This document shows, piece by piece, positions 1 through 64,000 of a stretch of 64,000 bases of DNA (positions are counted from its first letter, which is position 1; each line of letters begins with the position of its first letter). The stretch is from Shigella phage ESh17. The stretch lies in sequence record ON528727; one strand, written 5' to 3'. The notes under the pieces are model-generated. The model was not told the origin of the DNA. It saw only the letters and a program-made list of their open reading frames with translations, and did no database searches. Both the position numbers and the translations under genes were made by a program.

Positions 1-225
1 TATAGAGCATTCAAAATGAAATTTGATTTTTATGCATGGCAAAAAGCCGGGAGACCGGCTAGTCGAGCATTTGGTTCTGATGGATATAATATTAGAGCCC
101 ATTGGAAATTTAATGCTCCAGCCGATTATTCTCCGGTAATTATTAACGGCGATGTTGTTATATTAACTAAAATTGGGTATTTTAGCGTTCCGCGAGAATT
201 TATTATAAATAATCATGTAATTTAA
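1..225 (+). CDS. hypothetical protein, possibly 5'-truncated at window edge
   Basis: ORF 16..225 in track; frame stays open back to position 1. Confidence 0.35.
   Translation, partial: YRAFKMKFDFYAWQKAGRPASRAFGSDGYNIRAHWKFNAPADYSPVIINGDVVILTKIGYFSVPREFIINNHVI
204..211 (+). promoter_or_regulatory. T4-type late promoter TATAAATA upstream of soc
   Basis: Exact TATAAATA 31 nt upstream of soc ATG. Confidence 0.5.
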
Positions 226-241
226 ATAAAAGGAGAATTAC

Positions 242-487
242 ATGGCTAGTACTCGCGGTTATGTTAATATCAAAACATTTGAGCAGAAATTAGATGGAAA
301 TAAGAAAATTGAAGGAAAGGAAATTTCCGTAGCTTTCCCTCTTTATTCTGATGTTCACAAAATTTCTGGTGCTCATTACCAGACATTCCCTTCAGAAAAA
401 GCAGCATATTCTACAGTATATGAAGAAAATCAACGTACTGAATGGATTGCTGCAAATGAAGATTTGTGGAAAGTAACTGGTGAATAA
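242..487 (+). CDS. soc: small outer capsid protein Soc
   Basis: 81-aa translation matches remembered T4 Soc; late promoter upstream, terminator downstream. Confidence 0.9.
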   Translation: MASTRGYVNIKTFEQKLDGNKKIEGKEISVAFPLYSDVHKISGAHYQTFPSEKAAYSTVYEENQRTEWIAANEDLWKVTGE

Positions 488-493
488 ATTCAA

Positions 494-518
494 GGACTCC
501 TTCGGGAGTCCTTTTTTT
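494..518 (+). terminator. intrinsic terminator (UUCG-loop hairpin + T7 tract)
   Basis: ggactccttcgggagtcc followed by ttttttt. Confidence 0.75.
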
Positions 519-528
519 CATTTAAATG

Positions 529-559
529 GTTTACTTTCCAAAATGAGTATGGTATAATA
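529..559 (+). promoter_or_regulatory. T4 early-type promoter (GTTTAC -35, TATAAT -10)
   Basis: ggtttac at 528-534, tataat at 554-559. Confidence 0.55.
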
Positions 560-584
560 GAATTATCTTATAGAGGAGAGCACT

Positions 585-791
585 ATGTTAAATCGTTGGA
601 TTAAACCGAATGAAGATTTAGATATTATCATTTCACGGCATGTAATGAAGAAATATGAATTGCAACCATGGTCTACAGAAGTTGTTGTGCATTCATTTAT
701 GATGTACGCAGATGGTTCTGTTGAATTTAATGCAGAGATTCGATATGATTATGGTGAAAAGCAAGTTGAATTCAAAAGAGGCTTTTTGTAA
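585..791 (+). CDS. hypothetical protein (68 aa)
   Basis: ORF track; stop overlaps next start (TAATG). Confidence 0.45.
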   Translation: MLNRWIKPNEDLDIIISRHVMKKYELQPWSTEVVVHSFMMYADGSVEFNAEIRYDYGEKQVEFKRGFL

Positions 792-1132
792 TGTTTATCT
801 TTAATTGGTTTAAAAGTTTCTTTACGGATTTTTTCTCTACAACTCCTGGGGAAGGTGTAGTTCCTATTTCAAATGACTACCTTCCTTTAACTGTAGTTGA
901 GTATGTTTATATGGGAGATGGAACAGTAGAAGCAGTTACTATGACTTATGAAGAAGCCCAAGAATATTATAAAAATCCTTGGCGCTGGTCAACACCTACT
1001 ACATCATCTAACACACAGAATACACAGTCTAGTTCTGATTCATATGATACTAATGTTCCTGTTCATGTATGGGCAGGGGATTCATGTGGAAGTTCTTGTG
1101 ATTCTAGTTGTTCATCTACATCTTGTGATTGA
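791..1132 (+). CDS. hypothetical protein with Cys/Ser-rich C-terminus
   Basis: ORF track; C-terminal [18 protein letters not shown]. Confidence 0.45.
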
Positions 1133-1140
1133 GGAAAATT

Positions 1141-1626
1141 ATGGAAGCAATTTTGTTTGAAATGTCTATCAATAGTATTAGTATGGCCTTTGTCAAGGAT
1201 GTTCCAATTACCGTAGCAGTAATGATTGATAAAAGATATGACAATAACATGTATCTAGTAGAAGATTTTATTTCAATGCCAATTCCAGAAGATGTTGAAA
1301 TAAAACTTAAAAAGATCGGAATTATTGAAACTGTACAAAATTCTCCATTTATGGCAATTCAAGCATTTACTAAATCTAACTATATTGATGTTAGTGAAGC
1401 ATATTATAATAATAAACCATTGTCCTTCTATTCATATGATTCAATATATGATTGGAAAATAGATAAAGGAAATAAATTTATAATTACGGACGAAAGTGCG
1501 CTATCATATTTTATTACCTCTTTATGGAATAATTTAAATCCAAATTTGCTAAAAATTCATAAATTTGACAATGCTCCTACTATTGTTTTAGGTAAAATAA
1601 ATGAAAGCTCTCAAGAAGATTCTTGA
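1141..1626 (+). CDS. hypothetical protein, 161 aa from ATG 1141; size and position fit T4 Mrh
   Basis: ORF track (TTG 1129 / ATG 1141); position between soc and modB. Confidence 0.5.
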
Positions 1627-1804
1627 ATGGTTCAATAGACCAAACTCAATGTACATTGATGATGGTTGGGTTGAACAAGCAAATAAAGAAATGCAGAACG
1701 AATCGGAAGAATGGATGAAATCAATGATTAGTGCTGAGAAAGAAAAGAAATTAGAACGCTCAGCGCTTAAATTGATGAGAGACATCTATGGGGATAAATC
1801 ATGA
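1601..1804 (+). CDS. hypothetical protein (67 aa)
   Basis: ORF track; overlaps upstream ORF by 26 nt. Confidence 0.4.
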
Positions 1805-1965
1805 GCAAAGATATGACGCTGGAAGAGGCTAAAGCAAAAGCAAATGAAGCAATGGATTTGCTTCTTAAAATTGGTAGTAAAATGATGGAAGAAAATGAGA
1901 AATATATCCAGGAAAACAAAATTCCCGACGGTCCATTAGTAGGCAAAAGGAAATCACATGATTGA
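1801..1965 (+). CDS. hypothetical small protein (54 aa)
   Basis: Manual translation [21 protein letters not shown]...; ATGA overlaps with both neighbours. Confidence 0.4.
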
Positions 1966-2428
1966 AGTAGCAAAACATTATTCAATAGAATTTATGTCTA
2001 AAGAAGGTAAATCAGTAAATACGCTTGATAAAAACTGCTCATTAATTATTCCTTTAGCAGAAAATCCGGATTTTTTAATTAAAGATATAAAAGAAAGAAA
2101 ATATCCAGAAAATATTATTCTAATTATAAAGCATACTGAAGATATTTTGCAAAATACTGATTCACCGTTTTCTTCTTCCGAAGCTTTAACTATTAAAGGC
2201 TATAAAAGAGCTCATGAATATGGTCTTTTTGACCTGTTTGAAGATGATAAAGTTAAATTAGCGAGTCAACCTTCGAAAAGTAAAACATTCATTATTGAAG
2301 ATATTAAAGATATAAATGCATTTGTTAAGATGGTCTGGGCTCATTTTGACGTTGGATTACGCTGGAGAATGTCCGAAGAAGAAAGAAAGATTGCTGAAGC
2401 TAATCGTCATTTTGGTTTTTATCGCTAG
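1958..2428 (+). CDS. hypothetical protein (156 aa)
   Basis: ORF track; co-oriented early array. Confidence 0.5.
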
Positions 2429-2436
2429 GAATTAAT

Positions 2437-2619
2437 ATGGATTTATTTGAGATGTTAGAAGATAATCATTCTACGAATATCCAGAATGATTCTAGTGATT
2501 ATAAGAAAGAGTACCGTATAGTATTACAGAATTATGGAATTGAAGCCCCAGATGCTCTTCTAGAAGAACTAGCTTCATACCATCTTGACCCTCCGCCCTG
2601 GGCTCCCTGGGCAAAATAA
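2437..2619 (+). CDS. hypothetical protein (60 aa)
   Basis: ORF track. Confidence 0.4.
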   Translation: MDLFEMLEDNHSTNIQNDSSDYKKEYRIVLQNYGIEAPDALLEELASYHLDPPPWAPWAK

Positions 2620-2630
2620 TTCAAAAAGTT

Positions 2631-2660
2631 GTTTACTTTCCTTTCTAACGATGATATGAT
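2631..2660 (+). promoter_or_regulatory. T4 early-type promoter
   Basis: gtttac 2631-2636, 18-nt spacer, tatgat 2655-2660. Confidence 0.55.
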
Positions 2661-2686
2661 AGCTTCTGAAGTATACGGAGGCTATC

Positions 2687-3310
2687 ATGATTATTAATCT
2701 TGCAGATGTTGAACAGTTATCTATAAAAGCTGAAAGCGTTGATTTTCAATATGATATGTATAAAAAAGTCTGTGAAAAATTTACTGACTTTGAGCAGTCA
2801 ATTCTTTGGCAATGTATGGAAGCCAAAAAGAATGAAGCTCTTCATCAGCAGTTGAATAAAATCGTTAAAAAGCATTTAACTAAATCGCCTTATCAGTTAT
2901 ATCGTGGTATATCAAAATCGACAAAAGAACTTATTAAAGATTTACAAGTTGGAGAAGTGTTTTCAACGAACAGGGTAGATTCATTTACTACTAGTTTATT
3001 CACAGCATGTTCTTTTTCTTATGCTGAATATTTTACTAAAATAATACTTCGCTTAAAAACTGATAAAGCTTTTAATTATTCTGACCATATCAGCGATATT
3101 ATACTTTCTTCTCCTAATACTGAGTTTAAGTACACGTATGAAGATACTGATGGGCTAGATTCAGAGCGTACTGATAACTTAATGATGATTGTGCGTGAAC
3201 AAGAATGGATGATTCCAATTGGAAAGTATAGAATAACTTCTATTTCAAAAGAAAAATTACACGATTCATTTGGAACATTTAAAGTTTATGATATTGAGGT
3301 AGTTGAATGA
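2687..3310 (+). CDS. modB: ADP-ribosyltransferase ModB
   Basis: 207 aa; R (LYRG), S-T-S-like (TTS) and E-x-E (EQEWMIP) motifs; directly upstream of modA. Confidence 0.7.
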   Translation: MIINLADVEQLSIKAESVDFQYDMYKKVCEKFTDFEQSILWQCMEAKKNEALHQQLNKIVKKHLTKSPYQLYRGISKSTKELIKDLQVGEVFSTNRVDSFTTSLFTACSFSYAEYFTKIILRLKTDKAFNYSDHISDIILSSPNTEFKYTYEDTDGLDSERTDNLMMIVREQEWMIPIGKYRITSISKEKLHDSFGTFKVYDIEVVE

Positions 3311-3909
3311 AATACTCAGTAATGCAACTAAAAGATTTTAAAATAAAATCAATGGATGCATCGGTGCGTGCTTCTATTCGTGAAGAATTACTTTCTGAAG
3401 GGTTTAATTTATCTGAAATTGAACTTTTAATTCATTGTATTACCAACAAACCAGATGACCATACTTGGTTAAATGAAATAATCAAATCTCGTTTGGTTCC
3501 AAACGATAAACCTCTTTGGAGAGGTGTTCCAGTCGAGACTAAGCAAGTATTAAATCAAGGAATTGATGTTATTATATTTGATAAAGTAGTATCAGCTTCA
3601 TATGATAAAAATATAGCTCTGCATTTTGCTTCCGGTTTAGAGTATAACACACAAGTTATTTTTGAATTCAAAGCTCCCATGGTATTCAATTTCCAGGAGT
3701 ATGCTATAAAAGCTCTACGCTGTAAAGAATACAATCCAAACTTTAAGTTTCCGGATAGCCATCGTTATCGTAATATGGAATTAGTTTCAGATGAACAAGA
3801 AGTAATGATACCAGCTGGAAGTGTATTTAGAATTGCAGATAGATACGAGTACAAAAAGTATTCAACATACACTATCTATACTCTTGAATTTGAAGGATTT
3901 AATCTATAA
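3307..3909 (+). CDS. modA: ADP-ribosyltransferase ModA
   Basis: 200 aa; translation matches remembered T4 ModA; R-S-EQE motifs. Confidence 0.85.
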   Translation: MKYSVMQLKDFKIKSMDASVRASIREELLSEGFNLSEIELLIHCITNKPDDHTWLNEIIKSRLVPNDKPLWRGVPVETKQVLNQGIDVIIFDKVVSASYDKNIALHFASGLEYNTQVIFEFKAPMVFNFQEYAIKALRCKEYNPNFKFPDSHRYRNMELVSDEQEVMIPAGSVFRIADRYEYKKYSTYTIYTLEFEGFNL

Positions 3910-3966
3910 TGGAAGGACTTAGATTCATTATACCATGAAAGTTTTAAAGCATTTTTACATAAAGTT

Positions 3967-3996
3967 GTTTACAAGTTAAGGTAAAAATGTTATAGT
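3967..3996 (+). promoter_or_regulatory. T4 early-type promoter
   Basis: gtttac 3967-3972, 18-nt spacer, tatagt 3991-3996. Confidence 0.5.
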
Positions 3997-4032
3997 ATAA
4001 GTAGTTAACCGTCCGTAAGATGTGAGAAAAAT

Positions 4033-4779
4033 ATGAAGCTGTCTAATAACCAAATTCGTAAAATTAAACGTCGTCTAGAGCATACTCAGGCATCTGCAAA
4101 AAGACGTTCTAAAGATTTTAACTTAGACTTCAATTACATTAAGAACATTTTAGATCAGAAAGTTTGCGCTTACTCGGGAGAACCTTTTGATAATCGTATT
4201 GAAGGAGAGAAATTATCATTAGAACGTTTTGATAATAACGTTGGATACATTAAAGGGAATGTTATTGCAGTAAAGAAAAAGTATAATACATTTCGTTCTG
4301 ATTATACTTTAGAAGAGTTAATTGAAAAGCGTGATTTATTTGCTTTGCGAATTGGTCGTTCATCTGCGAAAAAAGTTCATAAACTAAATTTAGATGAAAA
4401 GAAATGGGCTAAAATCAAAAAGACTTATAATCAAATTAAAGCTATACAGAAAAAACGTGAAAACCGAATTGAACACATTTCTCAGCTTTCTAAATCAAAA
4501 CAGACCTCTGACATTAAGCTAAGAATTATAGCACTTAAAGCTCGTATTGACGGTTCTCGCATAGCAGAAGGCGCTGAAGTTGTTAAACTGAACGTTCTTC
4601 TTAAAGGTTCGGATTGGAAAATTGTGAAAAAGTTGTCAGAAGCAGAAATGCAATATGATATGTGTGATAAAATTATTCAAGGTGTAGAGCGGTATCAAAA
4701 CTTGTCTTTTATTGATAAACTTAAACTGAAAAGAGGATATCCGCTAAATTGTTCAATTTTTAAACTTATCCGAGGATAA
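4033..4779 (+). CDS. srd: Srd-like protein (248 aa)
   Basis: Size and position between modA and dda as in T4. Confidence 0.5.
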   Translation: MKLSNNQIRKIKRRLEHTQASAKRRSKDFNLDFNYIKNILDQKVCAYSGEPFDNRIEGEKLSLERFDNNVGYIKGNVIAVKKKYNTFRSDYTLEELIEKRDLFALRIGRSSAKKVHKLNLDEKKWAKIKKTYNQIKAIQKKRENRIEHISQLSKSKQTSDIKLRIIALKARIDGSRIAEGAEVVKLNVLLKGSDWKIVKKLSEAEMQYDMCDKIIQGVERYQNLSFIDKLKLKRGYPLNCSIFKLIRG

Positions 4780-4780
4780 T

Positions 4781-5092
4781 ATGGTTTATGTATACGCGAT
4801 AGTTTACCGAGACAAAGACGGATTTACGGCGCCAGTTCCGCTTGATGAACATCGTCCTGCTGTATTTTTTGAATGGAAGATTGCTGATAAAGTATTTACC
4901 ACTCTTAAAGAGCAGTATCAACTAGCTTTAGGTAAGGGAATTCCAAGATTAGTTGAGACTCCACGTAAATTTTGGTTTAATAAAATAGAAGTTAAACATG
5001 TTAAGCCTGACGTAGACACACAAAGATTATATCAGCGAATTTTAGATACTGGGCGTATTGTTAGTATACCAATTGCAGGGAATTTACGATGA
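4781..5092 (+). CDS. hypothetical protein (dda.1 position)
   Basis: ORF track; ATGA overlap with dda. Confidence 0.5.
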   Translation: MVYVYAIVYRDKDGFTAPVPLDEHRPAVFFEWKIADKVFTTLKEQYQLALGKGIPRLVETPRKFWFNKIEVKHVKPDVDTQRLYQRILDTGRIVSIPIAGNLR

Positions 5093-6408
5093 CATTTGAT
5101 GATTTGACCGAAGGCCAGAAAAATGCCTTTAACATCGTTATGAAGGCTATTAAAGAAAAGAAACATCATGTAACTATTAATGGACCTGCTGGTACCGGTA
5201 AGACTACTCTTACCAAATTCATCATTGAAGCTTTAATATCTACGGGTGAAACTGGTATCATTTTGGCAGCTCCTACACATGCAGCTAAAAAGATTCTTTC
5301 AAAACTGTCGGGGAAAGAAGCGAGTACTATTCACAGTATTCTTAAAATTAACCCGGTAACATATGAAGAAAACGTTCTTTTTGAACAGAAGGAAGTACCG
5401 GATTTAGCTAAATGCAGGGTATTAATCTGCGACGAAGTGTCAATGTATGATAGAAAGCTATTCAAAATTCTGCTTTCAACTATCCCGCCGTGGTGTACTA
5501 TAATTGGAATAGGCGATAATAAGCAAATTAGACCTGTTGATCCAGGAGAAAATACTGCTTATATCAGTCCATTCTTTACACACAAAGATTTTTATCAGTG
5601 TGAACTTACTGAAGTTAAACGCAGTAATGCTCCTATTATTGATGTAGCTACTGATGTTCGCAACGGTAAGTGGATTTATGATAAAGTTGTTGACGGGCAT
5701 GGAGTACGTGGATTTACTGGTGATACCGCTTTACGCGATTTTATGGTAAATTATTTTTCAATCGTAAAATCATTAGATGATTTGTTTGAAAATCGCGTAA
5801 TGGCATTTACGAATAAATCTGTTGACAAGTTAAATAGCATTATTCGCAAAAAGATTTTTGAAACTGATAAAGATTTTATTGTCGGTGAAATTATTGTAAT
5901 GCAGGAACCATTAATTAAAACATATAAAATTGATGGAAAGCCTGTGTCAGAAATTATTTTTAATAACGGACAATTAGTTCGTATTATAGAAGCAGAGTAT
6001 ACATCAACCTTTGTTAAAGCTCGTGGTGTTTCTGGAGAATACTTAATTCGTCATTGGGATTTAACAGTAGAAACTTACGGCGATGATGAATATTATCGTG
6101 AAAAGATTAAAATAATTTCATCTGATGAAGAGCTATATAAGTTTAACCTATTTTTAGGTAAAACGGCAGAAACTTATAAAAATTGGAACAAAGGCGGAAA
6201 AGCTCCATGGAGTGATTTTTGGGATGCTAAATCACAGTTCAGTAAAGTGAAAGCACTTCCTGCATCAACATTCCATAAAGCTCAGGGTATGTCTGTAGAC
6301 CGTGCTTTCATTTATACGCCTTGTATTCATTATGCAGATGCTGAATTGGCCCAACAACTTCTTTATGTTGGTGTTACCCGTGGTCGTTATGATGTATTTT
6401 ATGTATGA
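5089..6408 (+). CDS. dda: Dda DNA helicase (SF1B)
   Basis: 439 aa; Walker A GPAGTGKT; matches remembered T4 Dda. Confidence 0.95.
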   Translation: MTFDDLTEGQKNAFNIVMKAIKEKKHHVTINGPAGTGKTTLTKFIIEALISTGETGIILAAPTHAAKKILSKLSGKEASTIHSILKINPVTYEENVLFEQKEVPDLAKCRVLICDEVSMYDRKLFKILLSTIPPWCTIIGIGDNKQIRPVDPGENTAYISPFFTHKDFYQCELTEVKRSNAPIIDVATDVRNGKWIYDKVVDGHGVRGFTGDTALRDFMVNYFSIVKSLDDLFENRVMAFTNKSVDKLNSIIRKKIFETDKDFIVGEIIVMQEPLIKTYKIDGKPVSEIIFNNGQLVRIIEAEYTSTFVKARGVSGEYLIRHWDLTVETYGDDEYYREKIKIISSDEELYKFNLFLGKTAETYKNWNKGGKAPWSDFWDAKSQFSKVKALPASTFHKAQGMSVDRAFIYTPCIHYADAELAQQLLYVGVTRGRYDVFYV

Positions 6409-6414
6409 TTAAAT

Positions 6415-6675
6415 TTGAGGAAGCTATTCGTGGAAATAACTAAAGACCAGTTTTATCTGCTTCAAGATAAAGTTAGCGAAATTTATGAATTAGCTTATAG
6501 TAAAAATCGTAGAAATGTAAAAATTGAATCTGGAAAGTTAATGCTTCAATTAGAAGAAATTGAACGAGATTTAATTGCGTTAGAATTCTTTTGTGGCGAA
6601 GTGAAAACTGTTACAATCAGTGATTATGTTTTAGGTGAAATTAGCCATCTTTATAAGGCGGTTATTAATGATTGA
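6415..6675 (+). CDS. hypothetical protein; non-ATG start (TTG 6415 or GTG 6430)
   Basis: ORF track; paralogous to next ORF. Confidence 0.4.
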   Translation: MRKLFVEITKDQFYLLQDKVSEIYELAYSKNRRNVKIESGKLMLQLEEIERDLIALEFFCGEVKTVTISDYVLGEISHLYKAVIND

Positions 6676-6910
6676 ATTAAGTTTGCATCAGTTTAAATCT
6701 CTTATGACAAATGTTAAAGCTGTCATTGAGGAAAATTCTAGTCCTGAAAATATTACTATTCGCGAAAAAGCTTTAAAGATAGTATACAGTCTTGAAGAGA
6801 TACAAAAAGATATTGAATCTATGGCAAAATTTATTGATGAGCCTATTAATAAAGTTTATATCCAAGATTATACTGTAGGTCAAATTCGCGATTTAGCAAG
6901 GAAAATTTAA
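6668..6910 (+). CDS. hypothetical protein (80 aa from ATG 6668)
   Basis: ORF track (6635) trimmed to ATG overlapping upstream stop; paralog of preceding ORF. Confidence 0.4.
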   Translation: MIELSLHQFKSLMTNVKAVIEENSSPENITIREKALKIVYSLEEIQKDIESMAKFIDEPINKVYIQDYTVGQIRDLARKI

Positions 6911-7593
6911 TGTTTGATTTTATTATAGATTTTGAAACAATGGGAAGCGGTGAAAAAGCAGCTGTTATTGATTTGGCTGTAATTGCTTTTGACCCTAACC
7001 CAGAAGTTGTTGAAACATTCGATGAACTAGTTTCACGTGGGATTAAAATTAAATTTGACTTAAAAAGTCAAAAAGGACATCGTCTTTTTACTAAAAGTAC
7101 TATCGAATGGTGGAAGAATCAATCTCCTGAAGCTCGAAAAAATATTGCACCGTCCGATGAAGATGTAAGCACTATCGACGGTATTGCGAAATTTAATGAT
7201 TACATCAATGCACATAATATCGATCCTTGGAAATCTCAAGGCTGGTGCCGTGGAATGTCGTTTGATTTTCCAATTTTAGTCGATCTCATTCGTGATGTTC
7301 AACGTCTTAATGGTGTTTCTGAGAATGAACTTGATACGTTTAAGTTAGAACCTTGTAAATTCTGGAATCAGCGTGATATTCGTACTAGAATTGAAGCACT
7401 TCTGCTTGTTCGTGATATGACCACGTGCCCTCTTCCAAAGGGAACTTTAGATGGATTCGTTGCACATGATTCTATTCATGACTGTGCGAAAGACATCCTG
7501 ATGATGAAGTATGCTTTGCGGTATGCTATGGGTCTTGAAGACGCTCCATCAGAGGAAGAATGCGATCCTCTATCTTTTCCAACAAAACGATAA
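6910..7593 (+). CDS. dexA: exonuclease A (DexA)
   Basis: 227 aa; size, position and N-terminus as remembered for T4 DexA. Confidence 0.85.
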   Translation: MFDFIIDFETMGSGEKAAVIDLAVIAFDPNPEVVETFDELVSRGIKIKFDLKSQKGHRLFTKSTIEWWKNQSPEARKNIAPSDEDVSTIDGIAKFNDYINAHNIDPWKSQGWCRGMSFDFPILVDLIRDVQRLNGVSENELDTFKLEPCKFWNQRDIRTRIEALLLVRDMTTCPLPKGTLDGFVAHDSIHDCAKDILMMKYALRYAMGLEDAPSEEECDPLSFPTKR

Positions 7594-7598
7594 AAGTT

Positions 7599-7628
7599 GT
7601 TTACTTCCTCGGTTAGTTATGGTATTAT
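7599..7628 (+). promoter_or_regulatory. T4 early-type promoter
   Basis: gtttac 7599-7604, 18-nt spacer, tattat 7623-7628. Confidence 0.55.
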
Positions 7629-7655
7629 AACACCATAGCTACTGAGGATAATAAA

Positions 7656-8159
7656 ATGAAAATTTATCGTGTTGAATCATCTTTTAGTATTCTTAATAAT
7701 GAAGATGCTATAACAATACGTCGAAATCTTTGTGTTCAAATAACGCCATACAGGAGTATAATAGATTCATGGAGAGAAGAATGGTTATTACACGTAGGTT
7801 ATGACAGACCTAATTTTATGCATCATAGTAATGATAATAAAAGAATTCCTCTTCCGCACGAAGACAAACTATTAGTTAAAAATGCTAATATAGCAATTAA
7901 TACTAATTTTGAGAAAGAAGAATATGTAGGCGTAGATCACTATATTCCAGGATGGTTTATAGCTCTTTATCATTTTGCTTTCGCTAGCGAATATGATATG
8001 ATGAGATGGTTCACACGAGAAGAGCGCGAAGAATTATCTTCTAAAGGATTTTATCTCGCTGTATACGAAGTTCCTGAAGATGAAGTTATCATTGGTGGGC
8101 ACCAAGTAATGTTCCGCAAATCGCATGCTGAACTCGTAGATTTTATTGAAATGAGATAA
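7656..8159 (+). CDS. hypothetical protein (167 aa)
   Basis: ORF track; preceded by early promoter. Confidence 0.5.
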   Translation: MKIYRVESSFSILNNEDAITIRRNLCVQITPYRSIIDSWREEWLLHVGYDRPNFMHHSNDNKRIPLPHEDKLLVKNANIAINTNFEKEEYVGVDHYIPGWFIALYHFAFASEYDMMRWFTREEREELSSKGFYLAVYEVPEDEVIIGGHQVMFRKSHAELVDFIEMR

Positions 8160-8161
8160 TT

Positions 8162-8701
8162 ATGAAATTTAATTATAATCCTGAATACGCACCAAATCCG
8201 GTAGCTAAGCTGATTGATTTTGATGTTGTAAGCACTTATGTATGCCCTGTTAAACCACTGGAAATTAAGGAAACTACTATGACTACCGCTATTGAAATCG
8301 GCAAAACCTACAAACTGGTTGAACCTGAAATTAAAACTACTGAACTAAATATAGGTTATAAAGAACTGACTAGTGTTTTTGGTGAAGGCGAGTTTGTGGT
8401 TAAAAGTTTTTCAAAAAGTAATTGGTATGATAAGAATAAAGCTTACGTGATTCGAGCACATCGCTTAGATAATGATGAAGTAATTAAAACTATGGCCTTT
8501 GAAGCAGAGCTTATCCTCTTCAAAGAAGTTGATCCTACTGACCTTTTGACTCATGCGGTAGCTATTAAGACCCCATTTATTTCGGTCTGTGGTTGGGTAA
8601 CAGACCAATGGATTGAAGATGGTGTTGAACTTCTGAACGTTGTTCATGCAGGTGATTTTAGCGTAGTACCTCGTAGTGCAGTGGTAGCTATTTTGAATTA
8701 A
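8162..8701 (+). CDS. hypothetical protein (179 aa), paralog of 8778..9269
   Basis: Shared C-terminal block ...TDQWIEDGVELLNVVHAGDF... Confidence 0.5.
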   Translation: MKFNYNPEYAPNPVAKLIDFDVVSTYVCPVKPLEIKETTMTTAIEIGKTYKLVEPEIKTTELNIGYKELTSVFGEGEFVVKSFSKSNWYDKNKAYVIRAHRLDNDEVIKTMAFEAELILFKEVDPTDLLTHAVAIKTPFISVCGWVTDQWIEDGVELLNVVHAGDFSVVPRSAVVAILN

Positions 8702-8703
8702 TA

Positions 8704-8733
8704 GTTTACAAACTCTTGGGACCAGAGTATAAT
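8704..8733 (+). promoter_or_regulatory. T4 early-type promoter with -10 inside a hairpin
   Basis: gtttac 8704-8709, tataat 8728-8733, flanking inverted repeat gggacca/tggtccc. Confidence 0.55.
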
Positions 8734-8777
8734 GGTCCCGTGGAGTATAAAATCTTTTTAACAAGTGAGAGATAACT

Positions 8778-9269
8778 ATGATTATTAATATTGGTGAATT
8801 AGCTCGTGTATCTGATAAATCCCGTTCTAAAGCAGCAGGAAAATTGGTTGAAGTTGTAAGCATTCAGCTTAAACACGGCGTTAAAGATGAAGATTCTGAA
8901 GTAAAAGTGCGTATCATTCCTAAAGATGGAAAGTCTAAACCCCAGTTTGGCTATGTTCGTGCGAAATTTCTTGAGTCTGCGTTTTTAAAAGCTGTTCCTG
9001 CTAAAGGAATTGAAACGATTGATACTTCGCATGTAGGTGTAGACTTTAAGTGGAAACTCGGTCAAGCTATCAAGTTCGTTGCTCCTTATGAGTTTGAATT
9101 TACTGAAGGTGAGGAAGGTGTTGTTAACCGTACTCGCGCTATGTGTGCATACATTACCGATCAATGGGTAGAAGACGGTGTTAAGCTGTACAACGCGGTA
9201 TTTTTAGGAACATATAAAGTCATTCCTGAAAGTTGGATTAAACACTATAGCAAAGCTCGCTATGCATAA
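8778..9269 (+). CDS. MotB-like protein (163 aa)
   Basis: Size and position relative to dexA and cef; paralog of upstream ORF. Confidence 0.45.
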   Translation: MIINIGELARVSDKSRSKAAGKLVEVVSIQLKHGVKDEDSEVKVRIIPKDGKSKPQFGYVRAKFLESAFLKAVPAKGIETIDTSHVGVDFKWKLGQAIKFVAPYEFEFTEGEEGVVNRTRAMCAYITDQWVEDGVKLYNAVFLGTYKVIPESWIKHYSKARYA

Positions 9270-9294
9270 AGTTTAAAATTTTTTCATAAAACTA

Positions 9295-9342
9295 TATACA
9301 TCAGTAGTTGATTATGGTACTATATCAATATCAACTACTGAT
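9295..9342 (+). promoter_or_regulatory. promoter-like element with perfect 13-bp inverted repeat around -10
   Basis: atcagtagttgat (9300-9312) / atcaactactgat (9330-9342) flank tggtactata. Confidence 0.45.
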
Positions 9343-9366
9343 ACAGAAAACAACTTGGAGAATAAA

Positions 9367-9636
9367 ATGGAAAACTTAATTATCATCGAGCAATCTTTCA
9401 ATGATTATGGTATGGCTTACGGTTATCGTGCGATAATGGAAGATTCTCGTGGATGTGTTATCGATATTGCTGAATGCAAAGATTTACTGCAGCTTTTGAA
9501 GATTGTTCGTAAAAATTGGGATTGTGAAAACATTAAAGCTCGTGTTGTAACGGAAGAAGAAACTGTTTTTCATGATGTAAAATTCGCCAAAGGTGCTGCT
9601 ACTCTTCTGAAACGCATCGCTCCACTGTTTAATTAA
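9367..9636 (+). CDS. hypothetical protein (89 aa from ATG)
   Basis: ORF track (TTG 9355) trimmed to ATG 9367. Confidence 0.45.
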   Translation: MENLIIIEQSFNDYGMAYGYRAIMEDSRGCVIDIAECKDLLQLLKIVRKNWDCENIKARVVTEEETVFHDVKFAKGAATLLKRIAPLFN

Positions 9637-9649
9637 TGAGGAAATTGTA

Positions 9650-9865
9650 ATGAAACGTAAAATTGTTCAGAAATGCACTAATGACGAATTTGAAGATGTA
9701 TTATTCGATCCAGATTTGGTAGTAGTTCAAAAGGAACACACCATCAAGTTTACTCACTTGACTTCGGTTTATGTGTATGAAAAGGTTGGTGATAAACAAC
9801 CGATTTATGGTGTATTCCGTGAAATCACTGAAGACGGTACAACTTACTGGAAGGAAATTTATTAA
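9650..9865 (+). CDS. Cef-like protein (71 aa)
   Basis: Size and position as T4 cef; sequence not verified. Confidence 0.4.
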
Positions 9866-10293
9866 TGGCTATTAGATTTGAAGTTAATAAATGGTATCAA
9901 TTTAAAAATAAACAAGCTCAAGAAAATTTTATTAAAGACCATACTGATAACGGAATCTATGCGCGTCGTTTAGGTATGCATCCTTTTAAAATTTTAGATG
10001 CTGACCATCTTGGTCGTCCTACTAAAATTATGTCATTTACTGGTGCAATTGGATATGCAAAACATGGTGATATCCTTGATGAAAACTTTATCTGGCTTTC
10101 TACTAACGAAGCTGAGTTCTTTGATGAAGTGGAAAATCCATATCAGGCTGCTGAAGAACAAGAGCAGGAAGAGCAGGAAGAGCAAGAACAAATAGAAGAT
10201 TTCACAGAATTCCCAGTCATGAAAGTTACTATTGAAAATAATGAACAGGCGTGGTCTTTGTATCAGATGTTGAAAGCTCACTTTAAGGAATAA
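9865..10293 (+). CDS. GoF-like acidic protein (142 aa)
   Basis: Size and position as T4 goF; [13 protein letters not shown] low-complexity tract. Confidence 0.4.
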
Positions 10294-10295
10294 TT

Positions 10296-10472
10296 ATGCC
10301 GCTTTATGATTATAAATGTCAATCTAAAGACTGTGCAAAAGAATACGAAAAAATCAAGAAAATTTCTGAAAGGGATACTGATGTATGTCCTGATTGTCAT
10401 CGGATTGCTATTCGGTTAGTTTCCGCTCCTAAGCATGTGAATGGTGGTTTTTACGACTTACTTAAAGGGTAA
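10296..10472 (+). CDS. zinc-ribbon protein (58 aa)
   Basis: CxxC...CxxC pattern (YKCQSKDC ... CPDCH), FmdB-like. Confidence 0.5.
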   Translation: MPLYDYKCQSKDCAKEYEKIKKISERDTDVCPDCHRIAIRLVSAPKHVNGGFYDLLKG

Positions 10473-10474
10473 TT

Positions 10475-10846
10475 ATGTTTAAAATTGGTAAGAAATATCG
10501 CATTCGCGAAGGTGAAGAAAAGAAATATCTATTTTCTGCTATTTATAGGAATGGTTCTATTAATGCCGTAATATCTACAAGCGAATTTATCGTTGAAGAT
10601 ATGAAAGGTAATAACGTTACAATGATTAGTACAGCATCTGGAAATGATGGAAAAATTCTTCACAGTTTTCAGAGTAATGTTCTAATATATGATGAAGAAT
10701 TTGACTTCTTCGAAGAAGTTCCCGAAGATTTTGATTTTGAATGCACTATCACTATGAAATCTGGTGACCCTCTTTCATTTACGGTTAAAGATGAAAGAAG
10801 TCGCTTGAGAATTATTAGTCTTCTTCAAGCCATTAAATTTGAGTGA
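10475..10846 (+). CDS. hypothetical protein (123 aa)
   Basis: ORF track. Confidence 0.45.
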   Translation: MFKIGKKYRIREGEEKKYLFSAIYRNGSINAVISTSEFIVEDMKGNNVTMISTASGNDGKILHSFQSNVLIYDEEFDFFEEVPEDFDFECTITMKSGDPLSFTVKDERSRLRIISLLQAIKFE

Positions 10847-10850
10847 AATT

Positions 10851-11111
10851 ATGAAATATATTAATCGTTCTATCGCAGCATTAGTATTAGCAGTGTCTTT
10901 AGCAGGATGTACTGATGCTGATAATGCAACCAAAGTTTTGTCTTCAAGTGGTTTTACTAATATTGAAATCACTGGATATAACTGGTTCGGTTGCTCTGAA
11001 AATGATTTCCAACATACTGGATTTCGTGCTATTGGACCTACCGGGCAGAAAGTAGAAGGAACCGTATGTTCTGGTCTATTCTTCAAGGATTCGACTATCC
11101 GTTTTAAATAA
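10851..11111 (+). CDS. putative lipoprotein (86 aa)
   Basis: Signal peptide with lipobox LAGC. Confidence 0.5.
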   Translation: MKYINRSIAALVLAVSLAGCTDADNATKVLSSSGFTNIEITGYNWFGCSENDFQHTGFRAIGPTGQKVEGTVCSGLFFKDSTIRFK

Positions 11112-11128
11112 AAGGCCTTCGGGCCTTT
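11112..11128 (+). terminator. hairpin terminator (weak T-tract)
   Basis: ggccttcgggcc + ttt. Confidence 0.45.
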
Positions 11129-11180
11129 AGCTTTATGATTACCGGAGTATAATATTCCCGAAACCAAACGAGGATAAGTG

Positions 11181-12998
11181 ATGATTAAGAATGAAATTAA
11201 AATTCTGAGCGATATTGAACATATCAAAAAGCGTAGCGGCATGTACATTGGTTCTTCTGCTAATGAAATGCATGAGCGCTTTCTGTTTGGTAAATGGGAA
11301 AGTGTTCAGTATGTACCTGGTCTTGTTAAGCTTATTGATGAAATTATCGATAACTCAGTAGATGAAGGTATTCGTACTAAGTTTAAATTCGCGAATAAAA
11401 TTAATGTTACTATCAAAAACAATCAAGTAACTGTTGAAGATAACGGTCGTGGTATTCCACAAGCGATGGTTAAAACACCTACTGGTGAAGAAATTCCTGG
11501 TCCTGTTGCCGCCTGGACTATTCCAAAAGCAGGTGGTAATTTCGGTGATGATAAAGAACGCGTCACTGGCGGTATGAACGGTGTTGGTTCTAGTTTAACT
11601 AACATTTTTTCTGTGATGTTTGTCGGTGAAACTGGCGACGGTCAAAATAATATTGTAGTTCGTTGTTCAAATGGCATGGAAAATAAATCATGGGAAACTA
11701 TTCCTGGAAAATGGAAAGGAACTCGTGTTACTTTCATTCCTGATTTTATGTCATTTGAAACTAATGAGCTATCTCAAGTTTATCTTGACATTACATTGGA
11801 TCGTCTCCAGACACTTGCAGTAGTTTATCCTGATATTCAATTTACATTTAATGGTAAAAAGGTTCAAGGTAATTTTAAGAAATATGCACGCCAATATGAT
11901 GAGCATGCTATCGTTCAAGAACAAGAAAATTGTTCTATTGCGGTTGGTCGTTCACCGGATGGTTTTCGTCAATTAACATACGTCAATAACATTCATACTA
12001 AGAATGGTGGCCATCATATTGACTGTGTTATGGATGATATTTGTGAAGACCTTATTCCACAAATCAAACGCAAGTTCAAAATTGATGTAACTAAAGCACG
12101 TGTTAAAGAATGTTTGACTATCGTCATGTTTGTTCGTGATATGAAAAACATGCGATTTGATTCTCAGACTAAAGAGCGTTTGACTTCTCCATTTGGTGAA
12201 ATTCGTAGTCATATTCAGCTTGATGCTAAAAAGATTTCACGCGCTATTTTAAACAATGAAGCAATTTTAATGCCAATTATTGAAGCTGCTTTGGCTCGTA
12301 AATTGGCGGCAGAAAAAGCAGCAGAAACTAAAGCAGCTAAAAAGGCCTCTAAAGCTAAGGTTCATAAACATATTAAAGCGAATCTTTGTGGTAAAGATGC
12401 TGATACTACTCTTTTCTTGACTGAAGGTGATTCGGCTATTGGATATCTCATTGATGTTCGTGATAAAGAACTTCATGGTGGTTATCCATTACGTGGTAAA
12501 GTTCTCAACAGTTGGGGTATGTCTTATGCAGATATGCTTAAAAACAAAGAACTATTTGATATTTGCGCAATCACTGGATTAGTTCTCGGTGAAAAAGCTG
12601 AAAACTTGAATTATCATAATATCGCTATTATGACTGATGCTGACCATGATGGTCTAGGAAGCATTTATCCTTCTCTGCTCGGATTTTTTAGTAATTGGCC
12701 AGAATTGTTTGAGCAAGGAAGAATTCGCTTTGTCAAAACTCCTGTAATCATCGCTCAGGTCGGTAAAAAACAAGAATGGTTTTATACAGTCGCTGAATAT
12801 GAGAGTGCTAAAGATGCTCTACCTAAACATAGCATCCGTTATATTAAGGGACTTGGCTCTTTGGAAAAATCTGAATATCGTGAGATGATTCAAAACCCAG
12901 TATATGATGTTGTTAAACTTCCTGAGAACTGGAAAGAGCTTTTTGAAATGCTCATGGGAGATAATGCTGATCTTCGTAAAGAATGGATGAGCCAGTAG
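11181..12998 (+). CDS. 39: DNA topoisomerase II large subunit, uninterrupted gp39+gp60 fusion
   Basis: 605 aa from ATG 11181; GHKL ATPase N-terminus and gp60-type C-terminus ...AIMTDADHDGLGSIYPSLLG...REWMSQ in one ORF. Confidence 0.95.
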   Translation: MIKNEIKILSDIEHIKKRSGMYIGSSANEMHERFLFGKWESVQYVPGLVKLIDEIIDNSVDEGIRTKFKFANKINVTIKNNQVTVEDNGRGIPQAMVKTPTGEEIPGPVAAWTIPKAGGNFGDDKERVTGGMNGVGSSLTNIFSVMFVGETGDGQNNIVVRCSNGMENKSWETIPGKWKGTRVTFIPDFMSFETNELSQVYLDITLDRLQTLAVVYPDIQFTFNGKKVQGNFKKYARQYDEHAIVQEQENCSIAVGRSPDGFRQLTYVNNIHTKNGGHHIDCVMDDICEDLIPQIKRKFKIDVTKARVKECLTIVMFVRDMKNMRFDSQTKERLTSPFGEIRSHIQLDAKKISRAILNNEAILMPIIEAALARKLAAEKAAETKAAKKASKAKVHKHIKANLCGKDADTTLFLTEGDSAIGYLIDVRDKELHGGYPLRGKVLNSWGMSYADMLKNKELFDICAITGLVLGEKAENLNYHNIAIMTDADHDGLGSIYPSLLGFFSNWPELFEQGRIRFVKTPVIIAQVGKKQEWFYTVAEYESAKDALPKHSIRYIKGLGSLEKSEYREMIQNPVYDVVKLPENWKELFEMLMGDNADLRKEWMSQ

Positions 12999-13027
12999 TT
13001 TACTTTACCACAAGGATGTGGTATAAT
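12998..13027 (+). promoter_or_regulatory. T4 early-type promoter
   Basis: gtttac 12998-13003, tataat 13022-13027. Confidence 0.55.
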
Positions 13028-13052
13028 TAATTGGGCAAATGAGGATATTGAA

Positions 13053-13256
13053 ATGAAATCATATAAAGTAAATTTAGAACTTTTTGATAAAGCAGTTCAT
13101 CGAGAATATAGAATCATTCAACGCTTTTTCGATATGGGAGAAGCCGAAGAATTTAAAAACCGCTTTAAAGATATTAGAGATAAAATTCAATCCGACAGTG
13201 CAACTAAAGATGAACTATTAGAAGTTGCTGAAGTTATTAAGCGTAATATGAATTAA
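13053..13256 (+). CDS. hypothetical protein (rIIA.1 position)
   Basis: ORF track. Confidence 0.5.
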
Positions 13257-13266
13257 TGAGGAAATT

Positions 13267-15444
13267 ATGATTATCACCACTGAAAAAGAAACAATTCTTG
13301 GTAATGGTTCTAAATCAAAAGCATTTAGCATCACAGCATCTCCTAAAGTATTTAAAATTCTGTCATCTGATTTGTATACAAACAAGATTCGCGCAGTAGT
13401 CCGTGAATTGATTACCAACATGATTGATGCCCATGCTCTCAATGGAAATCCTGAAAAATTTATCATTCAAGTTCCAGGACGATTAGATCCGCGATTTGTT
13501 TGCCGAGATTTTGGTCCGGGTATGAGCGATTTTGATATTCAAGGTGATGATAATTCTCCTGGGTTGTATAATTCATACTTTAGTTCATCTAAGGCTGAAT
13601 CTAACGATTTCATTGGCGGATTTGGTTTAGGTTCTAAATCTCCGTTTAGCTATACTGATACGTTTAGTATTACTTCATATCATAAAGGCGAAATTCGTGG
13701 TTATGTAGCTTACATGGATGGTGATGGTCCGCAAATTAAACCTACATTCGTAAAAGAAATGGGTCCAGACGATAAAACTGGTATTGAAATTGTAGTTCCA
13801 GTTGAAGAAAAAGACTTTAGAAACTTTGCTTATGAAGTTTCTTATATCATGCGACCATTCAAAGATTTGGCTATCATTAATGGTCTTGACCGCGAAATTG
13901 ATTATTTTCCGGATTTTGATGACTATTACGGCGTAAATCCAGAAAGATATTGGCCAGATCGTGGTGGATTGTATGCTATCTATGGTGGTATTGTTTATCC
14001 TATTGATGGTGTTATTAGAGACCGTAACTGGTTAAGCATCCGCAATGAAGTGAATTACATTAAGTTTCCAATGGGTTCACTTGATATTGCTCCATCACGC
14101 GAAGCTCTTTCACTAGATGATCGTACCCGTAAAAATATTATTGAGCGTGTTAAAGAGCTTAGTGAGAAGGCATTCAATGAAGATGTAAAACGATTTAAAG
14201 AATCTACATCTCCTCGTCATACATACCGCGAATTGATGAAGATGGGATATTCTGCTCGAGATTATATGATTAGTAATTCAGTCAAATTTACGACTAAAAA
14301 TCTGTCATATAAGAAGATGCAAAGCATGTTTGAACCTGATAGTAAACTATGTAATGCAGGAGTTGTGTATGAAGTAAATCTTGACCCTCGACTGAAGCGC
14401 ATTAAGCAAAGTCATGAAACTTCAGCCATTGCATCAAGTTATCGTCTGTTCGGTATTAATACAACAAAAATTAATATCGTTATTGATAATATTAAAAATC
14501 GTGTTAATATTGTCCGTGGATTAGCGCATGCGTTAGATGATAAAGAATTTAATAACACTTTAAATATTCATCACAACGAGCGTCTTCTGTTTATTAATCC
14601 GGAAGTAGAATCGCAGATTGATTTACTCCCTGATATTATGGCAATGTTTGAAAGTGATGAAGTTAACATTCATTATTTGTCAGAAATTGAAGCTTTAGTT
14701 AAAAGTTATATTCCGAAGGCAGTTAAAAGTAAAGCTCCTCGTCCTAAAGCTGCTACTGCATTTAAGTTTGAAATTAAAGACGGGCGCTGGGAAAAAGAGG
14801 AATTATTTACGCTCACATCAGAAGCAGATGAAATTACTGGGTATGTAGCGTATATGCATCGTTCTGATATTTTCTCTATGGATGGTACTACATCTCTTTG
14901 TCATCCATCTATGAATATTTTGATTCGTATGGCTAATCTTATTGGCATTAATGAATTTTATGTTATTCGTCCGCTTTTGCAGAAAAAGGTAAAAGAGCTC
15001 GGTCAGTGCCAATGTATTTTTGAAGCTTTGCGTGATTTATATGTAGATGCTTTTGATGATGTAGATTATGATAAGTATGTAGGTTATTCAAGTTCAGCTC
15101 AACGATATATTGATAAAATTATCAAGCATCCTGAACTAGATTTTATGATGAAGTACTTCAGTACAGATGAAGTTTCTGAAGAATATACACGACTCGCTAA
15201 TATAGTTAGTTCATTGCGCGGTGTATATTTTAATGGTGGAAAAGATACCATCGGTCATGACATCTGGACGGTAACTAATCTTTTTGATGAATTATCACGT
15301 AATGCTTCAAAAAATAGTGATAAAATGGTTGCTGAGTTTACCAAGAAATTCCGTATTGTTTCCGACTTCATCGGTTATCGCAACTCTTTAAGTGATGATG
15401 AAGTTTCCCAAATCGCTAAAACTATGAAGGCCCTTGCGGCCTAA
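13267..15444 (+). CDS. rIIA: rIIA protein
   Basis: 725 aa; matches remembered T4 rIIA. Confidence 0.95.
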
Positions 15445-15455
15445 TAAGGAAAATT

Positions 15456-16394
15456 ATGTACAATATTAAATGCCTGACCAAAAACGAACAAGCTGAAATT
15501 GTTAAACTGTATTCAAGTGGTAATTATACCCAACAGGAATTAGCTTATTGGAAGGATGTATCGGTTGACACAATCCGTCGTGTTTTGAAAAATGCTGAAG
15601 AAGCTAAACGCTCTAAAGTTACTATTAGCGGTGATATTACAGTTAAAGTTAATAGCGATGCAGTTATTGCTCCAGTTGCTAAATCTGACATTATTTGGAA
15701 TGCATCTAAAAAATTCATTTCAATTACTGTTGACGGTGTAACTTATAACGCAACTCCTAATACTCATTCAAACTTCCAGGAAATTCTTAATCTGCTTGTA
15801 GCGGATAGGCTGGAAGAAGCTGCACAAAAAATTAATGTTCGCCGTGCTGTTGAAAAATATATTTCCGGCGATGTTCGAATTGAAGGTGGAAGCTTGTTCT
15901 ATCAAAATATCGAATTGCGGTCTGGTTTGGTTGATCGTATTCTTGACTCGATGGAAAAAGGCGAAAACTTTGAATTTTATTTCCCGTTCTTGGAAAATCT
16001 GCTGGAAAACCCAAGCCAAAAAGCGGTATCTCGACTCTTTGATTTCTTGGTAGCAAACGATATTGAAATTACAGAAGATGGTTACTTCTATGCTTGGAAA
16101 GTAGTTCGCAGCAATTACTTTGACTGTCACTCAAACACCTTTGATAACAGTCCTGGTAAAGTAGTTAAAATGCCACGTACTCGTGTGAATGACGATGATA
16201 CACAAACTTGTTCTCGTGGTCTGCATGTGTGTTCTAAATCTTATATTCGTCACTTTGGTAGTTCAACTAGCCGAGTTGTAAAAGTTAAAGTACATCCACG
16301 TGATGTAGTATCAATTCCGATTGATTACAACGATGCTAAAATGCGTACTTGCCAATACGAAGTAGTTGAAGACGTTACTGAGCAATTTAAATAA
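15456..16394 (+). CDS. rIIB: rIIB protein
   Basis: 312 aa; matches remembered T4 rIIB. Confidence 0.95.
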   Translation: MYNIKCLTKNEQAEIVKLYSSGNYTQQELAYWKDVSVDTIRRVLKNAEEAKRSKVTISGDITVKVNSDAVIAPVAKSDIIWNASKKFISITVDGVTYNATPNTHSNFQEILNLLVADRLEEAAQKINVRRAVEKYISGDVRIEGGSLFYQNIELRSGLVDRILDSMEKGENFEFYFPFLENLLENPSQKAVSRLFDFLVANDIEITEDGYFYAWKVVRSNYFDCHSNTFDNSPGKVVKMPRTRVNDDDTQTCSRGLHVCSKSYIRHFGSSTSRVVKVKVHPRDVVSIPIDYNDAKMRTCQYEVVEDVTEQFK

Positions 16395-16406
16395 GGGCTT
16401 CGGCCC
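16395..16406 (+). other. UUCG-tetraloop hairpin after rIIB (no T-tract)
   Basis: gggcttcggccc. Confidence 0.4.
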
Positions 16407-16423
16407 TTGACTAAAGGAAATTT

Positions 16424-16618
16424 ATGTTAGGTTATCAAGCACGAGTAAAAGAAGAATACGATCAATTAATGCTCAAAATTAATGCACTGAGTAAATTTTT
16501 AGAAAGCGCAAAGTTTCTAACAGTTAGTGCAGTTGAGCAAGAACTGCTACTTTCACAGTTCATCTCAATGAAATCTTATGCTGAATGTCTAGAGAAAAGA
16601 ATTGCACAATTCAAATAA
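16424..16618 (+). CDS. hypothetical protein (64 aa) bracketed by two hairpins
   Basis: ORF track. Confidence 0.45.
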   Translation: MLGYQARVKEEYDQLMLKINALSKFLESAKFLTVSAVEQELLLSQFISMKSYAECLEKRIAQFK

Positions 16619-16623
16619 AATAA

Positions 16624-16645
16624 GGGGCTTCGGCCCTTTTGTTTT
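16624..16645 (+). terminator. intrinsic terminator
   Basis: gggcttcggccc + ttttgtttt. Confidence 0.6.
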
Positions 16646-16656
16646 AAGGAAAAATT

Positions 16657-16986
16657 ATGATTTATTGTATGAATATCGGTGATTCCGACATAAAAGAGAT
16701 TAAACTGCACGGAAACCATCACGCTAATATTGTGTACTGCAATAAATTTGAGTTTGGTCACGAAAAACTTGGGTTTCTTTACTGCAATGATATTATAGTC
16801 ATGGATAAAAAGGAACTCGATGAACTTGATCGTGAGTCTTTAGATGAAAATGACCGAATTTATTACGGCACTCTTAAAGTATATAACGCTTATCTCAGCG
16901 GTAAAAAGGAAAGTCTAAATGCAGAAAACGAATCCGGGTTTACAGAGACTATTTCAGATTCCGACATTTACCCTATCGAACAGTGA
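16657..16986 (+). CDS. hypothetical protein (109 aa)
   Basis: ORF track; 3' end overlaps denB start by 68 nt in another frame. Confidence 0.4.
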   Translation: MIYCMNIGDSDIKEIKLHGNHHANIVYCNKFEFGHEKLGFLYCNDIIVMDKKELDELDRESLDENDRIYYGTLKVYNAYLSGKKESLNAENESGFTETISDSDIYPIEQ

Positions 16987-17476
16987 CTTGACTAGTGAAA
17001 TGAAGGTCAAAATTGCTGATACAGCAAGATACTCTTTAAAACAAAACCCGAACCAGGATAAAGCAGAAGTTATCGAAAGATGTCGTATCGCGGTGTACGC
17101 AGAGTTTTTTGTAGCAGATTGGCTAAGCGGGTATGTTAACAAAGGCCAAGAGGATGTTAATGACCCGTATACATACGCATGGGATGTATTGGCGCATCCA
17201 AGATACTGCGGGCTTCGTGTAGAAGTTAAGACACATCAAACTGACTCACGTTGGATTTCTGTAACAACAGGATGCAGCGGAGAGTATCCATACGGTTCTG
17301 GAATAAATCTAGGGCCTATTCTGAATCATCAGGTCGCTGACTGTATAATTATATTCAACACTAAAGAAATTCATCCAGGTGTCATCCAGTACACTCCGAA
17401 GTTCATCGGTGATAGAGAAGACCTTCGTAAGGTTGTAAGAAAAAGCAACTACAACGGATGGTATCTTTCCATTTAA
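16919..17476 (+). CDS. denB: endonuclease IV (DenB)
   Basis: 185 aa equals T4 DenB length; position downstream of rIIB. Confidence 0.6.
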   Translation: MQKTNPGLQRLFQIPTFTLSNSDLTSEMKVKIADTARYSLKQNPNQDKAEVIERCRIAVYAEFFVADWLSGYVNKGQEDVNDPYTYAWDVLAHPRYCGLRVEVKTHQTDSRWISVTTGCSGEYPYGSGINLGPILNHQVADCIIIFNTKEIHPGVIQYTPKFIGDREDLRKVVRKSNYNGWYLSI

Positions 17477-17494
17477 AAAAATTTTCACAAAACG

Positions 17495-17524
17495 GTTTAC
17501 ATACCACAAGGACTGTGGTACTAT
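17495..17524 (+). promoter_or_regulatory. T4 early-type promoter (repeated cassette)
   Basis: aaaaaaattttcacaaaacGGTTTAC...tggTACTATacaactatc. Confidence 0.6.
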
Positions 17525-17551
17525 ACAACTATCAGCTACGGAGGAGTAAAA

Positions 17552-17815
17552 ATGAAATTTAAATTTTATTACGCTAAACATAAAATAACTGATGAGTTTG
17601 TGTCAGTTGAATATTCTAGCGATGATGAAGGTATGATTTATACTCGCTTGGGATTATCGCATTGGGAGTCTGATACGCCTTATTTTTCAACTCCCGAAGA
17701 AATTACACGCTTAGTTAATGGTCATATGAATGACCACTGGTGTGTAATTCTTTCAGATAGTCTTAAAGCGGCTATTAATAGTAATGAAATGAAAATCGCT
17801 GAGATTGAACTATGA
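17552..17815 (+). CDS. hypothetical protein (87 aa)
   Basis: ORF track. Confidence 0.5.
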   Translation: MKFKFYYAKHKITDEFVSVEYSSDDEGMIYTRLGLSHWESDTPYFSTPEEITRLVNGHMNDHWCVILSDSLKAAINSNEMKIAEIEL

Positions 17816-17901
17816 GTTCATTGTGGTGGTGGTGTTTTGTTTGGTTAATTAGTATTCCAGTAATTTGTTTAACATTTACTTTTGTGATGAGGTTATTATG
17901 A
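17812..17901 (+). CDS. small hydrophobic peptide (29 aa)
   Basis: Manual translation MSSLWWWCFVWLISIPVICLTFTFVMRLL; ATGA coupling. Confidence 0.35.
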   Translation: MSSLWWWCFVWLISIPVICLTFTFVMRLL

Positions 17902-17996
17902 AAATTTTGAATTCTGTACTTATTGCTTGTGCGTGGTGGGTTGCACAGGTTTCGGCAGTGGTGATTGGTATTCACATTTATTACGAATATTTTTAA
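17898..17996 (+). CDS. small transmembrane peptide (32 aa)
   Basis: Manual translation MKILNSVLIACAWWVAQVSAVVIGIHIYYEYF. Confidence 0.35.
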   Translation: MKILNSVLIACAWWVAQVSAVVIGIHIYYEYF

Positions 17997-18003
17997 AAAA
18001 GTT

Positions 18004-18033
18004 GTTTACAAGACTGTTCCTCTGCGGTACTAT
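18004..18033 (+). promoter_or_regulatory. T4 early-type promoter (repeated cassette)
   Basis: gtttac 18004-18009, tactat 18028-18033, leader caactatcaactacggagg. Confidence 0.6.
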
Positions 18034-18061
18034 ACAACTATCAACTACGGAGGAACACAAA

Positions 18062-18175
18062 ATGAAAAAGATTGTTAAAGCTATATGGAATGTAGTTATA
18101 ATACTAGTAGTTTTGAGTATATTCCCAATCGTTTTAATGATTGATGTATTAAACGTTTACTTTGGATTTATGTGA
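18062..18175 (+). CDS. small transmembrane peptide (37 aa)
   Basis: MKKIVKAIWNVVIILVVLSIFPIVLMIDVL...; track ORF 17927 would span the promoter. Confidence 0.4.
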   Translation: MKKIVKAIWNVVIILVVLSIFPIVLMIDVLNVYFGFM

Positions 18176-18182
18176 GGAAAAT

Positions 18183-18380
18183 ATGAAGCGTAAACGCAGT
18201 GCTTTTACATTTATTGAATGGTTTTTCGATAATATTTTTCCGGCTTTATTCATTTTCATGCTGATTTTTGCCTTAGGTTCAGTTGTAGTTGGAATCTATT
18301 TGATGGCGGTAGTCGGAATGGATATTCATCAAAATGGTTTAAAATCCGTAGTTGAAACAATTTGGAATGGTGTAAAATGA
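18183..18380 (+). CDS. small transmembrane protein (65 aa)
   Basis: ORF track trimmed to ATG after SD gaggaaaat. Confidence 0.45.
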   Translation: MKRKRSAFTFIEWFFDNIFPALFIFMLIFALGSVVVGIYLMAVVGMDIHQNGLKSVVETIWNGVK

Positions 18381-18487
18381 TGAATTTATTAAACATTTGG
18401 TTTTATATTCTTATGTTTTACATTGGTGCAAATTTCCCATATTGGATGGGATGGTCAACAACTGCGTTTGGATTTTATACTCCTTGA
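18377..18487 (+). CDS. small hydrophobic peptide (36 aa)
   Basis: Manual translation MMNLLNIWFYILMFYIGANFPYWMGW... Confidence 0.35.
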   Translation: MMNLLNIWFYILMFYIGANFPYWMGWSTTAFGFYTP

Positions 18488-18495
18488 GGTGAATT

Positions 18496-18711
18496 ATGAA
18501 AAGTTTTAAAGATGTAAAAGTTGGTGAAATTTTCTGTTTAGATAACGGTGATCAGTTAATTCGTATTTCACCTCTTAAGAGCACTAGCGAGAAACCGACA
18601 GTTAATGCTACTTTAGCAAATAACAGTAATGAACGTTTCTGTATTGAAAATGATACTGAAACTTATACTGTAGAAGAATTCTGGGAATTGAGCGTCGACT
18701 GCGACGATTAA
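18496..18711 (+). CDS. hypothetical protein (71 aa)
   Basis: ORF track. Confidence 0.5.
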   Translation: MKSFKDVKVGEIFCLDNGDQLIRISPLKSTSEKPTVNATLANNSNERFCIENDTETYTVEEFWELSVDCDD

Positions 18712-18771
18712 TTTAATGGCCGTATGTATTCATGCGGCCTTGGAGTAGAAAATAATTTAGAGGAAATTAAT

Positions 18772-19230
18772 ATGAAATATATGACTGTTACTGATCTGAA
18801 TAATGCAGGCGCTACTGTTATTGGTACAATCAAGGGCGGTGAGTGGTTTTTGGGAACTCCACATAAAGACATTTTATCTAAACCTGGATTTTACTTTTTA
18901 GTGAGTAAATTAGATGGTCGTCCATTTAGTAATCCATGCGTGTCCGCACGATTTTATGTAGGTAATCAGCGTTCTAAGCAAGGATTCAGTGCGGTTCTAA
19001 GTCATATTCGTCAGCGTCGGTCTCAGCTTGCGCGTACTATTGCAAATAACAATGTTCCATACACAGTATTTTATCTGCCTGCTTCTAAGATGAAACCTCT
19101 GACGACAGGATTTGGTAAAGGTCAGTTAGCTTTGGCATTTACTCGTAATCATCATTCTGAGTATCAAACACTTGAAGAAATGAACCGTATGTTGGCTGAT
19201 AACTTTAAATTTGTTTTGCAGGCATATTAA
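18772..19230 (+). CDS. ndd: nucleoid disruption protein Ndd
   Basis: 151 aa from MKYMTVTDL; size and position as T4 Ndd. Confidence 0.8.
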
Positions 19231-19310
19231 TGAGTAATTTCCATAATGAACATGTGATGCAGTTCTATCGTAACAATCTTAAAACCAAAGGCGTCTTCGG
19301 ACGCCAGTGA
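19230..19310 (+). CDS. stp: Stp peptide (26 aa)
   Basis: [26 protein letters not shown] matches remembered T4 Stp. Confidence 0.8.
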
Positions 19311-19317
19311 GGAAAAT

Positions 19318-19476
19318 ATGAATATCGCAAAATTATTAGGAGTTATTTCATTTATTTGTTGGATAGTAGCATGTGTTTTAACTATCTGTATCGATGCTAG
19401 CAGTGTGTTTTCACAAGCTTTAGCCCAGGGTATGTGTGCATATTTAACATTTGTGTTGTTATCTACTAATGATTAA
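19318..19476 (+). CDS. small membrane protein, Ac-like (52 aa)
   Basis: Hydrophobic 52-aa ORF at the T4 ac position. Confidence 0.5.
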   Translation: MNIAKLLGVISFICWIVACVLTICIDASSVFSQALAQGMCAYLTFVLLSTND

Positions 19477-19609
19477 GAAAATCTTGGGCTATTCATTAGC
19501 CCTTGCTACTTTATTGGTAGCACTATATTACGGAGTAATGTTCGGATTAATTCAAGTCGTGCTTTTCATTTCTGATGTTATTATGGCACTACATTCACTA
19601 GTATGGTAA
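19469..19609 (+). CDS. small transmembrane peptide (46 aa)
   Basis: Manual translation MIKKILGYSLALATLLVALYYGVMFGLIQ... Confidence 0.35.
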   Translation: MIKKILGYSLALATLLVALYYGVMFGLIQVVLFISDVIMALHSLVW

Positions 19610-19613
19610 ATTT

Positions 19614-20942
19614 ATGCAACTGAATAATCGCGATTTAAAAAGTATCATTGATAATGAAGCATTGGCTTATGCTATGTACACGGTTGAAAATCGTGCTATC
19701 CCAAATATGATTGATGGATTTAAGCCAGTTCAACGATTTGTTATTGCTCGAGCTCTTGATTTGGCGCGAGGAAATAAAGATAAGTTTCACAAACTTGCTT
19801 CTATTGCAGGTGGTGTAGCAGACCTTGGATATCATCATGGTGAAAACTCTGCGCAAGACGCAGGTGCTTTGATGGCTAACACTTGGAATAATAACTTTCC
19901 TCTGTTAGATGGTCAAGGAAATTTCGGTTCTCGTACCGTTCAAAAAGCAGCAGCAAGTCGTTATATTTTTGCTCGTGTAAGTAAAAATTTCTATAACGTA
20001 TATAAAGATACTGAATATGCTCCGGTACATCAAGATAAAGAACACATTCCGCCTGCTTTCTATTTGCCTATTATTCCTACTGTTCTTCTTAATGGTGTTT
20101 CCGGTATTGCAACTGGTTATGCAACTTACATTCTTCCTCATAGTGTTTCTTCTGTCAAGAAAGCTGTACTACAAGCTCTTCAAGGAAAGAAAGTAACTAA
20201 ACCGAAGGTAGAATTCCCAGAATTTCGTGGTGAAGTCGTTGAGATTGACGGTCAATATGAAATTCGTGGAACATATAAGTTTACTTCACGAACTCAAATG
20301 CATATCACTGAGATTCCGTATAAGTATGATCGTGAAACTTATGTGAGTAAAATCTTAGACCCACTTGAAGATAAAGGCTTCATTACATGGGATGATGCTT
20401 GCGGTGAGCATGGTTTTGGATTCAAAGTTAAATTCCGTAAAGAATATTCTTTGAGCGATAATGAAGAAGAACGCCATGCAAAAATTATGAAAGACTTCGG
20501 GTTGATTGAGCGTCGTTCTCAGAATATTACCGTCATTAATGAGAAAGGAAAGCTGCAAGTTTATGATAACGTAGTCGATTTAATTAAAGACTTTGTTGAA
20601 GTTCGTAAAACTTATGTCCAAAAACGAATTGATAACAAAATTAAAGAAACTGAATCAGCTTTTCGTTTAGCCTTTGCCAAGGCACATTTCATTAAGAAAG
20701 TAATTTCAGGTGAAATTGTTGTACAGGGTAAAACTCGTAAAGAACTGACCGAAGAACTTTCGAAAATCGATATGTATTCTTCTTATGTTGATAAACTAGT
20801 TGGAATGAATATTTTTCATATGACTTCCGACGAAGCAAAGAAACTTGCTGAAGAAGCTAAAGCTAAAAAAGAAGAAAACGAATATTGGAAAACTACTGAT
20901 GTAGTTACCGAATACACCAAAGATTTAGAGGAAATCAAATGA
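19614..20942 (+). CDS. 52: DNA topoisomerase II medium subunit (gp52)
   Basis: 442 aa; GyrA-like; matches T4 gp52 size and position. Confidence 0.9.
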   Translation: MQLNNRDLKSIIDNEALAYAMYTVENRAIPNMIDGFKPVQRFVIARALDLARGNKDKFHKLASIAGGVADLGYHHGENSAQDAGALMANTWNNNFPLLDGQGNFGSRTVQKAAASRYIFARVSKNFYNVYKDTEYAPVHQDKEHIPPAFYLPIIPTVLLNGVSGIATGYATYILPHSVSSVKKAVLQALQGKKVTKPKVEFPEFRGEVVEIDGQYEIRGTYKFTSRTQMHITEIPYKYDRETYVSKILDPLEDKGFITWDDACGEHGFGFKVKFRKEYSLSDNEEERHAKIMKDFGLIERRSQNITVINEKGKLQVYDNVVDLIKDFVEVRKTYVQKRIDNKIKETESAFRLAFAKAHFIKKVISGEIVVQGKTRKELTEELSKIDMYSSYVDKLVGMNIFHMTSDEAKKLAEEAKAKKEENEYWKTTDVVTEYTKDLEEIK

Positions 20943-21088
20943 GTCCATTCATTGGTATCACAAGCGCTGCATTAGTATCTGGTAGCATTTTACTGGCGGG
21001 TTTAGGCGTTGTCCCAGCCGTAGCAGGAGGTCTTCTTGCGTTCGGAATTCAACGTGTTATCATGACAGTTATCACAGTCATGCAGTAA
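20939..21088 (+). CDS. small transmembrane peptide (49 aa)
   Basis: Manual translation MSPFIGITSAALVSGSILLAGLGVVPAVAGG... Confidence 0.4.
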   Translation: MSPFIGITSAALVSGSILLAGLGVVPAVAGGLLAFGIQRVIMTVITVMQ

Positions 21089-21093
21089 TTTTA

Positions 21094-21119
21094 GGGAGAG
21101 CCGAGGCTCTCCCTTTTTT
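21094..21119 (+). terminator. intrinsic terminator
   Basis: gggagagccgaggctctccc + tttttt. Confidence 0.75.
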
Positions 21120-21143
21120 ATTTTAAAAATTTTTCACAAAACG

Positions 21144-21173
21144 GTTTACAACCAAAGCATACTGTGGTACTAT
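21144..21173 (+). promoter_or_regulatory. T4 early-type promoter (repeated cassette)
   Basis: gtttac 21144-21149, tactat 21168-21173. Confidence 0.6.
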
Positions 21174-21214
21174 ACAACTATCAACTACTGATACAGAATT
21201 ACGGAGATTAGAAA

Positions 21215-21850
21215 ATGTCTAAAGTAACTTACATCATCAAAGCTTCTAACGATGTTCTGAATGAAAAAACTGCTGCGATTTTAATTACCATTGCTAAGAA
21301 AGATTTCATTACAGCTGCAGAAGTTCGTGAGGTGCATCCAGATTTAGGTAACGCAGTAGTTAATAGTAATATTGGGGTATTGATTAAAAAAGGCCTGGTG
21401 GAGAAATCTGGTGATGGATTAATCATTACTGGTGAAGCTCAGGATATTATTTCAAATGCGGCAACTTTATATGCACAGGAAAATGCTCCTGAACTACTGA
21501 AAAAACGAGCGACTCGTAAAGCTCGTGAGATTACTTCCGATATGGAAGAAGATAAAGACTTCATGTTAAATCTTTTAGATGAAAATGGATTTGTTCTTAA
21601 AAAGGTTGAAACTTACCGCAGTAACTATCTTGCTATTTTAGAAAAACGCGCTCACGGAATTCGCAATTTTGAAATTAATAACAACGGAAATATGCGAATT
21701 TTTGGATACAAAATGATGGAACATCATATTCAGAAATTTACTGACATCGGAATGTCATGTAAAATCGCTAAAAACGGTAATGTGTATCTTGACATTAAAC
21801 GCTCAGTAGAAAACATTGAAGCAGTAATCACTGTAGCATCTGAACTGTGA
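21215..21850 (+). CDS. motA: middle-transcription activator MotA
   Basis: 211 aa; matches remembered T4 MotA. Confidence 0.9.
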   Translation: MSKVTYIIKASNDVLNEKTAAILITIAKKDFITAAEVREVHPDLGNAVVNSNIGVLIKKGLVEKSGDGLIITGEAQDIISNAATLYAQENAPELLKKRATRKAREITSDMEEDKDFMLNLLDENGFVLKKVETYRSNYLAILEKRAHGIRNFEINNNGNMRIFGYKMMEHHIQKFTDIGMSCKIAKNGNVYLDIKRSVENIEAVITVASEL

Positions 21851-21860
21851 GGAATAAATA

Positions 21861-22190
21861 ATGAACAAGTTAGAAATTGTTAATGAACTTCGTCGTTGCG
21901 CAGAACCTACTCAAGAGGGTTGGGATATTTGGTACCACGGAGCTTATCTTGGAACTATCGTAAAGATTAAGACTGGTAAATACATGATTATTCGTGAAAG
22001 TAAAGATGCTCCAGTAGGTATTCGCAATAATTTTATGGCAGCGATAAGTTCATTTACGGATGCAGCTTACGAAATTTACCTTGCCGATTATAAAGAATTC
22101 CAGGAATCTCAACCAGTTATTCGTTCAATTGGTGTTAACAGAGCTCAACAGAAAACTTTGTGGCAGCGTATTAAAGGATGGTTTAAATGA
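21861..22190 (+). CDS. hypothetical protein (109 aa)
   Basis: ORF track. Confidence 0.5.
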
Positions 22191-22648
22191 ACCCATTTAT
22201 TAATCGTTTAAAAATGCTGAATGTGCCTTTATCTCGTGAGACTCCAGAAAGTCTTGTTGAAAAATTTAAAGCGCATGGTTATAAATGCACAGAAGAAGAT
22301 ATTCTGAAAGAAGTTCCTGAAATCTGTTGGCAGACTGCGTACTGGGATGAAAACCAAAAGTATCAACGACGAATTGTCTGTGCAGCTAATCGTTTTAAAT
22401 TAAAAGATGGACGAACTCTTATTATTCCAGGTGCTCGTCATTATTCTAAAGATATGGCAGAAGTTTTAGATGTAGTTAAACCTCAATTAGTTACTCAACA
22501 AGTTTGTGATGATGACCAAGGGTTTATTGACCAATATAGTAATTATTGGACACGTGAAGAAGCAATGATTATTGCAACTTACGCTGGACAAGTACGTATT
22601 GAACGTGGTGGTAGTGAAAAAGAACTTTATTCTGAGGACCTTTACTAA
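22187..22648 (+). CDS. hypothetical protein (153 aa)
   Basis: ORF track; ATGA coupling. Confidence 0.5.
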
Positions 22649-22944
22649 TGAATATTAAACAGTTTCAAATTGATGGAATTATGAATCAAATCCAGGCACT
22701 GGAATATGCCAATAAAATGATGTCAACTAATTGGGGAATTTATACCAATGAGCCGGCATTTCAGTTCTGTAATATTGAATTCACTAAAAAGCTCGTAGGA
22801 AAAGATTATGTATGTCCATTTAGTTCTCCAGTAAATGGAATGTTAAAACCTGCTTTACGCGATCTTTATATTGCGATGAACGAAGAGATGATAAAAGAAT
22901 TAAAACGTCAACTGAAGGTGATTCAATTTGGCCAGGGAAATTAA
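22648..22944 (+). CDS. hypothetical protein (98 aa)
   Basis: ORF track. Confidence 0.5.
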   Translation: MNIKQFQIDGIMNQIQALEYANKMMSTNWGIYTNEPAFQFCNIEFTKKLVGKDYVCPFSSPVNGMLKPALRDLYIAMNEEMIKELKRQLKVIQFGQGN

Positions 22945-23228
22945 TTCAAAATCCGATTATTTTAATTCTCTCAATGATAAAGATAAAAATCTAATACGGC
23001 ATTTTATCGTTGAGATGGGATATACCGATACACGTGATTTAAGAGAACATATATTTGAATGTGGTGTAGCTAAAAGTTTTCATTCACATGCAAATGTTTG
23101 AGAGAGGTAATTCAGCACTATGAACAATTTAGTCGCAAAACATAATTTTAATAAAGCTTCTGTTCATAAGGATAAGAAGAAAGCGTTTAAAGAATCTAAT
23201 CGCAAACAGAAACATAAGGGGAAGGTCT

Positions 23229-23507
23229 ATGATTATTGATTCTCAGTCTGTGGTTCAATACACAATCAAAATTGATATTCTAGAAAAGCTATATAAGTTT
23301 CTACCAAACCTATACCATTCAATTGTTAATGAATTAGTTGAAGAACTACATCTTGAGAATAATGATTTCTTGATTGGAACTTATAAAGACCTCTCAAAAG
23401 CAGGATATTTCTACGTAATTCCAGCTCCAGGAAAAAGTATTGATGATGTATTAAAAACTATAATGATTTACGTCCATGATTATGAAATTGAAGATTATTT
23501 CGAATGA
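23229..23507 (+). CDS. arn: anti-restriction nuclease Arn (McrBC inhibitor)
   Basis: 92 aa; size and position as T4 Arn. Confidence 0.8.
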   Translation: MIIDSQSVVQYTIKIDILEKLYKFLPNLYHSIVNELVEELHLENNDFLIGTYKDLSKAGYFYVIPAPGKSIDDVLKTIMIYVHDYEIEDYFE

Positions 23508-23656
23508 GTCATAATCTTGAAAAAGTAATCGAGCATAATGTAGCTCAGGAACGTAAGTCGTTCAAGGAATTCGTAGAAAAAATTTTTGAAGAAAATAACA
23601 CAGACCAGTTTACAAATCAAGCGTCTGATGATATTATAACAAAGTCAACTAATTGA
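23504..23656 (+). CDS. hypothetical small protein (50 aa)
   Basis: Manual translation MSHNLEKVIEHNVAQERKSFKEF... Confidence 0.4.
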   Translation: MSHNLEKVIEHNVAQERKSFKEFVEKIFEENNTDQFTNQASDDIITKSTN

Positions 23657-23668
23657 GTGGTATAGTTA

Positions 23669-23941
23669 ATGAATAAAAACATTGATACAGTTCGTGAAAT
23701 TATTACCGTTGCGTCTATTTTGATTAAATTTTCCAGAGAAGATATTGTTGAGAATCGTGCTAATTTTATTGCATTTCTGAATGAGATTGGAGTAACGCAT
23801 GAAGGTAGAAAATTAAATCAGAATTCATTCCGTAAAATTGTTTCTGAATTAACTCAAGAAGATAAGAAAATCCTCATCGACGAATTCAACGAGGGTTTTG
23901 AGGGTGTATATCGATATCTAGAGATGTATACGAACAAATAA
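23669..23941 (+). CDS. asiA: anti-sigma70 factor AsiA
   Basis: 90 aa; matches remembered T4 AsiA. Confidence 0.9.
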   Translation: MNKNIDTVREIITVASILIKFSREDIVENRANFIAFLNEIGVTHEGRKLNQNSFRKIVSELTQEDKKILIDEFNEGFEGVYRYLEMYTNK

Positions 23942-24598
23942 TTATTTAGCCCTTCCTAATATTCTGGCCGCCTGAGCGCATATTGATTCAAGGCGGTCAT
24001 TACTTATATGATCATTTCTATACCAGTACATGGTTATCGTTCCAGCATAGATATTATCCAAATTAAAATATGGACAACTGTACATGTAGTTTATTTCGGG
24101 AGTAGGCTTTTTAGTTGGTAAAAAAGCAAATTTTGAGTCAGAATAATAATGACGTCCATTTAAATGAACTATATATTCATCCATAGTTTTATCAACAGGA
24201 TATCCTCCAAGTGATTTTTCAGTTATTGTTGAAGGTAATCTTCCTTCGTATGCTATAATATCAACAAAATAGTTTAAGTTTTTAGGGCGGAAAGAATACA
24301 CCGCACTAAAGTCTGCCTCAGATGATATATGAACTATCTGGAGTTGTTCCAGGGCGACAGATTCAAAGCGTGCATTTCTTTCCTTTTCAATAATTTCACT
24401 GTATGTTTCATACTTTGATTGCTTATAGTACTCAAAGAAACTATCTCCCCTATACCAAACAATCGCCATCATAAATAAAAGAATTACGACAGCTACCCGG
24501 GAAGCAAGAACTTTCCCGGTAGCGTTATCTTTGAACAAGCGATCTAGAACACCAAACAGAATATCAGAGGGCGAAAATGATATTCTAGGTGCTGCCAT
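23942..24598 (-). CDS. t: holin T
   Basis: 218 aa; N-terminal TM segment; matches T4 holin size and position. Confidence 0.9.
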   Translation of the reverse strand: MAAPRISFSPSDILFGVLDRLFKDNATGKVLASRVAVVILLFMMAIVWYRGDSFFEYYKQSKYETYSEIIEKERNARFESVALEQLQIVHISSEADFSAVYSFRPKNLNYFVDIIAYEGRLPSTITEKSLGGYPVDKTMDEYIVHLNGRHYYSDSKFAFLPTKKPTPEINYMYSCPYFNLDNIYAGTITMYWYRNDHISNDRLESICAQAARILGRAK

Positions 24599-24615
24599 AG
24601 ACCCTCCTTTTAAGA

Positions 24616-24623
24616 TATTTATA
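24616..24623 (-). promoter_or_regulatory. late promoter TATAAATA for t
   Basis: tatttata on plus strand overlapping gene 38 stop codon. Confidence 0.55.
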
Positions 24624-25170
24624 CGTAATGCTTGAATAAACGCTTATACCAAGGTTTCCGTTCTTTTTCAGGCCATGAAGGGAATTCACCACCTAAATGC
24701 TCATGCTTTTCTAAAAGAGCAAAGAACCGCTTAAGGTTTTTATAATAGAATTTTTCCTTTTTATTCGCGACAGAAGCTTCAATCATATTATTTAAAACTT
24801 GGAATTCTTTGTATAATTCTTCAATTTTTCTATTGCGAATTAAAACGCGTTTATATGTTTCGTCTTCTTTCCAACCGTCATCAGTCCATATATCAAATTC
24901 GCCGGGCTCATCAAAGGTTATACCAACCGGGCTTCCAATGTCACTTATAAAAATTTCTTCTTTATTAAAAGTCCATGCTCGTTTGCCGCGATGGTCTTCT
25001 TCATAAATCCAATCTTGAGTACGTTCATCAAATACAACTGCGTATCCTTCTTTAGGTTCTAAAGGTTTTTTAATTGTTGAATGAGCAGGAAGACCGAGTC
25101 CTTTAACCGGTTTGTAATTTTCTTCTTTGTAAAATTCTTTAGTGTCAAAATAATAATGATATATTTTCAT
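24619..25170 (-). CDS. 38: gp38 tail-fibre assembly chaperone (T4 type)
   Basis: 183 aa, T4-type gp38 length, directly downstream of gene 37. Confidence 0.85.
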   Translation of the reverse strand: MKIYHYYFDTKEFYKEENYKPVKGLGLPAHSTIKKPLEPKEGYAVVFDERTQDWIYEEDHRGKRAWTFNKEEIFISDIGSPVGITFDEPGEFDIWTDDGWKEDETYKRVLIRNRKIEELYKEFQVLNNMIEASVANKKEKFYYKNLKRFFALLEKHEHLGGEFPSWPEKERKPWYKRLFKHYV

Positions 25171-25197
25171 ATTCAGAAGGGGCCGAAGCCCCTCTCC

Positions 25198-28100
25198 TTA
25201 TGCTAAACGAACGATATAGTTAAAAGCGATGTTTTTAACCGTGTTTTCTGTATTACCTGTACTATTTACAGTGATAGTATGACCATGCGAGCCAATTGCT
25301 ACCGTGTGGGTATGAGCACCGATACCTACAGTATGGGTATGAGCACCAATACCTACTGTGTGAGCATGGTTACCTGTAGTGCTTGTAGTACCAGACCAAG
25401 TATGGGTATGAGCACCGTCTGAAGAAGTTTTGGCTATATTCGACCCTGCAGTAGCACCGCTCACAGATCCGGTGATTTTAGCGTTGGCGTTTGCACCTAC
25501 ACTATTATATCCGTCATAGAATATGTTATTGGGTATGCCGGCTTGTAACTGAGGACCTGAGCGCGCATGTTGGTGTGCACCAGCAGAACTCGTAGTACCG
25601 CTTACAGTATGAGAGTGGTTACCTGTGGTATTGCTAGTCTTAGTGCCATAGTCAAAGCTACTTGTCGTCTTAGTACCATAATCAAAACTCGACGTAGTTT
25701 TAGTACCCAAGTCAGTACTTGAAGCCGATGCACTATGGCTATGAGCCTTAACACCATCGGCTTCTGCGCTTAATACAGCTCGACCACTTGGTTTACCTTT
25801 AATAGTTTGCCCGCGCATATCTGGAATTACGCCAGATGGGTAAGCCATAGCCAATTTTGGGTATGCAGACTTATCAAAAGTCTGGCCTTCCATAATAGCG
25901 TAACCGTCAGGAGGAGTATCCGTTGGCCATGGAATAGGAGCACCGATTGGGTAACTCGATACAATATCGGTTTTAAGTGATTCAATTGTACTGTTTAAAT
26001 TAGCAAAATTGCCAGAACCACCTGTAATATTGCCGTCTGTACCTAAATAAACTGAACCCCCAGCAGAAACACGCTTAGGAGATATAAAATCACCATTTTT
26101 GGTAAATTCCCAACCTAAATCCTTTATAATAGCGCCAGTCGAACCGCCATCGCCGCCTTCATGATAATGAACTCTGAAGTTACCGCCGTTAATTAGAGTT
26201 CCCAGAGAATAACAACTGTTTCCTTGGACATATCGCTGTTTCAAAATAGGAACGTAAGTACTTGTATCTGTGCGATTAATATTCATATAGAATGGAGCAC
26301 GAACGTTTTCATTATTTTGTGAAGCAAAAGACCCTGCACCAGCCGGGCGAACTGTGTCAGTACATTCAGCATCAATATAAGCTGCTTGTCCTACCTGCAT
26401 ACGGTAATTAGGAGAAATGCGACTATTACTAGTAACAACAACAAGTTTGGTATCGTTGTCCACAGTAATCATATTACCGCCAGCGCCATCATCGCCTAAC
26501 GTAACAGAATGGCGCATTTGTACCATACCATTATTAAGACTAATACTAAGTGGGCGGAGATTACTTATTCCACCACTTTCACCGGCATCTTTAGGAGTCG
26601 GGATAATATGTAATGCTGTTTCTGAGCGACGGAAAATAGCACCGTATTCGGCATTCCAAATTCTTAATGCATCAGCAGTTCCACCGAATTTAGCTTGTCC
26701 GTTTACTGACATGCCATTATTAACACTCAAAGAAGATTCGGTTGTAATAGAACCAGAAGCAACAATACTACCTGAAGTTAATAAACCACCATTAACTCGG
26801 AGTTGAATAGGCCCGACAGTCGAACCAGGCGCAGGAGCTACACGTTGAGAATAAAAATGGTAACCTTGCCCATCACCTACCTCAAAAACTGTTTCACGGG
26901 AACGATCGCCAGATGCGTTAAATGAATTACCCCACGCTTTAACAGTTACATAGCTTTTATTCTGCCCAGCACGAGTACCGCCTTCCCACAAAATTTGCTT
27001 AGTACCATCAATTGTAGTAGTTGGAGCGAATGTTAGCCCAGCAGTAGAATTATTAGCTGCTAAATATATGCCATTATATATTGAAAGCTGCTTAACAGAT
27101 GTAATACCGCCATCAGCATAAAACATTACATTATTAGAGCCAGTTACCAATTTCAAAATACCCGGATTAACTTCCATACCTTTCCGAGTATTAATATTAG
27201 TTTTGCCTTTACCACGGAAATAGTGGTTCATTTTTCCGCCTGAGTTATAGCCAATATGCGTCTGGCCGTCTCCAGCAGCGTTTTCATCAGCCTGTGTTTG
27301 AACTGATAAAAATGCAGCGTTCGTTCCAGGCATAATCCATGTGGTGCCTTGGTCTTCTGAACGTCCAAATAATGCTTTACGAGTACTACGGAAACTGTCA
27401 GGAGTAATAGATGCAACAGACAATCCGGAACCAACTAAATCATAAACACCGGTTTTTTGATAGCGTAAACCAGTCCCGTTATCACCTAGAGCCAAATAAG
27501 CACCGAATCCTAATGCGCCACCATTACCATAATCGCTCGATGGAAAATCAGTAGTCATAGTGCCTAATGCAAGACTATTGCGGACAATCATCCGACCGTC
27601 ATTACGAATACCAAATTGTTTTGAAATAGGAGTAGAACCGGTCCACCAAGACATTTCATCAGCTTGGCCTGATTGAGCAGTACAAAGCTCATGCCATATG
27701 GTACCGCCTGATTTAGCGCGAACTTTACGAAGATAGTTTACTCCGTTAGTTTCACCGGTGCCTGGGTATACGTAGTTAACTAATGAATCCGTATCATATA
27801 CACCAAAGGCTTTGCCACCGTGAATAACTGTATCAGCTGCAATGCGTTTTGTTACTAACGAATCTGATGCTAAAATACGATTGGCTTGAAATTCACCGCC
27901 GTTTATAGAACGGAAATAGAATTCGCTATTAATGGTGCTTCCTGTTCCTTGTCTAACCCTAAGGCGTATTTCACCGTCAGTTGTAGTTTGAGGACGAGCA
28001 TATATAACGCCTCGTTCAGTGCCATCGGCATTTTCAAACCATAAATGGGCATTTGAGGCATCATTTGATGCTCTTGTATAAAACGAACCTTGCAATGCTC

Positions 28101-28392
28101 TAAAAACTTGAGCTGAAATACTACTACCAGCGGTAATCTGGCCACTTGTGGAAAAATTTCCAAAATTGTTTATTGGTCCATTGACGCGTAAAGTTCCATC
28201 AATAGTTACATTTCCACTGATATTACCGCCAGCGGAAATGCTTAAATCAATGATATTTCCTGAATCATCTTTAGTAAAAATTGTTCTATCTTTTAAGTTT
28301 ATAGCCAATTCACCTTCGGCTAATACTGAAGCAGCAGGACGTGCACCTGCGGTTTTGCTTCTTTTAAATTGTATTTGTTTTAAAGTAGCCAT
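25198..28392 (-). CDS. 37: gp37 long tail fibre distal subunit (receptor-binding)
   Basis: 1064 aa; His-box GxHxH repeats at C-terminus; T4 gp37-like N-terminus. Confidence 0.9.
25277..25369 (-). repeat. 27-nt tandem repeats encoding GIGAHTHTV units in gp37 tip
   Basis: gtgtgggtatgagcaccgatacctaca repeated about 3 times. Confidence 0.7.
25638..25727 (-). repeat. 30-nt tandem repeats encoding [10 protein letters not shown] units in gp37
   Basis: Three consecutive 30-nt units with high identity. Confidence 0.7.
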
Positions 28393-28400
28393 AAGTCCTC

Positions 28401-29066
28401 TTAATAATAGCCGAAATCTTGAACAGAATCCTTAATTACGATTTGGTCAAATCGTGGAACGTGTGAAGGTTGAGATGCAGGATTCTGCGAGAAAAAGTTT
28501 GGCGCTGTTAAATTACCTATCATGGTGTCACCAGACCGTAGCACCCTAGAGTTTGCATTTGCCGTAACAGTATTTATTGCTCCATCAACATAGTCCTTTC
28601 TAGTAAGGTCATTCGCTGCTATAGGAGCAGCCGCATCACTTCTTACTTGACCTGCTGCCGACACAACGCCTTTTGTACTAATATCACCATTACGTGCATT
28701 AATTACAACAGTTCGAGCTGCTGAACCTTGTGATGATTTAAAACCAATACCATTCCACGAAACAATATCGATATTTGCTACAGCAAAAGTAGCATTATCA
28801 CCGTTACCTGGATAAACACCGCATGGGTTTGTGTTGTTTACAGCATACGGAACTTGAACACCAGCATTAAATGTTACCTTTGATGCATAAGTACCACCAT
28901 TAGCTTTAGAAACGAAATCGTTATCAACAGCTTGTGGTTTATTGTATTCTGAATATATTTTAAATGATTTATAGAGTACATCGTCACCGGCTGGATTCAA
29001 TGGAAAATTTCCTTGATGCCAAATGACAGAGCCTCCAGTTGTTGAACCTACTTTTAAATCAGCCAT
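28401..29066 (-). CDS. 36: gp36 long tail fibre hinge subunit
   Basis: 221 aa; T4 gp36 size and position. Confidence 0.9.
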
Positions 29067-29089
29067 TGTATGCCCCTTTATTTTAATAG

Positions 29090-29097
29090 TATTTATA
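29090..29097 (-). promoter_or_regulatory. late promoter TATAAATA for gene 36
   Basis: tatttata on plus strand 23 nt upstream of the gene 36 ATG. Confidence 0.55.
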
Positions 29098-29128
29098 AAG
29101 AAAAAGGGAACCCGAAGGCTCCCTCAAT

Positions 29129-30244
29129 TTAAACTTCTCTAAATTCTTGCCCAAACACTTTACCAGTTTTAGACGATGCTTGCGTAGGAAGTACCATTAT
29201 ATCCGGAGGTGAAGCAGATTCACAGATATAATTAACACGAATGCCATTGACGCCAAATTCAGCAGGTTTCGAAATACCTCCATTTCTTGACACTTCAGAA
29301 AAGCTTAAATTTCTCATGCCACCTTGACCAGCTTGCGCAGTTCTCTGTGCATATATCGTAAATCCGACAGCGTTTTCTGGAACAACCACATAATCTTCTT
29401 TTAATTCCCAAGAACCAGCTTGCCCGGTAAACTCAGCTTGTGTCGAGGAAATATATCCATTCGATGCGTTATAAAAACGGATAGATATATTTGTAGTTCC
29501 AAGCGCAAGTAAATCGGCATCAGCATATAACTGTGCTTTGAGATAAAGAACATCGCCAGGAATTAAATTATAGTCAGATAATTTACTTATGGCAGCTGAA
29601 GTTGGTAGACGTGCAATTTCGTTATTAGTTCCTCCAACCGCCGACATAAATTGCTCAACGCTTTCGTATGTTCTTTTAGGAAATCCTGTGGCTCCAACGT
29701 CCTCTAAACTGTCAAATACAACATCTAAAATAGTTTGATAATCATCTGTGCTTTTTCTATTACTTAGTTTAACATGTTCTAATGCAATAGCTCTTTTAGA
29801 AGAAGTATAAAAGGCAGCATATGATACGTCAAATCTTGACAATAAAGAATCAGATGGAAAAGCAGACGTTCCTGCGGTTCTTAACCAAGATACTACTTCA
29901 GGAGGAAAATTAACCTTTCCGCTAGTTAATATAGCAACAAGTCTATTATTCGCCAAAGAATTCATGAAACTAACAAAAGCAGCTGATGTAGTATCATTTG
30001 AAGTAGAAAAAGCATATGACTTACTATCAACTAATGCTCCGGTGGAAGGGTCAAAAACTCTTAGATGAAGACCTGCGCTAAATGTTTGACTTCCAACAGG
30101 ATTATCTTGAAATTTAACGTATGGTCCTGCAGTAGAAAGCGGGCAAGAACCCGCTATACTTATTTTGTATCTTACTGAATTACTTTCCGATAAAAATGGC
30201 GTTTGGACATATCCTTGTCCAAACTCTGCCATAAATTTTTCCAT
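29129..30244 (-). CDS. 35: gp35 long tail fibre hinge connector
   Basis: 371 aa; T4 gp35 size and position. Confidence 0.9.
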   Translation of the reverse strand: MEKFMAEFGQGYVQTPFLSESNSVRYKISIAGSCPLSTAGPYVKFQDNPVGSQTFSAGLHLRVFDPSTGALVDSKSYAFSTSNDTTSAAFVSFMNSLANNRLVAILTSGKVNFPPEVVSWLRTAGTSAFPSDSLLSRFDVSYAAFYTSSKRAIALEHVKLSNRKSTDDYQTILDVVFDSLEDVGATGFPKRTYESVEQFMSAVGGTNNEIARLPTSAAISKLSDYNLIPGDVLYLKAQLYADADLLALGTTNISIRFYNASNGYISSTQAEFTGQAGSWELKEDYVVVPENAVGFTIYAQRTAQAGQGGMRNLSFSEVSRNGGISKPAEFGVNGIRVNYICESASPPDIMVLPTQASSKTGKVFGQEFREV

Positions 30245-30252
30245 AATACCTC

Positions 30253-33200
30253 TTATTCAATCCATTCAAATTTAACAGATTTATTCATTGGGTCAGGAAT
30301 AATGCGAACATTACCAATTCGTAAGAAATCACGAATAGTAAGATTCCCCATTGTAGCATTATCAGATGGCAAAGCACCGATATCAGACGGCTGAGGAGGG
30401 TTACCTCCATCAAATACCTGAACAAAACTCGACCAAGAATTTTTGGTTTTCTGCCATGTACGTGTCCAGCGAGTGGTACGTGCTTCTGGAGTCGTTGGAT
30501 AAGTAATCCAATCTTGGTAAAGCGAATCAAGTGTGTTACCAAACTGAGTCAATGTACCAGGAGATTTAACTTCTTCGCCACGTTCTAAGTATGGAAGTCC
30601 AGTCACTTCATTAGTTTTTTCAACCATTTTAAAATAACCCGGGAATTGGTTATAAGTAGCTGAATCATTAATATCGATTGACCAGAATCCTACAGTATCA
30701 GATGTCGGTGCACGGGTGTATAAATCAGCGGTTTTAGTACCCTGAGAACGAATTCTCGAGTTAACAGTTAAACCACCTGAATTTATAGTAGCACCTTTGG
30801 CAATGATTAAGCTTTCACCAATCGTTACTTGACCGGACTGATTGTTAATAGCTAAAGGACGTAATCCATTAAATCCGCCAGTCTGATCACCCGATGCAGT
30901 AAGCATGAAATAGGTGTTAGCAGCATCGTTGCGAATAAAGAATCCATAATCACCGTTTATTGCTCTGAAAGCATTTGCAGACTTGCTGATGAATTCACCA
31001 TTAGCAGTAACTGAACTACCAAATGTTGCAACGCCGCCCGCGTTCAAAGAACCCGAAGCATTAACGTTTATCGGCATCACAGTACCATTGATACTAAACG
31101 TTATATTCCCAGCTTTATTACGTTGAGAATAAAAGTGATTAGACGTTTCATCGCCAACCTCAAATACAGTAGAACGTGTTGTATCTGAACCGCCACCAAA
31201 CTGATTTCCCCAAACTCTGATAGTCATCGTCTGTACTGGGTTAGTTCCAGTTTGAGGTCCTTTCTCAAAAATCAGACGAGTTGCCGTTCCAGTATTAGAA
31301 ATAGTTAATGTGCTGTTTGCCGAAACTGATCCGCCAAACGTAGCAGTACTAGATGATACAAGAGGGGCACTCAGATTCGTTTGTTGGGTTAAGGTTAGTG
31401 AACCATTAACCGTCTGTGCAATATCCCTACGAATGAATTGAGATGAATCTAGACCATCTAATAAATTTGCGTCAGCAGCCTTTGCTTTTAATGGCAAATA
31501 GTTAGCGAGTACACGGTTTAATTCGTATGGTGATACTGCATAGCTATTTTTCTCGTATAATTCTAACGACTGTGTTGAACCAACTGTATCATTACCAACG
31601 AATGTAATTGAACCAGATGAAGTTTTAACAAAGCCTCTTATCGCAGTAGTTGCTGCCCAAGTAGGTTCACTCTGCACAATCCATTTTAAATTTTTTGGAG
31701 ATACAGCAGTATTTGCTGACGTTCCAGTCACAGTTTCAGACTGAGTTGCAACTTTAATAACGCCTTCTTGCGATTCGGTAGATTTAGTACCTAAAAGCTT
31801 TTTAGGAGTTATTAAAACATTATCTAATGTTCCTGCAGCAGCTTCAACTTGTGTAGCTACACGAAGTGTACCACGCTGTGTCTCATTTGCTTCAAGAATA
31901 TTAAGGGTATAATGGTCCCAGAGAGTTCCTGATTCAACTAATCCAGATAGAGCAACAACAGAAGTACGATCAGTACTATTAAATCTAGTTTTAATTTTTA
32001 ATGGTGTAGAGATACGAGTATCGTCGACGCCTGCGTCGAATTCAACTTGTGTAGCAATTTCAGCTATACCACTTAAACTTTCAGTTGCTCTACGGTCATT
32101 TAAAGTTTTAGGAGTGACTGCACGAGTATAATCAGTTCCTGCATTAACTTCACTTTGCGTAGCAATTTCAATTAAACCAATTCTTCCATCAGTTGATGTC
32201 TTTTTATGTAACGTTTCTGGCGTTACAACCGCATTTGCCCATCCTTCTTGGCTTTGTCCAGCAATTACTTCGCTTTCAACTGCTAAAATTACTGCACCTT
32301 GTTGTGTTGGAGTAGCTTTATACTGATCCAGAGCTTTAGGCGAAACAACTAAATTATTAGTGTTTTTATTATAAACGTTTGTACCATTTAATTCACGACT
32401 AGAAGCTGGAGTAGCTCCTGCGGTAGATACAAAGGTTACAATACCAGATAATGATTCAGAACCCTGACGAGCTTGAAGCTTTTTAGGAGTGATGATTGTA
32501 GTATCATCAGTACCTGCATTAGTTTCCTGTTGCGTAGCAATTTCAGCAACACCTCTGCGAGTTTCTGTAGCAGTTCTTTCATTCAGCTTTTTAGGAGTGA
32601 TGATAATATCATCAGCAAAAGAGAATGTGGTGTTCTGATTCACTTGAGCAGTTGTTGCTATTCTTGCGATACCTCTACGAGTTTCTGTAGCAGTACGGTT
32701 AGCTAATGTTTCTGGAGTAATTGCTAATTCTTTTTGTGGAGAATTTTCTAAATCGGCATTAGCTTGAGCTTGTGTAGCTAAAGCAATTACGCCTAATCTT
32801 GCTCTAGTAGAATCATTCAAAGAGTCTACTCTTTCTACGGTTGGAACGTTTTGTTGTACAACCCAGTATTTTCCATCAGAATCTTCTATATAAGCAAGTT
32901 GTAAAACTGGAACATAATTAGTTTCACCGTTAAAAACTAATTCTTGAACAGTTACCCATTTAGTTTCAGGCGGATATTCTGAACGTTTTGGGAATTGCAG
33001 CAATTGAACTGAAGAAGCAATTTTATCTTCACCGGCAGCTTTGATTTTAACTGTTTGTCCTTTTCTCATGTAATTCATGGAAATTTTAACAGTATCACCA
33101 ACGGAGATATTAGTAGGAAGCTGAAGCTCAATTGTTTGAGTTGTTCCGTTATTCGCACCAAATACCATAACTTCTTCGTTTGGACGAATATTAGAATTAG

Positions 33201-34122
33201 TCGTTATAATGCGTAAACGTGCTTTACTATCCCCGTCAAACAATCTCCACAATTTCTCATTATCATCAAACATCAAGAAACCGTCAATCGATGTACGGCC
33301 TTCAATGGAATGAGTTCCAACTTCTTGCACTGAAGTCGTTTCATCGTATGTAGTAACAATTGTATGATAAAGTGGATTCAGTTTATCTAAATCAACGAAA
33401 TTAATAATATCGCCATGATTAGCAAATCTCGGAAGTTTAATATTTATCGGTGCAGCAGAAGTAAATCTACGTACGATAAAATCGTTGGATTGCGCTTGAT
33501 AAGTATTCGCTGGTGTTACAACTACAGCTTCTCTGCTATAATCAGCTACATACATTTGCCACAGACGATTACTAAAAATTAAAACTAACTGTGACTTTGG
33601 ATGAGTCATTAGTACTGAACGTACTTGCTCGCCTCTGAAGTTTACAATACTTTGCACTGGAGCTACAATTAAAACTTGGTTAACTCCAGGTTTTCCTCCA
33701 ATGTCTTGGAGAACGATAGTATCACCGTCAATTGGAGTAGATGGTAAAGTAAATGTAATATCATTACCAGCTGCAGTGTTAACCGAAATAGCTTCACCGG
33801 ATTTTAATTGATATGAACCAGATGAGACTGTAATCCAGTTAGCATCGGTACGTAATGCTCTCCAGCGTCCACTATTAAAAGCTCCTGCCGGTTTTGGAAT
33901 ATCATTTATAGCAGCCCAAAAGCGGTTATCATAAATGATTACAAAATCTTTTAAATATCCACGAGTTGGATCGTATTGTTGAACTGTGTTTTCTTGAATT
34001 AGGTAATCAACGTTAACACCGTCAGTTCCTACGGCACGATCAGCTAAAGCTACGTTGATTATTTTATCGCCACCTGCGTCCAGACCATCTTCTGCTCTGA
34101 ACTTTCTTTTAATCTCGGCCAT
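30253..34122 (-). CDS. 34: gp34 long tail fibre proximal subunit
   Basis: 1289 aa equals T4 gp34 length; internal ATETRRG-type repeats. Confidence 0.95.
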   Translation of the reverse strand: MAEIKRKFRAEDGLDAGGDKIINVALADRAVGTDGVNVDYLIQENTVQQYDPTRGYLKDFVIIYDNRFWAAINDIPKPAGAFNSGRWRALRTDANWITVSSGSYQLKSGEAISVNTAAGNDITFTLPSTPIDGDTIVLQDIGGKPGVNQVLIVAPVQSIVNFRGEQVRSVLMTHPKSQLVLIFSNRLWQMYVADYSREAVVVTPANTYQAQSNDFIVRRFTSAAPINIKLPRFANHGDIINFVDLDKLNPLYHTIVTTYDETTSVQEVGTHSIEGRTSIDGFLMFDDNEKLWRLFDGDSKARLRIITTNSNIRPNEEVMVFGANNGTTQTIELQLPTNISVGDTVKISMNYMRKGQTVKIKAAGEDKIASSVQLLQFPKRSEYPPETKWVTVQELVFNGETNYVPVLQLAYIEDSDGKYWVVQQNVPTVERVDSLNDSTRARLGVIALATQAQANADLENSPQKELAITPETLANRTATETRRGIARIATTAQVNQNTTFSFADDIIITPKKLNERTATETRRGVAEIATQQETNAGTDDTTIITPKKLQARQGSESLSGIVTFVSTAGATPASSRELNGTNVYNKNTNNLVVSPKALDQYKATPTQQGAVILAVESEVIAGQSQEGWANAVVTPETLHKKTSTDGRIGLIEIATQSEVNAGTDYTRAVTPKTLNDRRATESLSGIAEIATQVEFDAGVDDTRISTPLKIKTRFNSTDRTSVVALSGLVESGTLWDHYTLNILEANETQRGTLRVATQVEAAAGTLDNVLITPKKLLGTKSTESQEGVIKVATQSETVTGTSANTAVSPKNLKWIVQSEPTWAATTAIRGFVKTSSGSITFVGNDTVGSTQSLELYEKNSYAVSPYELNRVLANYLPLKAKAADANLLDGLDSSQFIRRDIAQTVNGSLTLTQQTNLSAPLVSSSTATFGGSVSANSTLTISNTGTATRLIFEKGPQTGTNPVQTMTIRVWGNQFGGGSDTTRSTVFEVGDETSNHFYSQRNKAGNITFSINGTVMPINVNASGSLNAGGVATFGSSVTANGEFISKSANAFRAINGDYGFFIRNDAANTYFMLTASGDQTGGFNGLRPLAINNQSGQVTIGESLIIAKGATINSGGLTVNSRIRSQGTKTADLYTRAPTSDTVGFWSIDINDSATYNQFPGYFKMVEKTNEVTGLPYLERGEEVKSPGTLTQFGNTLDSLYQDWITYPTTPEARTTRWTRTWQKTKNSWSSFVQVFDGGNPPQPSDIGALPSDNATMGNLTIRDFLRIGNVRIIPDPMNKSVKFEWIE

Positions 34123-34156
34123 TCTCCCGGGCTCCTATTGTGTTTTCAATAATAAG

Positions 34157-34164
34157 TATTTATA
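34157..34164 (-). promoter_or_regulatory. late promoter TATAAATA for gene 34
   Basis: tatttata on plus strand upstream of minus-strand gene 34. Confidence 0.55.
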
Positions 34165-34167
34165 CTT

Positions 34168-34197
34168 GTTTACTTTAAGATTCGGATGGTATATAAT
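34168..34197 (+). promoter_or_regulatory. T4 early-type promoter for rnh (divergent from gene 34)
   Basis: gtttac 34168-34173, tataat 34192-34197. Confidence 0.55.
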
Positions 34198-34226
34198 AAA
34201 AATCTCACTAATTGAACGAGGTTCAT

Positions 34227-35144
34227 ATGGATTTAGAAATGATGCTGGATGAAGATTACAAAGAAGGAATCTGCTTAATTGACTTTAGTCAAATTGCGCT
34301 TTCAACTGCTTTGGTAAACTTTCCAGATAAAGAAAAAATTAATTTATCAATGGTTCGTCATTTGATATTGAACTCAATTAAGTTTAATGTCAAAAAAGCA
34401 AAAACTCTTGGATACACTAAAATTATATTGTGTATTGATAACGCGAAATCTGGATACTGGCGTCGTGATTTTGCTTATTATTATAAGAAAAACCGTGGAA
34501 AAGCACGAGAAGAATCTACTTGGGACTGGGAAGGTTATTTTGAATCCAGTCATAAAGTTATAGATGAATTGAAAGCTTATATGCCATACATTGTTATGGA
34601 TATTGATAAGTATGAAGCAGATGACCACATTGCTGTTCTTGTTAAAAAGTTCTCTTTAGAAGGACATAAGATTTTAATCATTTCGTCGGATGGTGACTTT
34701 ACACAGCTTCACAAATACCCAAATGTTAAGCAATGGTCACCGATGCACAAGAAATGGGTTAAAATTAAAAGCGGTTCTGCTGAAATTGACTGTATGACTA
34801 AAATCCTTAAAGGCGACAAAAAGGATAACGTTGCTTCAGTTAAAGTACGATCTGACTTTTGGTTTACCAGAGTTGAAGGTGAACGAACTCCTTCAATGAA
34901 AACTTCAATCGTTGAAGCTATTGCTAATGACCGTGAGCAAGCTAAGGTGCTTCTCACAGAATCTGAATATAATCGTTATAAAGAAAATTTAGTTCTAATT
35001 GATTTTGATTATATTCCTGATAATATTGCTTCAAACATTGTGAATTACTATAATTCATATAAATTACCACCTCGTGGCAAAATTTATTCATATTTTGTAA
35101 AAGCGGGTCTTTCTAAATTAACTAATAGCATTAATGAATTTTGA
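34227..35144 (+). CDS. rnh: RNase H (5'-3' exonuclease)
   Basis: 305 aa from MDLEMMLDEDY; matches T4 RNase H. Confidence 0.9.
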   Translation: MDLEMMLDEDYKEGICLIDFSQIALSTALVNFPDKEKINLSMVRHLILNSIKFNVKKAKTLGYTKIILCIDNAKSGYWRRDFAYYYKKNRGKAREESTWDWEGYFESSHKVIDELKAYMPYIVMDIDKYEADDHIAVLVKKFSLEGHKILIISSDGDFTQLHKYPNVKQWSPMHKKWVKIKSGSAEIDCMTKILKGDKKDNVASVKVRSDFWFTRVEGERTPSMKTSIVEAIANDREQAKVLLTESEYNRYKENLVLIDFDYIPDNIASNIVNYYNSYKLPPRGKIYSYFVKAGLSKLTNSINEF

Positions 35145-35152
35145 GGTGAATA

Positions 35153-35422
35153 ATGGCTAAAAAAGAAATGGTTGAATTTGATGAAGCTATCCATGGCGAA
35201 GACTTGGCTAAATTTATTAAAGAAGCATCTGATCATAAACTGAAAATTTCCGGTTATAATGAACTGATTAAAGATATTCGAATTCGTGCCAAAGATGAAC
35301 TTGGCGTTGATGGTAAGATGTTTAATCGTCTGTTAGCTTTGTATCATAAAGATAACCGTGATGTGTTTGAAGCTGAAACTGAAGAGGTAGTTGAACTTTA
35401 TGACACAGTTTTCTCTAAATGA
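35153..35422 (+). CDS. dsbA: dsDNA-binding protein DsbA
   Basis: 89 aa; T4 DsbA size and position. Confidence 0.85.
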   Translation: MAKKEMVEFDEAIHGEDLAKFIKEASDHKLKISGYNELIKDIRIRAKDELGVDGKMFNRLLALYHKDNRDVFEAETEEVVELYDTVFSK

Positions 35423-35738
35423 TATTCGTCCGGTCGATGAGACCGGTCTTTCAGAAAAAGAACTTTCAATTAAGAAAGAAAAGGATGAAATTGCAAAGCT
35501 TCTTGACCGCCAAGAAAATGGATTTATTATTGAAAAAATGGTAGAAGAGTTTGGAATGAGTTATCTTGAAGCTACAACAGCATTCTTAGAAGAAAATTCT
35601 ATTCCTGAAACTCAATTTGCTAAATTTATTCCTTCGGGTATAATTGAAAAAATTCAGTCAGAAGCTATTGACGAAAATCTTTTACGTCCTTCTGTTGTTC
35701 GTTGTGAAAAAACTAATACATTAGATTTTCTATTATGA
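35400..35738 (+). CDS. 33: late transcription co-activator gp33
   Basis: 112 aa from MTQFSLNDIRP. Confidence 0.85.
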   Translation: MTQFSLNDIRPVDETGLSEKELSIKKEKDEIAKLLDRQENGFIIEKMVEEFGMSYLEATTAFLEENSIPETQFAKFIPSGIIEKIQSEAIDENLLRPSVVRCEKTNTLDFLL

Positions 35739-36388
35739 TTAAACTCCGCATGCCTGCTGGTGGTGAAAGATATATTGATGGTAAATCAGTTTATAAATTA
35801 TACTTAATGATAAAACAACATATGAATGGAAAGTATGATGTAATTAAGTATAATTGGTGCATGCGGGTGTCTGATGCCGCTTATCAAAAGCGAAGGGATA
35901 AGTATTTTTTCCAGAAGTTATCAGAAAAATATAAATTAAAGGAACTTGCTTTAATCTTTATAAGCAATCTGGTTGCTAACCAAGATGCTTGGATTGGTGA
36001 CATCTCTGACGCTGATGCACTTGTGTTTTATCGTGAATATATCGGACGCTTAAAGCAAATTAAATTTAAGTTTGAAGAAGATATTCGCAATATTTACTAT
36101 TTTAGTAAAAAAGTTGAAGTTTCTGCTTTTAAAGAAATCTTTGAGTATAATCCAAAAGTTCAATCAAGTTATATTTTTAAACTACTTCAATCGAATATAA
36201 TTTCGTTTGAGACGTTTATCTTGCTTGATTCGTTTTTAAATATAATCGATAAACATGATGAACAGACTGATAATTTAGTCTGGAATAATTATTCTATAAA
36301 GTTAAAGGCTTATAGAAAAATTTTAAATATTGATTCACAGAAAGCTAAAAGTGTTTTTATTGAAACTGTGAAATCTTGTAAGTATTAA
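35735..36388 (+). CDS. 59: helicase loader gp59
   Basis: 217 aa; T4 gp59 size and position. Confidence 0.9.
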   Translation: MIKLRMPAGGERYIDGKSVYKLYLMIKQHMNGKYDVIKYNWCMRVSDAAYQKRRDKYFFQKLSEKYKLKELALIFISNLVANQDAWIGDISDADALVFYREYIGRLKQIKFKFEEDIRNIYYFSKKVEVSAFKEIFEYNPKVQSSYIFKLLQSNIISFETFILLDSFLNIIDKHDEQTDNLVWNNYSIKLKAYRKILNIDSQKAKSVFIETVKSCKY

Positions 36389-36396
36389 TTGCTTAT

Positions 36397-36404
36397 TATA
36401 AATA
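36397..36404 (+). promoter_or_regulatory. late promoter TATAAATA upstream of gene 32
   Basis: Exact TATAAATA. Confidence 0.5.
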
Positions 36405-36421
36405 GATTATAATTATCTCAC

Positions 36422-36453
36422 TGACCAGCTATGAGGTCATACATCGTCATAGC
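36422..36453 (+). promoter_or_regulatory. gene 32 autoregulatory translational operator (H-type pseudoknot)
   Basis: Stem1 tgacc/ggtca, stem2 gctatga/tcatagc, followed by A/U-rich tract before ATG 36488. Confidence 0.7.
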
Positions 36454-36487
36454 ACCAACTGTTAATTAAATTAAAAAGGAAATAAAA

Positions 36488-37396
36488 ATGTTTAAACGTA
36501 AATCTACTGCTGAACTCGCTGCACAAATGGCTAAACTGGCTGGAAATAAAGGTGGTTTTTCTTCTGAAGATAAAGGCGAGTGGAAACTGAAACTCGACAA
36601 TGCGGGTAACGGTCAAGCAGTAATTCGTTTTCTTCCGTCTAAAAATGATGAACAAGCACCATTCGCAATTCTTGTAAATCACGGTTTCAAGAAAAACGGT
36701 AAATGGTATATTGAAAACTGTTCATCTACCCACGGTGATTACGATTCTTGTCCAGTATGTCAGTACATCAATAAAAATGATTTGTACAACACTGACAATA
36801 AAGAATACGGTCTTGTTAAACGTAAAACTTCTTACTGGGCTAACATTCTTGTTGTAAAAGACCCAGCTGCTCCAGAAAATGAAGGTAAAGTATTTAAATA
36901 CCGTTTCGGTAAGAAAATCTGGGATAAAATCAATGCAATGATTGCAGTTGATGTTGAAATGGGTGAAACTCCGGTTGATGTAACTTGTCCGTGGGAAGGT
37001 GCTAACTTTGTACTGAAAGTTAAACAAGTTTCTGGTTTTAGTAACTACGACGAATCTAAATTCCTGAATCAATCTGCGATTCCAAACATTGATGATGAAT
37101 CTTTCCAGAAAGAACTGTTCGAACAAATGGTTGACCTTTCTGAAATGACTTCTAAAGATAAATTCAAATCGTTTGAAGAACTGAGCACTAAGTTCAGTCA
37201 AGTTATGGGAACTGCTGCTATGGGTGGTGCCGCAGCAACTGCTGCTAAGAAAGCCGATAAAGTTGCTGATGATTTGGATGCATTTAATGTTGATGACTTC
37301 AAAACAAAAACTGAAGATGATTTTATGAGCTCAAGCTCTGGCAGTTCATCTAGTGCTGATGACACGGACCTGGATGACCTTTTGAATGACCTTTAA
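36488..37396 (+). CDS. 32: ssDNA-binding protein gp32
   Basis: 302 aa; matches remembered T4 gp32 including acidic Ser-rich tail. Confidence 0.95.
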
Positions 37397-37418
37397 TAGA
37401 TTATATTACTAATTAATT

Positions 37419-37443
37419 GGGGACCTCTAGGGTCCCCTTTTTT
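37419..37443 (+). terminator. intrinsic terminator after gene 32
   Basis: ggggacctctagggtcccc + tttttt. Confidence 0.75.
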
Positions 37444-37468
37444 ATTTCAAAAATTTTTTCACAAAACG

Positions 37469-37498
37469 GTTTACATCCTTGTCCTTCCATGGTACTAT
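37469..37498 (+). promoter_or_regulatory. T4 early-type promoter (repeated cassette)
   Basis: gtttac 37469-37474, tactat 37493-37498. Confidence 0.6.
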
Positions 37499-37541
37499 AC
37501 AACTATCGGCAATACTGCTGATGATTAAAGAGGAAAATAAT

Positions 37542-37769
37542 ATGGCTAAAGTTGATATTGACATCGTTGATTTTGAATATATCGAAGAAATTATTCGTAA
37601 TCGTTATCCTGAACTTAGTATCACAAGCGTGCAAGATTCTAAGTTTTGGAGTATTCAAATCGTTATTGAAGGTCCTCTTGAAGACCTCACCCGCTTTATG
37701 GCTAATGAGTATTGTGATGGTATGGATTCTGAAGACGCAGAATTTTACATGGGACTGATTGAACAATAA
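37542..37769 (+). CDS. hypothetical protein (75 aa from ATG)
   Basis: Track ORF 37479 trimmed because the promoter lies inside it. Confidence 0.45.
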
Positions 37770-37815
37770 TTATCAAGGGGCTATTTGATAGCCCCGTTAA
37801 ACTGAGGAAATCAAA

Positions 37816-38202
37816 ATGGAAGTTGGAAAAACTTATATCATTAACCCTTTATTTAAAAATGACTTTGCTAACGAGTGCCGTTGCAATGTAATGATGCTAA
37901 ATTTAATAGAGAAGCACGGACCTAGTTTTGTTGTAGATGAAATGGAAAGTGATGATTGTGCTGGTGAATGTGTGGTACGTGTAACTATGGAAGATGGCAC
38001 TAAATACATGGCGGGTGGCCCACTTGAGACGTATTTTGAGATTTACTCTGAAGAATTCAAATACTTTACTGAGGTAACTTTAGAAAAGCCTCAATCCGCT
38101 AATGAAGGTATAGTTTCTGGCGTAACAAAAATTCACTGCATTGTTGACGAAAACAATGTAGATGAAATCATTGAACTTTTGCGAAAAACTTTCAAAAAGT
38201 AG
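37816..38202 (+). CDS. hypothetical protein (128 aa)
   Basis: ORF track. Confidence 0.5.
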   Translation: MEVGKTYIINPLFKNDFANECRCNVMMLNLIEKHGPSFVVDEMESDDCAGECVVRVTMEDGTKYMAGGPLETYFEIYSEEFKYFTEVTLEKPQSANEGIVSGVTKIHCIVDENNVDEIIELLRKTFKK

Positions 38203-38231
38203 TTTACAACAGGGTAGTAGTGTGATACTAT
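38202..38231 (+). promoter_or_regulatory. T4 early-type promoter
   Basis: gtttac 38202-38207, tactat 38226-38231. Confidence 0.55.
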
Positions 38232-38259
38232 TACCCTATCAACTACTGAGGAGAATAAA

Positions 38260-38502
38260 ATGAGATTACAACGCCAGAGCATCAAAGATTCAGAAGTTAG
38301 AGGTAAATGGTATTTTAATATCATCGGTAAAGATTCTGATCTCGTTGAAAAAGCTGAACATCTTTTACGTGACATGGGATGGGAAGATGAATGCGATGGA
38401 TGTCCTCTTTATGAAGACGGAGAAAGCGCAGGATTTTGGATTTACCATTCTGACGTCGAGCAGTTTAAAGCTGATTGGAAAATTGTGAAAAAGTCTGTTT
38501 GA
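38260..38502 (+). CDS. hypothetical protein (80 aa)
   Basis: ORF track. Confidence 0.5.
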   Translation: MRLQRQSIKDSEVRGKWYFNIIGKDSDLVEKAEHLLRDMGWEDECDGCPLYEDGESAGFWIYHSDVEQFKADWKIVKKSV

Positions 38503-38511
38503 GGAAATATA

Positions 38512-39332
<821 letters not shown>

Positions 39333-39340
39333 AATAACGC

Positions 39341-39700
39341 GTGGCGGAAAATATGAATTTTAATTATTACCCTATTCTATTAGAAAAAGACGCGAAACAG
39401 CCAAAGTGGCAGGGTCCTCAGTTTATTAAAGGTGTCTATCAATTAGTAGTTCCTAAAGACAAGATTTATAGCAGTTGTTTCACTGAATCCGCTTGCAGTA
39501 TTTTCGGTAATAGTTCTCCGTATTGGAATTTTGACATAAAGCTGGATAGAAATATCGATATTTGGTTGAAAGCTATGGATATTGGTAATATTACGTTTGA
39601 TGAGAATAATTATCATATTATTGGTCGCTTTTCCAAACGCGGTAAAGAATTATATTTCACGCCTGAAATTGAGAGAAAATTTGATGCTAAACCGTATTGA
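39341..39700 (+). CDS. hypothetical protein in frd-td insertion (ATG 39353 likely start)
   Basis: ORF track (GTG 39341); no recognisable motif. Confidence 0.5.
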   Translation: MAENMNFNYYPILLEKDAKQPKWQGPQFIKGVYQLVVPKDKIYSSCFTESACSIFGNSSPYWNFDIKLDRNIDIWLKAMDIGNITFDENNYHIIGRFSKRGKELYFTPEIERKFDAKPY

Positions 39701-39744
39701 TTATTAGCTTCATAAAATGTATTATAATTTATATAAGGTACTAA

Positions 39745-40605
39745 ATGAAACAATACCAAGATTTAATTAAAGACATTTTTGAAAATGGTTATGAAACCGA
39801 TGACCGAACAGGCACAGGAACAATTGCTTTGTTCGGTACTAAATTACGCTGGGATTTAACTAAAGGTTTTCCTGCAGTAACAACTAAGAAGCTCGCCTGG
39901 AATGCATGTATTGCTGAGCTTCTATGGTTTATTTCCGGTTCTACCAATGTTAATGATTTACGTCTTCGCACTCATGGTAGTCTTATTCAAGGTAAAACTA
40001 TTTGGGACGATAACTATGAAAACCAGGCTAAAGACCTAGGATATCATAGTGGTGAACTTGGTCCAATTTATGGAAAACAGTGGCGTGATTTTGGCGGTGT
40101 AGACCAAATTATAGAAGTTATTGATCGTATTAAAAAACTGCCAAATGATAGGCGTCAAATTGTTTCTGCATGGAATCCAGCTGAACTTAAATATATGGCA
40201 TTACCGCCTTGTCATATGTTCTATCAATTTAATGTTCGTAACGGATACCTTGACCTCCAGTGGTATCAACGTTCGGTAGATGTTTTCCTCGGTCTTCCAT
40301 TTAATATTGCATCATATGCTACGTTAGTTCATATTGTAGCTAAGATGTGTAATCTTATTCCGGGAGATTTGATATTTTCTGGCGGTAATACTCATATCTA
40401 TATGAATCACGTAGAACAATGTAAAGAAATTTTACGTCGTGAACCTATGGATTTATGCGAATTGCAATTAAAATTTCCAGATGAATTTGATGAATGGGAC
40501 ACAGAGTCGCAGGTATTTTGGTTGAGTCAATTCGCAAAGCCGCATAATTTTGTTCTTAACAACTATGAATCACACCCTCCTATTAAAGGAAAGATGGCGG
40601 TGTAA
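39745..40605 (+). CDS. td: thymidylate synthase (intron-less)
   Basis: 286 aa contiguous ORF; active-site PCH motif. Confidence 0.95.
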
Positions 40606-40625
40606 TTTTATTATTGCGAGGATAT

Positions 40626-40889
40626 ATGATTTTACGATTTAAAGATACTTCTGGCGTTGTTCTTTTTACACTTCCTAACCCAAGCGAGTTAGAAGTTCCA
40701 GGACCAGAACAGCCTATTACCATTTATGGTAAAAAATACTATACTCATAAAATGACTCGTGAGTATTTTGATAATAAAATTTCCACAGTTAAAACTTCTT
40801 CCGATTGTTACTATGATATTACTGTATTAACGGAAAAACAATATGACGAATTATTCCAGCGTGGGCCGTCTATGCCGGGTAGTGAATAA
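40626..40889 (+). CDS. hypothetical protein (87 aa from ATG)
   Basis: ORF track (TTG 40614). Confidence 0.45.
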
Positions 40890-41169
40890 ATACAAATCCG
40901 ACTTTGATGTTAATATTCACCGTGGTACATTTTGGGGAAATTACGTCGGTAAAGATGCTGGCAGCCGGGAGGCTGCCATTGAATTATTCAAAAAAGATTT
41001 TATACGTCGAATTAAATCCGGAGAAATAACTAAAGCACATTTAGAGCCTTTACGTGGAATGAGGCTAGGATGCACATGTAAACCAAAGCCGTGTCATGGT
41101 GATATAATAGCTCATATAGTTAACCGATTGTTTAAAGACGATTTTCAAGTTGAGGACTTATGCAATTAA
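40843..41169 (+). CDS. hypothetical protein with C-x-C...C-H motif (108 aa)
   Basis: ORF track; [14 protein letters not shown] motif. Confidence 0.5.
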
Positions 41170-43424
41170 TTAATGTTATCAAAAGTAGTGGTGTTTCTCA
41201 GAGCTTTGACCCGCAAAAAATTATTAAAGTTTTATCTTGGGCAGCTGAAGGAACATCAGTAGATCCTTATGAATTATATGAAAACATTAAATCTTATCTC
41301 CGTGATGGAATGACAACTGATGATATTCAGACTATTGTCATTAAGGCTGCTGCGAATTCTATTTCGGTTGAAGAACCTGATTATCAATATGTAGCTGCAC
41401 GCTGTTTAATGTTTGCTCTTCGTAAGCATGTTTACGGGCAGTATGAACCGCGTTCATTTATTGACCATATTTCTTACTGTGTAAATGAAGGTAAATATGA
41501 CCCTGAATTATTGTCAAAATATTCAGCAGAAGAAATTACATTTTTAGAATCAAAAATTAAGCACGAGCGGGATATGGAATTTACTTATTCCGGGGCGATG
41601 CAATTAAAAGAAAAATATCTAGTTAAAGATAAAACCACTGGTCAAATTTATGAAACTCCACAGTTTGCGTTTATGGCTATTGGAATGGCACTGCATCAAG
41701 ATGAACCTGTTGATAGATTAAAACATGTTATCCGTTTTTATGAAGCAGTATCAACCCGACAGATTTCATTGCCAACTCCTATTATGGCTGGTTGTCGTAC
41801 TCCGACTCGACAGTTCAGTTCATGTGTTGTTATTGAGGCAGGAGATTCGTTGAAGTCTATCAATAAGGCTTCCGCTTCAATTGTTGAATATATCTCTAAA
41901 CGCGCTGGAATTGGTATTAATGTTGGTATGATTCGTGCCGAAGGTTCTAAGATTGGCATGGGTGAAGTACGCCATACTGGTGTTATTCCTTTTTGGAAAC
42001 ATTTTCAGACTGCAGTTAAATCATGTTCACAGGGTGGAATTCGTGGCGGCGCTGCTACTGCTTATTATCCTATTTGGCATTTGGAAGTTGAAAATCTTCT
42101 CGTTTTGAAAAATAACAAAGGCGTAGAAGAAAACCGCATCCGTCATATGGATTATGGTGTTCAGTTGAATGATTTGATGATGGAACGATTTGGAAAGAAC
42201 GATTACATTACTTTGTTCAGTCCGCATGAAATGGGTGGCGAGCTTTATTATTCTTATTTTAAAGACCAAGACCGTTTCCGTGAATTATACGAAGCAGCAG
42301 AAAAAGACCCTAATATTCGTAAAAAGCGTATTAAAGCCCGTGAACTATTTGAATTGCTCATGACTGAACGTTCAGGAACAGCAAGGATTTATGTACAGTT
42401 CATTGATAATACGAATAACTATACTCCGTTTATTCGTGAAAAGGCACCTATTCGTCAAAGTAACTTGTGCTGTGAAATTGCTATTCCAACAAATGATGTG
42501 AATAGCCCTGATGCTGAAATTGGGTTGTGTACTCTCTCTGCATTTGTGTTGGATAACTTCGATTGGCAAGACCAAGATAAAATTAATGAATTGGCAGAAG
42601 TTCAAGTTCGTGCTCTTGATAATCTTTTGGATTACCAAGGATATCCAGTTCCTGAAGCAGAAAAAGCTAAAAAGCGTCGAAACCTTGGTGTAGGTGTTAC
42701 TAACTATGCAGCTTGGCTGGCAAGTAACTTTGCTTCTTATGAAGATGCTAACGATTTAACACATGAACTATTTGAGAGATTACAGTATGGACTCATTAAA
42801 GCATCCATTAATCTCGCCAAAGAAAAAGGACCTTGCGAATATTATTCAGACACTCGTTGGTCTCGAGGCGAATTACCTATCGACTGGTACAATAAAAAGA
42901 TTGACCAAATCGCAGCTCCAAAATACGTTTGTGACTGGTCGTCGCTGCGGGAAGACCTTAAGCTCTTTGGCATCCGTAATAGCACATTATCAGCACTTAT
43001 GCCATGTGAGTCATCTTCCCAAGTTTCTAACAGTACAAACGGTATCGAGCCTCCACGTGGACCAGTCTCTGTTAAAGAATCAAAAGAGGGCTCCTTTAAT
43101 CAAGTCGTGCCCAATATTGAGCATAACATAGACCTCTATGATTATACATGGAAATTAGCTAAGAAAGGTAATAAACCTTATCTTACGCAGGTAGCTATTA
43201 TGCTGAAATGGGTTTGTCAATCAGCTTCGGCGAATACATACTATGACCCGCAGATTTTTCCAAAAGGAAAGGTTCCAATGTCAATAATGATTGATGACCT
43301 TTTGTATTTTTGGTATTTTGGCGGAAAAAATTTCTATTATCATAATACCCGTGATGGTTCTGGTACTGATGATTATGAAATAGAAACTCCAAAAGCTGAA
43401 GATTGTTCATCCTGTAAATTATGA
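41160..43424 (+). CDS. nrdA: ribonucleotide reductase large subunit NrdA
   Basis: 754 aa; ATP-cone N-terminus and catalytic Cys motifs. Confidence 0.95.
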   Translation: MQLINVIKSSGVSQSFDPQKIIKVLSWAAEGTSVDPYELYENIKSYLRDGMTTDDIQTIVIKAAANSISVEEPDYQYVAARCLMFALRKHVYGQYEPRSFIDHISYCVNEGKYDPELLSKYSAEEITFLESKIKHERDMEFTYSGAMQLKEKYLVKDKTTGQIYETPQFAFMAIGMALHQDEPVDRLKHVIRFYEAVSTRQISLPTPIMAGCRTPTRQFSSCVVIEAGDSLKSINKASASIVEYISKRAGIGINVGMIRAEGSKIGMGEVRHTGVIPFWKHFQTAVKSCSQGGIRGGAATAYYPIWHLEVENLLVLKNNKGVEENRIRHMDYGVQLNDLMMERFGKNDYITLFSPHEMGGELYYSYFKDQDRFRELYEAAEKDPNIRKKRIKARELFELLMTERSGTARIYVQFIDNTNNYTPFIREKAPIRQSNLCCEIAIPTNDVNSPDAEIGLCTLSAFVLDNFDWQDQDKINELAEVQVRALDNLLDYQGYPVPEAEKAKKRRNLGVGVTNYAAWLASNFASYEDANDLTHELFERLQYGLIKASINLAKEKGPCEYYSDTRWSRGELPIDWYNKKIDQIAAPKYVCDWSSLREDLKLFGIRNSTLSALMPCESSSQVSNSTNGIEPPRGPVSVKESKEGSFNQVVPNIEHNIDLYDYTWKLAKKGNKPYLTQVAIMLKWVCQSASANTYYDPQIFPKGKVPMSIMIDDLLYFWYFGGKNFYYHNTRDGSGTDDYEIETPKAEDCSSCKL

Positions 43425-43475
43425 TATAATTTGACTCACGGACGAGTCACCAACTATTAACTAAGCGGAAAATTT

Positions 43476-44654
43476 ATGAGCACAGTTTTTAATACAAATC
43501 CAGTTGATGTTTTAAAAGAACCTATGTTTTTTGGTTCAGGTCTTGGTATTGCGCGTTATGATATTCAACGTCATAAAGTTTTTGAAGATTTAACCGAAAA
43601 GCAATTATCATTTTTCTGGCGTCCTGAAGAAGTAAACTTGATGATGGATGCTGCACAGTTTAATAAGCTTCCTCAGTATCAGAAAAATATTTTTACTAAT
43701 AATCTGAAATATCAATCACTTTTGGATAGCATTCAGGGTCGTGCGCCGTCTGCTGTACTTATGTCATTAATTTCAGACCCAAGCCTTGATACATGGGTTG
43801 CTACGTGGACTTTTAGTGAAACTATTCACAGCCGTTCATATACACATATCATGCGAAATCTTTATACTGATCCATCGAAGGTGTTTGATGAGATTGTATT
43901 AGATGAAGCTATTATGAAACGTGCTGAATCCATTGGACGTTATTATGATGATGTTCTGATTAAAACTCGTTATTGGGAAAACGCTAAAGCTGATATCAAA
44001 TACCAAAAAGAAATTAATGCAGACGAAGACGTTATTGAAGATGCTATTGAGCATGAGACATATTGGAAGCATGAGCTAATGAAATCTCTTTACCTCTGTT
44101 TGCATGTAATCAACGCATTGGAAGCTATTCGTTTTTATGTATCTTTCGCATGTACCTTTAACTTCCATAAAAACATGGAAATCATGGAAGGTAATGCCAA
44201 GATTATGAAGTTCATTGCGCGCGATGAGCAACTTCACCTTAAAGGCACTCAATATATTATTCGTCAGCTTCAATCCGGTACTGATGGTGATGAATGGGTT
44301 AAAATTGCTCAAGAGTGTGAACAAGAAGCAGTTGATATTTTCATGGAAGTTAACCGCCAAGAAAAAGATTGGGCGGTTCATTTATTTAAAGATGGCGATG
44401 TTCCTGGATTAAATACAAATAGCATGTGGAGCTTTATTGATTACTTAACTGTATCTCGTATGAAACAGTGTGGTCTTCCATGCCCAATTACCGATGCTCC
44501 GGTTAAACATCCATATCCTTGGATTCGTGAATATCTTAATTCTGATAATGTTCAATCCGCGCCACAAGAAGTAGAACTGTCATCTTATCTTGTTGCACAG
44601 ATTGATAATGATGTTGATGATAAAGTTATGATGAGTTTTAAAAAATATTTTTAA
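43476..44654 (+). CDS. nrdB: ribonucleotide reductase small subunit NrdB (intron-less)
   Basis: 392 aa contiguous ORF. Confidence 0.95.
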   Translation: MSTVFNTNPVDVLKEPMFFGSGLGIARYDIQRHKVFEDLTEKQLSFFWRPEEVNLMMDAAQFNKLPQYQKNIFTNNLKYQSLLDSIQGRAPSAVLMSLISDPSLDTWVATWTFSETIHSRSYTHIMRNLYTDPSKVFDEIVLDEAIMKRAESIGRYYDDVLIKTRYWENAKADIKYQKEINADEDVIEDAIEHETYWKHELMKSLYLCLHVINALEAIRFYVSFACTFNFHKNMEIMEGNAKIMKFIARDEQLHLKGTQYIIRQLQSGTDGDEWVKIAQECEQEAVDIFMEVNRQEKDWAVHLFKDGDVPGLNTNSMWSFIDYLTVSRMKQCGLPCPITDAPVKHPYPWIREYLNSDNVQSAPQEVELSSYLVAQIDNDVDDKVMMSFKKYF

Positions 44655-44658
44655 GGAG

Positions 44659-44678
44659 TGGGCCGCAAGGCCCATTTT
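44659..44678 (+). terminator. hairpin + T-tract between nrdB and denA
   Basis: tgggccgcaaggccca + tttt. Confidence 0.55.
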
Positions 44679-44681
44679 ATT

Positions 44682-46269
<1,588 letters not shown>

Positions 46270-46272
46270 GCT

Positions 46273-46330
46273 GTTTACAAGTCCCTCGTGTTGTGTTATA
46301 GTAGTCTTACTGACATAACATGAGGACTTT
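46273..46330 (+). promoter_or_regulatory. early-type promoter plus SD-sequestering hairpin (copy 1)
   Basis: gtttac 46273-46278, tatagt 46297-46302; gtccctcgtgtt...aacatgaggac. Confidence 0.5.
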
Positions 46331-46837
46331 ATGATGGATTTGCAGCTTATTACTACTGAAATGGTCGTTGAAGCATACGGTGATACTACAGATGGGATTT
46401 CTGTATTCAAAGGAAATCGTCGAGTTGGATATATCACCGATCTTAAGAAAGATTTAGCTAAGCAAGTCAAGCGGAAAACGACCATTAAAGAATATCGAAA
46501 TCGTCGTCTTGAGCAAGCTCGTGATATGCTTCCTGATGCGGTTGAAGAGATGAAAGTCTTTTTAGAAAATCAACTCGCTAAGTATGATTGTGATGTGTTC
46601 ATTAATCAGACTCAACCTAATGTTCATATTAACAACTGTAAATGCTATATCATCGTTAATCCTTTAACGGGAAAACATCGTCTTGGAATTAGTAATCCAA
46701 ATCGTAGCGCATCGGATATGGCAGAAGATGTTGAGGCATGCTTTAAAATTTCTAAATCTCCTGCTGAACATCATATTTTAATTAACGGTCTTTCTCAAGA
46801 CGATATTATAGAGGTTATTAAAACTTTATGCAATTAA
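46331..46837 (+). CDS. alc: Alc-like protein (host transcription shutoff)
   Basis: 168 aa; size and position between rnlA and pseT as in T4. Confidence 0.65.
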   Translation: MMDLQLITTEMVVEAYGDTTDGISVFKGNRRVGYITDLKKDLAKQVKRKTTIKEYRNRRLEQARDMLPDAVEEMKVFLENQLAKYDCDVFINQTQPNVHINNCKCYIIVNPLTGKHRLGISNPNRSASDMAEDVEACFKISKSPAEHHILINGLSQDDIIEVIKTLCN

Positions 46838-47181
46838 GTAATACGACAGCAGGTTTGCTATTACTTGTAATAGTATTTGGCGGAACATCTATTATTTTAA
46901 AAAATAAGGTAGAAAGATTAGAAACATCGGTTACTGAAATTACAAAAACGGCCAATGAAAACGCCTTAGCATTAAATAATTTGCGAATTCAGTATAATTA
47001 TATTGATGCGATGAATAATAAAAATCGTGAGGCAATTGCTGCTATTGAGCGTGAAAATGAAAAACTGCGCAAAGACGCAAAGAAGGCGGATGTGGTGGCT
47101 CATAAGCCAGGATTGGTTGAAAAACAAATCAACAACTCCTTCAACAAGTTCGCAGAAGACATCCAGGACCTTTCTAAATGA
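46828..47181 (+). CDS. hypothetical membrane-anchored coiled-coil protein
   Basis: ORF track; N-terminal TM segment. Confidence 0.5.
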   Translation: MQLSNTTAGLLLLVIVFGGTSIILKNKVERLETSVTEITKTANENALALNNLRIQYNYIDAMNNKNREAIAAIERENEKLRKDAKKADVVAHKPGLVEKQINNSFNKFAEDIQDLSK

Positions 47182-47477
47182 TTAAACTATCAGCAGTAAT
47201 ATTATCTATTGGTCTTCTAGTTGGTTGTTCTACAAAGCCTCTAGAAGTAAAGAAAGAAACAGTTCATCCTAATTGGCCTGTACAAATAAAGTCATATGAC
47301 GAAGCTAAACTATCTTGGCAAGTTAAAGTTATCGATGGTAAAGCTTGGGTCGGTATGCCATTTGAAGATTCTCAGGAATTTCGTATTTGGCTTAATGATG
47401 TAAAACGATATGTACATGACCAGAAAACTATGATATGCTATTATCGTCAAGAGTTAAAAGAGGATAAATGTAAATGA
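47178..47477 (+). CDS. putative lipoprotein (99 aa)
   Basis: Signal peptide with lipobox LLVGCS. Confidence 0.5.
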   Translation: MIKLSAVILSIGLLVGCSTKPLEVKKETVHPNWPVQIKSYDEAKLSWQVKVIDGKAWVGMPFEDSQEFRIWLNDVKRYVHDQKTMICYYRQELKEDKCK

Positions 47478-47701
47478 TTTCATGGCATCAATTTGAACAT
47501 CTCAAAGGATTGATTTATGAATCCGAGATGGCTGCAATGATTTATGGACGCCAGATTCAGCGGTTAGAATCTTTACCTCCAACTAATGATGTTTTATTAG
47601 CTCAATCACGTGCTAATCTCAAAAATGAATATCAAAATAAGTGGGGTAAAGCATCTAAAGACCTGTATGATTATATTCAATCATTGGTTGAGGAAAAATA
47701 A
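47474..47701 (+). CDS. hypothetical protein (75 aa)
   Basis: ORF track. Confidence 0.5.
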   Translation: MISWHQFEHLKGLIYESEMAAMIYGRQIQRLESLPPTNDVLLAQSRANLKNEYQNKWGKASKDLYDYIQSLVEEK

Positions 47702-48908
<1,207 letters not shown>

Positions 48909-48909
<1 letters not shown>

Positions 48910-49106
48910 TGGCTTTGCACCATGAAACTTGGGCTATTATTATTGTAAATAGTGGTTTAGTCGGTACTAGTAATGGACAATTTTGTGTATTCACTAGTGA
49001 AATCAGAGCATGGGAGGAATGTCTTAAATTAAGAGAAAAGAATCCCGATGTTGAACTAACAGTAAAGAAAACTAAACTGCCTTTACCATGGAAAACTTAT
49101 GAATAA
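48909..49106 (+). CDS. hypothetical protein (65 aa)
   Basis: Track ORF 48879 trimmed to ATG overlapping pseT stop. Confidence 0.45.
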
Positions 49107-49299
49107 CCTAGAAAAGATTTATCGTCTTTGTGATAAAATTGAAAAAGAAAAGAAATATCTATTTTGTCTATGGCCTATTGTTAACGGAAGATTAGGCCTA
49201 GATGTTCTTGATTATGAAACAGAAGACAAAGTAGATGGTTCAACTTTTGATAATGCATTGGATGTTATTGATTGGCTTGAAGAAAATTATGTGAGGTAA
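49099..49299 (+). CDS. hypothetical protein (66 aa)
   Basis: ORF track. Confidence 0.45.
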   Translation: MNNLEKIYRLCDKIEKEKKYLFCLWPIVNGRLGLDVLDYETEDKVDGSTFDNALDVIDWLEENYVR

Positions 49300-49301
49300 A
49301 T

Positions 49302-49577
49302 ATGTTTCCGACTTATTCTAAAATCGTAGAAGTAGTGTTTAGCCAAATTATTGCTAATAATATGTTTGAAAAGCTTGATAACGCAGCCGAGCTTCGAATT
49401 CATGCTCAAGTGACTCATGTATTGAACACTTTGCTTCCAGACCAGGTGGATTCTATTGCAATTACGCTATATCCAGGTTCCGCGCATATCATTGTTGTAT
49501 TCGGTCTTGATGCTGAGTTAGTTATCAAAGGCGACATTCGTTTTGAATCGCAGACAGCAGAATTCAAAGCAATTTAA
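49302..49577 (+). CDS. hypothetical protein (91 aa)
   Basis: ORF track. Confidence 0.5.
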   Translation: MFPTYSKIVEVVFSQIIANNMFEKLDNAAELRIHAQVTHVLNTLLPDQVDSIAITLYPGSAHIIVVFGLDAELVIKGDIRFESQTAEFKAI

Positions 49578-49579
49578 TA

Positions 49580-49609
49580 GTTTACTTTACGGTAGAGTTG
49601 TGATATTAT
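49580..49609 (+). promoter_or_regulatory. T4 early-type promoter with -10 inside a hairpin
   Basis: gtttac 49580-49585, tattat 49604-49609, inverted repeat ggtagag/ctctacc. Confidence 0.55.
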
Positions 49610-49638
49610 AGCTCTACCAAACAAATGAGGAAAACAAA

Positions 49639-49878
49639 ATGCTGCTAAGTGAAAAACCAATTACTGTTAAAGAATTCCAAGAAAAAGTTAAACTATTTGC
49701 GCAGGAATTAGTAAATAAGGTTTCTGAACGATTTCCTGAAACATCGGTTCGTGTTATTACCGAAACTCCTCGTTCAGTATTAGTAATTGTGAATCCAGGT
49801 GATGGCGATCAAATATCGCATCTTAAATTGGATTTTGATGGATTAGTTGAAGCACAAAGGGTGTATGGCGTACTATGA
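49639..49878 (+). CDS. hypothetical protein (79 aa)
   Basis: ORF track. Confidence 0.5.
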   Translation: MLLSEKPITVKEFQEKVKLFAQELVNKVSERFPETSVRVITETPRSVLVIVNPGDGDQISHLKLDFDGLVEAQRVYGVL

Positions 49879-50213
49879 TGAATTTAACTGATATAATTGA
49901 TAATTGTCTTGAAAATGATGCTGGCGATCATAGAGCGCTTGATTCTGAAACAGCACAGTTCATTAGAATAACTTTAATGAATGATACTCTGGTGAATAGT
50001 ATTCATCCTTCTGTGTATGATGCTATTATTGTGACGAAGTATCCAGTTGAGCTTCACAAAAAGATGGTTGGCGCAATTTTTATTGATAAGAAAAACCGCT
50101 TTAAAGATGGGCAGAATATAATTAGTTCTGTTATTAAAAGTATAACTAAACTTCGTCACGAAATTTATCGTGTTGAAACTGCTAAATCTGCTTATCTGGT
50201 GATTATGAAATGA
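49875..50213 (+). CDS. hypothetical protein (112 aa)
   Basis: ORF track. Confidence 0.5.
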   Translation: MMNLTDIIDNCLENDAGDHRALDSETAQFIRITLMNDTLVNSIHPSVYDAIIVTKYPVELHKKMVGAIFIDKKNRFKDGQNIISSVIKSITKLRHEIYRVETAKSAYLVIMK

Positions 50214-50791
50214 AAGCGAGTACAGTACTTCAAATTGCATATTTAGTATCACAGGAATCAAAATGTTGCTCCTGGAAGGTAGGAGCAGTAATTGAAAAGA
50301 ATGGACGTATTATTTCTACTGGGTATAATGGTTCCCCAGCAGGGGGTGTGAACTGTTGTGATTATGCTGCTGAGCAAGGTTGGTTGTTGAATAAGCCTAA
50401 ACACACTATCATTCAAGGTCATAAGCCTGAATGCGTATCATTTGGTTCAACTGATCGTTTTGTTTTGGCGAAAGAACATCGTAGCGCTCACTCTGAATGG
50501 TCGTCTAAAAATGAAATTCATGCTGAACTAAATGCAATTTTGTTTGCTGCACGAAATGGTTCTTCTATTGAAGGTGCTACTATGTATGTAACACTTTCTC
50601 CTTGCCCAGATTGCGCAAAAGCAATAGCTCAATCTGGTATTAAAAAGCTGGTTTATTGCGAAACATATGATAAAAATAAACCTGGCTGGGATGATATTCT
50701 GCGAAATGCAGGTATTGAAGTGTTTAATGTTCCTAAGAAAAACTTGAATAAGTTAAATTGGGAAAATATCAACGAATTCTGTGGTGAATAA
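50210..50791 (+). CDS. cd: dCMP deaminase
   Basis: 193 aa; zinc-binding HAE...PCxxC deaminase motifs. Confidence 0.9.
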   Translation: MKASTVLQIAYLVSQESKCCSWKVGAVIEKNGRIISTGYNGSPAGGVNCCDYAAEQGWLLNKPKHTIIQGHKPECVSFGSTDRFVLAKEHRSAHSEWSSKNEIHAELNAILFAARNGSSIEGATMYVTLSPCPDCAKAIAQSGIKKLVYCETYDKNKPGWDDILRNAGIEVFNVPKKNLNKLNWENINEFCGE

Positions 50792-51027
50792 TGAAATTTC
50801 GTTTGGTAAAGCTTACAGCAATTAGTTCTTATTCTAACGAGAACATCTCATTTGCTGTAGAGTATAAGAAATATTTTTTCTCTAAATGGAAACAGTATTA
50901 TAAAACTGATTGGACTAGTATTGATAGACCGTATAGTTGGAAATCTGATTTAGAAAAATGCCAAAAATTACTTTCCACCCTTAAAGAACGTGGAACAACT
51001 CATATTAAAACTGTAATAGGTAAATAA
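50791..51027 (+). CDS. hypothetical protein (78 aa)
   Basis: ORF track. Confidence 0.5.
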   Translation: MKFRLVKLTAISSYSNENISFAVEYKKYFFSKWKQYYKTDWTSIDRPYSWKSDLEKCQKLLSTLKERGTTHIKTVIGK

Positions 51028-51336
51028 ATGAAACTGACAACTGAGCAGAAAGTAGCAATTCGTGAAATTTTGAAAACTAAACTGTCCATGGGTGTTTCAA
51101 ACGTAGTTTTTGAAAAGTCTGACGGTACTATTCGTACTATGAAAGGTACTCGTGATGCAGACTTTATGCCAACCATGCAAACTGGTAAATTGACTGAATC
51201 TACTCGGAAAGAATCTACTGACATGATTCCAGTATTTGATGTTGAGCTTGGTGCGTGGCGAGGTTTTTCTATTGACAAATTGATTTCCGTTAATGGTATG
51301 AAAGTTGAGCATTTGCTTCAATTTATTGGTAAATAA
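51028..51336 (+). CDS. hypothetical protein (102 aa)
   Basis: ORF track. Confidence 0.5.
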   Translation: MKLTTEQKVAIREILKTKLSMGVSNVVFEKSDGTIRTMKGTRDADFMPTMQTGKLTESTRKESTDMIPVFDVELGAWRGFSIDKLISVNGMKVEHLLQFIGK

Positions 51337-51337
51337 A

Positions 51338-51362
51338 TGCTTTAAGAATTATTTGTTATTAT
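51338..51362 (+). promoter_or_regulatory. MotA-dependent middle promoter for gene 31
   Basis: MotA box aaaTGCTTTA 51338-51344, 12-nt spacer, tattat 51357-51362. Confidence 0.55.
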
Positions 51363-51392
51363 TAATTCATCTGTTAACAAAAAGGAAAAACG

Positions 51393-51728
51393 ATGTCTGA
51401 AGTACAACAGCTACCAATTCGTGCTGTCGGTGAATATGTTATTTTAGTTTCTGAACCTGCACAAGCCGGTGATGAAGAAGTTACAGAATCAGGACTTATT
51501 ATCGGTAAACGTGTTCAAGGTGAAGTTCCTGAACTGTGTGTAATTCACTCTGTTGGTCCTGATGTTCCTGAAGGTTTCTGTGAAGTTGGTGATTTGACTT
51601 CTCTTCCAGTTGGTCAAATTCGAAACGTTCCACATCCTTTTGTAGCTCTGGGTCTTAAGCAGCCAAAAGAAATTAAGCAAAAATTCGTTACCTGTCACTA
51701 TAAAGCTATTCCGTGTCTTTATAAGTGA
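51393..51728 (+). CDS. 31: co-chaperonin gp31 (GroES analogue)
   Basis: 111 aa; matches remembered T4 gp31. Confidence 0.9.
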
Positions 51729-51736
51729 TATAAATA
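51729..51736 (+). promoter_or_regulatory. late promoter TATAAATA downstream of gene 31
   Basis: Exact TATAAATA. Confidence 0.4.
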
Positions 51737-51875
51737 ATAATATGAATTGGGTGTCGGAATAATAAGTTAACCGAACAATTCTATGTGGTAGTCTACAACT
51801 GAGAGATCTGTCGAAAGAAGATGAAATTCAGAAGAACGTGACTACCGAGTTTTAATCTCTAACGAGAATTTTTAA

Positions 51876-52124
51876 ATGATTAAACAATTACAACACGCTC
51901 TTGAACTGCAACGAAACGCATGGAATAATGGTCACGAAAACTATGGCGCATCTATTGATGTTGAAGCCGAAGCTCTTGAAATCCTGCGTTATTTTAAACA
52001 TCTGAATCCTGCTCAAACTGCATTAGCTGCTGAGCTTCAGGAAAAAGATGAACTTAAATATGCTAAGCCTCTGGCTTCTGCTGCACGAAAAGCAGTTCGT
52101 CACTTTGTGGTAACACTGAAGTAA
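51876..52124 (+). CDS. rIII: rIII lysis-inhibition accessory protein
   Basis: 82 aa; size and position as T4 rIII. Confidence 0.8.
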   Translation: MIKQLQHALELQRNAWNNGHENYGASIDVEAEALEILRYFKHLNPAQTALAAELQEKDELKYAKPLASAARKAVRHFVVTLK

Positions 52125-52368
52125 TTTATTGGAGATTCACTGCCTTAGTGTGAGCTAAAATCGAGGAGCCGTCGAACTGTCTGATTAATGATTTGCGAAT
52201 CATTATAGTTTTAAGACCCCGGCAGTTTTACGGTGTACCTCTTGAATGTGAATGATGACGGGTTTATGGTTATCCTGTCGGTAAATATACAAAACCTAAG
52301 TACCCCCTTGAGGGCTTGCGCAGGCAATGCCAATAAGTCCTGCATTTTCATTTAAAAGAGAATTTATA

Positions 52369-52545
52369 ATGGCAAAACAAGTTAAAGCAAAGAAAGCAGT
52401 TGAAAAGAAAGTTGGTGATTCTAAACGCGCTGGCTACAAGCGTGGGTCGAACTCTCGTATCAATCAAACTGTTGAGAAGATCATGCGCCGAGCACGTGCG
52501 GTTCTTCGAGATGATGCTTCTCGTTTTGGTAAGCAGAAAGCATAA
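52369..52545 (+). CDS. hypothetical highly basic protein (58 aa from ATG)
   Basis: Track ORF 52327 trimmed; K/R-rich MAKQVKAKKAVEKK... Confidence 0.45.
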   Translation: MAKQVKAKKAVEKKVGDSKRAGYKRGSNSRINQTVEKIMRRARAVLRDDASRFGKQKA

Positions 52546-52550
52546 GTTGA

Positions 52551-52574
52551 GGACTCCTTCGGGAGTCCTTTTTT
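52551..52574 (+). terminator. intrinsic terminator (same hairpin as soc terminator)
   Basis: ggactccttcgggagtcc + tttttt. Confidence 0.75.
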
Positions 52575-52598
52575 ATTTTCCAAAGATTGCATAAAGTT

Positions 52599-52628
52599 GT
52601 TTACAGTATAGTTCCTTTGTGATAGTAT
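52599..52628 (+). promoter_or_regulatory. T4 early-type promoter
   Basis: gtttac 52599-52604, tagtat 52623-52628. Confidence 0.55.
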
Positions 52629-52655
52629 TATCTTACACAAACAAAGGAGAATAAA

Positions 52656-53024
52656 ATGAAAATCAATCTTAACTCATACATCAAAGGTAAAGATCACGAC
52701 GGCTATAAAGCTATCGAAACTAAAGAACTTCAGTGGCACTTATACAAAGAACAATTTGAATTTGTAAGTTGCATGACTCCTGAAGGTCCTTCTGATGATT
52801 TCTCTTGGAAAATAATGTTAACTAACTTTTTTACTGGAGATACATACGAATTGAAAACTTTGATTATTGGTAAAATTCGTTGTGAGACTTATGAAGATAA
52901 AGAAACTGGTTACTCTGAAGATGTTACGTGGTATCAAAATGGTCGTATTACCGCTGACCTCTTGATTGAAAAAATGAAAGCCAAAGGTGAATTAAATTTA
53001 GATAATTGGATTAAAGTTGCATAA
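52656..53024 (+). CDS. hypothetical protein (122 aa)
   Basis: ORF track. Confidence 0.5.
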   Translation: MKINLNSYIKGKDHDGYKAIETKELQWHLYKEQFEFVSCMTPEGPSDDFSWKIMLTNFFTGDTYELKTLIIGKIRCETYEDKETGYSEDVTWYQNGRITADLLIEKMKAKGELNLDNWIKVA

Positions 53025-53028
53025 AATA

Positions 53029-53057
53029 GTTTACTTTGGTACAGGATATGATATTAT
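53029..53057 (+). promoter_or_regulatory. T4 early-type promoter with -10 inside a hairpin
   Basis: gtttac 53029-53034, tattat 53052-53057, inverted repeat ggtacagg/cctgtacc. Confidence 0.55.
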
Positions 53058-53093
53058 ATACCTGTACCGCAATTAAACATCTTGGAGAATAAA

Positions 53094-53459
53094 ATGAACT
53101 ACATCAACTTTGAACGTAAATATGTTTCTAATGGTATTGCAGGTTCTATTGATACTATCTGCCTTTGGAAACATCAAAATGGATCAGTATGCGAAATTGA
53201 ACAGTATATGACTCCTAACTACGTTTATATGCGATTTGAAAATGGAATCACGGTTTCAATCACAATGGAAGGTTCAAACTTCAAAATCGCTCTGGATGAT
53301 GATTTTCGTCAACGTGATTTAGGGACTCATCCTTGCTGGAATGGTGCTAATCGCAAGCTTTTGGTTAAAACTTGGATTCGTCATATTCTGAGTAATAGAG
53401 CTAAACCTGAGCATCTTGAAGCAATCTTTGATGTAGTTCTTAACGAATTTGATATTTAA
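53094..53459 (+). CDS. hypothetical protein (121 aa from ATG)
   Basis: ORF track (TTG 53082) trimmed to ATG 53094. Confidence 0.5.
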   Translation: MNYINFERKYVSNGIAGSIDTICLWKHQNGSVCEIEQYMTPNYVYMRFENGITVSITMEGSNFKIALDDDFRQRDLGTHPCWNGANRKLLVKTWIRHILSNRAKPEHLEAIFDVVLNEFDI

Positions 53460-53469
53460 AATAAAATGA

Positions 53470-53483
53470 GGGGCTTCGGCCCC
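53470..53483 (+). other. UUCG-tetraloop hairpin (no T-tract)
   Basis: ggggcttcggcccc. Confidence 0.4.
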
Positions 53484-53500
53484 TTGCTGAGGAAAATACT

Positions 53501-53788
53501 ATGTTTATGACTACTTATTTTGATACTCGTAAAAACTTCTGTGAAGTGGTTTTCTCTAAGGCGCCTAAAGACCTTCCTGCTCATTTGCAACCTACCAGCG
53601 AATCGATTAAAAACTACGTTAATGTAGTATGTCCTTTAGAGTTCCGTACTGTAAATGGGCGCGATACTTTAGCTATCACTAAACTCAATCGTGAAATTGA
53701 CATTGACCCTTCAATTGCGCGCGAAATTAATATCTCTGATATTGGCGGCGGTAATGTTAAATCGCACGGTTTTCAGATGAGGTTCTAA
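53501..53788 (+). CDS. hypothetical protein (95 aa)
   Basis: ORF track. Confidence 0.5.
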   Translation: MFMTTYFDTRKNFCEVVFSKAPKDLPAHLQPTSESIKNYVNVVCPLEFRTVNGRDTLAITKLNREIDIDPSIAREINISDIGGGNVKSHGFQMRF

Positions 53789-53985
53789 TGAAATTCTTTT
53801 TAGGTCAAACTGTTGAATTAAAGGGAGTTGGTATACCTGGATTAATTTCTAAGGTTCTACCTCCATTTAAATGGAGTGGTATTCAAATAAAAGAGGCTTA
53901 TATTGTTTCCTGGGTAGATGGAAATGAAGACCTTCGTATGGGCGATGAATTATCTCCTATTTACGGATTAAAGGAATTAGTATGA
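53788..53985 (+). CDS. hypothetical protein (65 aa)
   Basis: ORF track. Confidence 0.45.
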   Translation: MKFFLGQTVELKGVGIPGLISKVLPPFKWSGIQIKEAYIVSWVDGNEDLRMGDELSPIYGLKELV

Positions 53986-54188
53986 ATATAATTAATAAGA
54001 TTTTTGGAATTCAGTACATTAAGGTCACATATAAAGTAACAGATAAAAATCCATATACTGATGAACACGAAGAACCACGAGTTGAGTCTATTATATTAGA
54101 AAAGGACCCTAACTGGCCAGTTGAATTTCGTCTTCCTTGCTATGGTCATTGGGCTGATGTTGAAATTATAAGCATTGAAAATGTCTGA
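53982..54188 (+). CDS. hypothetical protein (68 aa)
   Basis: ORF track. Confidence 0.45.
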   Translation: MNIINKIFGIQYIKVTYKVTDKNPYTDEHEEPRVESIILEKDPNWPVEFRLPCYGHWADVEIISIENV

Positions 54189-54639
54189 GTTAGAGATTAG
54201 AAGCAATTTTAGGTGGCCATCATGTGCATTAAGTAATTTCGCCCAATGGCCTTTCGTTATGGATGGTATTCAATTTGGAGGTCTTGAAGGATTCCTCCAA
54301 GGGTGCAAGGTGAAAAATGTTGAACAACAACGTCGTATATTTGGGTTATCCGGGCTTGCCGCCCAACAAGCTGGAAGGTCTTATGCTAGAGCTCAGGACC
54401 GTGGGACCCTCTTCTGGCTTGGAGTTCCATTTTCAAGATACTCCCCAGCGTGGAAAGAATTATACACAAATGCATATTTTGAAGCAGCGATCCAAAATAG
54501 GGGCTTTCGCGATGCATTACAAGCCTCGAAAGGAAAAGTTTTGAAGCACAGCATGGCTAGTGGTCTAACAAAAGATGATACAATACTAACCGAAGCTGAA
54601 TTTATTGATGTGTTAAACCTATTAAGAGACTCTCTATGA
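54181..54639 (+). CDS. NADAR (YbiA/DUF1768)-like protein
   Basis: N-terminal LSNF...PF..DG..F...E.F.Q..K pattern typical of NADAR. Confidence 0.6.
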   Translation: MSELEIRSNFRWPSCALSNFAQWPFVMDGIQFGGLEGFLQGCKVKNVEQQRRIFGLSGLAAQQAGRSYARAQDRGTLFWLGVPFSRYSPAWKELYTNAYFEAAIQNRGFRDALQASKGKVLKHSMASGLTKDDTILTEAEFIDVLNLLRDSL

Positions 54640-55499
54640 AGCCTACTATTTTAACTGATATTGATGGAGTATGTTTAAGCTGGCAATCAGGTCTTCCTTA
54701 TTTTGCTCAGAAATATAATCTTCCGTTAGAACATATTTTAAAAATGATCCAAGATGAGAAATTTATTTCTCCAGGTAAACTATTTAATTGTGATGAAGAA
54801 CTTGGCGTCAAGTTAATTGAAAAATACAATCGTTCAGATTTTATTCGTTACTTGTCTCCGTATAAAGATGCTCTGTGTGTAATTAACAAATTAAAAGAAG
54901 ATTATAATTTTGTAGCTGTTACAGCATTGGGTGATTCTATTGACGCTCTGTTGAATCGTCAATTTAATTTGAATGCTCTTTTTCCTGGTGCCTTCTCAGA
55001 AGTAATGATGTGTGGTCATGATTCTTCAAAAGAAGAGTTATTCAAAAAGGCAAAAGAGAAATATAACGTAATTTGTTATATTGACGATCTTGCTCACCAC
55101 TGCGATCATGCGAGTGAAATATTAAATGTTCCGGTTTATTGGATGGCTCGAGGAGAGCGTGACAATATTCCAAAAACTGCGCAGCGAGTTTATACATGGA
55201 ATGATGTAGAAAATAAGCTTTTTTCACCGAAGGAAAATAAAGAAAGTTTTGATAGTGAAAAAGCTATAAAAGATGTAATTGAGAAGATGGTTAAAAACGA
55301 TTCTTTTCGTTGGAACACTACCTGGAGAACTCCTGGATTTAATCCGTATAATCCATATTATACACATCCATATAATCCATATTATACACACCCGTATCAT
55401 ATGAATCCATTCCATACGTGGAGTTATACTAAGCCTGGTGATGCAGGGTATTTTAATAGATTTACTAGTGGTGATAATATTTTCCAAGGAGCATTCTAA
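54636..55499 (+). CDS. HAD-superfamily phosphatase-like protein with C-terminal Pro/Tyr/His repeat
   Basis: Motif I ILTDIDGVC; repeated NPYYTHPY units. Confidence 0.6.
   Translation: MKPTILTDIDGVCLSWQSGLPYFAQKYNLPLEHILKMIQDEKFISPGKLFNCDEELGVKLIEKYNRSDFIRYLSPYKDALCVINKLKEDYNFVAVTALGDSIDALLNRQFNLNALFPGAFSEVMMCGHDSSKEELFKKAKEKYNVICYIDDLAHHCDHASEILNVPVYWMARGERDNIPKTAQRVYTWNDVENKLFSPKENKESFDSEKAIKDVIEKMVKNDSFRWNTTWRTPGFNPYNPYYTHPYNPYYTHPYHMNPFHTWSYTKPGDAGYFNRFTSGDNIFQGAF
55341..55410 (+). repeat. imperfect 24-27 nt tandem repeat inside 54636..55499
   Basis: aatccatattatacacatccatat / aatccatattatacacacccgtatcat. Confidence 0.6.
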
Positions 55500-55768
55500 T
55501 GTTTGTCGTTCACACTATTTATGAAAATGAAGGTAATACTACACGTGATTATGGTCACGTAAATCAATTTTTTAGATGCAATCCAGAATTCCGAGCTCAA
55601 AAAGACGAACGAATTTTTAAAAAATGTGTAGAGCAAGGTTTCATTTATATCAAGCACTGGATGCAAGGAAATAAAGTTAGAACTACATATCATAGGTCTT
55701 TGACTGAGCTTAATGATGAATTGATTTATAATAGAGCTGTAAACCAAACTCTAAAGGATGAACAATGA
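55499..55768 (+). CDS. hypothetical protein (89 aa)
   Basis: ORF track. Confidence 0.5.
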   Translation: MFVVHTIYENEGNTTRDYGHVNQFFRCNPEFRAQKDERIFKKCVEQGFIYIKHWMQGNKVRTTYHRSLTELNDELIYNRAVNQTLKDEQ

Positions 55769-57228
55769 TTCTTAAAATTCTGAACGAAATAGCATCTATT
55801 GGTTCAACTAAGCAGAAGCAAGCAATTCTTGAAAAGAATAAAGATAATGAATTGCTTAAACGAGTATATCGTCTAACTTATTCTCGTGGGTTACAGTATT
55901 ATATCAAGAAATGGCCTAAACCTGGTATTGCTACCCAGAGTTTTGGAATGTTGACTCTTACCGATATGCTTGACTTCATTGAATTCACATTAGCTACTCG
56001 GAAATTGACTGGAAATGCGGCAATTGAAGAATTAACTGGATATATCACCGATGGTAAAAAGGATGATGTTGAAGTTTTGCGTCGGGTGATGATGCGAGAC
56101 CTTGAATGCGGTGCTTCAGTATCTATTGCAAACAAAGTTTGGCCAGGTTTAATTCCTGAACAACCTCAAATGCTGGCAAGTTCTTATGATGAAAAAGGCA
56201 TTAATAAGAATATCAAATTTCCAGCCTTTGCCCAATTAAAAGCTGATGGAGCTCGGTGTTTTGCCGAAGTCAGAGGTGATGAATTAGATGATGTTCGTCT
56301 TTTATCACGAGCTGGTAATGAATATCTAGGATTAGACCTTCTCAAAGAAGAGTTAATCAAAATGACCGCTGAAGCCCGCCAGATTCATCCAGAAGGTGTG
56401 TTAATTGATGGCGAATTGGTATACCATGAGCAAGTTAAAAAGGAGCCAGAAGGCCTAGATTTTCTTTTTGATGCTTATCCTGAAATTAGTAAAGCTAAAG
56501 AATTCGCCGAAGTAGCTGAATCTCGTACTGCATCTAATGGCATCGCCAATAAATCTTTAAAGGGAACCATTTCTGAAAAAGAAGCACAATGCATGAAGTT
56601 TCAGGTCTGGGATTATGTACCGTTGGTAGAAATATACGGTCTTCCGGCGTTTCGTTTAAAATATGATGTACGTTTTTCTAAACTAGAACAAATGACATCA
56701 GGATATGATAAAGTAATTTTAATTGAAAACCAGGTAGTAAATAACCTAGATGAAGCTAAGGTAATTTATAAAAAGTATATTGACCAAGGTCTTGAAGGTA
56801 TTATTCTCAAAAATACCGATGGATTGTGGGAAAATGCTCGTTCAAAAAATCTCTATAAATTTAAAGAAGTAATTGATGTTGATTTAAAAATTGTAGGAAT
56901 TTATCCTCACCGTAAAGACCCTACTAAAGCAGGTGGATTTATTCTTGAATCAGAGTGTGGAAAAATTAAAGTAAATGCTGGTTCAGGCTTAAAAGATAAA
57001 GCTGGTGTAAAATCGCATGAACTTGATCGTACTCGCATTATGGAAAACCAAAATTATTATATTGGAAAAATTCTAGAGTGCGAATGCAACGGTTGGTTAA
57101 AATCTGATGGACGTACTGATTACGTTAAATTATTTCTTCCGATTGCGATTCGTTTACGTGAAGATAAAACTAAAGCTAATACATTCGAGGATGTATTTGG
57201 TGATTTTCATGAGGTAACTGGTCTATGA
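55765..57228 (+). CDS. 30: ATP-dependent DNA ligase (gp30)
   Basis: 487 aa; matches remembered T4 DNA ligase; KADGAR adenylation motif. Confidence 0.95.
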   Translation: MILKILNEIASIGSTKQKQAILEKNKDNELLKRVYRLTYSRGLQYYIKKWPKPGIATQSFGMLTLTDMLDFIEFTLATRKLTGNAAIEELTGYITDGKKDDVEVLRRVMMRDLECGASVSIANKVWPGLIPEQPQMLASSYDEKGINKNIKFPAFAQLKADGARCFAEVRGDELDDVRLLSRAGNEYLGLDLLKEELIKMTAEARQIHPEGVLIDGELVYHEQVKKEPEGLDFLFDAYPEISKAKEFAEVAESRTASNGIANKSLKGTISEKEAQCMKFQVWDYVPLVEIYGLPAFRLKYDVRFSKLEQMTSGYDKVILIENQVVNNLDEAKVIYKKYIDQGLEGIILKNTDGLWENARSKNLYKFKEVIDVDLKIVGIYPHRKDPTKAGGFILESECGKIKVNAGSGLKDKAGVKSHELDRTRIMENQNYYIGKILECECNGWLKSDGRTDYVKLFLPIAIRLREDKTKANTFEDVFGDFHEVTGL

Positions 57229-57413
57229 AAGCTTACTTAGAAACAATTGTCATTGCTCAAAAAGAAGGTGGAGATGTTTCTACTTCTGTATCACAAGTCA
57301 TTCTCGAATTTGTAGATGCATATGCTTATAATAAATTCACAGAAACATTTGATGCCTATGAAAAAGGTCCAAAGTTTGAAATATATCGTACTCTCTTACC
57401 ACTAGATTACTAA
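57225..57413 (+). CDS. hypothetical protein (62 aa)
   Basis: ORF track; ATGA coupling to ligase. Confidence 0.45.
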   Translation: MKAYLETIVIAQKEGGDVSTSVSQVILEFVDAYAYNKFTETFDAYEKGPKFEIYRTLLPLDY

Positions 57414-57435
57414 AGGCCTTCGGGCCTTTAATTTT
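57414..57435 (+). terminator. hairpin terminator
   Basis: ggccttcgggcc + tttaatttt. Confidence 0.55.
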
Positions 57436-57465
57436 ATAAATAGAATAAACACTAGAGAGGATATG

Positions 57466-59559
57466 ATGGAACTCATTACAGAATTATTTGACGAAGATAC
57501 TACTCTTCCGATTACAAACTTAAATCCAAAGAAGAAAATACCGCAAATTTTTTCAGTTCATGTTGATGACGCAATTGAACAACCAGGCTTTCGTTTATGT
57601 ACCTATACATCTGGAGGTGATACTAATCGCGATTTAAAGATGGGCGATAAAATGATGCATATTGTTCCTTTTACATTAACTGCTAAAGGTTCAATTGCTA
57701 AATTAAAAGGTCTCGGTCCAAGCCCAATTAATTACATCAATTCAGTTTTTACTGTTGCAATGCAAACGATGCGTCAGTATAAAATTGATGCCTGCATGCT
57801 CCGTATTCTTAAGTCTAAAACTGCTGGTCAAGCTCGTCAAATTCAACTTATTGCTGATAGACTTATCCGCAGTCGTTCAGGTGGCAGATACGTCCTTCTT
57901 AAGGAACTCTGGGATTACGATAAAAAGTATGCATATATTCTTATACATCGCAAAAATGTATCACTAGAAGACATTCCAGGAGTTCCGGAAATTAGTACCG
58001 AGCTCTTTACTAAAGTTGAATCGAAGGTCGGTGATGTTTATATCAATAAAGATACTGGAGCTCAAGTAACTAAAAATGAGGCAATTGCAGCATCTATTGC
58101 GCAAGAAAATGATAAACGTTCTGACCAAGCTGTAATCGTTAAAGTTAAAATTTCACGTAGAGCAATTGCGCAAAGTCAATCATTGGAATCTTCTAGATTT
58201 GAAAGTGAATTATTCCAGAAGTATGAATCTACCGCAGCTAATTTCAATAAACCTGCTACCGCTCCTTTAATTCCCGAAGCAGAAGAAATGAAGCTTGGAA
58301 TTAATTCGTTAGCTTCTAAAACTAAGGCAGCAAAAATTATTGCCGAAGGAACTGCGAATGAACTTCACTATGACTATAAATTCTTTTCAAAAAGTGAGGT
58401 TGATGAAGTTTCAGAAAAAATTAAAGATGTAATTTTTAACGCAATCAAAAATGAACCAACTACTTCAATAAAATGTTTAGAGAAATACGCAGCAGCTGTT
58501 AATAAATTCTTTGAAGAATATAAAGATAATTGGCTTGATAAACATAATAAAACTCGTAAAGGGCAACCAGATGAAGTCTGGGGAGAAATAACTAAAAATG
58601 CATGGAATGCAGCAAAAACTAAATTCCTCAAACGAATGATTTATAGCTTTTCTGGAATTGGTGCTGGTCCAATGATTGATATTACTATTGCCCGTGATGG
58701 TTCTAAATATACTCCATCACAAAAGCGAGGTATTAGAGAATATTGTGGTTCAGGATATACAGACATTAATAATCTTCTTTTAGGTCGTTACAATCCAGAA
58801 CGATATGATGTAATGAGTGAAAAAGAAATTGAATCTGCTATAAATAATTTAGATTCAGCTTTTGAAAATGGTGACCGCATACCGGAAGGCATTACAGTTT
58901 ATCGTGCTCAAAGTATGACTGCTCCTATATACGAAGCACTAGTTAAAAATAAAGTGTTCTATTTCAGAAATTTTGTATCTACTTCTTTAACTCCTATCAT
59001 TTTTGGACGTTTTGGAATTACACATGCTGGTATTGGTCTTTTAGAACCAGAAGCTCGCAATGAATTAACAGTTGATAAAAATGAAGAAGGAATAACTATT
59101 AATCCAAACGAAATAAGAGCGTATAAAGAAAATCCTGAATACGTTAAAGTTCAAATAGGATGGGCAATTGATGGAGCTCATAAAGTTAATGTTGTATATC
59201 CAGGAAGTCTCGGAATAGCAACAGAAGCCGAAGTTATTCTACCGCGCGGATTGATGGTCAAAGTTAATAAAATAACTGATGCTTCTAATAATGACGGAAC
59301 CACGTCTAATAATACAAAACTCATTCAAGCTGAAGTTATGACCACCGAAGAACTCACCGAATCGGTAATTTATGACGGTGACCGTTTAATGGAAACCGGC
59401 GAAGTAGTTGCAATGACAGGTGATATTGAAATAGAAGACAGAGTTGACTTTGCATCATTTGTTTCATCAAATGTTAAACAGAAAGTAGAATCATCTCTTG
59501 GAATTATTGCGTCTTGCATAGATATTACAAACATGCCTTACAAGTTCGTTCAAGGATAA
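57466..59559 (+). CDS. alt: Alt ADP-ribosyltransferase (packaged, injected)
   Basis: About 697 aa from MELITELFDEDTT; matches remembered T4 Alt; R (YRAQ), STS, E-x-E (EAEVILP). Confidence 0.9.
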   Translation: MELITELFDEDTTLPITNLNPKKKIPQIFSVHVDDAIEQPGFRLCTYTSGGDTNRDLKMGDKMMHIVPFTLTAKGSIAKLKGLGPSPINYINSVFTVAMQTMRQYKIDACMLRILKSKTAGQARQIQLIADRLIRSRSGGRYVLLKELWDYDKKYAYILIHRKNVSLEDIPGVPEISTELFTKVESKVGDVYINKDTGAQVTKNEAIAASIAQENDKRSDQAVIVKVKISRRAIAQSQSLESSRFESELFQKYESTAANFNKPATAPLIPEAEEMKLGINSLASKTKAAKIIAEGTANELHYDYKFFSKSEVDEVSEKIKDVIFNAIKNEPTTSIKCLEKYAAAVNKFFEEYKDNWLDKHNKTRKGQPDEVWGEITKNAWNAAKTKFLKRMIYSFSGIGAGPMIDITIARDGSKYTPSQKRGIREYCGSGYTDINNLLLGRYNPERYDVMSEKEIESAINNLDSAFENGDRIPEGITVYRAQSMTAPIYEALVKNKVFYFRNFVSTSLTPIIFGRFGITHAGIGLLEPEARNELTVDKNEEGITINPNEIRAYKENPEYVKVQIGWAIDGAHKVNVVYPGSLGIATEAEVILPRGLMVKVNKITDASNNDGTTSNNTKLIQAEVMTTEELTESVIYDGDRLMETGEVVAMTGDIEIEDRVDFASFVSSNVKQKVESSLGIIASCIDITNMPYKFVQG

Positions 59560-59562
59560 ATC

Positions 59563-61620
59563 ATGGAACTTATTACAGAATTATTTGACGGCGCTTCGGC
59601 GCCGGTTGTTAACTTAAATCCTAAGCATAAAATACCACAAATTTTTGCTATTCAAGCCGGTGAAGAAAGCGTGCTTCCTGGATTTAGATTTTGTACATAC
59701 ACCTCTGGCGGTGATACGAATAAAAACGTTAAGCCAGGCGATAAAATGATGCATATCGTAATGATAGGTGTCAACGAGAAATTATCGCTGGTTAAGCTTA
59801 GAAACTTGGGTGGAAATCCAATTGGCGTCATTAATGCTGTTTTTGATACTGCTCTTCAAACAATGAAACAGTATAAAATTGACGCATGCCTATTCCGCGT
59901 ACTAAAAAGTAAAACAAATGGCGCTGCTCGTCAAATGCAAGTTATTGCTGACCGTTTAGTACGTACTAAAGGAGCAGGTCGATATGTTCTTTTAAAGGAA
60001 ATCTGGGACTATGATAAAAAGTATGCATATATTATGGTTTACCGTAAAAATGCCAATTTAGAAGACATTCCAGGTGTACCTCCTATTTCAACTGAGTTAT
60101 TCACAAAAGTTGAATCGAAGGTCGGTGATGTTTATGTAGATGTTAAAACAGGTAATGCTGTTCCTAAAGCTGTCGCTGTTGCTGCTTCTATTGCTTTAGA
60201 AAATGATAAGCGCACGGATCAAGCTGTTATTCAAAAAACTAAAATTAGTCGTCGATTAGCAGCACAAGCTCAATATTCTACTGTCGATGCTTCACTTCAG
60301 GGTGATAGCTTCGCTGCTAAGAAATATCAAGAGTTTGAATCTAAAGTTCCGGTATATAAAGCAGAAGGTCCGATGAACTCTGGCGTTATCCAGATTGGTT
60401 CAAACTTCAGCAAAGGAGCTATCGGTGGTATGAGGAGTGCTTCTCGTTTTAAATCTAGCGATTATGAACTAGAAAACTTCCGAAATCATATTGCATTGGC
60501 CCATGCACGTTTACGTGATCCATCTATCAAGTTGCAGAGCGATATAACATATCAAGGTTCTCAAGAATATTTAAAGAATAAAGAATTCTTTGATTATAAA
60601 ACTGATAAAATTTTAAGCGATCTTGCTGACATTAATATTTCTAATAGCTTTGATGTTATTAAGAAAATTATTAATGATTTAGTTAAAGGTTCTAAAGCTA
60701 CGCCAGATGAAAAGACAGCTATTATTCAATTTGTCATGAATGGCATTTATAAATTGATTAATGAATCTGCTGCCCAGGCATATGAATATGCAAGCACCGA
60801 AGTAACTCCAAAAGGATTAACTCAGGCTGAGTCTGATGTAATTGAAGATTATTGTGCAGATTCATATGTTGAAATGAACTCGTTCCTCTTGGGTAAACCA
60901 GATTCTACCCGTGAAGAATACATGGAACGAGCTATTAAACACATCGAGACAATGGATTCTGCATTCGCTAAAGGTTCAGTTCTTCCTCCAGGAACTACGC
61001 TTTATCGTGGACAAGAAGTTACTTTTAAAACTTTACGTCATAATATTGAAAACAAAATGTTCTATTTCAAGAACTTTGTATCCACGTCGCTTAAACCAAA
61101 CATCTTCGGTGAGCATGGTAAAAACTATATGGCTCTAGATGATTCCGGTGCAGTATTTTCTGGTGAAGGAGAAGGTTCTGTTGATGCTGAAGATTTAATG
61201 CATATGGGTAGTCACTCTGCTTATGCGAATGAAGACGCTGAAACTAGCGTAGGTATGGTAATTAAAGGGGCTGAGCGAATCAAAGTTATCGTTCCAGGTC
61301 ATTTATCAGGATTTCCATCAGAAGCTGAAGTTATTTTACCGCGTGGAATTTTGCTGAAGATTAATAAAGTGAGCACGTACATGATGAAAGAAACTGCTTA
61401 TAATAAGTATCTAATCGAAGGCACAATCGTTCCTCCTTCTGAACAATTAGAAGAATCGGTATATGATGGCGATCATCTAATGGAAACTGGTGAAGTTCGT
61501 CCAATGGCTGGGTTTAATCAATTCCTTGTAGAAGAATCAAAAGAAGAGGAAAACGAAGTTTCTCAAATCTTGGCTTCTTTGGTTAACATCAACGGAATGT
61601 CTAAAAAGTTCAAGATGTAG
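59563..61620 (+). CDS. Alt-like ADP-ribosyltransferase paralog
   Basis: 685 aa; N-terminus MELITELFDG and ART motifs YRGQ, STS, EAEVILP shared with Alt; central region divergent. Confidence 0.8.
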   Translation: MELITELFDGASAPVVNLNPKHKIPQIFAIQAGEESVLPGFRFCTYTSGGDTNKNVKPGDKMMHIVMIGVNEKLSLVKLRNLGGNPIGVINAVFDTALQTMKQYKIDACLFRVLKSKTNGAARQMQVIADRLVRTKGAGRYVLLKEIWDYDKKYAYIMVYRKNANLEDIPGVPPISTELFTKVESKVGDVYVDVKTGNAVPKAVAVAASIALENDKRTDQAVIQKTKISRRLAAQAQYSTVDASLQGDSFAAKKYQEFESKVPVYKAEGPMNSGVIQIGSNFSKGAIGGMRSASRFKSSDYELENFRNHIALAHARLRDPSIKLQSDITYQGSQEYLKNKEFFDYKTDKILSDLADINISNSFDVIKKIINDLVKGSKATPDEKTAIIQFVMNGIYKLINESAAQAYEYASTEVTPKGLTQAESDVIEDYCADSYVEMNSFLLGKPDSTREEYMERAIKHIETMDSAFAKGSVLPPGTTLYRGQEVTFKTLRHNIENKMFYFKNFVSTSLKPNIFGEHGKNYMALDDSGAVFSGEGEGSVDAEDLMHMGSHSAYANEDAETSVGMVIKGAERIKVIVPGHLSGFPSEAEVILPRGILLKINKVSTYMMKETAYNKYLIEGTIVPPSEQLEESVYDGDHLMETGEVRPMAGFNQFLVEESKEEENEVSQILASLVNINGMSKKFKM

Positions 61621-61680
61621 TTTACAAGTCCCTCGTGTTGTGTTACAATAGTTTTACTGACATAACATGAGGAACACAAA
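61620..61680 (+). promoter_or_regulatory. early-type promoter plus SD-sequestering hairpin (copy 2)
   Basis: Near-identical to 46273..46330. Confidence 0.5.
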
Positions 61681-61971
61681 ATGAAATCTTCTTTACGCTT
61701 TTTAGGTCAAGAACTTGTAGTTGAAGGCGTTATTCCTGCTGATAACGCTTTTAATGAAGCAGTTTATGATGAATTTATCAAAATTTTTGGAACAGATAAA
61801 AAGTTCGGAATTTTTCCTTCTGAAAATTTTTCAAAGCCAGAGCAGACTGAAAGCATTTTCCAAGGTGTAGTAACAGGTAAATTTGAGTCAGAAGCTCCGG
61901 TAAAAATTGAAGTTTATATTGAAGACAGTTTAGTTGCTTCAGTTGCTGCTTTTATTTCATTCCGTAAATAA
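61681..61971 (+). CDS. hypothetical protein (96 aa)
   Basis: ORF track. Confidence 0.5.
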   Translation: MKSSLRFLGQELVVEGVIPADNAFNEAVYDEFIKIFGTDKKFGIFPSENFSKPEQTESIFQGVVTGKFESEAPVKIEVYIEDSLVASVAAFISFRK

Positions 61972-61977
61972 AAATAT

Positions 61978-61995
61978 GGGGACCGAAAGGTCCCC
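61978..61995 (+). terminator. bidirectional hairpin between convergent genes
   Basis: ggggaccgaaaggtcccc between plus-strand ORF and minus-strand gene 54. Confidence 0.55.
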
Positions 61996-61999
61996 ATTG

Positions 62000-62965
62000 T
62001 TATATTGCTCCTAATATTTTACTTTGCGAATTGACAATTCCCGTCATAGTATTAATGTTTGAAATGCTTCCCGCAGTTCCTCCTAATCTACTAAGTCGTG
62101 AAAGCGAATTAGATAGTCCAGTAACACCTCCACTATTTCCGAGAACGCTTTGAATGCCATTTATAGCAGCAGATTCAAGCCACTCAAGCGCAGCTTGTCT
62201 ATCAACCGACCCAGCCTGCATGACTCTATACGCAAAAGTAACATCAAATGTAGTTATTTGGTTATCTCCATCATATGATAGCTCAGGAGCGCTCACTGAC
62301 ACTGGAATGCATCCGGTGAACATCACTGCAGTATGAGGTAATCCATTACGAGCATGAAGATTAACCTGAATATCTGCCTCAACATCTTGTGGCAAAGCAC
62401 GCAGTCCAGTTACTGGGTCTTGAACAGCGTTAACCCAGTCTTGCATTGCACGATAGTTACAAGCTTCTGAATCCATTCTAAATGAAATAACCAAAGGGTC
62501 TAATTCTCTCCCAGTTATACGAATATTAGGAGAGTTATAGTTCCAGTCAGTTTCATAGGATAATCTATTCTCTGGCATTTTTACAGAGTATATCATCAAT
62601 CCAGATGAATTATATGCCATATTAAAGAAGTCAATTAAATATGTACCAACTGTAAATGAACCCAATAAACTTTGAACTGTACGTTGACTCATGGCACCAA
62701 TAAGATATTTACTAACCCCTGATTTTCTTATCAGTTTTTGTGTGCCAGCAGTAATTAGCGTGGTAATTCCCTGATTAATATCGCCTTGAGTCAATCCTAA
62801 CCAATCTGAATTTAGACCCAAGTTATTATAAGAAAAGTTGCTAATTGAACTTATCAACGAAGAGCTTTTAGTTGATGGAGTTGTCGCAAAAACGCAGCTA
62901 AACATATTATTACGTTGAAAATCTGCGTTTATTGCTTGATTATTAAATTCCTCTAAAGAATACAT
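62000..62965 (-). CDS. 54: baseplate protein gp54
   Basis: 321 aa; T4 gp54 size and position. Confidence 0.8.
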   Translation of the reverse strand: MYSLEEFNNQAINADFQRNNMFSCVFATTPSTKSSSLISSISNFSYNNLGLNSDWLGLTQGDINQGITTLITAGTQKLIRKSGVSKYLIGAMSQRTVQSLLGSFTVGTYLIDFFNMAYNSSGLMIYSVKMPENRLSYETDWNYNSPNIRITGRELDPLVISFRMDSEACNYRAMQDWVNAVQDPVTGLRALPQDVEADIQVNLHARNGLPHTAVMFTGCIPVSVSAPELSYDGDNQITTFDVTFAYRVMQAGSVDRQAALEWLESAAINGIQSVLGNSGGVTGLSNSLSRLSRLGGTAGSISNINTMTGIVNSQSKILGAI

Positions 62966-64000
62966 TAAAAAGTCCCCGCATATAAAGAAGCACGGTTTAA
63001 CGTGATAATTTCTCTCATAGTAATCTCAAGAGTAAATGTACTAGGGAGGTTTGGAGCAATAGCTAATCCGTTAAAGTTACCATTAGGCGTTTTATCAAAT
63101 CTGATGCTCTGTATTTGGCATGGACCAAATATTTCCGTTTTTCCATCAAACTTAGATGTTGCGCCAAAGTTTTTCACCATCCAAATTGTCGGGTTTGAAA
63201 CTACTAAAACGTTAGTTAAACTTGATGTCATTTTCTCAAATAGTGTTTTATTTTTAGCTGCGTCTTCCGGAGATAAAGGTTCAATTAACGTAGAACGATA
63301 CCAATCATCTAAATACCCCTTTATTTCAGCAGCATATTGAGATTTACCAGTTTCACCATAAGAAAAATAGTTAAAATATTGATAGATATTAATAATAGCC
63401 ATCAAATCTTCTGTTGAACGTGGAGTCAAATCCCATGTAAACACTTTAGTTCTATTCTCAGCACCACCATACATACTTCTGGCTGTCGTATAAATCTGTT
63501 CATTATTATCAGCCATTATACCTTGTGTTATACTTTCCAGTGCCCCAAACACTGCAGTTGAAGCAATATTACTTAACACACCAGTAGCAGTACCTCCGCC
63601 TCTGCTGATAAGACTTTCTTGAACATCATTAAATCTGTGTGATGATGTATCAACATCAGATTTAGATCTCGGTAAAAGAATGTTTGCGACAGGAGCTTTA
63701 CTTATTGTTCCTGAATTGTTATTTGATATTAATCCATTTGATAGTTTTGATACTGTACTACTAATAGTGTTTCTAGCTGTACTTAAAATACTCGAAGATG
63801 AAGAAGAGTAGTTAGATCTCATCGATCTAAGACTTCCAGAATCCCTAGATGACATATTGTATGCAGTAAATAATAATCCATTCTTATATAGATCTGTTAC
63901 CTGGAAGTCCCCTGTAGTGTCATTACCACTAGCACGCCCAGTTGGAAACTGGGCAGTGTATGTTTTAGTTGCTACTTCTGATTTAGTACTCTGTCCGGCT
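62965..64000 (-). CDS. 48: baseplate protein gp48 (5' end beyond window)
   Basis: Frame stays open upstream of track ATG 63855 to the window edge. Confidence 0.75.
   Translation of the reverse strand, partial: AGQSTKSEVATKTYTAQFPTGRASGNDTTGDFQVTDLYKNGLLFTAYNMSSRDSGSLRSMRSNYSSSSSSILSTARNTISSTVSKLSNGLISNNNSGTISKAPVANILLPRSKSDVDTSSHRFNDVQESLISRGGGTATGVLSNIASTAVFGALESITQGIMADNNEQIYTTARSMYGGAENRTKVFTWDLTPRSTEDLMAIINIYQYFNYFSYGETGKSQYAAEIKGYLDDWYRSTLIEPLSPEDAAKNKTLFEKMTSSLTNVLVVSNPTIWMVKNFGATSKFDGKTEIFGPCQIQSIRFDKTPNGNFNGLAIAPNLPSTFTLEITMREIITLNRASLYAGTF

What the first reader, a model, noticed from the sequence alone, without database searches (positions are those of the whole stretch)
17812..18487. 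Cluster of five very small hydrophobic peptide genes between denB and ndd
Five consecutive ORFs of 29-65 aa (17812..17901, 17898..17996, 18062..18175, 18183..18380, 18377..18487) each encode one predicted transmembrane helix rich in W, F and I. They are translationally coupled (ATGA overlaps) and driven by two copies of the repeated early promoter cassette. Short early membrane peptides in T-even phages are typical superinfection-exclusion, host-takeover or anti-defence candidates, and most are uncharacterised. stp (19230..19310), ac (19318..19476) and two more TM peptides (19469..19609, 20939..21088) lie nearby.
Basis: seen in the sequence. Interest (0 to 1): 0.45.

Follow-up and report, generated by a model that had tools for sequence, protein, structure and literature searches.

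The report
T4 ndd.2–ndd.6 small membrane peptides
The five tiny hydrophobic genes are real, conserved, early-expressed membrane-peptide genes of T4-type phages, long annotated as ndd.6, ndd.5, ndd.4, ndd.3/2a and ndd.2, and nobody yet knows what they do.

Summary
The window is a Tequatrovirus, 100% identical to Shigella phage ESh18 over 17480-18720. The five ORFs are T4 genes ndd.6, ndd.5, ndd.4, ndd.3+ndd.2a (one 65-aa gene) and ndd.2, between denB and ndd. All are already annotated and sit in PHROG or Pfam families of unknown function.

All five are genuine coding genes:
- ndd.5, ndd.3/2a and ndd.2 have pN/pS of 0.08-0.14 in the annotated frame only.
- ndd.6, ndd.4, ndd.2 and ndd.3/2a have homologs at the same locus in other Tevenvirinae genera. 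Many identical residues there are encoded by different codons.

Two early-promoter cassettes, Shine-Dalgarno sites and ATGA overlaps are present. In T4 the transcripts are classed early, but shotgun proteomics did not detect the proteins. Deletions covering the cluster are viable.

Function remains unknown. My best inference is that they are accessory single-pass inner-membrane peptides that bind membrane proteins.

Small corrections emerged:
- The T4 reference splits the 65-aa gene through a 1-nt gap.
- The legacy "outer membrane" and "periplasmic" product names are unsupported.
- ndd.6 homologs are unannotated in Mosigvirus and Dhakavirus.

Verdict: already known, modest interest.

The parts
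17496..17539 (+). Early promoter cassette 1: TTTACA-N17-TACTAT plus the conserved ACAACTATCAGCTAC leader. It drives orf87, ndd.6 and ndd.5.
   Evidence: Promoter scan. The 25-nt core is repeated 3 times in the window against 0 expected. It matches the PST/T4 PeSL promoter consensus TTTACW-N17-TAYWAT of Comeau 2014.
17552..17815 (+). orf87, an acidic soluble 87-aa protein (phrog_2390). It is the first cistron, and its stop overlaps the ndd.6 start (ATGA). It is absent from T4 and T2.
   Evidence: Strong GGAGG Shine-Dalgarno site, -9.5 kcal/mol. Three very divergent alleles among Tequatrovirus, pN/pS 0.46.
17812..17901 (+). ndd.6 homolog, 29 aa (28 in T4; this window carries one extra Trp codon). 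Single hydrophobic helix with a central SIPxIC motif.
   Evidence: phrog_8851, E=1e-14. Intact in 17 of 18 related loci. Homologs of 46% identity in Mosigvirus SF and Dhakavirus MX01, and a TTG-start homolog in Kanagawavirus CIP9. Essentially no Shine-Dalgarno site (-2.7 kcal/mol), so translation probably depends on coupling.
17898..17996 (+). ndd.5 homolog, 32 aa, single hydrophobic helix, ATGA-coupled to ndd.6.
   Evidence: phrog_5011, E=4e-26. 9 of 11 variable sites fall at codon position 3; pN/pS is 0.08 in frame and at least 2.6 or undefined in the other frames. No convincing homolog outside Tequatrovirus.
18005..18048 (+). Early promoter cassette 2: TTTACA-N17-TACTAT plus the ACAACTATCAACTAC leader. 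It drives ndd.4, ndd.3/2a, ndd.2 and ndd.1.
18062..18175 (+). ndd.4 homolog, 37 aa (Pfam Phage_T4_Y16N). N-terminal MKKxxK, then a TM helix with the conserved VLxIFPxVxxID motif.
   Evidence: phrog_3098, E=2e-21. A profile search found 27 protein clusters, all carrying PF26889; every named one is from a T4-like phage. K, N, P, I and D are invariant across 29 distinct sequences. 62-70% amino-acid identity to MX01, CIP9 and L026, with about half of the identical residues encoded by different codons.
18183..18380 (+). Single 65-aa gene equivalent to T4 'ndd.3' plus 'ndd.2a' (Pfam DUF7248). Basic N-terminus, amphipathic helix, 28-residue hydrophobic span, amphipathic C-terminal helix.
   Evidence: PF23906, 71.9 bits against a cutoff of 27. 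pN/pS 0.10, with 21 of 28 variable sites at position 3. Intact in 16 of 18 loci and in re-sequenced T4. A 76-aa homolog sits at the same locus in a distant T4-like contig. AlphaFold2 gives one helix over residues 6-64, pLDDT 89.7.
18380..18487 (+). ndd.2 homolog, 35 aa from the conserved ATG (36 aa from 18377). Uncharged and aromatic-rich, with a GxNxPYWxGW motif.
   Evidence: phrog_4135, E=6e-24. pN/pS 0.14. Homologs in Marfavirus (46%), Kanagawavirus and L026. RB51-type phages keep only the second ATG.
18496..18711 (+). ndd.1, a 71-aa acidic soluble protein and last cistron of the second unit. It is not one of the five peptides but is co-transcribed with them.
   Evidence: phrog_2183. pN/pS 0.12. 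The protein is detected early in T4 proteomics.
18718..18739 (+). Stable 9-bp hairpin in the ndd.1-ndd spacer. It has no T-run. It may be an RNA-stability or PeSL stem-loop element.
   Evidence: Centroid structure with MFE -17.8 kcal/mol, z = -3.2 against shuffles.

Best explanation
The cluster is two short immediate-early transcription units of a T4-type phage.

- Unit 1: early promoter, then orf87, ndd.6 and ndd.5.
- Unit 2: early promoter, then ndd.4, the 65-aa ndd.3/2a gene, ndd.2 and ndd.1.

SHOWN HERE
- The five ORFs are genuine protein-coding genes under purifying selection.
- Each is dominated by one hydrophobic helix.
- The units are tightly packed and partly coupled.
- Four of the five families recur at the denB-ndd locus in other Tevenvirinae genera, in shuffled order and in different subsets.

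SHOWN BY OTHERS IN T4
- The transcripts are classed early.
- The region can be deleted without loss of viability.

INFERRED MECHANISM
- Within the first minutes of infection the peptides insert into the inner membrane as single-pass (bitopic) micro-proteins. For ndd.4, ndd.5 and ndd.3/2a the N-terminus is probably cytoplasmic, by the positive-inside rule.
- They then act stoichiometrically rather than enzymatically. They would pack their conserved intramembrane motifs against partner membrane proteins of the host: SIPxIC in ndd.6, VLxIFPxVxxID in ndd.4, GxNxPYWxGW in ndd.2.
- This would modulate or neutralise envelope functions that matter only on some hosts. Candidate targets are membrane-bound defence or abortive-infection effectors, or transporters.
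- Each peptide would be an independent accessory module, not a subunit of one obligate complex.

CONFIDENCE
- About 0.9 that these are real, early, small membrane-peptide genes.
- About 0.45-0.5 for the partner-binding, host-directed mechanism. The overall figure of 0.5 reflects the mechanism.
For: GENE IDENTITY
- 100% DNA identity to Shigella phage ESh18 and 95% to T4 and RB51; synteny with T4 ndd.6-ndd.2.
- PHROG hits for all five. Pfam DUF7248 for the 65-aa gene and PF26889 for the ndd.4 family.

CODING SELECTION
- pN/pS is 0.08, 0.10 and 0.14 for ndd.5, ndd.3/2a and ndd.2, with variable sites concentrated at codon position 3 in the annotated frame only.
- Cross-genus homologs show 46-70% amino-acid identity at 52-69% nucleotide identity. 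Between 4/13 and 18/40 identical residues are encoded by different codons.

SPECIFIC CONSTRAINT BEYOND HYDROPHOBICITY
- In 29 distinct ndd.4 sequences K6, N10, P22, I27 and D28 are invariant. V17, L18, I20, F21 and V24 are nearly so. Positions 11-16 vary freely among hydrophobic residues.

MODULARITY
- Gene order and content differ between genera.
- Natural knock-outs and a natural fusion exist: a T2 nonsense codon, the T4-reference frameshift, an a51 deletion in ndd.2, and a Sf25 ndd.4::2a fusion.

EXPRESSION SIGNALS
- Promoter cassettes.
- Shine-Dalgarno energies and coupling.
- T4 and T2 keep an 8-codon ORF, MKI(A/V)EIEL*, that still overlaps the Shine-Dalgarno-less ndd.6 start by ATGA.

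PUBLISHED T4 DATA
- Transcripts are classed early.
- Dispensability: the sa-delta-9 deletion and the engineered mutant T4_583L.

CONTEXT
- The 64-aa neighbour denB.1 matches the Sequestin family (PF21825), which includes an experimentally shown T4 anti-Thoeris sponge of 64 aa.
- rIIA, rIIB and stp are also adjacent, so the locus is rich in host-interaction genes.

STRUCTURE
- AlphaFold2 models the 65-aa protein as one long helix.
Against: - No experiment addresses any of the five peptides.
- The proteins were not detected in the T4 time-course proteome. That is expected for 3-7 kDa hydrophobic peptides with few tryptic sites, but translation therefore remains unproven.
- No partner is known, and membrane insertion and topology are predictions only.
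- ndd.4 and ndd.6 show too little variation within Tequatrovirus for an informative pN/pS (0.59 and 0.33 on 9 and 7 variable sites). Their case rests on the cross-genus comparison.
- Part of the similarity between the ndd.6-like ORFs of CIP9 and L026 lies over the -35 box of the next promoter.
- ndd.5 has no convincing homolog outside Tequatrovirus.
- Guilt by association with neighbouring anti-defence genes is weak evidence.
Confidence: 0.5

Rival explanations
1. Lipid remodelling. One or more of the peptides causes the T4-specific stimulation of phosphatidylglycerol synthesis after infection, for example by binding a phospholipid-synthesis enzyme in the inner membrane.
For: The sa-delta-9 deletion removes 52.1, ac, stp, ndd, ndd.1-ndd.6 and denB. 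It abolishes post-infection stimulation of phospholipid and phosphatidylglycerol synthesis and halves phage yield. The responsible protein is made within 5 min of infection (Kutter 2018). The peptides are early and predicted to be membrane-located.
Against: The same paper reports two further results. The partly overlapping rII-delta-DD2 deletion also loses phosphatidylglycerol stimulation. So do phage deficient only in dCTPase, endonuclease IV (denB) and Alc. This points to denB or a metabolic side effect rather than the peptides. No similarity to any lipid-metabolism protein was found.
Confidence: 0.1
2. Superinfection exclusion. The peptides alter the envelope so that later-arriving T-even phages cannot inject DNA, as Imm and Sp do.
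For: Immediate-early expression and predicted membrane location. The known T4 exclusion protein Imm is a small membrane protein (my own knowledge).
Against: T4 exclusion is accounted for genetically by imm and sp, which lie elsewhere in the genome (my own knowledge). There are no family hits to either. Several phages lack some of the peptides.
Confidence: 0.1
3. Membrane-active toxins. The peptides depolarise or permeabilise the inner membrane, like type I toxins or holins, and so contribute to host shut-off.
For: Their size and single hydrophobic helix resemble Hok, TisB or Ibs-type toxins (my own knowledge). Kutter 2018 notes that many small T4 immediate-early genes are host-lethal when cloned. 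The neighbouring small membrane protein Ac changes dye permeability (my own knowledge).
Against: T4 needs an energised membrane for its roughly 25-min cycle, so strong early depolarisers would be counter-productive. Early timing argues against a holin role. The conserved Pro, Asp and Asn motifs point to specific packing rather than generic membrane damage. There are no hits to toxin or holin families.
Confidence: 0.1
4. Phage-internal role. The peptides anchor or regulate the phage's own membrane-associated machinery (rII proteins, Ndd, topoisomerase or replication complexes, lysis-inhibition proteins) rather than host proteins.
For: They are interleaved with membrane-associated phage functions such as rIIB, ndd and ac. 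Two similar small TM genes, 52.1 and motA.1, bracket topoisomerase gene 52 with overlapping start and stop codons.
Against: Acinetobacter phage Kimel has rIIB, denB, ndd, 52 and motA but no peptide genes between denB and ndd. Other genera carry different subsets. Core phage machinery therefore does not require them.
Confidence: 0.12
5. Not functional proteins. The ORFs are chance hydrophobic ORFs in T-rich DNA, or are translated only to keep ribosomes on the mRNA for downstream genes.
For: Hydrophobic small ORFs are frequent by chance in this genome: 24 on the + strand, some inside real genes. The region is 40% T. The proteins were not detected by mass spectrometry.
Against: There is frame-specific purifying selection. 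Motifs are conserved at the amino-acid level across genera despite synonymous and nucleotide divergence. The ORFs are retained when gene order is shuffled.
Confidence: 0.03

Closest known systems
Phage T4 genes ndd.6, ndd.5, ndd.4, ndd.3/ndd.2a and ndd.2 (NC_000866 T4p275-T4p270)
   Same: Same locus between denB and ndd, same order and strand, 93-100% protein identity, same promoters. These are orthologs.
   Different: - The window has an intact 65-aa gene where the T4 reference has a 1-nt gap that creates 'ndd.3' (out of frame) and 'ndd.2a' (internal ATG).
- The window has one extra Trp codon in ndd.6.
- It lacks the T4-specific upstream ATG used for the 42-aa ndd.4 annotation.
- It carries orf87 upstream, which T4 has reduced to an 8-codon remnant.
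Other small membrane proteins of the same T4 early region: Ac (51-52 aa), gp52.1 (46 aa, DUF7396), MotA.1 (49 aa)
   Same: Same size class, one or two hydrophobic helices, early expression, overlapping start and stop codons with neighbours, dispensable.
   Different: No detectable sequence similarity to the five peptides; they fall in separate PHROG and Pfam families. Only ac has a phenotype, acridine sensitivity or resistance.
Bacterial small inner-membrane regulatory proteins such as AcrZ, MgrB, MgtS, CydX and KdpF (my own knowledge)
   Same: 30-50-aa single-pass peptides that work by binding a larger membrane protein through the TM helix. This is the working model proposed here.
   Different: No homology and no known partner. 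The phage peptides are restricted to T4-like phages in searches of 5.8 and 1.8 billion proteins. The resemblance is one of kind only.
PeSL cassettes (promoter-early stem-loop) of T4-type phages, Arbiol 2010 and Comeau 2014
   Same: The two promoters match the PST/T4 PeSL promoter consensus TTTACW-N17-TAYWAT. Comeau 2014 uses the ndd.4/ndd.5 exchange between T4 and PST as an example of PeSL-mediated shuffling. The shuffled gene order between genera fits this.
   Different: No stem-loop lies immediately upstream of the two promoters inside the cluster. Only the copy at 21093-21173 has the terminator-hairpin plus promoter arrangement.
T4 Imm and Sp superinfection-exclusion proteins
   Same: Early, small, envelope-located accessory proteins of the same phage (my own knowledge).
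   Different: No family match, a different locus, and Imm and Sp are larger (83 and 97 aa).

Membership tests
T4 ndd.2-ndd.6 orthologous gene set | Position between denB and ndd, same strand and order | tested here: met
   Annotation of ESh18, RB51 and T4 aligned to the window.
T4 ndd.2-ndd.6 orthologous gene set | High sequence identity of each product to the T4 protein | tested here: met
   93-100% identity in the translated alignment. PHROG hits at E = 1e-14 to 3e-30.
Pfam DUF7248 (PF23906), 65-aa gene | Score above the curated gathering threshold | tested here: met
   71.9 bits against a cutoff of 27, covering residues 6-63.
Pfam Phage_T4_Y16N (PF26889), ndd.4 | Match to the family model | tested here: inconclusive
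   The local Pfam copy returned no hit for the 37-aa peptide. All 27 homolog clusters found with the ndd.4 profile carry precomputed PF26889, including P0007, whose first 37 residues are identical to the window peptide. Membership is therefore very likely but was not scored directly.
Bacterial lipoprotein, outer-membrane or periplasmic protein (legacy T4 product names) | Cleavable signal peptide or lipobox followed by a mature exported domain | tested here: not met
   The peptides are 29-37 aa with one hydrophobic span and nothing left over to export. ndd.5 has LIAC at residues 8-11, but only 8 residues lie between K2 and the Cys. That is too short for a lipoprotein signal, and the more hydrophobic part follows the Cys. 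This is read from the sequence directly.
Holins | Late expression and a membrane-lesion function that controls lysis | tested here: not met
   The genes sit behind early promoters and T4 transcripts are classed early. No holin family hit. Lesion formation cannot be tested here.
Type I toxin-like membrane peptides | Toxicity on expression; antisense RNA control | not testable with these tools
   No Rfam hit in the region. Toxicity needs an experiment.
Superinfection exclusion (Imm/Sp type) | Homology to Imm or Sp, or a demonstrated block of secondary infection | tested here: not met
   No Pfam or PHROG match to those families. The phenotype was not testable.
Known anti-defence or defence protein families | Profile match to a described family | tested here: not met
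   No hits in PADLOC, NCBIfam or PDB sequences. Only the neighbour denB.1 matches the Sequestin family.
PeSL regulatory cassette | Early promoter of consensus TTTACW-N17-TAYWAT | tested here: met
   TTTACA-N17-TACTAT at 17496-17524 and 18005-18033; consensus taken.
PeSL regulatory cassette | Stem-loop directly upstream of the promoter | tested here: not met
   No terminator-like hairpin lies before either promoter in the cluster. One is present before the third copy, at 21093-21114.

The most novel reading that the evidence does not exclude
The denB-ndd interval is a shufflable battery of intramembrane inhibitors. Each micro-peptide would use its conserved TM motif to neutralise a different membrane-embedded host factor. 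Examples of such factors are TM effectors of abortive-infection or signalling defence systems, or efflux and transport proteins. The subset a phage carries would then tune its host range. This would extend the anti-defence island that already contains rII, the Sequestin-family gene denB.1 and stp to a new class of counter-defence acting within the membrane.
Probability: 0.2. Interest if true: 0.65.

Novelty: already known. Interest (0 to 1): 0.3.

Why it matters
T4 is the best-studied virulent phage, yet about half of its small early genes, including these five, have no assigned function.

If the peptides proved to be intramembrane inhibitors of host defence effectors or transporters, two things would follow. 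They would define a new mode of counter-defence, and they would explain why this hyperplastic locus is reshuffled between genera.

As it stands, the result is mainly confirmatory, with some annotation fixes:
- one 65-aa gene instead of ndd.3 plus ndd.2a;
- a 37-aa ndd.4;
- misleading "outer membrane" and "periplasmic" product names;
- unannotated ndd.6 homologs in Mosigvirus, Dhakavirus and Kanagawavirus.

Tried and rejected
LITERATURE
- Searches for the gene names, UniProt names (Y16N and related), T4 ribosome profiling, and small membrane proteins of Tevenvirinae found no functional study of any of the five peptides.
- The CRISPRi-ART preprint and the CRISPR-escape paper do not mention them in the main text.
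- Miller 2003 (PMC150520) is not held in the library.

DATABASE SEARCHES WITH NO USEFUL HIT
- NCBIfam, PADLOC and PDB sequence searches: nothing meaningful.
- Rfam: nothing in the cluster.
- The exhaustive search of 1.84 billion representatives with the 65-aa protein gave only three phage relatives (P0029, P0022 and the 25-aa fragment P0030) plus low-complexity matches in giant proteins.
- The search for homologous proteins refuses queries under 40 aa. ndd.6, ndd.5 and ndd.2 therefore could not be searched alone. ndd.4 was searched as an alignment.

STRUCTURE
- AlphaFold2 of the 65-aa protein gives a single long helix. This is consistent with the model but uninformative, so no fold search was run.

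HYPOTHESES REJECTED OR DOWNGRADED
- Lipoprotein or outer-membrane reading of the legacy product names: rejected from the sequence.
- The phosphatidylglycerol link: considered and downgraded, because denB-deficient phage also lose the effect.
- Positional analog of ndd.5 in Mosigvirus SF (L022 2150-2257): not demonstrably homologous.
- The T4 and T2 mini-ORFs are not independent evidence. T2 looks like the T4 arrangement plus an inserted ORF.
Full report
IDENTITY OF THE REGION

Window 17480-18720 is 100% identical to Shigella phage ESh18 (Tequatrovirus). It matches 504 phage records, nearly all T-even phages of enterobacteria, at 88-97% identity. In the direction of early transcription the annotated gene order is rIIA, rIIB, denB.1, (DUF7418 ORF), denB, orf87, ndd.6, ndd.5, ndd.4, ndd.3/2a, ndd.2, ndd.1, ndd, stp, ac, 52.1, 52, motA.1, motA.

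The five ORFs of the finding are therefore the T4 genes ndd.6 (17812-17901), ndd.5 (17898-17996), ndd.4 (18062-18175), ndd.3+ndd.2a (18183-18380) and ndd.2 (18377 or 18380 to 18487). All five are already annotated as hypothetical proteins in the ESh18 record.

OBSERVATION CHECK

All five ORFs are present with ATG starts.

- Four have a very hydrophobic 19-residue core, with a Kyte-Doolittle mean of 2.2-3.05.
- ndd.2 is weaker (1.29), has no charged residue at all, and 13 of its 35 residues are aromatic.
- Hydrophobic small ORFs are common by chance in this AT-rich genome. There are 24 on the + strand of the window, including out-of-frame ORFs inside gene 52, against about 3 in mononucleotide shuffles.
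- Hydrophobicity alone is therefore not evidence of a gene. The local density (4 in 0.68 kb against about 0.25 expected at the window's own rate) and, above all, the conservation data are what count.

EXPRESSION SIGNALS

Promoters. Two promoter-like sites, TTTACA-N17-TACTAT, lie at 17496-17524 and 18005-18033.

- Each is followed by the same leader. The 25-nt core GTGGTACTATACAACTATCAACTAC occurs three times in the window (17515, 18024, 21164) against none expected.
- A looser search finds about a dozen T4-type early promoters on the + strand of the window.
- The consensus equals the PST/T4 'PeSL' promoter consensus TTTACW-N17-TAYWAT. Comeau et al. 2014 used an ndd.4/ndd.5 exchange between T4 and PST to illustrate cassette-mediated shuffling.

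Translation starts.

- The first cistron of each unit (orf87, ndd.4) has a strong GGAGG Shine-Dalgarno site (-9.5 kcal/mol). It contains GGAG, the motif cleaved by the T4 RegB nuclease in early mRNAs (my own knowledge).
- ndd.5, ndd.3/2a and ndd.1 have moderate GAGG sites.
- ndd.2 is weak.
- ndd.6 has essentially none (-2.7 kcal/mol). Its ATG overlaps the stop of orf87 (ATGA), so it probably depends on termination-reinitiation.

The upstream mini-ORF. T4 lacks orf87 but keeps an 8-codon ORF, MKIAEIEL*, behind the same Shine-Dalgarno site, still overlapping the ndd.6 ATG. T2 has another ORF inserted at that position but keeps MKIVEIEL* in the same arrangement. These two cases are probably not independent.

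It does not hold for ndd.5/ndd.4 (65 nt with a promoter) or ndd.4/ndd.3-2a (7 nt).

ARE THEY REAL GENES?

Within Tequatrovirus. I aligned 18 related loci (T4, T2, RB51, five IMG/VR contigs and ten phages at 88-95% DNA identity). The five peptides are 93-100% identical in protein, whereas the neighbouring orf87 falls into three very divergent alleles.

Variable sites by codon position, and pN/pS:

| Gene | Sites at position 1 / 2 / 3 | pN/pS in frame |
|---|---|---|
| ndd.5 | 1 / 1 / 9 | 0.08 |
| ndd.3/2a | 5 / 2 / 21 | 0.10 |
| ndd.2 | 5 / 3 / 13 | 0.14 |

In the other two frames the ratios are near or above 1. ndd.6 (7 variable sites) and ndd.4 (9 variable sites) vary too little to decide.

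Across genera. The decisive evidence for ndd.6 and ndd.4 comes from other genera. In the denB-ndd interval of other phages I found the following.

- ndd.6-like ORFs:
  - Mosigvirus SF: MSSKMWIGIWFLSIPMICIIFSIALRYL. It is ATGA-coupled to the orf87 homolog and unannotated.
  - Dhakavirus MX01: MWCLIWMACIPVICVCFSLLLWKLV, also unannotated.
  - Kanagawavirus CIP9: MSKFWCFIWILSIPLVCILMSVYIHYAA, with a TTG start.
  - The metagenomic T4-like contig L026 carries a weaker candidate.
- ndd.4 homologs in MX01, Marfavirus, CIP9 and L026.
- ndd.2 homologs in Marfa, CIP9 and L026.
- A 76-aa ndd.3/2a homolog in L026.

Pairwise identities are 46% (ndd.6), 41-70% (ndd.4), 31-46% (ndd.2) and 66% (ndd.3/2a). A third to three quarters of the identical residues are encoded by different codons.

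Family breadth and constraint.

- A profile search of 5.8 billion proteins with the ndd.4 alignment returned 27 clusters. All carry Pfam PF26889 (Phage_T4_Y16N). Every named one comes from a T4-like phage of Escherichia, Shigella, Enterobacter, Edwardsiella or Klebsiella; the unnamed ones are metagenomic.
- Over 29 distinct sequences K6, N10, P22, I27 and D28 are invariant and the stretch VLxIFPxVxxID is nearly so. The first half of the helix varies freely among hydrophobic residues. This is more constraint than a passive membrane anchor needs.
- An exhaustive search of 1.84 billion representatives with the 65-aa protein found only three phage relatives, including P0029 and P0022.
- ndd.5 is the only peptide without a convincing homolog outside Tequatrovirus.

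Caveat. In CIP9 and L026 the last codons of the ndd.6-like ORF overlap the -35 box of the next early promoter, so part of their mutual similarity is regulatory.

MODULARITY AND DISPENSABILITY

Content and order differ between genera.

| Phage or genus | Peptide genes present |
|---|---|
| Tequatrovirus | 6, 5, 4, 3/2a, 2 |
| Mosigvirus | 6 (plus an unrelated small ORF) |
| Dhakavirus | 6, 4 |
| Marfavirus | 4, 2 |
| Kanagawavirus | 6, 4, 2 |
| L026 | 6?, 4, orf87, 2, 3/2a (in that order) |
| Acinetobacter phage Kimel | none; denB abuts ndd |

Natural lesions occur:

- a nonsense codon (G45*) in the 65-aa gene of a T2 record;
- a 10-nt deletion at the ndd.2 start in phage a51;
- a GG insertion altering the ndd.6 C-terminus in L007;
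- an in-frame ndd.4::ndd.2a fusion in Shigella phage Sf25.

The classical T4 deletion sa-delta-9 (52.1 through denB) is viable at about 50% yield. An engineered T4 mutant, T4_583L, lacks ndd.3-ndd.6, stp, ac and 52.1. The peptides are thus independent accessory modules.

ANNOTATION CORRECTIONS

- The T4 reference NC_000866 lacks one G right after ATGAA of the 65-aa gene. This creates 'ndd.3' (26 aa, read in the wrong frame) and 'ndd.2a' (40 aa from an internal ATG).
  - Sixteen of 18 related loci have the intact 65-aa frame, as do re-sequenced T4 records (MT984581, KJ477685, OL964735, OZ035787).
  - The distant L026 homolog conserves the N-terminal FIEWFFNNIFPALFI segment in that frame.
- The 42-aa T4 annotation of ndd.4 starts at an ATG created by a T4-specific C-to-T change inside the Shine-Dalgarno site. 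The conserved ORF is 37 aa.
- The 69-aa forms in some records run through the promoter.
- The product names 'outer membrane protein' and 'periplasmic protein' have no basis in the sequences. The peptides are too short to carry a cleavable signal plus a mature domain, and the LIAC of ndd.5 sits only 8 residues after K2.

WHAT IS KNOWN EXPERIMENTALLY

- Wolfram-Schauerte et al. 2022 class the ndd.2, 2a, 3, 4, 5 and 6 transcripts as early. They did not detect the proteins, while Ndd and Ndd.1 are early proteins. Non-detection is expected for such peptides and is not evidence of absence.
- Kutter et al. 2018 state that the products of ndd.1-ndd.6 are unknown. They report that sa-delta-9 abolishes the post-infection stimulation of phosphatidylglycerol synthesis. 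However, an overlapping rII deletion has the same defect, as do phage deficient only in dCTPase, endonuclease IV (denB) and Alc. The peptides are therefore not specifically implicated.
- No paper in the held library addresses any of the five.

MECHANISM

Shown: real, conserved, early-promoter-driven genes for 3-7 kDa peptides, each dominated by one hydrophobic helix. AlphaFold2 gives one helix over residues 6-64 for the 65-aa protein. They have family-specific intramembrane motifs, modular distribution and dispensability.

Inferred: they insert into the inner membrane within minutes of infection and act by helix-helix binding to membrane proteins, most plausibly host factors that matter only on some hosts.

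The genomic context leans the same way.

- The adjacent 64-aa denB.1 product matches PF21825 (E = 4e-19). This is the Sequestin family, and the 64-aa T4 member was shown to be an anti-Thoeris sponge.
- rIIA and rIIB counter Rex exclusion and stp interacts with the Prr restriction and anticodon-nuclease system. These roles come from the T4 annotation notes and my own knowledge.

This is guilt by association only. I put about 0.45-0.55 on the 'accessory intramembrane binder of host proteins' model. The rivals are a phage-internal anchor, lipid remodelling, superinfection exclusion and a depolarising toxin, at about 0.1 each. Non-functional ORFs rate about 0.03.

COMPARISON AND NOVELTY

The cluster is orthologous to annotated T4 genes and to existing PHROG and Pfam families of unknown function. 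No similarity was found to defence, anti-defence, toxin, holin, Imm/Sp or solved-structure families, and there is no RNA family in the region.

The finding is therefore already known as a feature. What remains open is function. The small new points are the annotation corrections, the unannotated cross-genus ndd.6 homologs, the conserved ndd.4 motif, and the retained mini-ORF that keeps ndd.6 coupled.

Interest is modest (0.3). It would be higher only if an intramembrane counter-defence role were demonstrated.

Noticed in passing
window 16424-16618 (+): The 64-aa denB.1 ORF matches Pfam PF21825 (crAss001_48, since renamed Sequestin) at E = 4e-19. A 2025 preprint shows that the 64-aa T4 member (Y16O/Y16Q) is a 3'cADPR sponge that defeats type I Thoeris. 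The ESh18 record labels this ORF 'endonuclease', which looks wrong.
   Followed up: partly
window 16657-16986 (+): A 109-aa ORF (DUF7418, phrog_2237) lies between denB.1 and denB. T4 and RB51 lack it at this place, but MX01, Marfa, CIP9 and L026 have a counterpart. Its 3' end overlaps the long (185-aa, T4-style) start of denB at 16919. ESh18 annotates denB from 17000.
   Followed up: partly
window 17552-17815 (+); L003 (T4), L019 (T2): orf87 (phrog_2390) exists as three very divergent alleles within Tequatrovirus (pN/pS 0.46). In T4 it is reduced to an 8-codon ORF, MKIAEIEL*, by a deletion between two AAATGAAA repeats. In T2 an unrelated 68-aa ORF is inserted ahead of the same mini-ORF.
   Followed up: yes
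L003 (T4 NC_000866), equivalent to window 18188: The T4 reference genome lacks one G after ATGAA of the 65-aa gene, producing the annotated 'ndd.3' and 'ndd.2a'. Re-sequenced T4 (MT984581 and others) has the intact gene. This is either a sequencing error or a strain-specific frameshift.
   Followed up: yes
L022 2067-2153 (Mosigvirus SF); L021 1689-1766 (Dhakavirus MX01); L024 2013-2099 (Kanagawavirus CIP9): ndd.6 homologs of 25-28 aa are present but unannotated in these genomes. The CIP9 copy appears to start at TTG, overlapping the upstream stop codon.
   Followed up: yes
L024 2068-2105; L026 2432-2465: In CIP9 and L026 the last codons of the ndd.6-like ORF (…MSVYIH…) are encoded by the -35 region (GTTTACAT) of the next early promoter. 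Coding and regulatory constraints therefore overlap there.
   Followed up: partly
P0022 (Shigella phage Sf25 gp120); L019 1101-1235 (T2); L012 (phage a51); L007 2440-2450: Four natural variants were seen. Sf25 has an in-frame fusion of ndd.4 (residues 1-30) to the C-terminal half of ndd.3/2a. A T2 record has a G45 stop in the 65-aa gene. Phage a51 has a 10-nt deletion at the ndd.2 start. L007 has a GG insertion that changes the ndd.6 C-terminus.
   Followed up: partly
window 18718-18739 (+): A 9-bp hairpin (GGCCGUAUG/CAUGCGGCC) lies in the ndd.1-ndd spacer. It folds better than shuffled sequence (z = -3.2) and has no T-run. Its role is unknown; mRNA stability or processing is possible.
   Followed up: partly
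window 19469-19609 and 20939-21088 (+): Two further small TM genes, 52.1 (DUF7396) and motA.1, bracket topoisomerase subunit gene 52. The 52.1 stop is 4 nt before the gene 52 start, and the motA.1 ATG overlaps the gene 52 stop (ATGA). A possible link between these peptides and the membrane association of the topoisomerase was not examined.
   Followed up: no
window 17458-17562 (+) and 19230-19310 (+): The ESh18 record annotates a 34-aa ORF that spans the early promoter upstream of orf87, which is probably spurious. It omits the 26-aa stp gene, which is intact in the window.
   Followed up: no

Follow-up and report, generated by a model that had tools for sequence, protein, structure and literature searches.

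Among phage nucleotide-metabolism operons, the frd-td operon is the best studied, and it belongs to a group of phages, the T-even phages, that are rich in free-standing homing endonuclease genes. A second route to small-gene turnover in these genomes involves PeSLs, which are promoter-plus-terminator cassettes described in the hyperplastic regions of T4-type phages (PMC2839356, PMC4122927), with exchange points that combine a strong sigma-70-like early promoter and a terminator stem-loop (PMC2839356). Here we analyzed the junction between frd and td in a 64,000-nucleotide stretch of the genome of Shigella phage ESh17 (sequence record ON528727; hereafter, the window). The window is a segment of a Tequatrovirus genome, and its frd-to-td stretch is 100% identical to that of Shigella phage ESh18.

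A sequence-only reading of this DNA had proposed that a cassette of about 0.4 kb, carrying a single ORF, split an overlapping gene pair of the kind seen in T4. Our results favor the opposite polarity. The ORF is an already known and annotated gene, td.1, and the best explanation of the locus, to which we assign a probability of roughly 0.85, is that td.1 is a resident, ancestral accessory gene of the frd-td-nrdA nucleotide-precursor cluster of the Tevenvirinae, and that T4 is a deletion variant.

Organization of the frd-td junction

On the plus strand of the window, the genes for dihydrofolate reductase (frd, 193 aa, 38751..39332, 100% identical to ESh18 frd) and thymidylate synthase (td, 286 aa, 39745..40605) are separated by an ORF of 115 aa (39353..39700); this part of the sequence-only reading is confirmed by the ORF coordinates. 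The ORF begins with ATG, its product is predicted to be mostly β-strand with one helix, and it matches PHROG 1928 ("unknown function") with an E-value of 8.4e-36 over residues 4-111 of 115. The product shows 100% amino acid identity to the td.1 product of phages T2, T2H and T6, encoded at the same frd-td position. The name td.1 is already annotated in the T2H and T6 records (GenBank AY262132.2 and AY262134.2), with RB32ORF229c as an alternative label in RB14, RB51 and T6, and the window ORF differs in nothing from td.1 of T2H and T6: it is the same gene. An in-frame GTG lies upstream of the td.1 ATG (39353), at position 39341, and is not used as a start by homologs.

The td.1 gene is preceded on the plus strand by a 20-nt leader (AATAACGCGTGGCGGAAAAT, 39333..39352) containing a weak Shine-Dalgarno-like GGCGGA. 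This leader is missing from the Mosigvirus phages SF and NHEP29, in which the frd TGA overlaps the td.1 ATG. Between td.1 and td lies a plus-strand spacer (39701..39744) that harbors the Shine-Dalgarno sequence of td (AAGGT, 39735-39739) and a promoter-like stretch composed of TTAGCTTCA (39704-39712) and TATAAT (39723-39728); 29 nt of this spacer are absent in SF and NHEP29. A plus-strand mini-ORF of two codons (ATG AAA TAA, 39329..39337), read from the sequence, overlaps the frd stop and resembles a copied td start (ATG AAA CAA) shut by a stop codon.

The td gene of the window is intron-less, while the I-TevI group I intron is present in td of T4, T6 and HY03. The intron and td.1 assort independently: both occur in T6, T4 and HY03 have the intron without td.1, and the window and T2 have td.1 without the intron. 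Within td, a patch at 39925-40014 (td nt 181-270) is 63% identical between the window and phage MLF4 over 90 nt, against 93-100% identity in the rest of the gene, a case of small-scale mosaicism within the gene of a core enzyme.

The duplicated junction sequence that the sequence-only reading had described is real, and can be refined to an exact 9-bp direct repeat, TAAATGAAA, whose two copies lie 416 bp apart and are each preceded on the 5' side by TATATAA. The left copy (39326..39334) includes the frd stop codon, the last codons and stop of frd (TAT AAA TGA) being part of it, and the right copy (39742..39750) includes the td start codon. In T4, which keeps a single copy, frd and td overlap (ATGA) with no DNA between them, in agreement with the sequence-only reading. 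In-silico removal of the 416 bp between the repeats yields the T4 junction base for base over at least 90 nt, and the predicted product is also identical to the junction of HY03, another empty-junction phage. Relative to T4, the segment is indeed a discrete single-ORF indel, of 416 bp and not of the 412 bp first reported. When flanks of this layout are placed at random in the AT-rich window, about 2% of placements share a 9-mer, and the coincidence is thus unusual but not extreme. The recurrence of the motif is explained by its role as the functional signal for the frd stop and the start of the following gene.

Filled sites contain two copies of TAAATGAAA and empty sites one, a pattern that fits target-site duplication as well as deletion between pre-existing repeats, so that the direction of change within Tequatrovirus falls short of strict proof. 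The locus could accordingly be envisaged as an ancestral T4-type overlapping junction that, in the T2-type lineage, was entered by a ~0.4-kb cassette, either a mobile element or a captured gene, with duplication of the motif. Besides the repeat signature, such an event would account for the relic-like mini-ORF at the left junction and for a 9-nt AT-rich inverted repeat, TATATAAAT/ATTTATATA (pair I12), that flanks the segment. This inverted repeat, however, is a short, AT-rich and nearly palindromic sequence of a type that chance is expected to produce, the direct repeat is a functional stop/start signal, and the ends of the inserted unit would have to vary, since it measures 416 bp in the window and 363 bp in Mosigvirus, with differing leader and spacer. 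Constant terminal inverted repeats at each occurrence, as at the ends of transposable elements, were not found, the 9-nt AT-rich pair being the only candidate. Furthermore, td.1 is the sole ORF of the segment, which contains no transposase or recombinase gene, and its product lacks domains of the transposase, integrase or endonuclease type as well as conserved acidic, His or Cys residues. With neither such domains, nor conserved residues of catalytic type, nor fixed ends, the suggestion of a small mobile element is not supported.

Distribution of td.1 and polarity of the indel

A tblastn search with the td.1 product identified a homolog in 580 phage records, with amino acid identities of at least 99% in 265 of them, 95-99% in 83, 90-95% in 14 and below 60% in 218. 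The gene is thus present at 95% identity or above in 348 records, against 32 with a T4-type empty junction, as counted with a 45-nt probe specific to that junction; these are counts of database records, many of them redundant, and not of independent lineages. The 32 empty-junction records comprise T4 and its laboratory derivatives, RB55, RB59, vB_EcoM_112, HY03, SG1, G28, F1, FN, JEP6, FL12, FL18 and G2133. Of the 514 records that match the T4 junction flanks, 60 were sampled evenly and gave a similar picture, with td.1 in 39, an alternative segment of about 206 bp in 11, an empty junction in 5 and other or partial arrangements in the remaining 5. About two thirds of Tequatrovirus-level records carry td.1, which is the majority state there. 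The expectation that the segment would be absent from other T4-like genomes is therefore contradicted by its presence in T2, in T6 and in the majority of Tequatrovirus. By the account of the sequence-only reading itself, insertion would be untenable if the same ORF occupied this position in most T4-like genomes, and this is the situation revealed by the record counts and by the occurrence of the gene in at least nine other genera.

Homologs of td.1 with 26-47% identity are located directly 3' of frd, usually overlapping its stop codon. They follow frd in Jiaodavirus (Mineola), Kanagawavirus (PEi26 and Entb_45), Winklervirus (CHI14), Roskildevirus (Cronus), Gelderlandvirus (STML-198), Moonvirus (Moon), Kagamiyamavirus (EcS1) and Klebsiella phage Biddle. 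A homolog also comes directly after frd in Mosigvirus. In the window, the gene lies between frd and td on the same strand, an arrangement repeated in 11 other loci from nine or more genera. It recurs in a distant T4-like IMG/VR contig (L029) whose Frd and Td are only 27.5% and 31% identical to those of the window and in which a td.1-family gene comes directly after frd. In this contig, about 1 kb (3421-4450) separates the td.1-family gene from td. Searches with single distant members yielded one useful locus, this contig, and two spurious ones (L030 and L031), and two such searches returned nothing.

A word-indexed protein search returned few td.1 matches, and a family HMM detects homologs down to 26% identity. 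An exhaustive profile search of 1.84 billion proteins recovered only 44 cluster representatives, almost all of them 95-139 aa long. The td.1 family is small, with named members that all come from T4-like phages. The td.1 homolog is often part of a tandem pair: in eight loci, the small ORF that adjoins it is a paralog according to the family HMM (E 1e-16 to 2e-6), located at L004 2814-3188, L010 2314-2685, L008 2164-2643, L009 2287-2634, L005 2317-2676, L003 2817-3173, L007 2309-2656 and L006 1559-1993. The paralogs form a longer subfamily, distinguished by an insert (W-P/A-L...PTI.EY..NP) that follows the conserved Trp. A single copy is present in the window, the family HMM finding no paralog elsewhere in it.

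The presence of homologs at the same position in at least nine genera implies long residence, and the existence there of diverged homologs and paralogs, reaching to the contig with 27.5% Frd identity, argues against a cassette that entered the T2-type lineage, as does the rarity of the empty state. When all six frames of the complete T4 genome were scanned with the family HMM, filters being off, no td.1-family member was detected (best E 0.6). Given the few empty-junction records and this lack of a family member elsewhere in the T4 genome, T4 is taken to be the deletion variant, and, because synteny is deep and the empty allele rare, the ATGA overlap of T4 is best read as a derived deletion between two TAAATGAAA copies. 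The null allele of T4 and a few relatives equals a precise 416-bp deletion that fuses frd and td into the ATGA overlap, and its putative origin is illegitimate recombination or slippage involving the two 9-bp copies.

Two observations run counter to long residence of td.1. The left-junction ATG AAA TAA could be a relic of a td start, as insertion into a T4-type junction would leave, and the junction is empty in Gaprivervirus, Slopekvirus and some Mosigvirus, which requires several losses or some gains. Weighing these points, we consider insertion of td.1 into a T4-type junction unlikely. With respect to the earlier proposal of an accessory gene acquired by short-repeat recombination, the recombination component stands, in that it best explains the polymorphism and in that lateral exchange is detectable, but acquisition by insertion is not supported; likewise, the deep synteny and the rare empty allele favor a deletion in T4 over a cassette that split an overlapping gene pair.

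Alleles, lateral exchange and selection

The junction behaves as a slot with multiple alleles. Within Mosigvirus, it is empty in ESh27 and contains td.1 in SF, NHEP29 and Shf125875, and the filled SF junction is distinguished from the empty ESh27 one by a precise indel of 363 bp that has TAAATGAA at its borders. A third Tequatrovirus allele, found in Yersinia phage fPS-65 (L027 548-754) and in about 18% of sampled records, consists of a 68-aa ORF unrelated to td.1. This allele, absent from the window and from T4, is joined to its neighbors at ATGA and TAATG, its start codon (ATG) sharing bases with the frd TGA and its stop codon (TAA) with the td ATG. Homologs of the 68-aa ORF are found just upstream of td (L008 2648-2854 and L005 2673-2879), with identities of 81% to the ORF of Biddle and 68% to that of Entb_45. 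Other unrelated small ORFs occupy the frd-td slot in two more distant phages, Krischvirus phiS (L021 2176-2445, 89 aa) and Acinetobacter phage Minot (L020 2033-2278, 81 aa); both were tested as remote td.1-family members and rejected. The slot can hence be pictured as holding td.1, td.1 and its paralog with or without the 68-aa ORF, the 68-aa ORF alone, or nothing, and co-infecting phages may swap these alleles through recombination events that resolve at the conserved stop/start overlaps.

Exchange of this kind is apparent for td.1. Nucleotide identity between the window and the Mosigvirus phages SF and NHEP29 is 50-70% across frd and rises to 96-98% exactly at the td.1 ATG, and synonymous divergence between the window and NHEP29 is significantly lower in td.1 (dS 0.66) than in frd (1.87) or td (1.73; Fisher p = 0.0003). 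The td gene of SF is no nearer to that of the window than the ESh27 td is. In view of the jump in identity at the td.1 ATG and the low dS of td.1, the gene has been exchanged between genera, with breakpoints at gene borders. This clear movement between Tequatrovirus and Mosigvirus, with a breakpoint at a gene boundary, is also what an inserted cassette might be expected to display. Identity to the SF and NHEP29 copies (L013 and L018) is uneven along the gene, at 96-98% towards the ends (39342-39461 and 39642-39701) and 80-85% in the middle (39462-39641), which suggests either a mosaic history within the gene or extra constraint on its ends.

The dN/dS ratio of td.1, calculated with the Nei-Gojobori method for five phages, is 0.02-0.05, lower than those of both frd (0.06-0.24) and td (0.07-0.22) at the same loci, and the window and NHEP29 copies differ by 28 synonymous and 9 nonsynonymous substitutions. 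As judged from these substitutions, td.1 is shown to be a real protein-coding gene under strong purifying selection. The same pattern already refutes the notion that the ORF arose by chance or is a decaying remnant, within a segment acting as a mere spacer or regulatory region for td. Even though T4 does without td.1 and its ATG is preceded by a weak Shine-Dalgarno sequence, the low dN/dS, the HMM homologs down to 26% identity and the confidently predicted fold leave that notion with practically no weight.

The regulatory content of the junction was assessed over positions 38400-40800. A sigma-70 scan of this range yielded no enrichment of promoter-like sites (14 vs 10.0 ± 3.5 expected), and no terminator-like stem-loop was found on its plus strand. 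The spacers fold no better as RNA than shuffled sequences (z = +0.35 and +1.2), and contain no exact MotA box or late promoter (TATAAATA). The td.1-td spacer is only weakly promoter-like, a promoter in it being without statistical support. In the T2-type arrangement, td would rely on its own Shine-Dalgarno sequence downstream of this weakly promoter-like spacer, and the T4 deletion may have rendered td translation dependent on coupling to frd.

These results bear on whether the alleles of the slot have been exchanged through repeated promoter-plus-terminator cassettes, as in PeSL-type modular shuffling. The outcome would be alike, namely the indel or replacement of small ORFs between close relatives, and the promoter-like character of the td.1-td spacer, weak as it is, points in the same direction. 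Nevertheless, PeSLs are absent from the boundaries of every allele examined, and the SF and fPS-65 alleles lack spacer elements altogether. The repeat itself spans just 8-9 bp and is a translational, not a transcriptional, signal. Together with the missing terminator, the spacer folding and the unenriched promoter-like sites, this makes shuffling through such cassettes very improbable at this junction.

The Td.1 protein and comparison with known systems

The three-dimensional structure of Td.1, whose prediction had been suggested by the sequence-only reading, was modeled with a pLDDT of 90.5 and consists mostly of β-strands, with one helix. Foldseek comparison of the model to BFVD returned only uncharacterised T4-like phage proteins, and no significant relative was found among solved structures, OB-fold domains included. 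A PDB sequence-profile search with Td.1 likewise gave nothing significant; a match to TagH over a partial stretch (E 0.003) was judged spurious. The absence of a recognized motif in the initial reading is borne out by Pfam (E <= 10), NCBIfam and PADLOC, none of which matched td.1, one paralog or one distant homolog. In an alignment of 45 sequences, the only invariant residues are W19, G91, K95 and G97, with Q16, G27, Y29, F93 and F102 conserved in at least 90% of sequences; no D, E, H or C is conserved.

GenBank annotations of td.1 are heterogeneous, and its mislabels encompass "putative homing endonuclease", "putative dihydrofolate reductase", "reductase" and "putative glucose-1-phosphate adenylyltransferase". 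In the HY03 record (KR269718), frd and td exon 1 carry portal and prohead core protein labels.

The first of these td.1 labels, which appears in the BASEL-collection phages AugustSocin, TadeuszReichstein, AndreasVesalius and ValerieMcCarty04, implies that td.1 is a free-standing homing endonuclease gene spreading by cleavage of td.1-less genomes near the frd/td junction, and the presence/absence polymorphism of the frd-td locus would agree with such behavior. The protein, however, gives no Pfam match even at E <= 10 and no NCBIfam match, and its length of 115 aa is below that of every annotated Seg, Mob and I-Tev endonuclease of T4, save for the truncated or defective mobA and I-TevIII. Neither GIY-YIG, HNH, LAGLIDADG nor PD-(D/E)xK residues are conserved in the family alignment, whose invariants are W, G, K and G, and a dN/dS of 0.02-0.05 with deep vertical conservation is atypical of homing endonucleases. 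Spread by homing is extremely unlikely on these grounds, and the label is unsupported.

Literature searches on td.1, RB32ORF229c and the frd/td context returned no account of td.1, and none of the libraries or papers searched assigns it a function; td.1 has never been studied because T4 lacks it. Since the invariant positions are structural residues plus a single Lys, Td.1 is most likely, with low confidence, a putative small non-enzymatic binding protein. Modulation by Td.1 may concern either the thymidylate/folate arm of phage dNTP synthesis or some host factor affecting this arm, although our confidence in this role is also low. We would expect, again with low confidence, that a single prereplicative transcript serves for the co-expression of Frd, Td.1 and Td, and that Td.1 is dispensable under T4 laboratory conditions. 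The family is linked to frd across the Tevenvirinae, down to a Frd identity of 27.5%, but this linkage is weak evidence of a functional connection, because gene order is broadly conserved among T4-like phages. A broader proposal, that Td.1 is an unrecognized regulatory or protective part of phage thymidylate/folate metabolism that was missed because T4 is a natural null mutant, is speculative and on present evidence rather doubtful. If correct, Td.1 could, for example, modulate Frd, Td or the dNTP-synthesis complex, or inhibit a host enzyme, or a host defence, directed against nucleotide pools.

Taken at face value, the finding is ordinary, in that an annotated gene is missing from T4. It does illustrate that T4 is not the ancestral template, and that DNA seemingly "extra" with respect to T4 can reflect a deletion in T4 itself. 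Furthermore, the frd/td junction provides a compact case of accessory genes that are swapped or deleted precisely at stop/start overlaps, with neither mobility functions nor a regulatory cassette. Td.1 is a strongly constrained protein, specific to T4-like phages among named matches, encoded inside a well-studied operon; T2 and T6 carry its gene, and T4 constitutes a natural knockout.

The locus shares with the homing endonuclease genes of T-even phages (seg, mob and I-TevI) the polymorphic presence of a single gene between conserved neighbors, and in T4, T6 and HY03 the I-TevI intron resides in the adjacent td. In contrast to seg, mob and I-TevI, td.1 encodes no nuclease domain or catalytic residues, and it displays deep vertical conservation and strong purifying selection. 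With PeSL-mediated shuffling (Arbiol et al. 2010, PMC2839356; Comeau et al. 2014, PMC4122927), it has in common the turnover of small ORFs at short repeats on gene borders. The frd-td repeat differs from those cassettes in being an 8-9-bp stop/start overlap that lies inside a conserved nucleotide-metabolism operon.

Follow-up and report, generated by a model that had tools for sequence, protein, structure and literature searches.

The analysed window, a 64,000-nt stretch of DNA, is a segment of a Tequatrovirus (T4-like) genome, and its + strand corresponds to the direction of T4 early transcription. The alc region that was tested showed 100% identity to Shigella phage ESh18 and 94-98% identity to hundreds of T4-like phages. 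A 54-nt cassette, which extends from the -35 element of a promoter to a Shine-Dalgarno (SD) sequence, is present upstream of two genes of the window, and the features surrounding its two copies are as follows.

45145-46269, + strand: rnlA (RNA ligase 1 / gp63), upstream of copy A, with its stop codon at 46267-46269
46273-46326, + strand: copy A of the 54-nt cassette, between the rnlA stop and the alc start
46331-46837, + strand: alc (inhibitor of host transcription), with ATG codons at 46331 and 46334
57463-61620, + strand: alt (57463-59559) and a full-length alt paralogue (59563-61620), upstream of copy B
61620-61673, + strand: copy B of the cassette, whose -35 element shares its first base with the stop codon (61618-61620) of the alt paralogue upstream
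61681-61971, + strand: homologue of T4 alt.-3 (96 aa, function unknown, phrog_1739), with its ATG at 61681
61976-61997, bidirectional: terminator-like hairpin after alt.-3, detected by the terminator scan, which marks the end of the unit

The repeat search (repeat family D5) revealed that copies A and B, each 54 nt in length and 15,347 nt apart, are identical at 51 of 54 positions (94%). The similarity starts exactly at the -35 sequence GTTTACA and ends directly after the SD sequence GAGGA, and the flanks are unrelated. All three differences between the copies are located in the -10/discriminator part (TATAGTAGTC vs TACAATAGTT). The 5' part of the cassette (26 nt) occurs exactly twice in the window, against an expectation of 0.00 from 100 shuffles. 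A search with a 61-nt cassette query returned 997 places in 499 Tequatrovirus records, which corresponds to two per genome, and the two copies of T4 itself differ by a single base. The original prediction of a duplicated early promoter and leader upstream of alc and ORF 61681 is thus borne out, both copies being where it had placed them, and the control element that it regarded as common to alc and alt.-3 is indeed carried by both genes. The start codon of alc is annotated differently among records, as ESh18 uses the first ATG (46331) and the T4 reference record the second (46334); the latter is favoured because its spacing from the SD is 7 nt, compared with 4 nt for the first.

The promoter elements of the two copies were assigned as follows.

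46273-46279, + strand: -35 element of copy A, GTTTACA (T4 early type; TTTACA at 46274-46279)
46297-46302, + strand: -10 hexamer of copy A, TATAGT, preceded by TG (extended -10), at the stem top and in the loop of the hairpin described below
46309, + strand: putative transcription start of copy A in the loop of the hairpin, placed by promoter geometry 7 nt downstream of the -10 hexamer (+/-2 nt)
61644-61649, + strand: -10 hexamer of copy B, TACAAT, preceded by TG; the putative start is near 61656

A T4-type early promoter was defined as GTTTAC(A/T), a spacer of 17 +/- 1 nt, a TGn extended -10 and a -10 hexamer TAnnnT, and the -35 element, spacer, TGn and -10 hexamer of an early sigma-70 promoter of this type are all present in both copies. 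Copy A (TTTACA-17-TATAGT) and copy B (TTTACA-17-TACAAT) each match 10 of the 12 consensus positions and have the TG in addition. The GTTTAC-type framework is common to 19 early-promoter-like sites on the + strand of the window, 17 of them besides the two copies. With regard to an UP element, which would be A/T-rich and located at about -40 to -60, both copies abut coding sequence; positions -37 to -56 of copy A (tcccagaaggatactaagct) are moderately A/T-rich, and an A/T-rich run lies further upstream. The late consensus TATAAATA was not found within either cassette.

The RNA of the cassette is predicted to fold into a hairpin, the arms of which are listed below.

46279-46297, + strand: 5' arm of copy A, formed by the promoter spacer (AAGUCC-C-UCGUGUUGUGUU) and holding the anti-SD CCCUC
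46312-46329, + strand: 3' arm of copy A, formed by the leader and including the SD GAGGA (46322-46326)
61628-61645, + strand: 5' arm of copy B, formed by the promoter spacer
61658-61675, + strand: 3' arm of copy B, including the SD GAGGA (61669-61673)

In the predicted fold of copy A, a helix of about 18 bp contains one bulged C (46285) and three G.U pairs. The minimum free energy was -24.4 kcal/mol for copy A (z = -4.7), a stability reached by none of 200 shuffled sequences, and -20.8 kcal/mol for copy B (z = -4.1), a stability reached by one of 200. The helix persisted in the predicted folds of read-through contexts of 140-240 nt. The pairing between the two arms that had been proposed, gtccctcgtgtt and aacatgaggac, is therefore real, although the helix is longer (about 18 bp) than the 11 bp originally given, and the SD is located inside the 3' arm in both copies, as had been noticed. 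The hairpin does not follow the promoter, as had also been proposed, but straddles it: the 17-nt spacer between the -35 and -10 elements is the 5' arm, the -10 hexamer and the start are in the loop, and the leader with the SD is the 3' arm. The search of the window against Rfam 15 gave no matches at the gathering thresholds, and around copy A only chance-level hairpin (miRNA-type) matches with E values of at least 0.85 were returned.

Because the 5' arm is upstream of the -10 hexamer, RNA that is initiated at the cassette promoter would have only the 3' arm and no hairpin. RNA beginning at the putative starts gave weak folds of -4.8 (copy A) and -4.5 kcal/mol (copy B), with z near 0. The predicted cost of opening the region from the SD to the AUG was 3.6-3.9 kcal/mol in RNA from the putative +1, also when this was moved by +/-2 nt, and 12.9-15.5 kcal/mol in read-through RNA entering from 60-160 nt upstream. 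These predictions leave aside ribosomes terminating on the upstream gene, 6-12 nt before the 5' arm is reached, and such ribosomes could partly open the helix.

The pairing between each spacer and its own leader was evaluated against shuffled spacers and against the spacers of the other promoters. The spacer/leader duplexes reached -21.7 kcal/mol in copy A and -20.8 kcal/mol in copy B, and neither value was attained by any of 2,000 shuffled spacers. On each of the two leaders, the own spacer ranked best in comparison with the spacers of all other promoters. In addition, the + strand folded better than the - strand in both cases (-24.4 vs -15.4 kcal/mol for copy A; -20.8 vs -17.4 kcal/mol for copy B).

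The same layout was found upstream of alc, with different stems, in seven genera, namely Gelderlandvirus, Karamvirus, Jiaodavirus, Bragavirus, Dhakavirus (represented by two phages), Winklervirus and Tequatrovirus. In the other genera, the gap between rnlA and alc is about 60 nt and contains GTTTACA, a spacer of 16-17 nt and a -10 hexamer. The stems are formed by TCTCCGTTTAGTT / AACTAAACGGAGA in Gelderlandvirus, TCCTCATCAG / CTGATGAGGA in Jiaodavirus and AACCTCTCATTTT / GAAAATGAGAGGTT in Bragavirus. In all seven genera, the SD is included in the 3' arm, and 1-7 nt separate the end of this arm from the AUG. At 14 of the 17 spacer positions, at least two types of standard pair, and up to four, were observed across the seven genera; since the 3' arms are out of register in the MAFFT alignment of the cassettes, the pairs were counted from the own duplex of each sequence, so that this count is fitted to the structure and is controlled by the cross-genus energy matrix and the spacer shuffles. 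In the matrix, cognate duplexes reached -15 to -23.5 kcal/mol, whereas most cross-genus pairs were between -6 and -13 kcal/mol. Within Tequatrovirus, most variants are located in the loop, and the few stem changes convert G.U to A-U or C-G to U.G, or are located in the bulge. The 5-6 close loci per gene that were obtained from IMG/VR are informative for such within-genus variants and not for covariation. Taken together, these comparisons indicate that the helix is real and is under selection, and the existence of a selected hairpin that sequesters the SD, as originally predicted, is supported by the covariation across genera.

The design was absent at alc in 6 of the 13 lineages sampled (NHEP11, VR7, Providencia phage PSTCR6, Acinetobacter phage Ac42, Aeromonas phage phiAS4 and Cronobacter phage LPCS28, the last three being more distant phages) and is therefore dispensable. 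Two of these loci have peculiarities of their own. In Escherichia phage VR7, an extra ORF of 77 aa, preceded by a terminator-like hairpin, is inserted between rnlA and alc; it is annotated as similar to the N-terminal part of Alc and may represent a partial alc duplication. In PSTCR6, the spacer pairs with the sequence right after the -10 hexamer (ATGGCTCTTTA / TAAAGAGTCAT) and the SD is outside the helix, and thus a straddling hairpin is present without SD masking.

Considering these features, we propose that the cassette, which combines a strong T4-type early sigma-70 promoter, a leader of about 22 nt and an SD with a spacer complementary to the leader and the SD, would gate translation according to where the transcript begins. 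As the -10 hexamer and the start are in the loop, two kinds of RNA are expected, one with a single arm and one with both. RNA from the cassette's own promoter would contain the 3' arm only, leaving the ribosome-binding site open for translation. Read-through RNA, arriving from rnlA at copy A and from the late alt genes at copy B, would contain both arms, and these would form the helix of about 18 bp that buries the SD, so that the downstream gene would be translated poorly or not at all. The synthesis of Alc and Alt.-3 would thereby be tied to the immediate-early window and insulated from the upstream genes, which are expressed for longer or later. On balance, the cassette probably restricts the translation of alc and alt.-3 to transcripts of their own early promoters; in this model, we infer where transcription starts, how translation is affected and what the biological purpose would be. 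The shared post-transcriptional control of the two genes that had been suggested at the outset is thus retained with respect to the hairpin, the SD and the common element, but not with respect to an action on the mRNA of the promoter itself.

The model depends on transcripts that read through the cassettes. The scan detected no terminator-like site in the interval from rnlA to alc or in that from the alt paralogue to alt.-3, and one further feature is relevant to copy B.

57435-57442, + strand: late-promoter consensus TATAAATA located 21 nt upstream of alt, from which late read-through RNA reaching copy B probably originates

Read-through is expected because no terminator-like site intervenes and a late promoter precedes alt, and late alt transcripts from that promoter should cross copy B and continue to the terminator at 61976-61997. 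According to the published T4 expression classes, alc, alt.-3, regB, denV, motB.2 and nrdC.8 are early in both RNA and protein, rnlA is early in RNA and late in protein, and alt is a late gene (PMC9697503). These classes fit the reading in which translation depends on transcript origin. The regB gene, in particular, is reported to require tight control, and its early promoter to be off after 2-3 min (PMC3014915).

The proposal bears on a wider question. T4 genes are packed in long overlapping transcripts, so that most early genes are also present on later read-through RNAs, and how the production of some early proteins stops is not fully understood. Partial answers are the shut-off of early promoters and cleavage by RegB (PMC3014915, PMC2988021). 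An anti-SD encoded in the spacer would link translation to promoter activity purely in cis, with no factor needed. Alc and RegB would be plausible beneficiaries, because the former shuts off host transcription and the latter is an mRNA nuclease that needs tight limits. Being compact (54 nt), portable and conserved by covariation, the cassette should also be easy to test and reusable as a synthetic insulator.

Several other functions of the hairpin have to be weighed against origin-dependent translation. It is unlikely, though it deserves serious consideration, that the hairpin acts as a terminator, attenuator or 3'-end stabiliser on the rnlA or alt transcript and that the overlap with the SD is a by-product of an intergenic space of about 60 nt. 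The hairpin starts 6-12 nt past the upstream stop codon, which suits such a role; in GenBank X04567.1, the corresponding inverted repeats of denV, regB and ipII are annotated as 'pot. transcription terminator'; and the stem-loop of an RB49 promoter/stem-loop module (PeSL; see below) lowered lacZ expression from a transcriptional fusion to the same extent as rrnB T1 (PMC2839356). An intrinsic terminator would combine a G+C-rich stem with a U-run, and the tails that were found are CUUUAUGAUG (copy A) and AACACAAAAUG (copy B); a U-run is missing 3' of the stem in copy B and in the other genera, and the scan flagged no site. The reading was set aside on these two grounds and kept as a rival in view of the old annotation and the PeSL reporter data. 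Moreover, the SD is always in the 3' arm, in the seven genera at alc and at four regB loci, and this overlap is not forced, because other promoters of the same genomes hold a hairpin wholly inside the spacer. Terminator function would in any case be compatible with SD gating, and one need not exclude the other. Translational coupling, in which the helix would be melted at its base by a ribosome completing rnlA or the alt paralogue, so that the SD is freed and the downstream gene is translated only in step with the upstream one, appears rather improbable. It would draw on the upstream stops, which in every genus examined precede the 5' arm by 6-12 nt, on the stop codon that overlaps the -35 element of copy B, and on the first pairs of the stem, which are those between the anti-SD and the SD. 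In copy A, however, the stop codon (46267-46269) is 9 nt before the helix and at least 12 nt before CCCUC, which, judging by ribosome footprints, is at the limit of what a terminating ribosome can unwind. The classification of the rnlA protein as late and of Alc as early also argues against a coupled output.

A nearly perfect helix of about 18 bp is close to the size of an RNase III substrate, and a repeat centred on the -10/+1 region could be a DNA operator or cruciform at the promoter; yet a site for RNase III or another nuclease that separates the cistrons, or a DNA-level element of this kind, is very unlikely. Nothing in the analysis speaks for cleavage. The three G.U pairs and the better fold of the + strand led us to reject a DNA-level palindrome, and the strand asymmetry and the wobble-preserving variants likewise point to RNA; a site for a sequence-specific protein is unlikely because the sequence of the stem is not conserved between genera. 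The original prediction had a different emphasis, namely that the promoter's own mRNA begins with the hairpin, which throttles the translation of alc and alt.-3. The hairpin and the sequestration of the SD on which it was built are real, but the 5' arm coincides with the promoter spacer and would not be transcribed from this promoter, and the RNA from the putative start folds weakly and leaves the SD cheap to open. Since promoter geometry puts the transcript starts inside the hairpin loop, downstream of the 5' arm, this version fails by the standard that was set for it, the position of transcript starts with respect to the hairpin, and we regard it as hardly tenable. Translation gated by transcript origin is the reading that we carry forward.

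Pairing between spacer and own leader was bimodal among the early promoters of the window, being strong in 5 of 18 and at background level in the other 13. The strong five are located at 46273, 61620, 7599, 18004 and, more weakly, 52599, each with p <= 0.0015 against shuffled spacers. Besides copies A and B, they are the following.

7599-7658, + strand: cassette before motB.2, with a duplex of -17.4 kcal/mol formed by spacer UCCUCGGUUAG and leader CUACUGAGGA
18004-18064, + strand: cassette preceding an ORF of 37 aa (-16.4 kcal/mol), comparable to the promoters of ndd.4 and nrdC.8 in T4
52599-52658, + strand: weaker cassette before a 30.8 homologue (-11.3 kcal/mol)

In the census of T4 promoters, which covered 1-77 kb and 112-169 kb of NC_000866, about 7 of 35 promoters reached -17 kcal/mol or better, and these precede alc, alt.-3, regB, denV, motB.2, nrdC.8 and ndd.4. 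The regB cassette likewise covaries across genera, as Mosigvirus, Moonvirus and, in part, Jiaodavirus have the design with stems of other sequence, and the 3' arm holds the SD at all four loci examined (T4 and three other genera). As a tentative generalization, a sizeable subset of T4-like early promoters, about one in five in T4, may consist of 'origin-gated' cassettes, in which the spacer doubles as an anti-SD, only the promoter's own transcript is translated, delayed-early, middle and late read-through RNAs are all silent, the insulation is conserved and the modules are exchangeable. If this is true, gating across the class would help to explain the sharp shut-off of some early proteins.

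Several related arrangements were observed among the other promoters. The cassette at 18004-18064 and the T4 promoters at 166807 (ndd.4), 53943 (nrdC.8) and 27080 (imm.1) share the spacer AGAC(T/C)GTTC(C/T)TC(T/C)G(T/C)GG. Besides the pairing within each cassette, the ndd.4 spacer pairs with the nrdC.8 leader and vice versa, and the imm.1 promoter has the same spacer together with a different, non-pairing leader. A second type of early cassette, found at 12998-13034 and 17495-17531, has a small hairpin wholly inside the spacer (e.g. CCACAAGGATGTGG) with an AAGGA-like loop, and this type also precedes alt.-3 in other genera and, in NHEP11, alc. At 33640-33700 (+ strand, antisense inside gene 34), an early-promoter match (GTTTACA-17-TACAAT) has no SD or ORF downstream, and the sequence following it is complementary to its own spacer (CTGGAGC / AACTCCAGG); it could give rise to an antisense or primer transcript or be a chance match.

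The distribution of promoter types bears on the origin of the duplication. The alt.-3 homologues of Karamvirus, Gaprivervirus, Mosigvirus and Marfavirus are preceded by another early promoter, which has a small hairpin within the spacer and no SD pairing. Because the design is old at alc and absent before alt.-3 of these four genera, copy B was most likely derived from the alc cassette and would have replaced an older alt.-3 promoter in the Tequatrovirus lineage. Conversely, the alc leader of NHEP11 is still complementary to a T4-type spacer (-20.6 kcal/mol) and its own spacer is of the internal-hairpin type, which suggests that exchange can also go in the opposite direction and fits the idea of PeSLs as recombination linkers. 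The notion that the two copies could serve as recombination sites is plausible to the extent that promoter cassettes of this kind bear signs of past exchange, seen in the promoter types of alt.-3 and in the alc leader of NHEP11. Genes 31 and 30 would be lost in a deletion between the two copies, so that only conversion or duplication could be expected to survive.

The region upstream of copy B is itself variable. The tandem paralogues of alt (RNA polymerase ADP-ribosyltransferase) have an identity of about 71-72% across the DNA blocks that the repeat search detected (families D2, D3 and D9). In T4, the second alt copy is reduced to the N-terminal remnants alt.-1 and alt.-2, joined to the last seven or so codons. 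Copy B was considered as a recombination breakpoint, as the homology between the window and T4 starts near 61601, and was rejected because the T4 deletion lies inside the alt paralogue; T4 keeps about the last seven codons of that gene, and the deletion is therefore internal to it and ends about 20 nt upstream of the cassette. Hairpins with a UUCG tetraloop of the GGCCUUCGGGCC type recur at 11111-11141, 16622-16652 and 57412-57442 (repeat family D4), and the last of these is followed directly by the late consensus before alt, forming a terminator-plus-late-promoter module.

Masking of an SD on long transcripts is known from other systems. In the RNA phage MS2, the coat and replicase genes are translationally coupled through an SD-masking helix, the other strand of which is near the end of the upstream cistron. 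Unlike in MS2, the masking strand of the cassette is intergenic and not coding, and a promoter is located inside the structure. In T4 e, soc, 49 and I-TevI, the SD is hidden on long transcripts and a late promoter inside the hairpin gives rise to an open RNA (Uzan & Miller 2010, PMC3014915). In these genes, the SD and/or the AUG is in a helix on RNA from an upstream promoter, as is predicted for both cassette copies, and the proximal promoter is within the DNA of the 5' strand or the loop, as it would be in the cassette with the putative start. In contrast to their late promoters (TATAAATA), the cassette has an early promoter of the sigma-70 type, the spacer of which provides the 5' arm. The predicted outcome is also reversed, since the hairpins of e, soc, 49 and I-TevI hold back late proteins early, whereas the cassette would allow expression early only and be silent on later read-through RNA. 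Accordingly, the cassette would work like this group but is not a member of it, because its promoter is early and lacks TATAAATA.

Two descriptions of early promoters come close to the cassette. GenBank X04567.1 (1986; T4 58.3-65.5 kb) records imperfect inverted repeats C/C' (denV) and D/D' (ORF 61.9 = regB) as potential terminators. As in the cassette, the order at denV and regB is repeat arm, -10 region and a repeat arm with the ribosome-binding site, and our T4 census recovers both; the record is without alc, alt.-3, a cross-genus comparison or a remark that RNA initiated at the promoter misses the 5' arm. PeSLs (promoter-early stem-loops) are modules repeated in the genomes of T4-like phages, and a role as linkers in modular recombination has been proposed for them; in phi1 and RB49, the stem-loop often overlaps the promoter (Arbiol et al. 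2010, PMC2839356; Comeau et al. 2014, PMC4122927). Five subclasses were described, with the stem-loop upstream of the -35, over the -35, between the -35 and -10, over the -10 or just before the start; the stem-loop was interpreted as a terminator or attenuator, and its reach to the SD was not described, nor translation discussed (PMC2839356, PMC4122927). Among the reviews and PeSL papers covered by the search, an SD-gating reading of early promoters, or of those at alc and alt.-3, was not found.

Like a PeSL, the cassette is an intergenic module of upstream stop, early promoter, stem-loop, SD and start codon, and the spacer-internal hairpins of the second cassette type resemble the RB49 class in which the stem-loop is between the -35 and -10. 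Unlike in the PeSL subclasses, the helix of the cassette reaches from the spacer as far as the SD, with the -10 and +1 enclosed in between. PeSLs are typified by many repeated copies that cluster in hyperplastic regions beside indels or replacements. Of the cassette, there are only two near-identical copies per genome, 15 kb apart and flanking essential genes, with copy B bordering the variable region of the alt paralogue. Further PeSL traits are terminator or attenuator activity and recombination between copies through mini-circle formation; for the cassette, comparative evidence points to exchange. These comparisons refine the PeSL concept, in that certain stem-loops associated with promoters may serve to gate translation instead of terminating transcription.

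Follow-up and report, generated by a model that had tools for sequence, protein, structure and literature searches.

The 244-nt non-coding gap between rIII and gene 30.9 of Shigella phage ESh17 (record ON528727) is an array of conserved, covarying, modular and horizontally mobile RNA elements, which lie on the rIII-sense strand. The gap belongs to a 64,000-nt stretch of DNA, called the window throughout, and its modules, designated A, B, D, E and F, follow one another in that order from the rIII stop codon to the ribosome-binding region of 30.9. On balance we favour the view that this spacer is co-transcribed as a series of small RNAs that fold independently of one another and plausibly serve as decoys against ToxN-type defence. 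That the modules are transcribed and processed, and that any anti-defence activity they have is exerted in trans, most plausibly against ToxN-type abortive infection, is what we infer from the analysis below.

Genomic context of the spacer

The window is a segment of a Tequatrovirus genome, in which the rIII-30.9 region is 100% identical to that of Shigella phage ESh18 and the spacer is 96% identical to that of T4. The gene order on the + strand begins with cd (50210-50791) and continues with 31.2, 31.1 and gene 31 (51393-51728), after which come a late-promoter motif (TATAAATA, 51729-36), rIII (51876-52124, with its TAA stop codon at 52122-52124), the gap itself (52125-52368) and 30.9 (52369-52545). 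The ribosome-binding region and start codon of 30.9 (AAAAGAGAAUUUAUAAUG) were placed at 52354-52371 from the ORF list and the sequence, with the ATG at 52369. The counterpart gap in T4 is also 244 nt long and is unannotated (NC_000866 130541-130784). A terminator scan identified a strong terminator 3' of 30.9, at 52549-52570, which is the first true terminator past the 30.9 ribosome-binding region and is followed by an early-type promoter for 30.8.

Scanning 52125-52368 revealed no sigma-70-type promoter, the nearest promoter-like sites being at 51901-29 and 52600-28, and 30.9 therefore relies on read-through. Candidates for a MotA box and for a late promoter that had been picked out by eye in the spacer were dropped, as their spacing or sequence was wrong. 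The PeSL cassettes of T4-type phages are mobile and consist of an early sigma-70-type promoter joined to a stem-loop; on this definition of the family, 52125-52368 falls outside it, having no promoter-like site in the scan. No transcript ends, stable RNAs or transcripts of the rIII-30.9 spacer were reported in the literature that we searched.

An earlier sequence-only reading of the window had described the gap as visibly richer in GC than its flanks and had taken this composition, together with the stem density, as fitting a small structured RNA, a long regulated leader or a remnant of a mobile RNA element. The argument from composition was mistaken, as the GC fraction of the spacer (0.402) is no higher than that of rIII (0.406) or 30.9 (0.441); it lies only about 1.2 standard deviations over the mean for the window (0.357), and 14% of 244-nt segments are as rich in GC.

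A mosaic of modules on the rIII-sense strand

The spacer is present in 770 phage records. In order to follow it among more distant relatives, 40 IMG/VR loci were taken via rIII and everything from rIII to 30.9 was extracted, and among these a long spacer of 120-416 nt persists across the Tevenvirinae down to about 70% rIII identity. In relatives the spacer is pieced together from recurring blocks, as a mosaic in which both the order and the number of blocks differ, and the region is therefore a set of autonomous units with no single long fold. The block order A-B-D-E-F of the window is replaced by D-A-C-E-G in Klebsiella-type T4-like phages; the window has block G of these phages one spacer earlier, at about 51787-51846. 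The junction 52249/52250 is a hotspot for module insertion, at which relatives have, at exactly this position, either module C of about 150 nt or module H of about 45 nt, and where the window and T4 carry neither. In ACG-C40, alignment places an insertion of 153 nt at this junction, and a scan of the insertion found no tRNA or tmRNA. Module C, a 140-nt RNA of relatives that Rfam does not contain, keeps more than 91% identity in comparisons in which rIII has about 75%, a conservation above that of the flanking proteins.

Folding of the sense strand gives -64.2 kcal/mol, with a z score of -2.19 against shuffled sequences, whereas the antisense strand gives -48.6 kcal/mol and, with a z score of -0.35, is no better than shuffles. 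Taken with the invariance of G.U pairs in module B, this difference places the structure on the + strand. Close relatives differ in the spacer by indels of +1, -1 and -2 nt, which argue against coding.

The sequence-only reading had offered a small structured RNA as one interpretation of the gap, and had named covariance analysis and an Rfam search as ways to check it. Covariation across related phages does support the stems of module B and of the pseudoknot D, and to that extent the interpretation was right; what did not hold is that there is one RNA, since several autonomous modules vary in order, number and genomic location. Similarly, its suggestion of a remnant of a mobile RNA element was correct in so far as the modules are shuffled and horizontally transferred, but they are conserved and not decayed. 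The Rfam 15 covariance models gave no match in 52125-52368 at an E value of 10 or less, nor in seven related spacers.

Module B is a covarying rod shared between phage families

Module B (52158-52249, + strand) is a 92-nt three-helix rod, defined by RNAalifold and by pair counts in an alignment of 19 distinct sequences from four phage lineages. Its helices are P1 (52163-66/52238-41), P2 (52168-72/52230-34), P2b (52174-76/52226-28) and P3 (52177-81/52221-25), and the rod carries a P4 hairpin (52186-52205) with a UGCG loop of the UNCG type. Unpaired nucleotides are also conserved at the junctions, namely UGAU (52182-85) and GUA (52235-37), and there is a U-rich 3' internal loop at 52206-20. Compensatory double changes occur in 14 of the 25 pairs, and 98.9% of cells are paired, compared with 92.1% in shuffles. 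The covariation was matched by none of 500 shuffles and collapses in slid controls. A covariance model built for B has exactly one match in the 64-kb window, at 116.8 bits.

Two pairings that had been proposed in this part of the gap from the sequence alone can be judged against the alignment. The stem 52186-52193/52198-52205 is confirmed as P4, with compensatory changes in four of its eight pairs. The pairing of 52219-25 with 52275-81 finds no support, as 52221-25 covaries with 52177-81 in module B and 52274-79 is part of D; moreover, other phages can have B without D or D without B. A reading of B as a hammerhead (CUGAUUA...CGAA) was considered and rejected, as it has U at position 8 and lacks the GAAA element, and Rfam gives no such match. 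There may in addition be a third helix in B, in which the A-tract lying 5' of P1 would pair with the U-rich internal loop. Every lineage allows this pairing, and in PsgM04F the tract lengths covary, although the sequences are of low complexity and we mention this as a suggestion only.

Module B is found in other genomic locations. In the Vequintavirinae phage W70 it lies directly 5' of two tRNAs and a homologue of T4 RNAD, in PsgM04F the modules A-B-H lie between tRNA-Gln and tRNA-Pro, and in Kuravirus B lies between a hypothetical gene and terL. The copies outside the T4 family have many compensatory changes. When a degenerate B pattern was searched against 185,579 species genomes and JGI metagenomes it was recovered in phage contigs only. 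B thus behaves like a mobile small-RNA gene confined to phages, and its position between tRNA genes in other phages makes it resemble a small stable RNA gene. BLAST detected no host counterparts of B, D, E or F in 72,556 plasmids and 5,426 E. coli genomes, and none was detected in the 185,579 species genomes. Modules B and D, and C where relatives carry it, may each represent a new RNA family.

Module D has the architecture of an H-type pseudoknot

Module D (52257-52300, + strand) was defined from 33 distinct sequences in which both stems covary. Stem 1 (52257-62/52274-79, GACGGG/CCUGUC), already noticed as an inverted repeat and now upheld, encloses an 11-nt loop (52263-73), and the first 7-9 nucleotides of this loop (52263/5-52271) pair with 52293-52300 to make stem 2. 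The downstream arm of stem 2 is preceded by a conserved A-rich linker (CGUUAAAUAnnCAAA; GGUAAAUAUACAA at 52280-92), and a conserved UGAUG lies just 5' of D at 52252-56. Stem 2 is found in the alternative forms UAUGG/AACC-UA, CAAGG/CUUG, GUAGU/ACUAC, GUUGG/CCAAC and GUGAG/CUCAC. The alignment was fitted by hand, with gaps as N, and no gaps are required for the central stem-2 pairs of the divergent phages. Across it, pairing reaches 90.1% over 16 pairs, eight of which have double changes, and the covariation score of 0.394 compares with 0.138 in shuffles and at most 0.105 in slid controls. The topology that these pairs give D is the classical one of an H-type pseudoknot, in which loop 3 is long and A-rich. 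Two other readings of the sequence 5' of D were rejected: a kink-turn or C/D box at UGAUGA has no partner GA, and for a small leader ORF starting in AUGAUG neither the AUG nor the frame is conserved.

The architecture of D is shared with the TenpI and CptI antitoxins, which are H-type pseudoknots with an A-stretch (PMC12283969). D also holds an AAAU, and the minor groove of stem 1 could accommodate its long A-rich loop 3. However, D has no repeats and no sequence match in plasmids or E. coli genomes, and the likeness is architectural only. Another comparison is with the operator of the T4 gene 32 mRNA, which is likewise an RNA pseudoknot of the T4 group with a UUAAA-type A/U-rich sequence (PMC3014915). 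Here the sequence and position differ, and the A/U-rich part of D is loop 3 and not a downstream unstructured tract over the ribosome-binding site.

Modules E and F and the possibility of a 30.9 leader

Module E (52300-52318, + strand; GUACCCCCUUGAGGGCUUG) is a mini-hairpin of the form GUACCC-loop-GGGCUUG that was recognised by its sequence conservation. It is present in nearly all spacers at various positions, before F, G, D or C, and always directly 5' of another hairpin or module. The stem of E hardly varies, so that its conservation is mainly one of sequence and the hairpin is a prediction.

Module F (52320-52353, + strand) is a hairpin with a U-rich tail. Its GCAGG/CCUGC stem (52320-24/52339-43) had been noted as an inverted repeat and is corroborated by covariation, being AACUGG/CCAGUU in L019 and L034 and containing a G.U pair in L017, while the conserved 14-nt loop (CAAUGCCAAUAAGU) is kept throughout. 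The U-rich tail (AUUUUCAUUU) occupies 52344-53, just 5' of the 30.9 ribosome-binding site. A simple scan did not call F as an intrinsic terminator, because its loop, at 14 nt, exceeds 8 nt; the stem of F has 5 bp and its U-tract is interrupted. F and its U-tail probably also damp read-through into 30.9.

One possibility is therefore that the whole spacer is a cis-acting leader of 30.9, in which the structures, most obviously F and its U-tract, attenuate read-through from rIII and control initiation of 30.9, perhaps by means of a protein or ligand that binds D. The dependence of 30.9 on read-through is in keeping with this, as is the fact that every spacer variant has a hairpin and U-rich tract (F, G or GAGAGG) directly before the 30.9 ribosome-binding site, which in many relatives can also pair with an upstream UCUCC, and there is a precedent in T4 in the gene 32 pseudoknot operator (PMC3014915). 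Nevertheless, modules A and B are also found at a distance from any 30.9 gene, within tRNA clusters or beside terL, the order and content of modules upstream of 30.9 vary freely, and no riboswitch or leader of Rfam matches. We consider this explanation unlikely for the spacer as a whole. It accounts for about 50 nt at most, at the 3' end, where it may still hold for hairpin F; the long regulated leader suggested by the sequence-only reading may likewise fit these last 50 nt but not the remainder.

Module A and its relation to ToxI

Module A (52131-52161, + strand; GGAGATTCACTGCCTTAGTGTGAGCTAAAAT) is a single ToxI-like unit, or pseudo-ToxI, that was assigned using the ToxI consensus from an E. 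coli toxIN plasmid, a series of intermediates and its fixed position. The A variant of Klebsiella-type phages (GGTGATTTGCTACCAAAGTGCAGCTAGAAA) matches toxI arrays in 65 small plasmids, at 3-10 places in each. In one E. coli plasmid the matches are a 36-nt repeat (AGGTGATTTGCTACCTTTAAGTGCAGCTAGAAATTC) in 5.6 copies; a terminator comes next, together with a gene whose annotation is a toxin of the ToxN/AbiQ family, and this plasmid locus is therefore a toxIN. The reverse search found ToxI-like single units in about 200 phage records from several families. These include phiTE, where the matched feature is annotated pseudo-ToxI, and a Kuravirus also carrying B, which has one complete unit between terL and portal.

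The units form a graded series from ToxI through the phiTE pseudo-ToxI, L016/L015 and L063 to the window, in which the T4-like members all lie between the rIII stop and module B. Identity along this chain is 31/35 from ToxI to L016, 30/35 from L016 to L063 and 28/32 from L063 to the window. The Gaprivervirus-type units are identical to ToxI at 31 of 35 positions and have the U9C/A25G compensation known from phiTE, and PSD2001 (L063) combines a 5' half of the Gaprivervirus type with a 3' half of the T4 type, differing from module A of the window at four positions. Compared directly, ToxI and module A of the window agree at 25 of 35 positions, and the local score of 26 is within chance over 128 kb, where shuffled-window maxima were 24-36. 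The direct similarity alone is thus not significant, and the link of module A to ToxI runs through the intermediates in related phages.

The pseudoknot of ToxI can also be traced. We considered six pairs, of which U9-A25 and the count of four G:C pairs are taken from the literature (PMC3475682; PMC5772629) and the remainder were deduced here. In an alignment of 18 sequences that was fitted by hand to the structure, these pairs are 93.5% paired, with double changes at 2-15, 9-25 and 10-24. In the window they would correspond to 52131-33/52142-44, of which the third is an A.G mismatch, and 52138-40/52150-52, so that module A retains five of the six pairs and four G:C pairs. It has the U9C/A25G compensation of the phiTE pseudo-ToxI and, in addition, G10A/C24U. 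The nucleotides C27 and U28, which contact ToxN, are retained, the window having G-C-U-A at positions 26-29 (52153-56) as in ToxI, whereas phiTE has G-A; mutating C27 or U28 of ToxI abolishes antitoxicity (PMC3475682). A ToxN-type cleavage motif, AAAU, lies at the 3' boundary of module A (52158-61). The unit is not tandem or bounded by cleavage sites, as there is no AAAU upstream of it, G30 of GAAAU is lost, and no tandem repeats were found in 51700-52700, leaving it single-copy. It should be noted that Rfam misses a genuine toxI array too, and its silence on module A therefore carries no weight. On these comparisons, module A appears to be a diverged single-copy homologue of ToxI, connected to it via intermediates, a relationship that the sequence-only reading had missed.

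Module A can be set beside two known RNAs. With ToxI itself, an RNA of 36-nt repeats that has a pseudoknot and is processed by ToxN, it has in common the compensated short stems, the four G:C pairs and the AAAU, but not the tandem array, the adjacent toxN gene or the 5' cleavage site. With the phiTE pseudo-ToxI (PMC3475682; NC_020201 106714-106772) it shares the character of a phage-borne, toxin-less, diverged ToxI repeat in a non-coding cluster with other small RNAs, the U9C/A25G pair, an extra A before AAAU in the closest T4-like versions, and repeats that are, as found, too few for an efficient antitoxin. In phiTE the 1.5 repeats are inactive until expanded (PMC3475682). The two differ in that phiTE has 1.5 units and the window one, that the window keeps the C27-U28 that phiTE lost, and that the window has the further changes U4A, A13G, G10A/C24U, an inserted A and loss of G30. 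Moreover, the phiTE element lies in a cluster of tRNAs and small RNAs, whereas module A of the window is in an mRNA spacer, fused to B.

The tRNA-cluster setting also invites comparison with T4 RNAC and RNAD (species 1/2 RNA), in that B or pseudo-ToxI lies in the tRNA clusters of W70, PsgM04F and phiTE, on the same strand as the RNAD homologue. By analogy, this position suggests maturation as a stable small RNA. When the rnaC/rnaD region of T4 (71053-71171 and 70908-71046) was compared with all spacers by blastn, the only match was the RNAD homologue of W70, with nothing in the rIII-30.9 modules; RNAC and RNAD lie in the T4 tRNA region, while the T4-type modules lie in an mRNA spacer and are unrelated in sequence.

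A proposed function in counter-defence

We propose that transcription of rIII would always yield the modules too, on transcripts that start at its late promoter or at early and middle promoters further upstream and end at 52549-70. When the phage shuts off host transcription, labile host ToxI would decay and the RNase ToxN would be freed, a mechanism described previously (PMC9391042; PMC5772629), and a ToxI-like pseudoknot made by the phage could then act as a competitive ligand or decoy for RNases of the ToxN family, bringing back inhibition in the way that has been shown for expanded pseudo-ToxI in phiTE (PMC3475682). In this scheme module A would be the T4-group equivalent of the phiTE pseudo-ToxI, and other A-rich pseudoknotted or rod-like modules may possibly also be ToxN-family decoys. 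B and D are autonomous structured RNAs, and gp30.9, a conserved basic protein of 58 aa whose gene follows the spacer, is a candidate partner for them. Alternatively, module A may be a seed that is able to expand or recombine under selection.

Data from T4 bear on this proposal. E. coli toxIN restricts wild-type T4, whose escape comes about by amplification of the protein inhibitor tifA and not at the rIII-30.9 locus (PMC9391042; PMC10853763), which counts against an effective role for A in T4, and T4 has been reported as not aborted by ToxIN(Pa) (PMC5772629). The single copy of A, its A.G mismatch and lost motifs, and the negative searches for host RNAs that B, D, E and F could mimic also weigh against the proposal. 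A broader version of the proposal is that the spacer is a modular RNA counter-defence island of T4-type phages, shared with Vequintavirinae, phi92-like phages and Kuravirus, in which A, B, C, D and H are each a decoy or mimic of a different host immune RNA or RNA-binding effector and are swapped like protein anti-defence genes. We offer this tentatively and regard it as rather doubtful.

The same elements might instead give rIII a structured 3' UTR, serving to hold off 3' exonucleases or RNase E or to guide how the polycistronic message is processed, with no role in trans. Dense stable helices do begin right after the rIII stop, P4 has a UNCG-type tetraloop, and GGAG motifs of the RegB type are found at 52131 and 52165, rIII having been linked to control by RegB (PMC9409239). 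Yet simple stabilisers need neither conserved unpaired nucleotides nor pseudoknots, nor would they need to spread as discrete units among the tRNA genes of phages that are unrelated, and this reading does not explain why A resembles ToxI. We regard this explanation as quite unlikely.

It is very improbable that the spacer is a decayed protein-coding gene or the inert scar of a mobile element. Short ORFs are annotated here, such as ACG-C40_0208a and a 123-nt ORF in ESh18, and relatives show indels at one hotspot; but, as the sequence-only reading had held, there is no convincing ORF. Mechanical ORFs reach at most 46 aa, neither they nor the annotated ACG-C40 ORF have a Pfam or PHROGs match, and these searches gave no homology to a decayed coding gene. 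Furthermore, the indels break the frame, the substitutions are compensatory for RNA pairing and not synonymous, and conservation, as with module C, exceeds that of the flanking proteins. An element acting as DNA through its inverted repeats (a recombination or homing site, an origin or a protein-binding array) would suit the sharp module boundaries, the hotspot and the exchange of T4-type cassettes by recombination, but is the least credible reading of all, as many of the conserved G.U pairs turn into C.A when the opposite strand is read, only the sense strand beats shuffles, GNRA- and UNCG-type loops and pseudoknots are features of RNA, and the spacer has no promoter-like site. Each of these readings, whether leader or attenuator, stabiliser, decayed gene or DNA element, accounts for less of the evidence than does an array of RNAs.

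Significance

A phage pseudo-ToxI is already known from phiTE, which is the only case of antitoxin mimicry by a phage RNA reported in the literature that we searched, and a 2010 review listed no riboswitch or small trans-acting RNA functionally characterised from T4 (PMC3014915). The literature on ToxIN, on T4 escape from toxIN, on T4 post-transcriptional control and on the T4 transcriptome, within our incomplete coverage of it, makes no mention of a ToxI-like sequence or of structured RNAs in the T4 rIII-30.9 spacer, and on that coverage a ToxI relative in this spacer has not been described previously.

If our interpretation of the array of RNA modules is correct, T4 and hundreds of T4-like phages that are candidates for therapy carry an unannotated relative of ToxI. 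Modules B and D, backed by covariation, and the 140-nt module C of relatives would belong to no described family and would be moving between phage families. They would be testable candidates for RNA-based counter-defence, and may provide a reason why close phages differ in their sensitivity to type III toxin-antitoxin systems. Annotation of the region should then carry these RNA features in place of spurious hypothetical-protein calls. T4 is the reference lytic phage, and in this locus it may possess an unrecognised RNA-based counter-defence.

Predicted transcription, and annotation of the spacer

A T4 late-promoter motif, TATAAATA, lies directly after the stop codon of gene 31 (window positions 51729–51736), and late transcription of rIII together with the spacer that follows it (52125–52368) would start from this motif. 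At the other end of the spacer, gene 30.9 (52369–52545) encodes a strongly basic protein of 58 amino acids (phrog_1427) and is found directly 3′ of the RNA array in all T4-like phages examined. It is conceivable that gp30.9 is a candidate RNA-binding partner of the array RNAs.

In many deposited T4-like genomes gene callers have placed short ORFs across structured RNA modules, and for the spacer these calls include ESh18 URY12172.1, ACG-C40_0208a and several entries named ‘hypothetical protein’. The calls over the spacer have no family support and are disrupted by indels in close relatives. Near the spacer Rfam gave one sub-threshold match only, Atu_C8 at 52501–52584 (31.4 bits, where the gathering score is 50); this match is the terminator hairpin of 30.9 and says nothing about the spacer.

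Alternative inserts at one hotspot

Many relatives carry an insertion at the position equivalent to 52249/52250, between the rod (module B) and the pseudoknot (module D). One occupant, module C, is an RNA of approximately 140 nucleotides (CGGCAAGTGCATG...GCTAACGGTGTGCAACAGATAAGAG; for example positions 1872–2014 of L002, a locus from a related phage), which is present as one copy in each of 404 phage records, from Tequatrovirus and from phages of Klebsiella, Enterobacter, Citrobacter, Serratia and Edwardsiella. It had no match in Rfam. It is predicted to fold with 44 pairs and shows compensatory changes in 17 of the 44, a GNRA-type hairpin being among them, and its identity exceeds 91% in phages whose rIII is only about 75% identical.

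The alternative occupant of this hotspot, module H, is an insert of approximately 45 nucleotides (...GCGTCAGAAAAAGGTTATCTGTCTAAG...) that Mosigvirus and Dhakavirus phages carry there, as do some of the Tequatrovirus phages. Examples of the module are present in loci L005, L007, L011–L013 and L064–L066 and at 1310–1350 of L071; in the tRNA cluster of phage PsgM04F it comes after modules A and B, and in the related locus L022 it forms the core of the hairpin that precedes 30.9.

Related RNA elements at other sites

The spacer between gene 31 and rIII contains a hairpin, GGTAGTC...GACTACC around CTACAACTGAGAGATCTGTCGAAAGAAGATGAAATTCAGAAGAACGTG (51787–51846), that is 85–92% identical to a module which Klebsiella- and Citrobacter-type T4-like phages have just 5′ of 30.9; the intergenic position of one and the same RNA block thus varies from phage to phage.

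Among Vequintavirinae, the tRNA cluster of phage W70 (L068 553–1167) contains a homologue of the T4 small stable RNA RNAD, also called species 2 RNA (88.6% over 44 nucleotides and 90.6% over 32 nucleotides). In phiTE (L074 300–800) an RNAD-like stretch was seen by eye only, and a sequence resembling the 3′ half of a tRNA, with its T-arm, acceptor strand and CCA, lies directly 3′ of the pseudo-ToxI unit.

Within the window, TTTAAGTACAGCTAGAAA (63770–63790, minus strand) matches the 3′ half of the antitoxin RNA ToxI (TTTAAGTGCAGCTAGAAA) at 17 of 18 positions. This stretch is coding DNA, inside the ORF at 62965–63855, and the 5′ half of ToxI is absent upstream of it; the resemblance could be due to chance or reflect a ToxN-related sequence.

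Horizontal transfer of the block

The complete spacer, with a partial or complete rIII, is present at 96% identity in non-T4-like phages with genomes of approximately 150 kb, namely NC_023693 (phi92, 53492–53736), MH675927 (PD114) and the loci L043 and L044. Such identity outside the T4-like phages indicates that rIII and the RNA modules were moved recently as one block by horizontal transfer.
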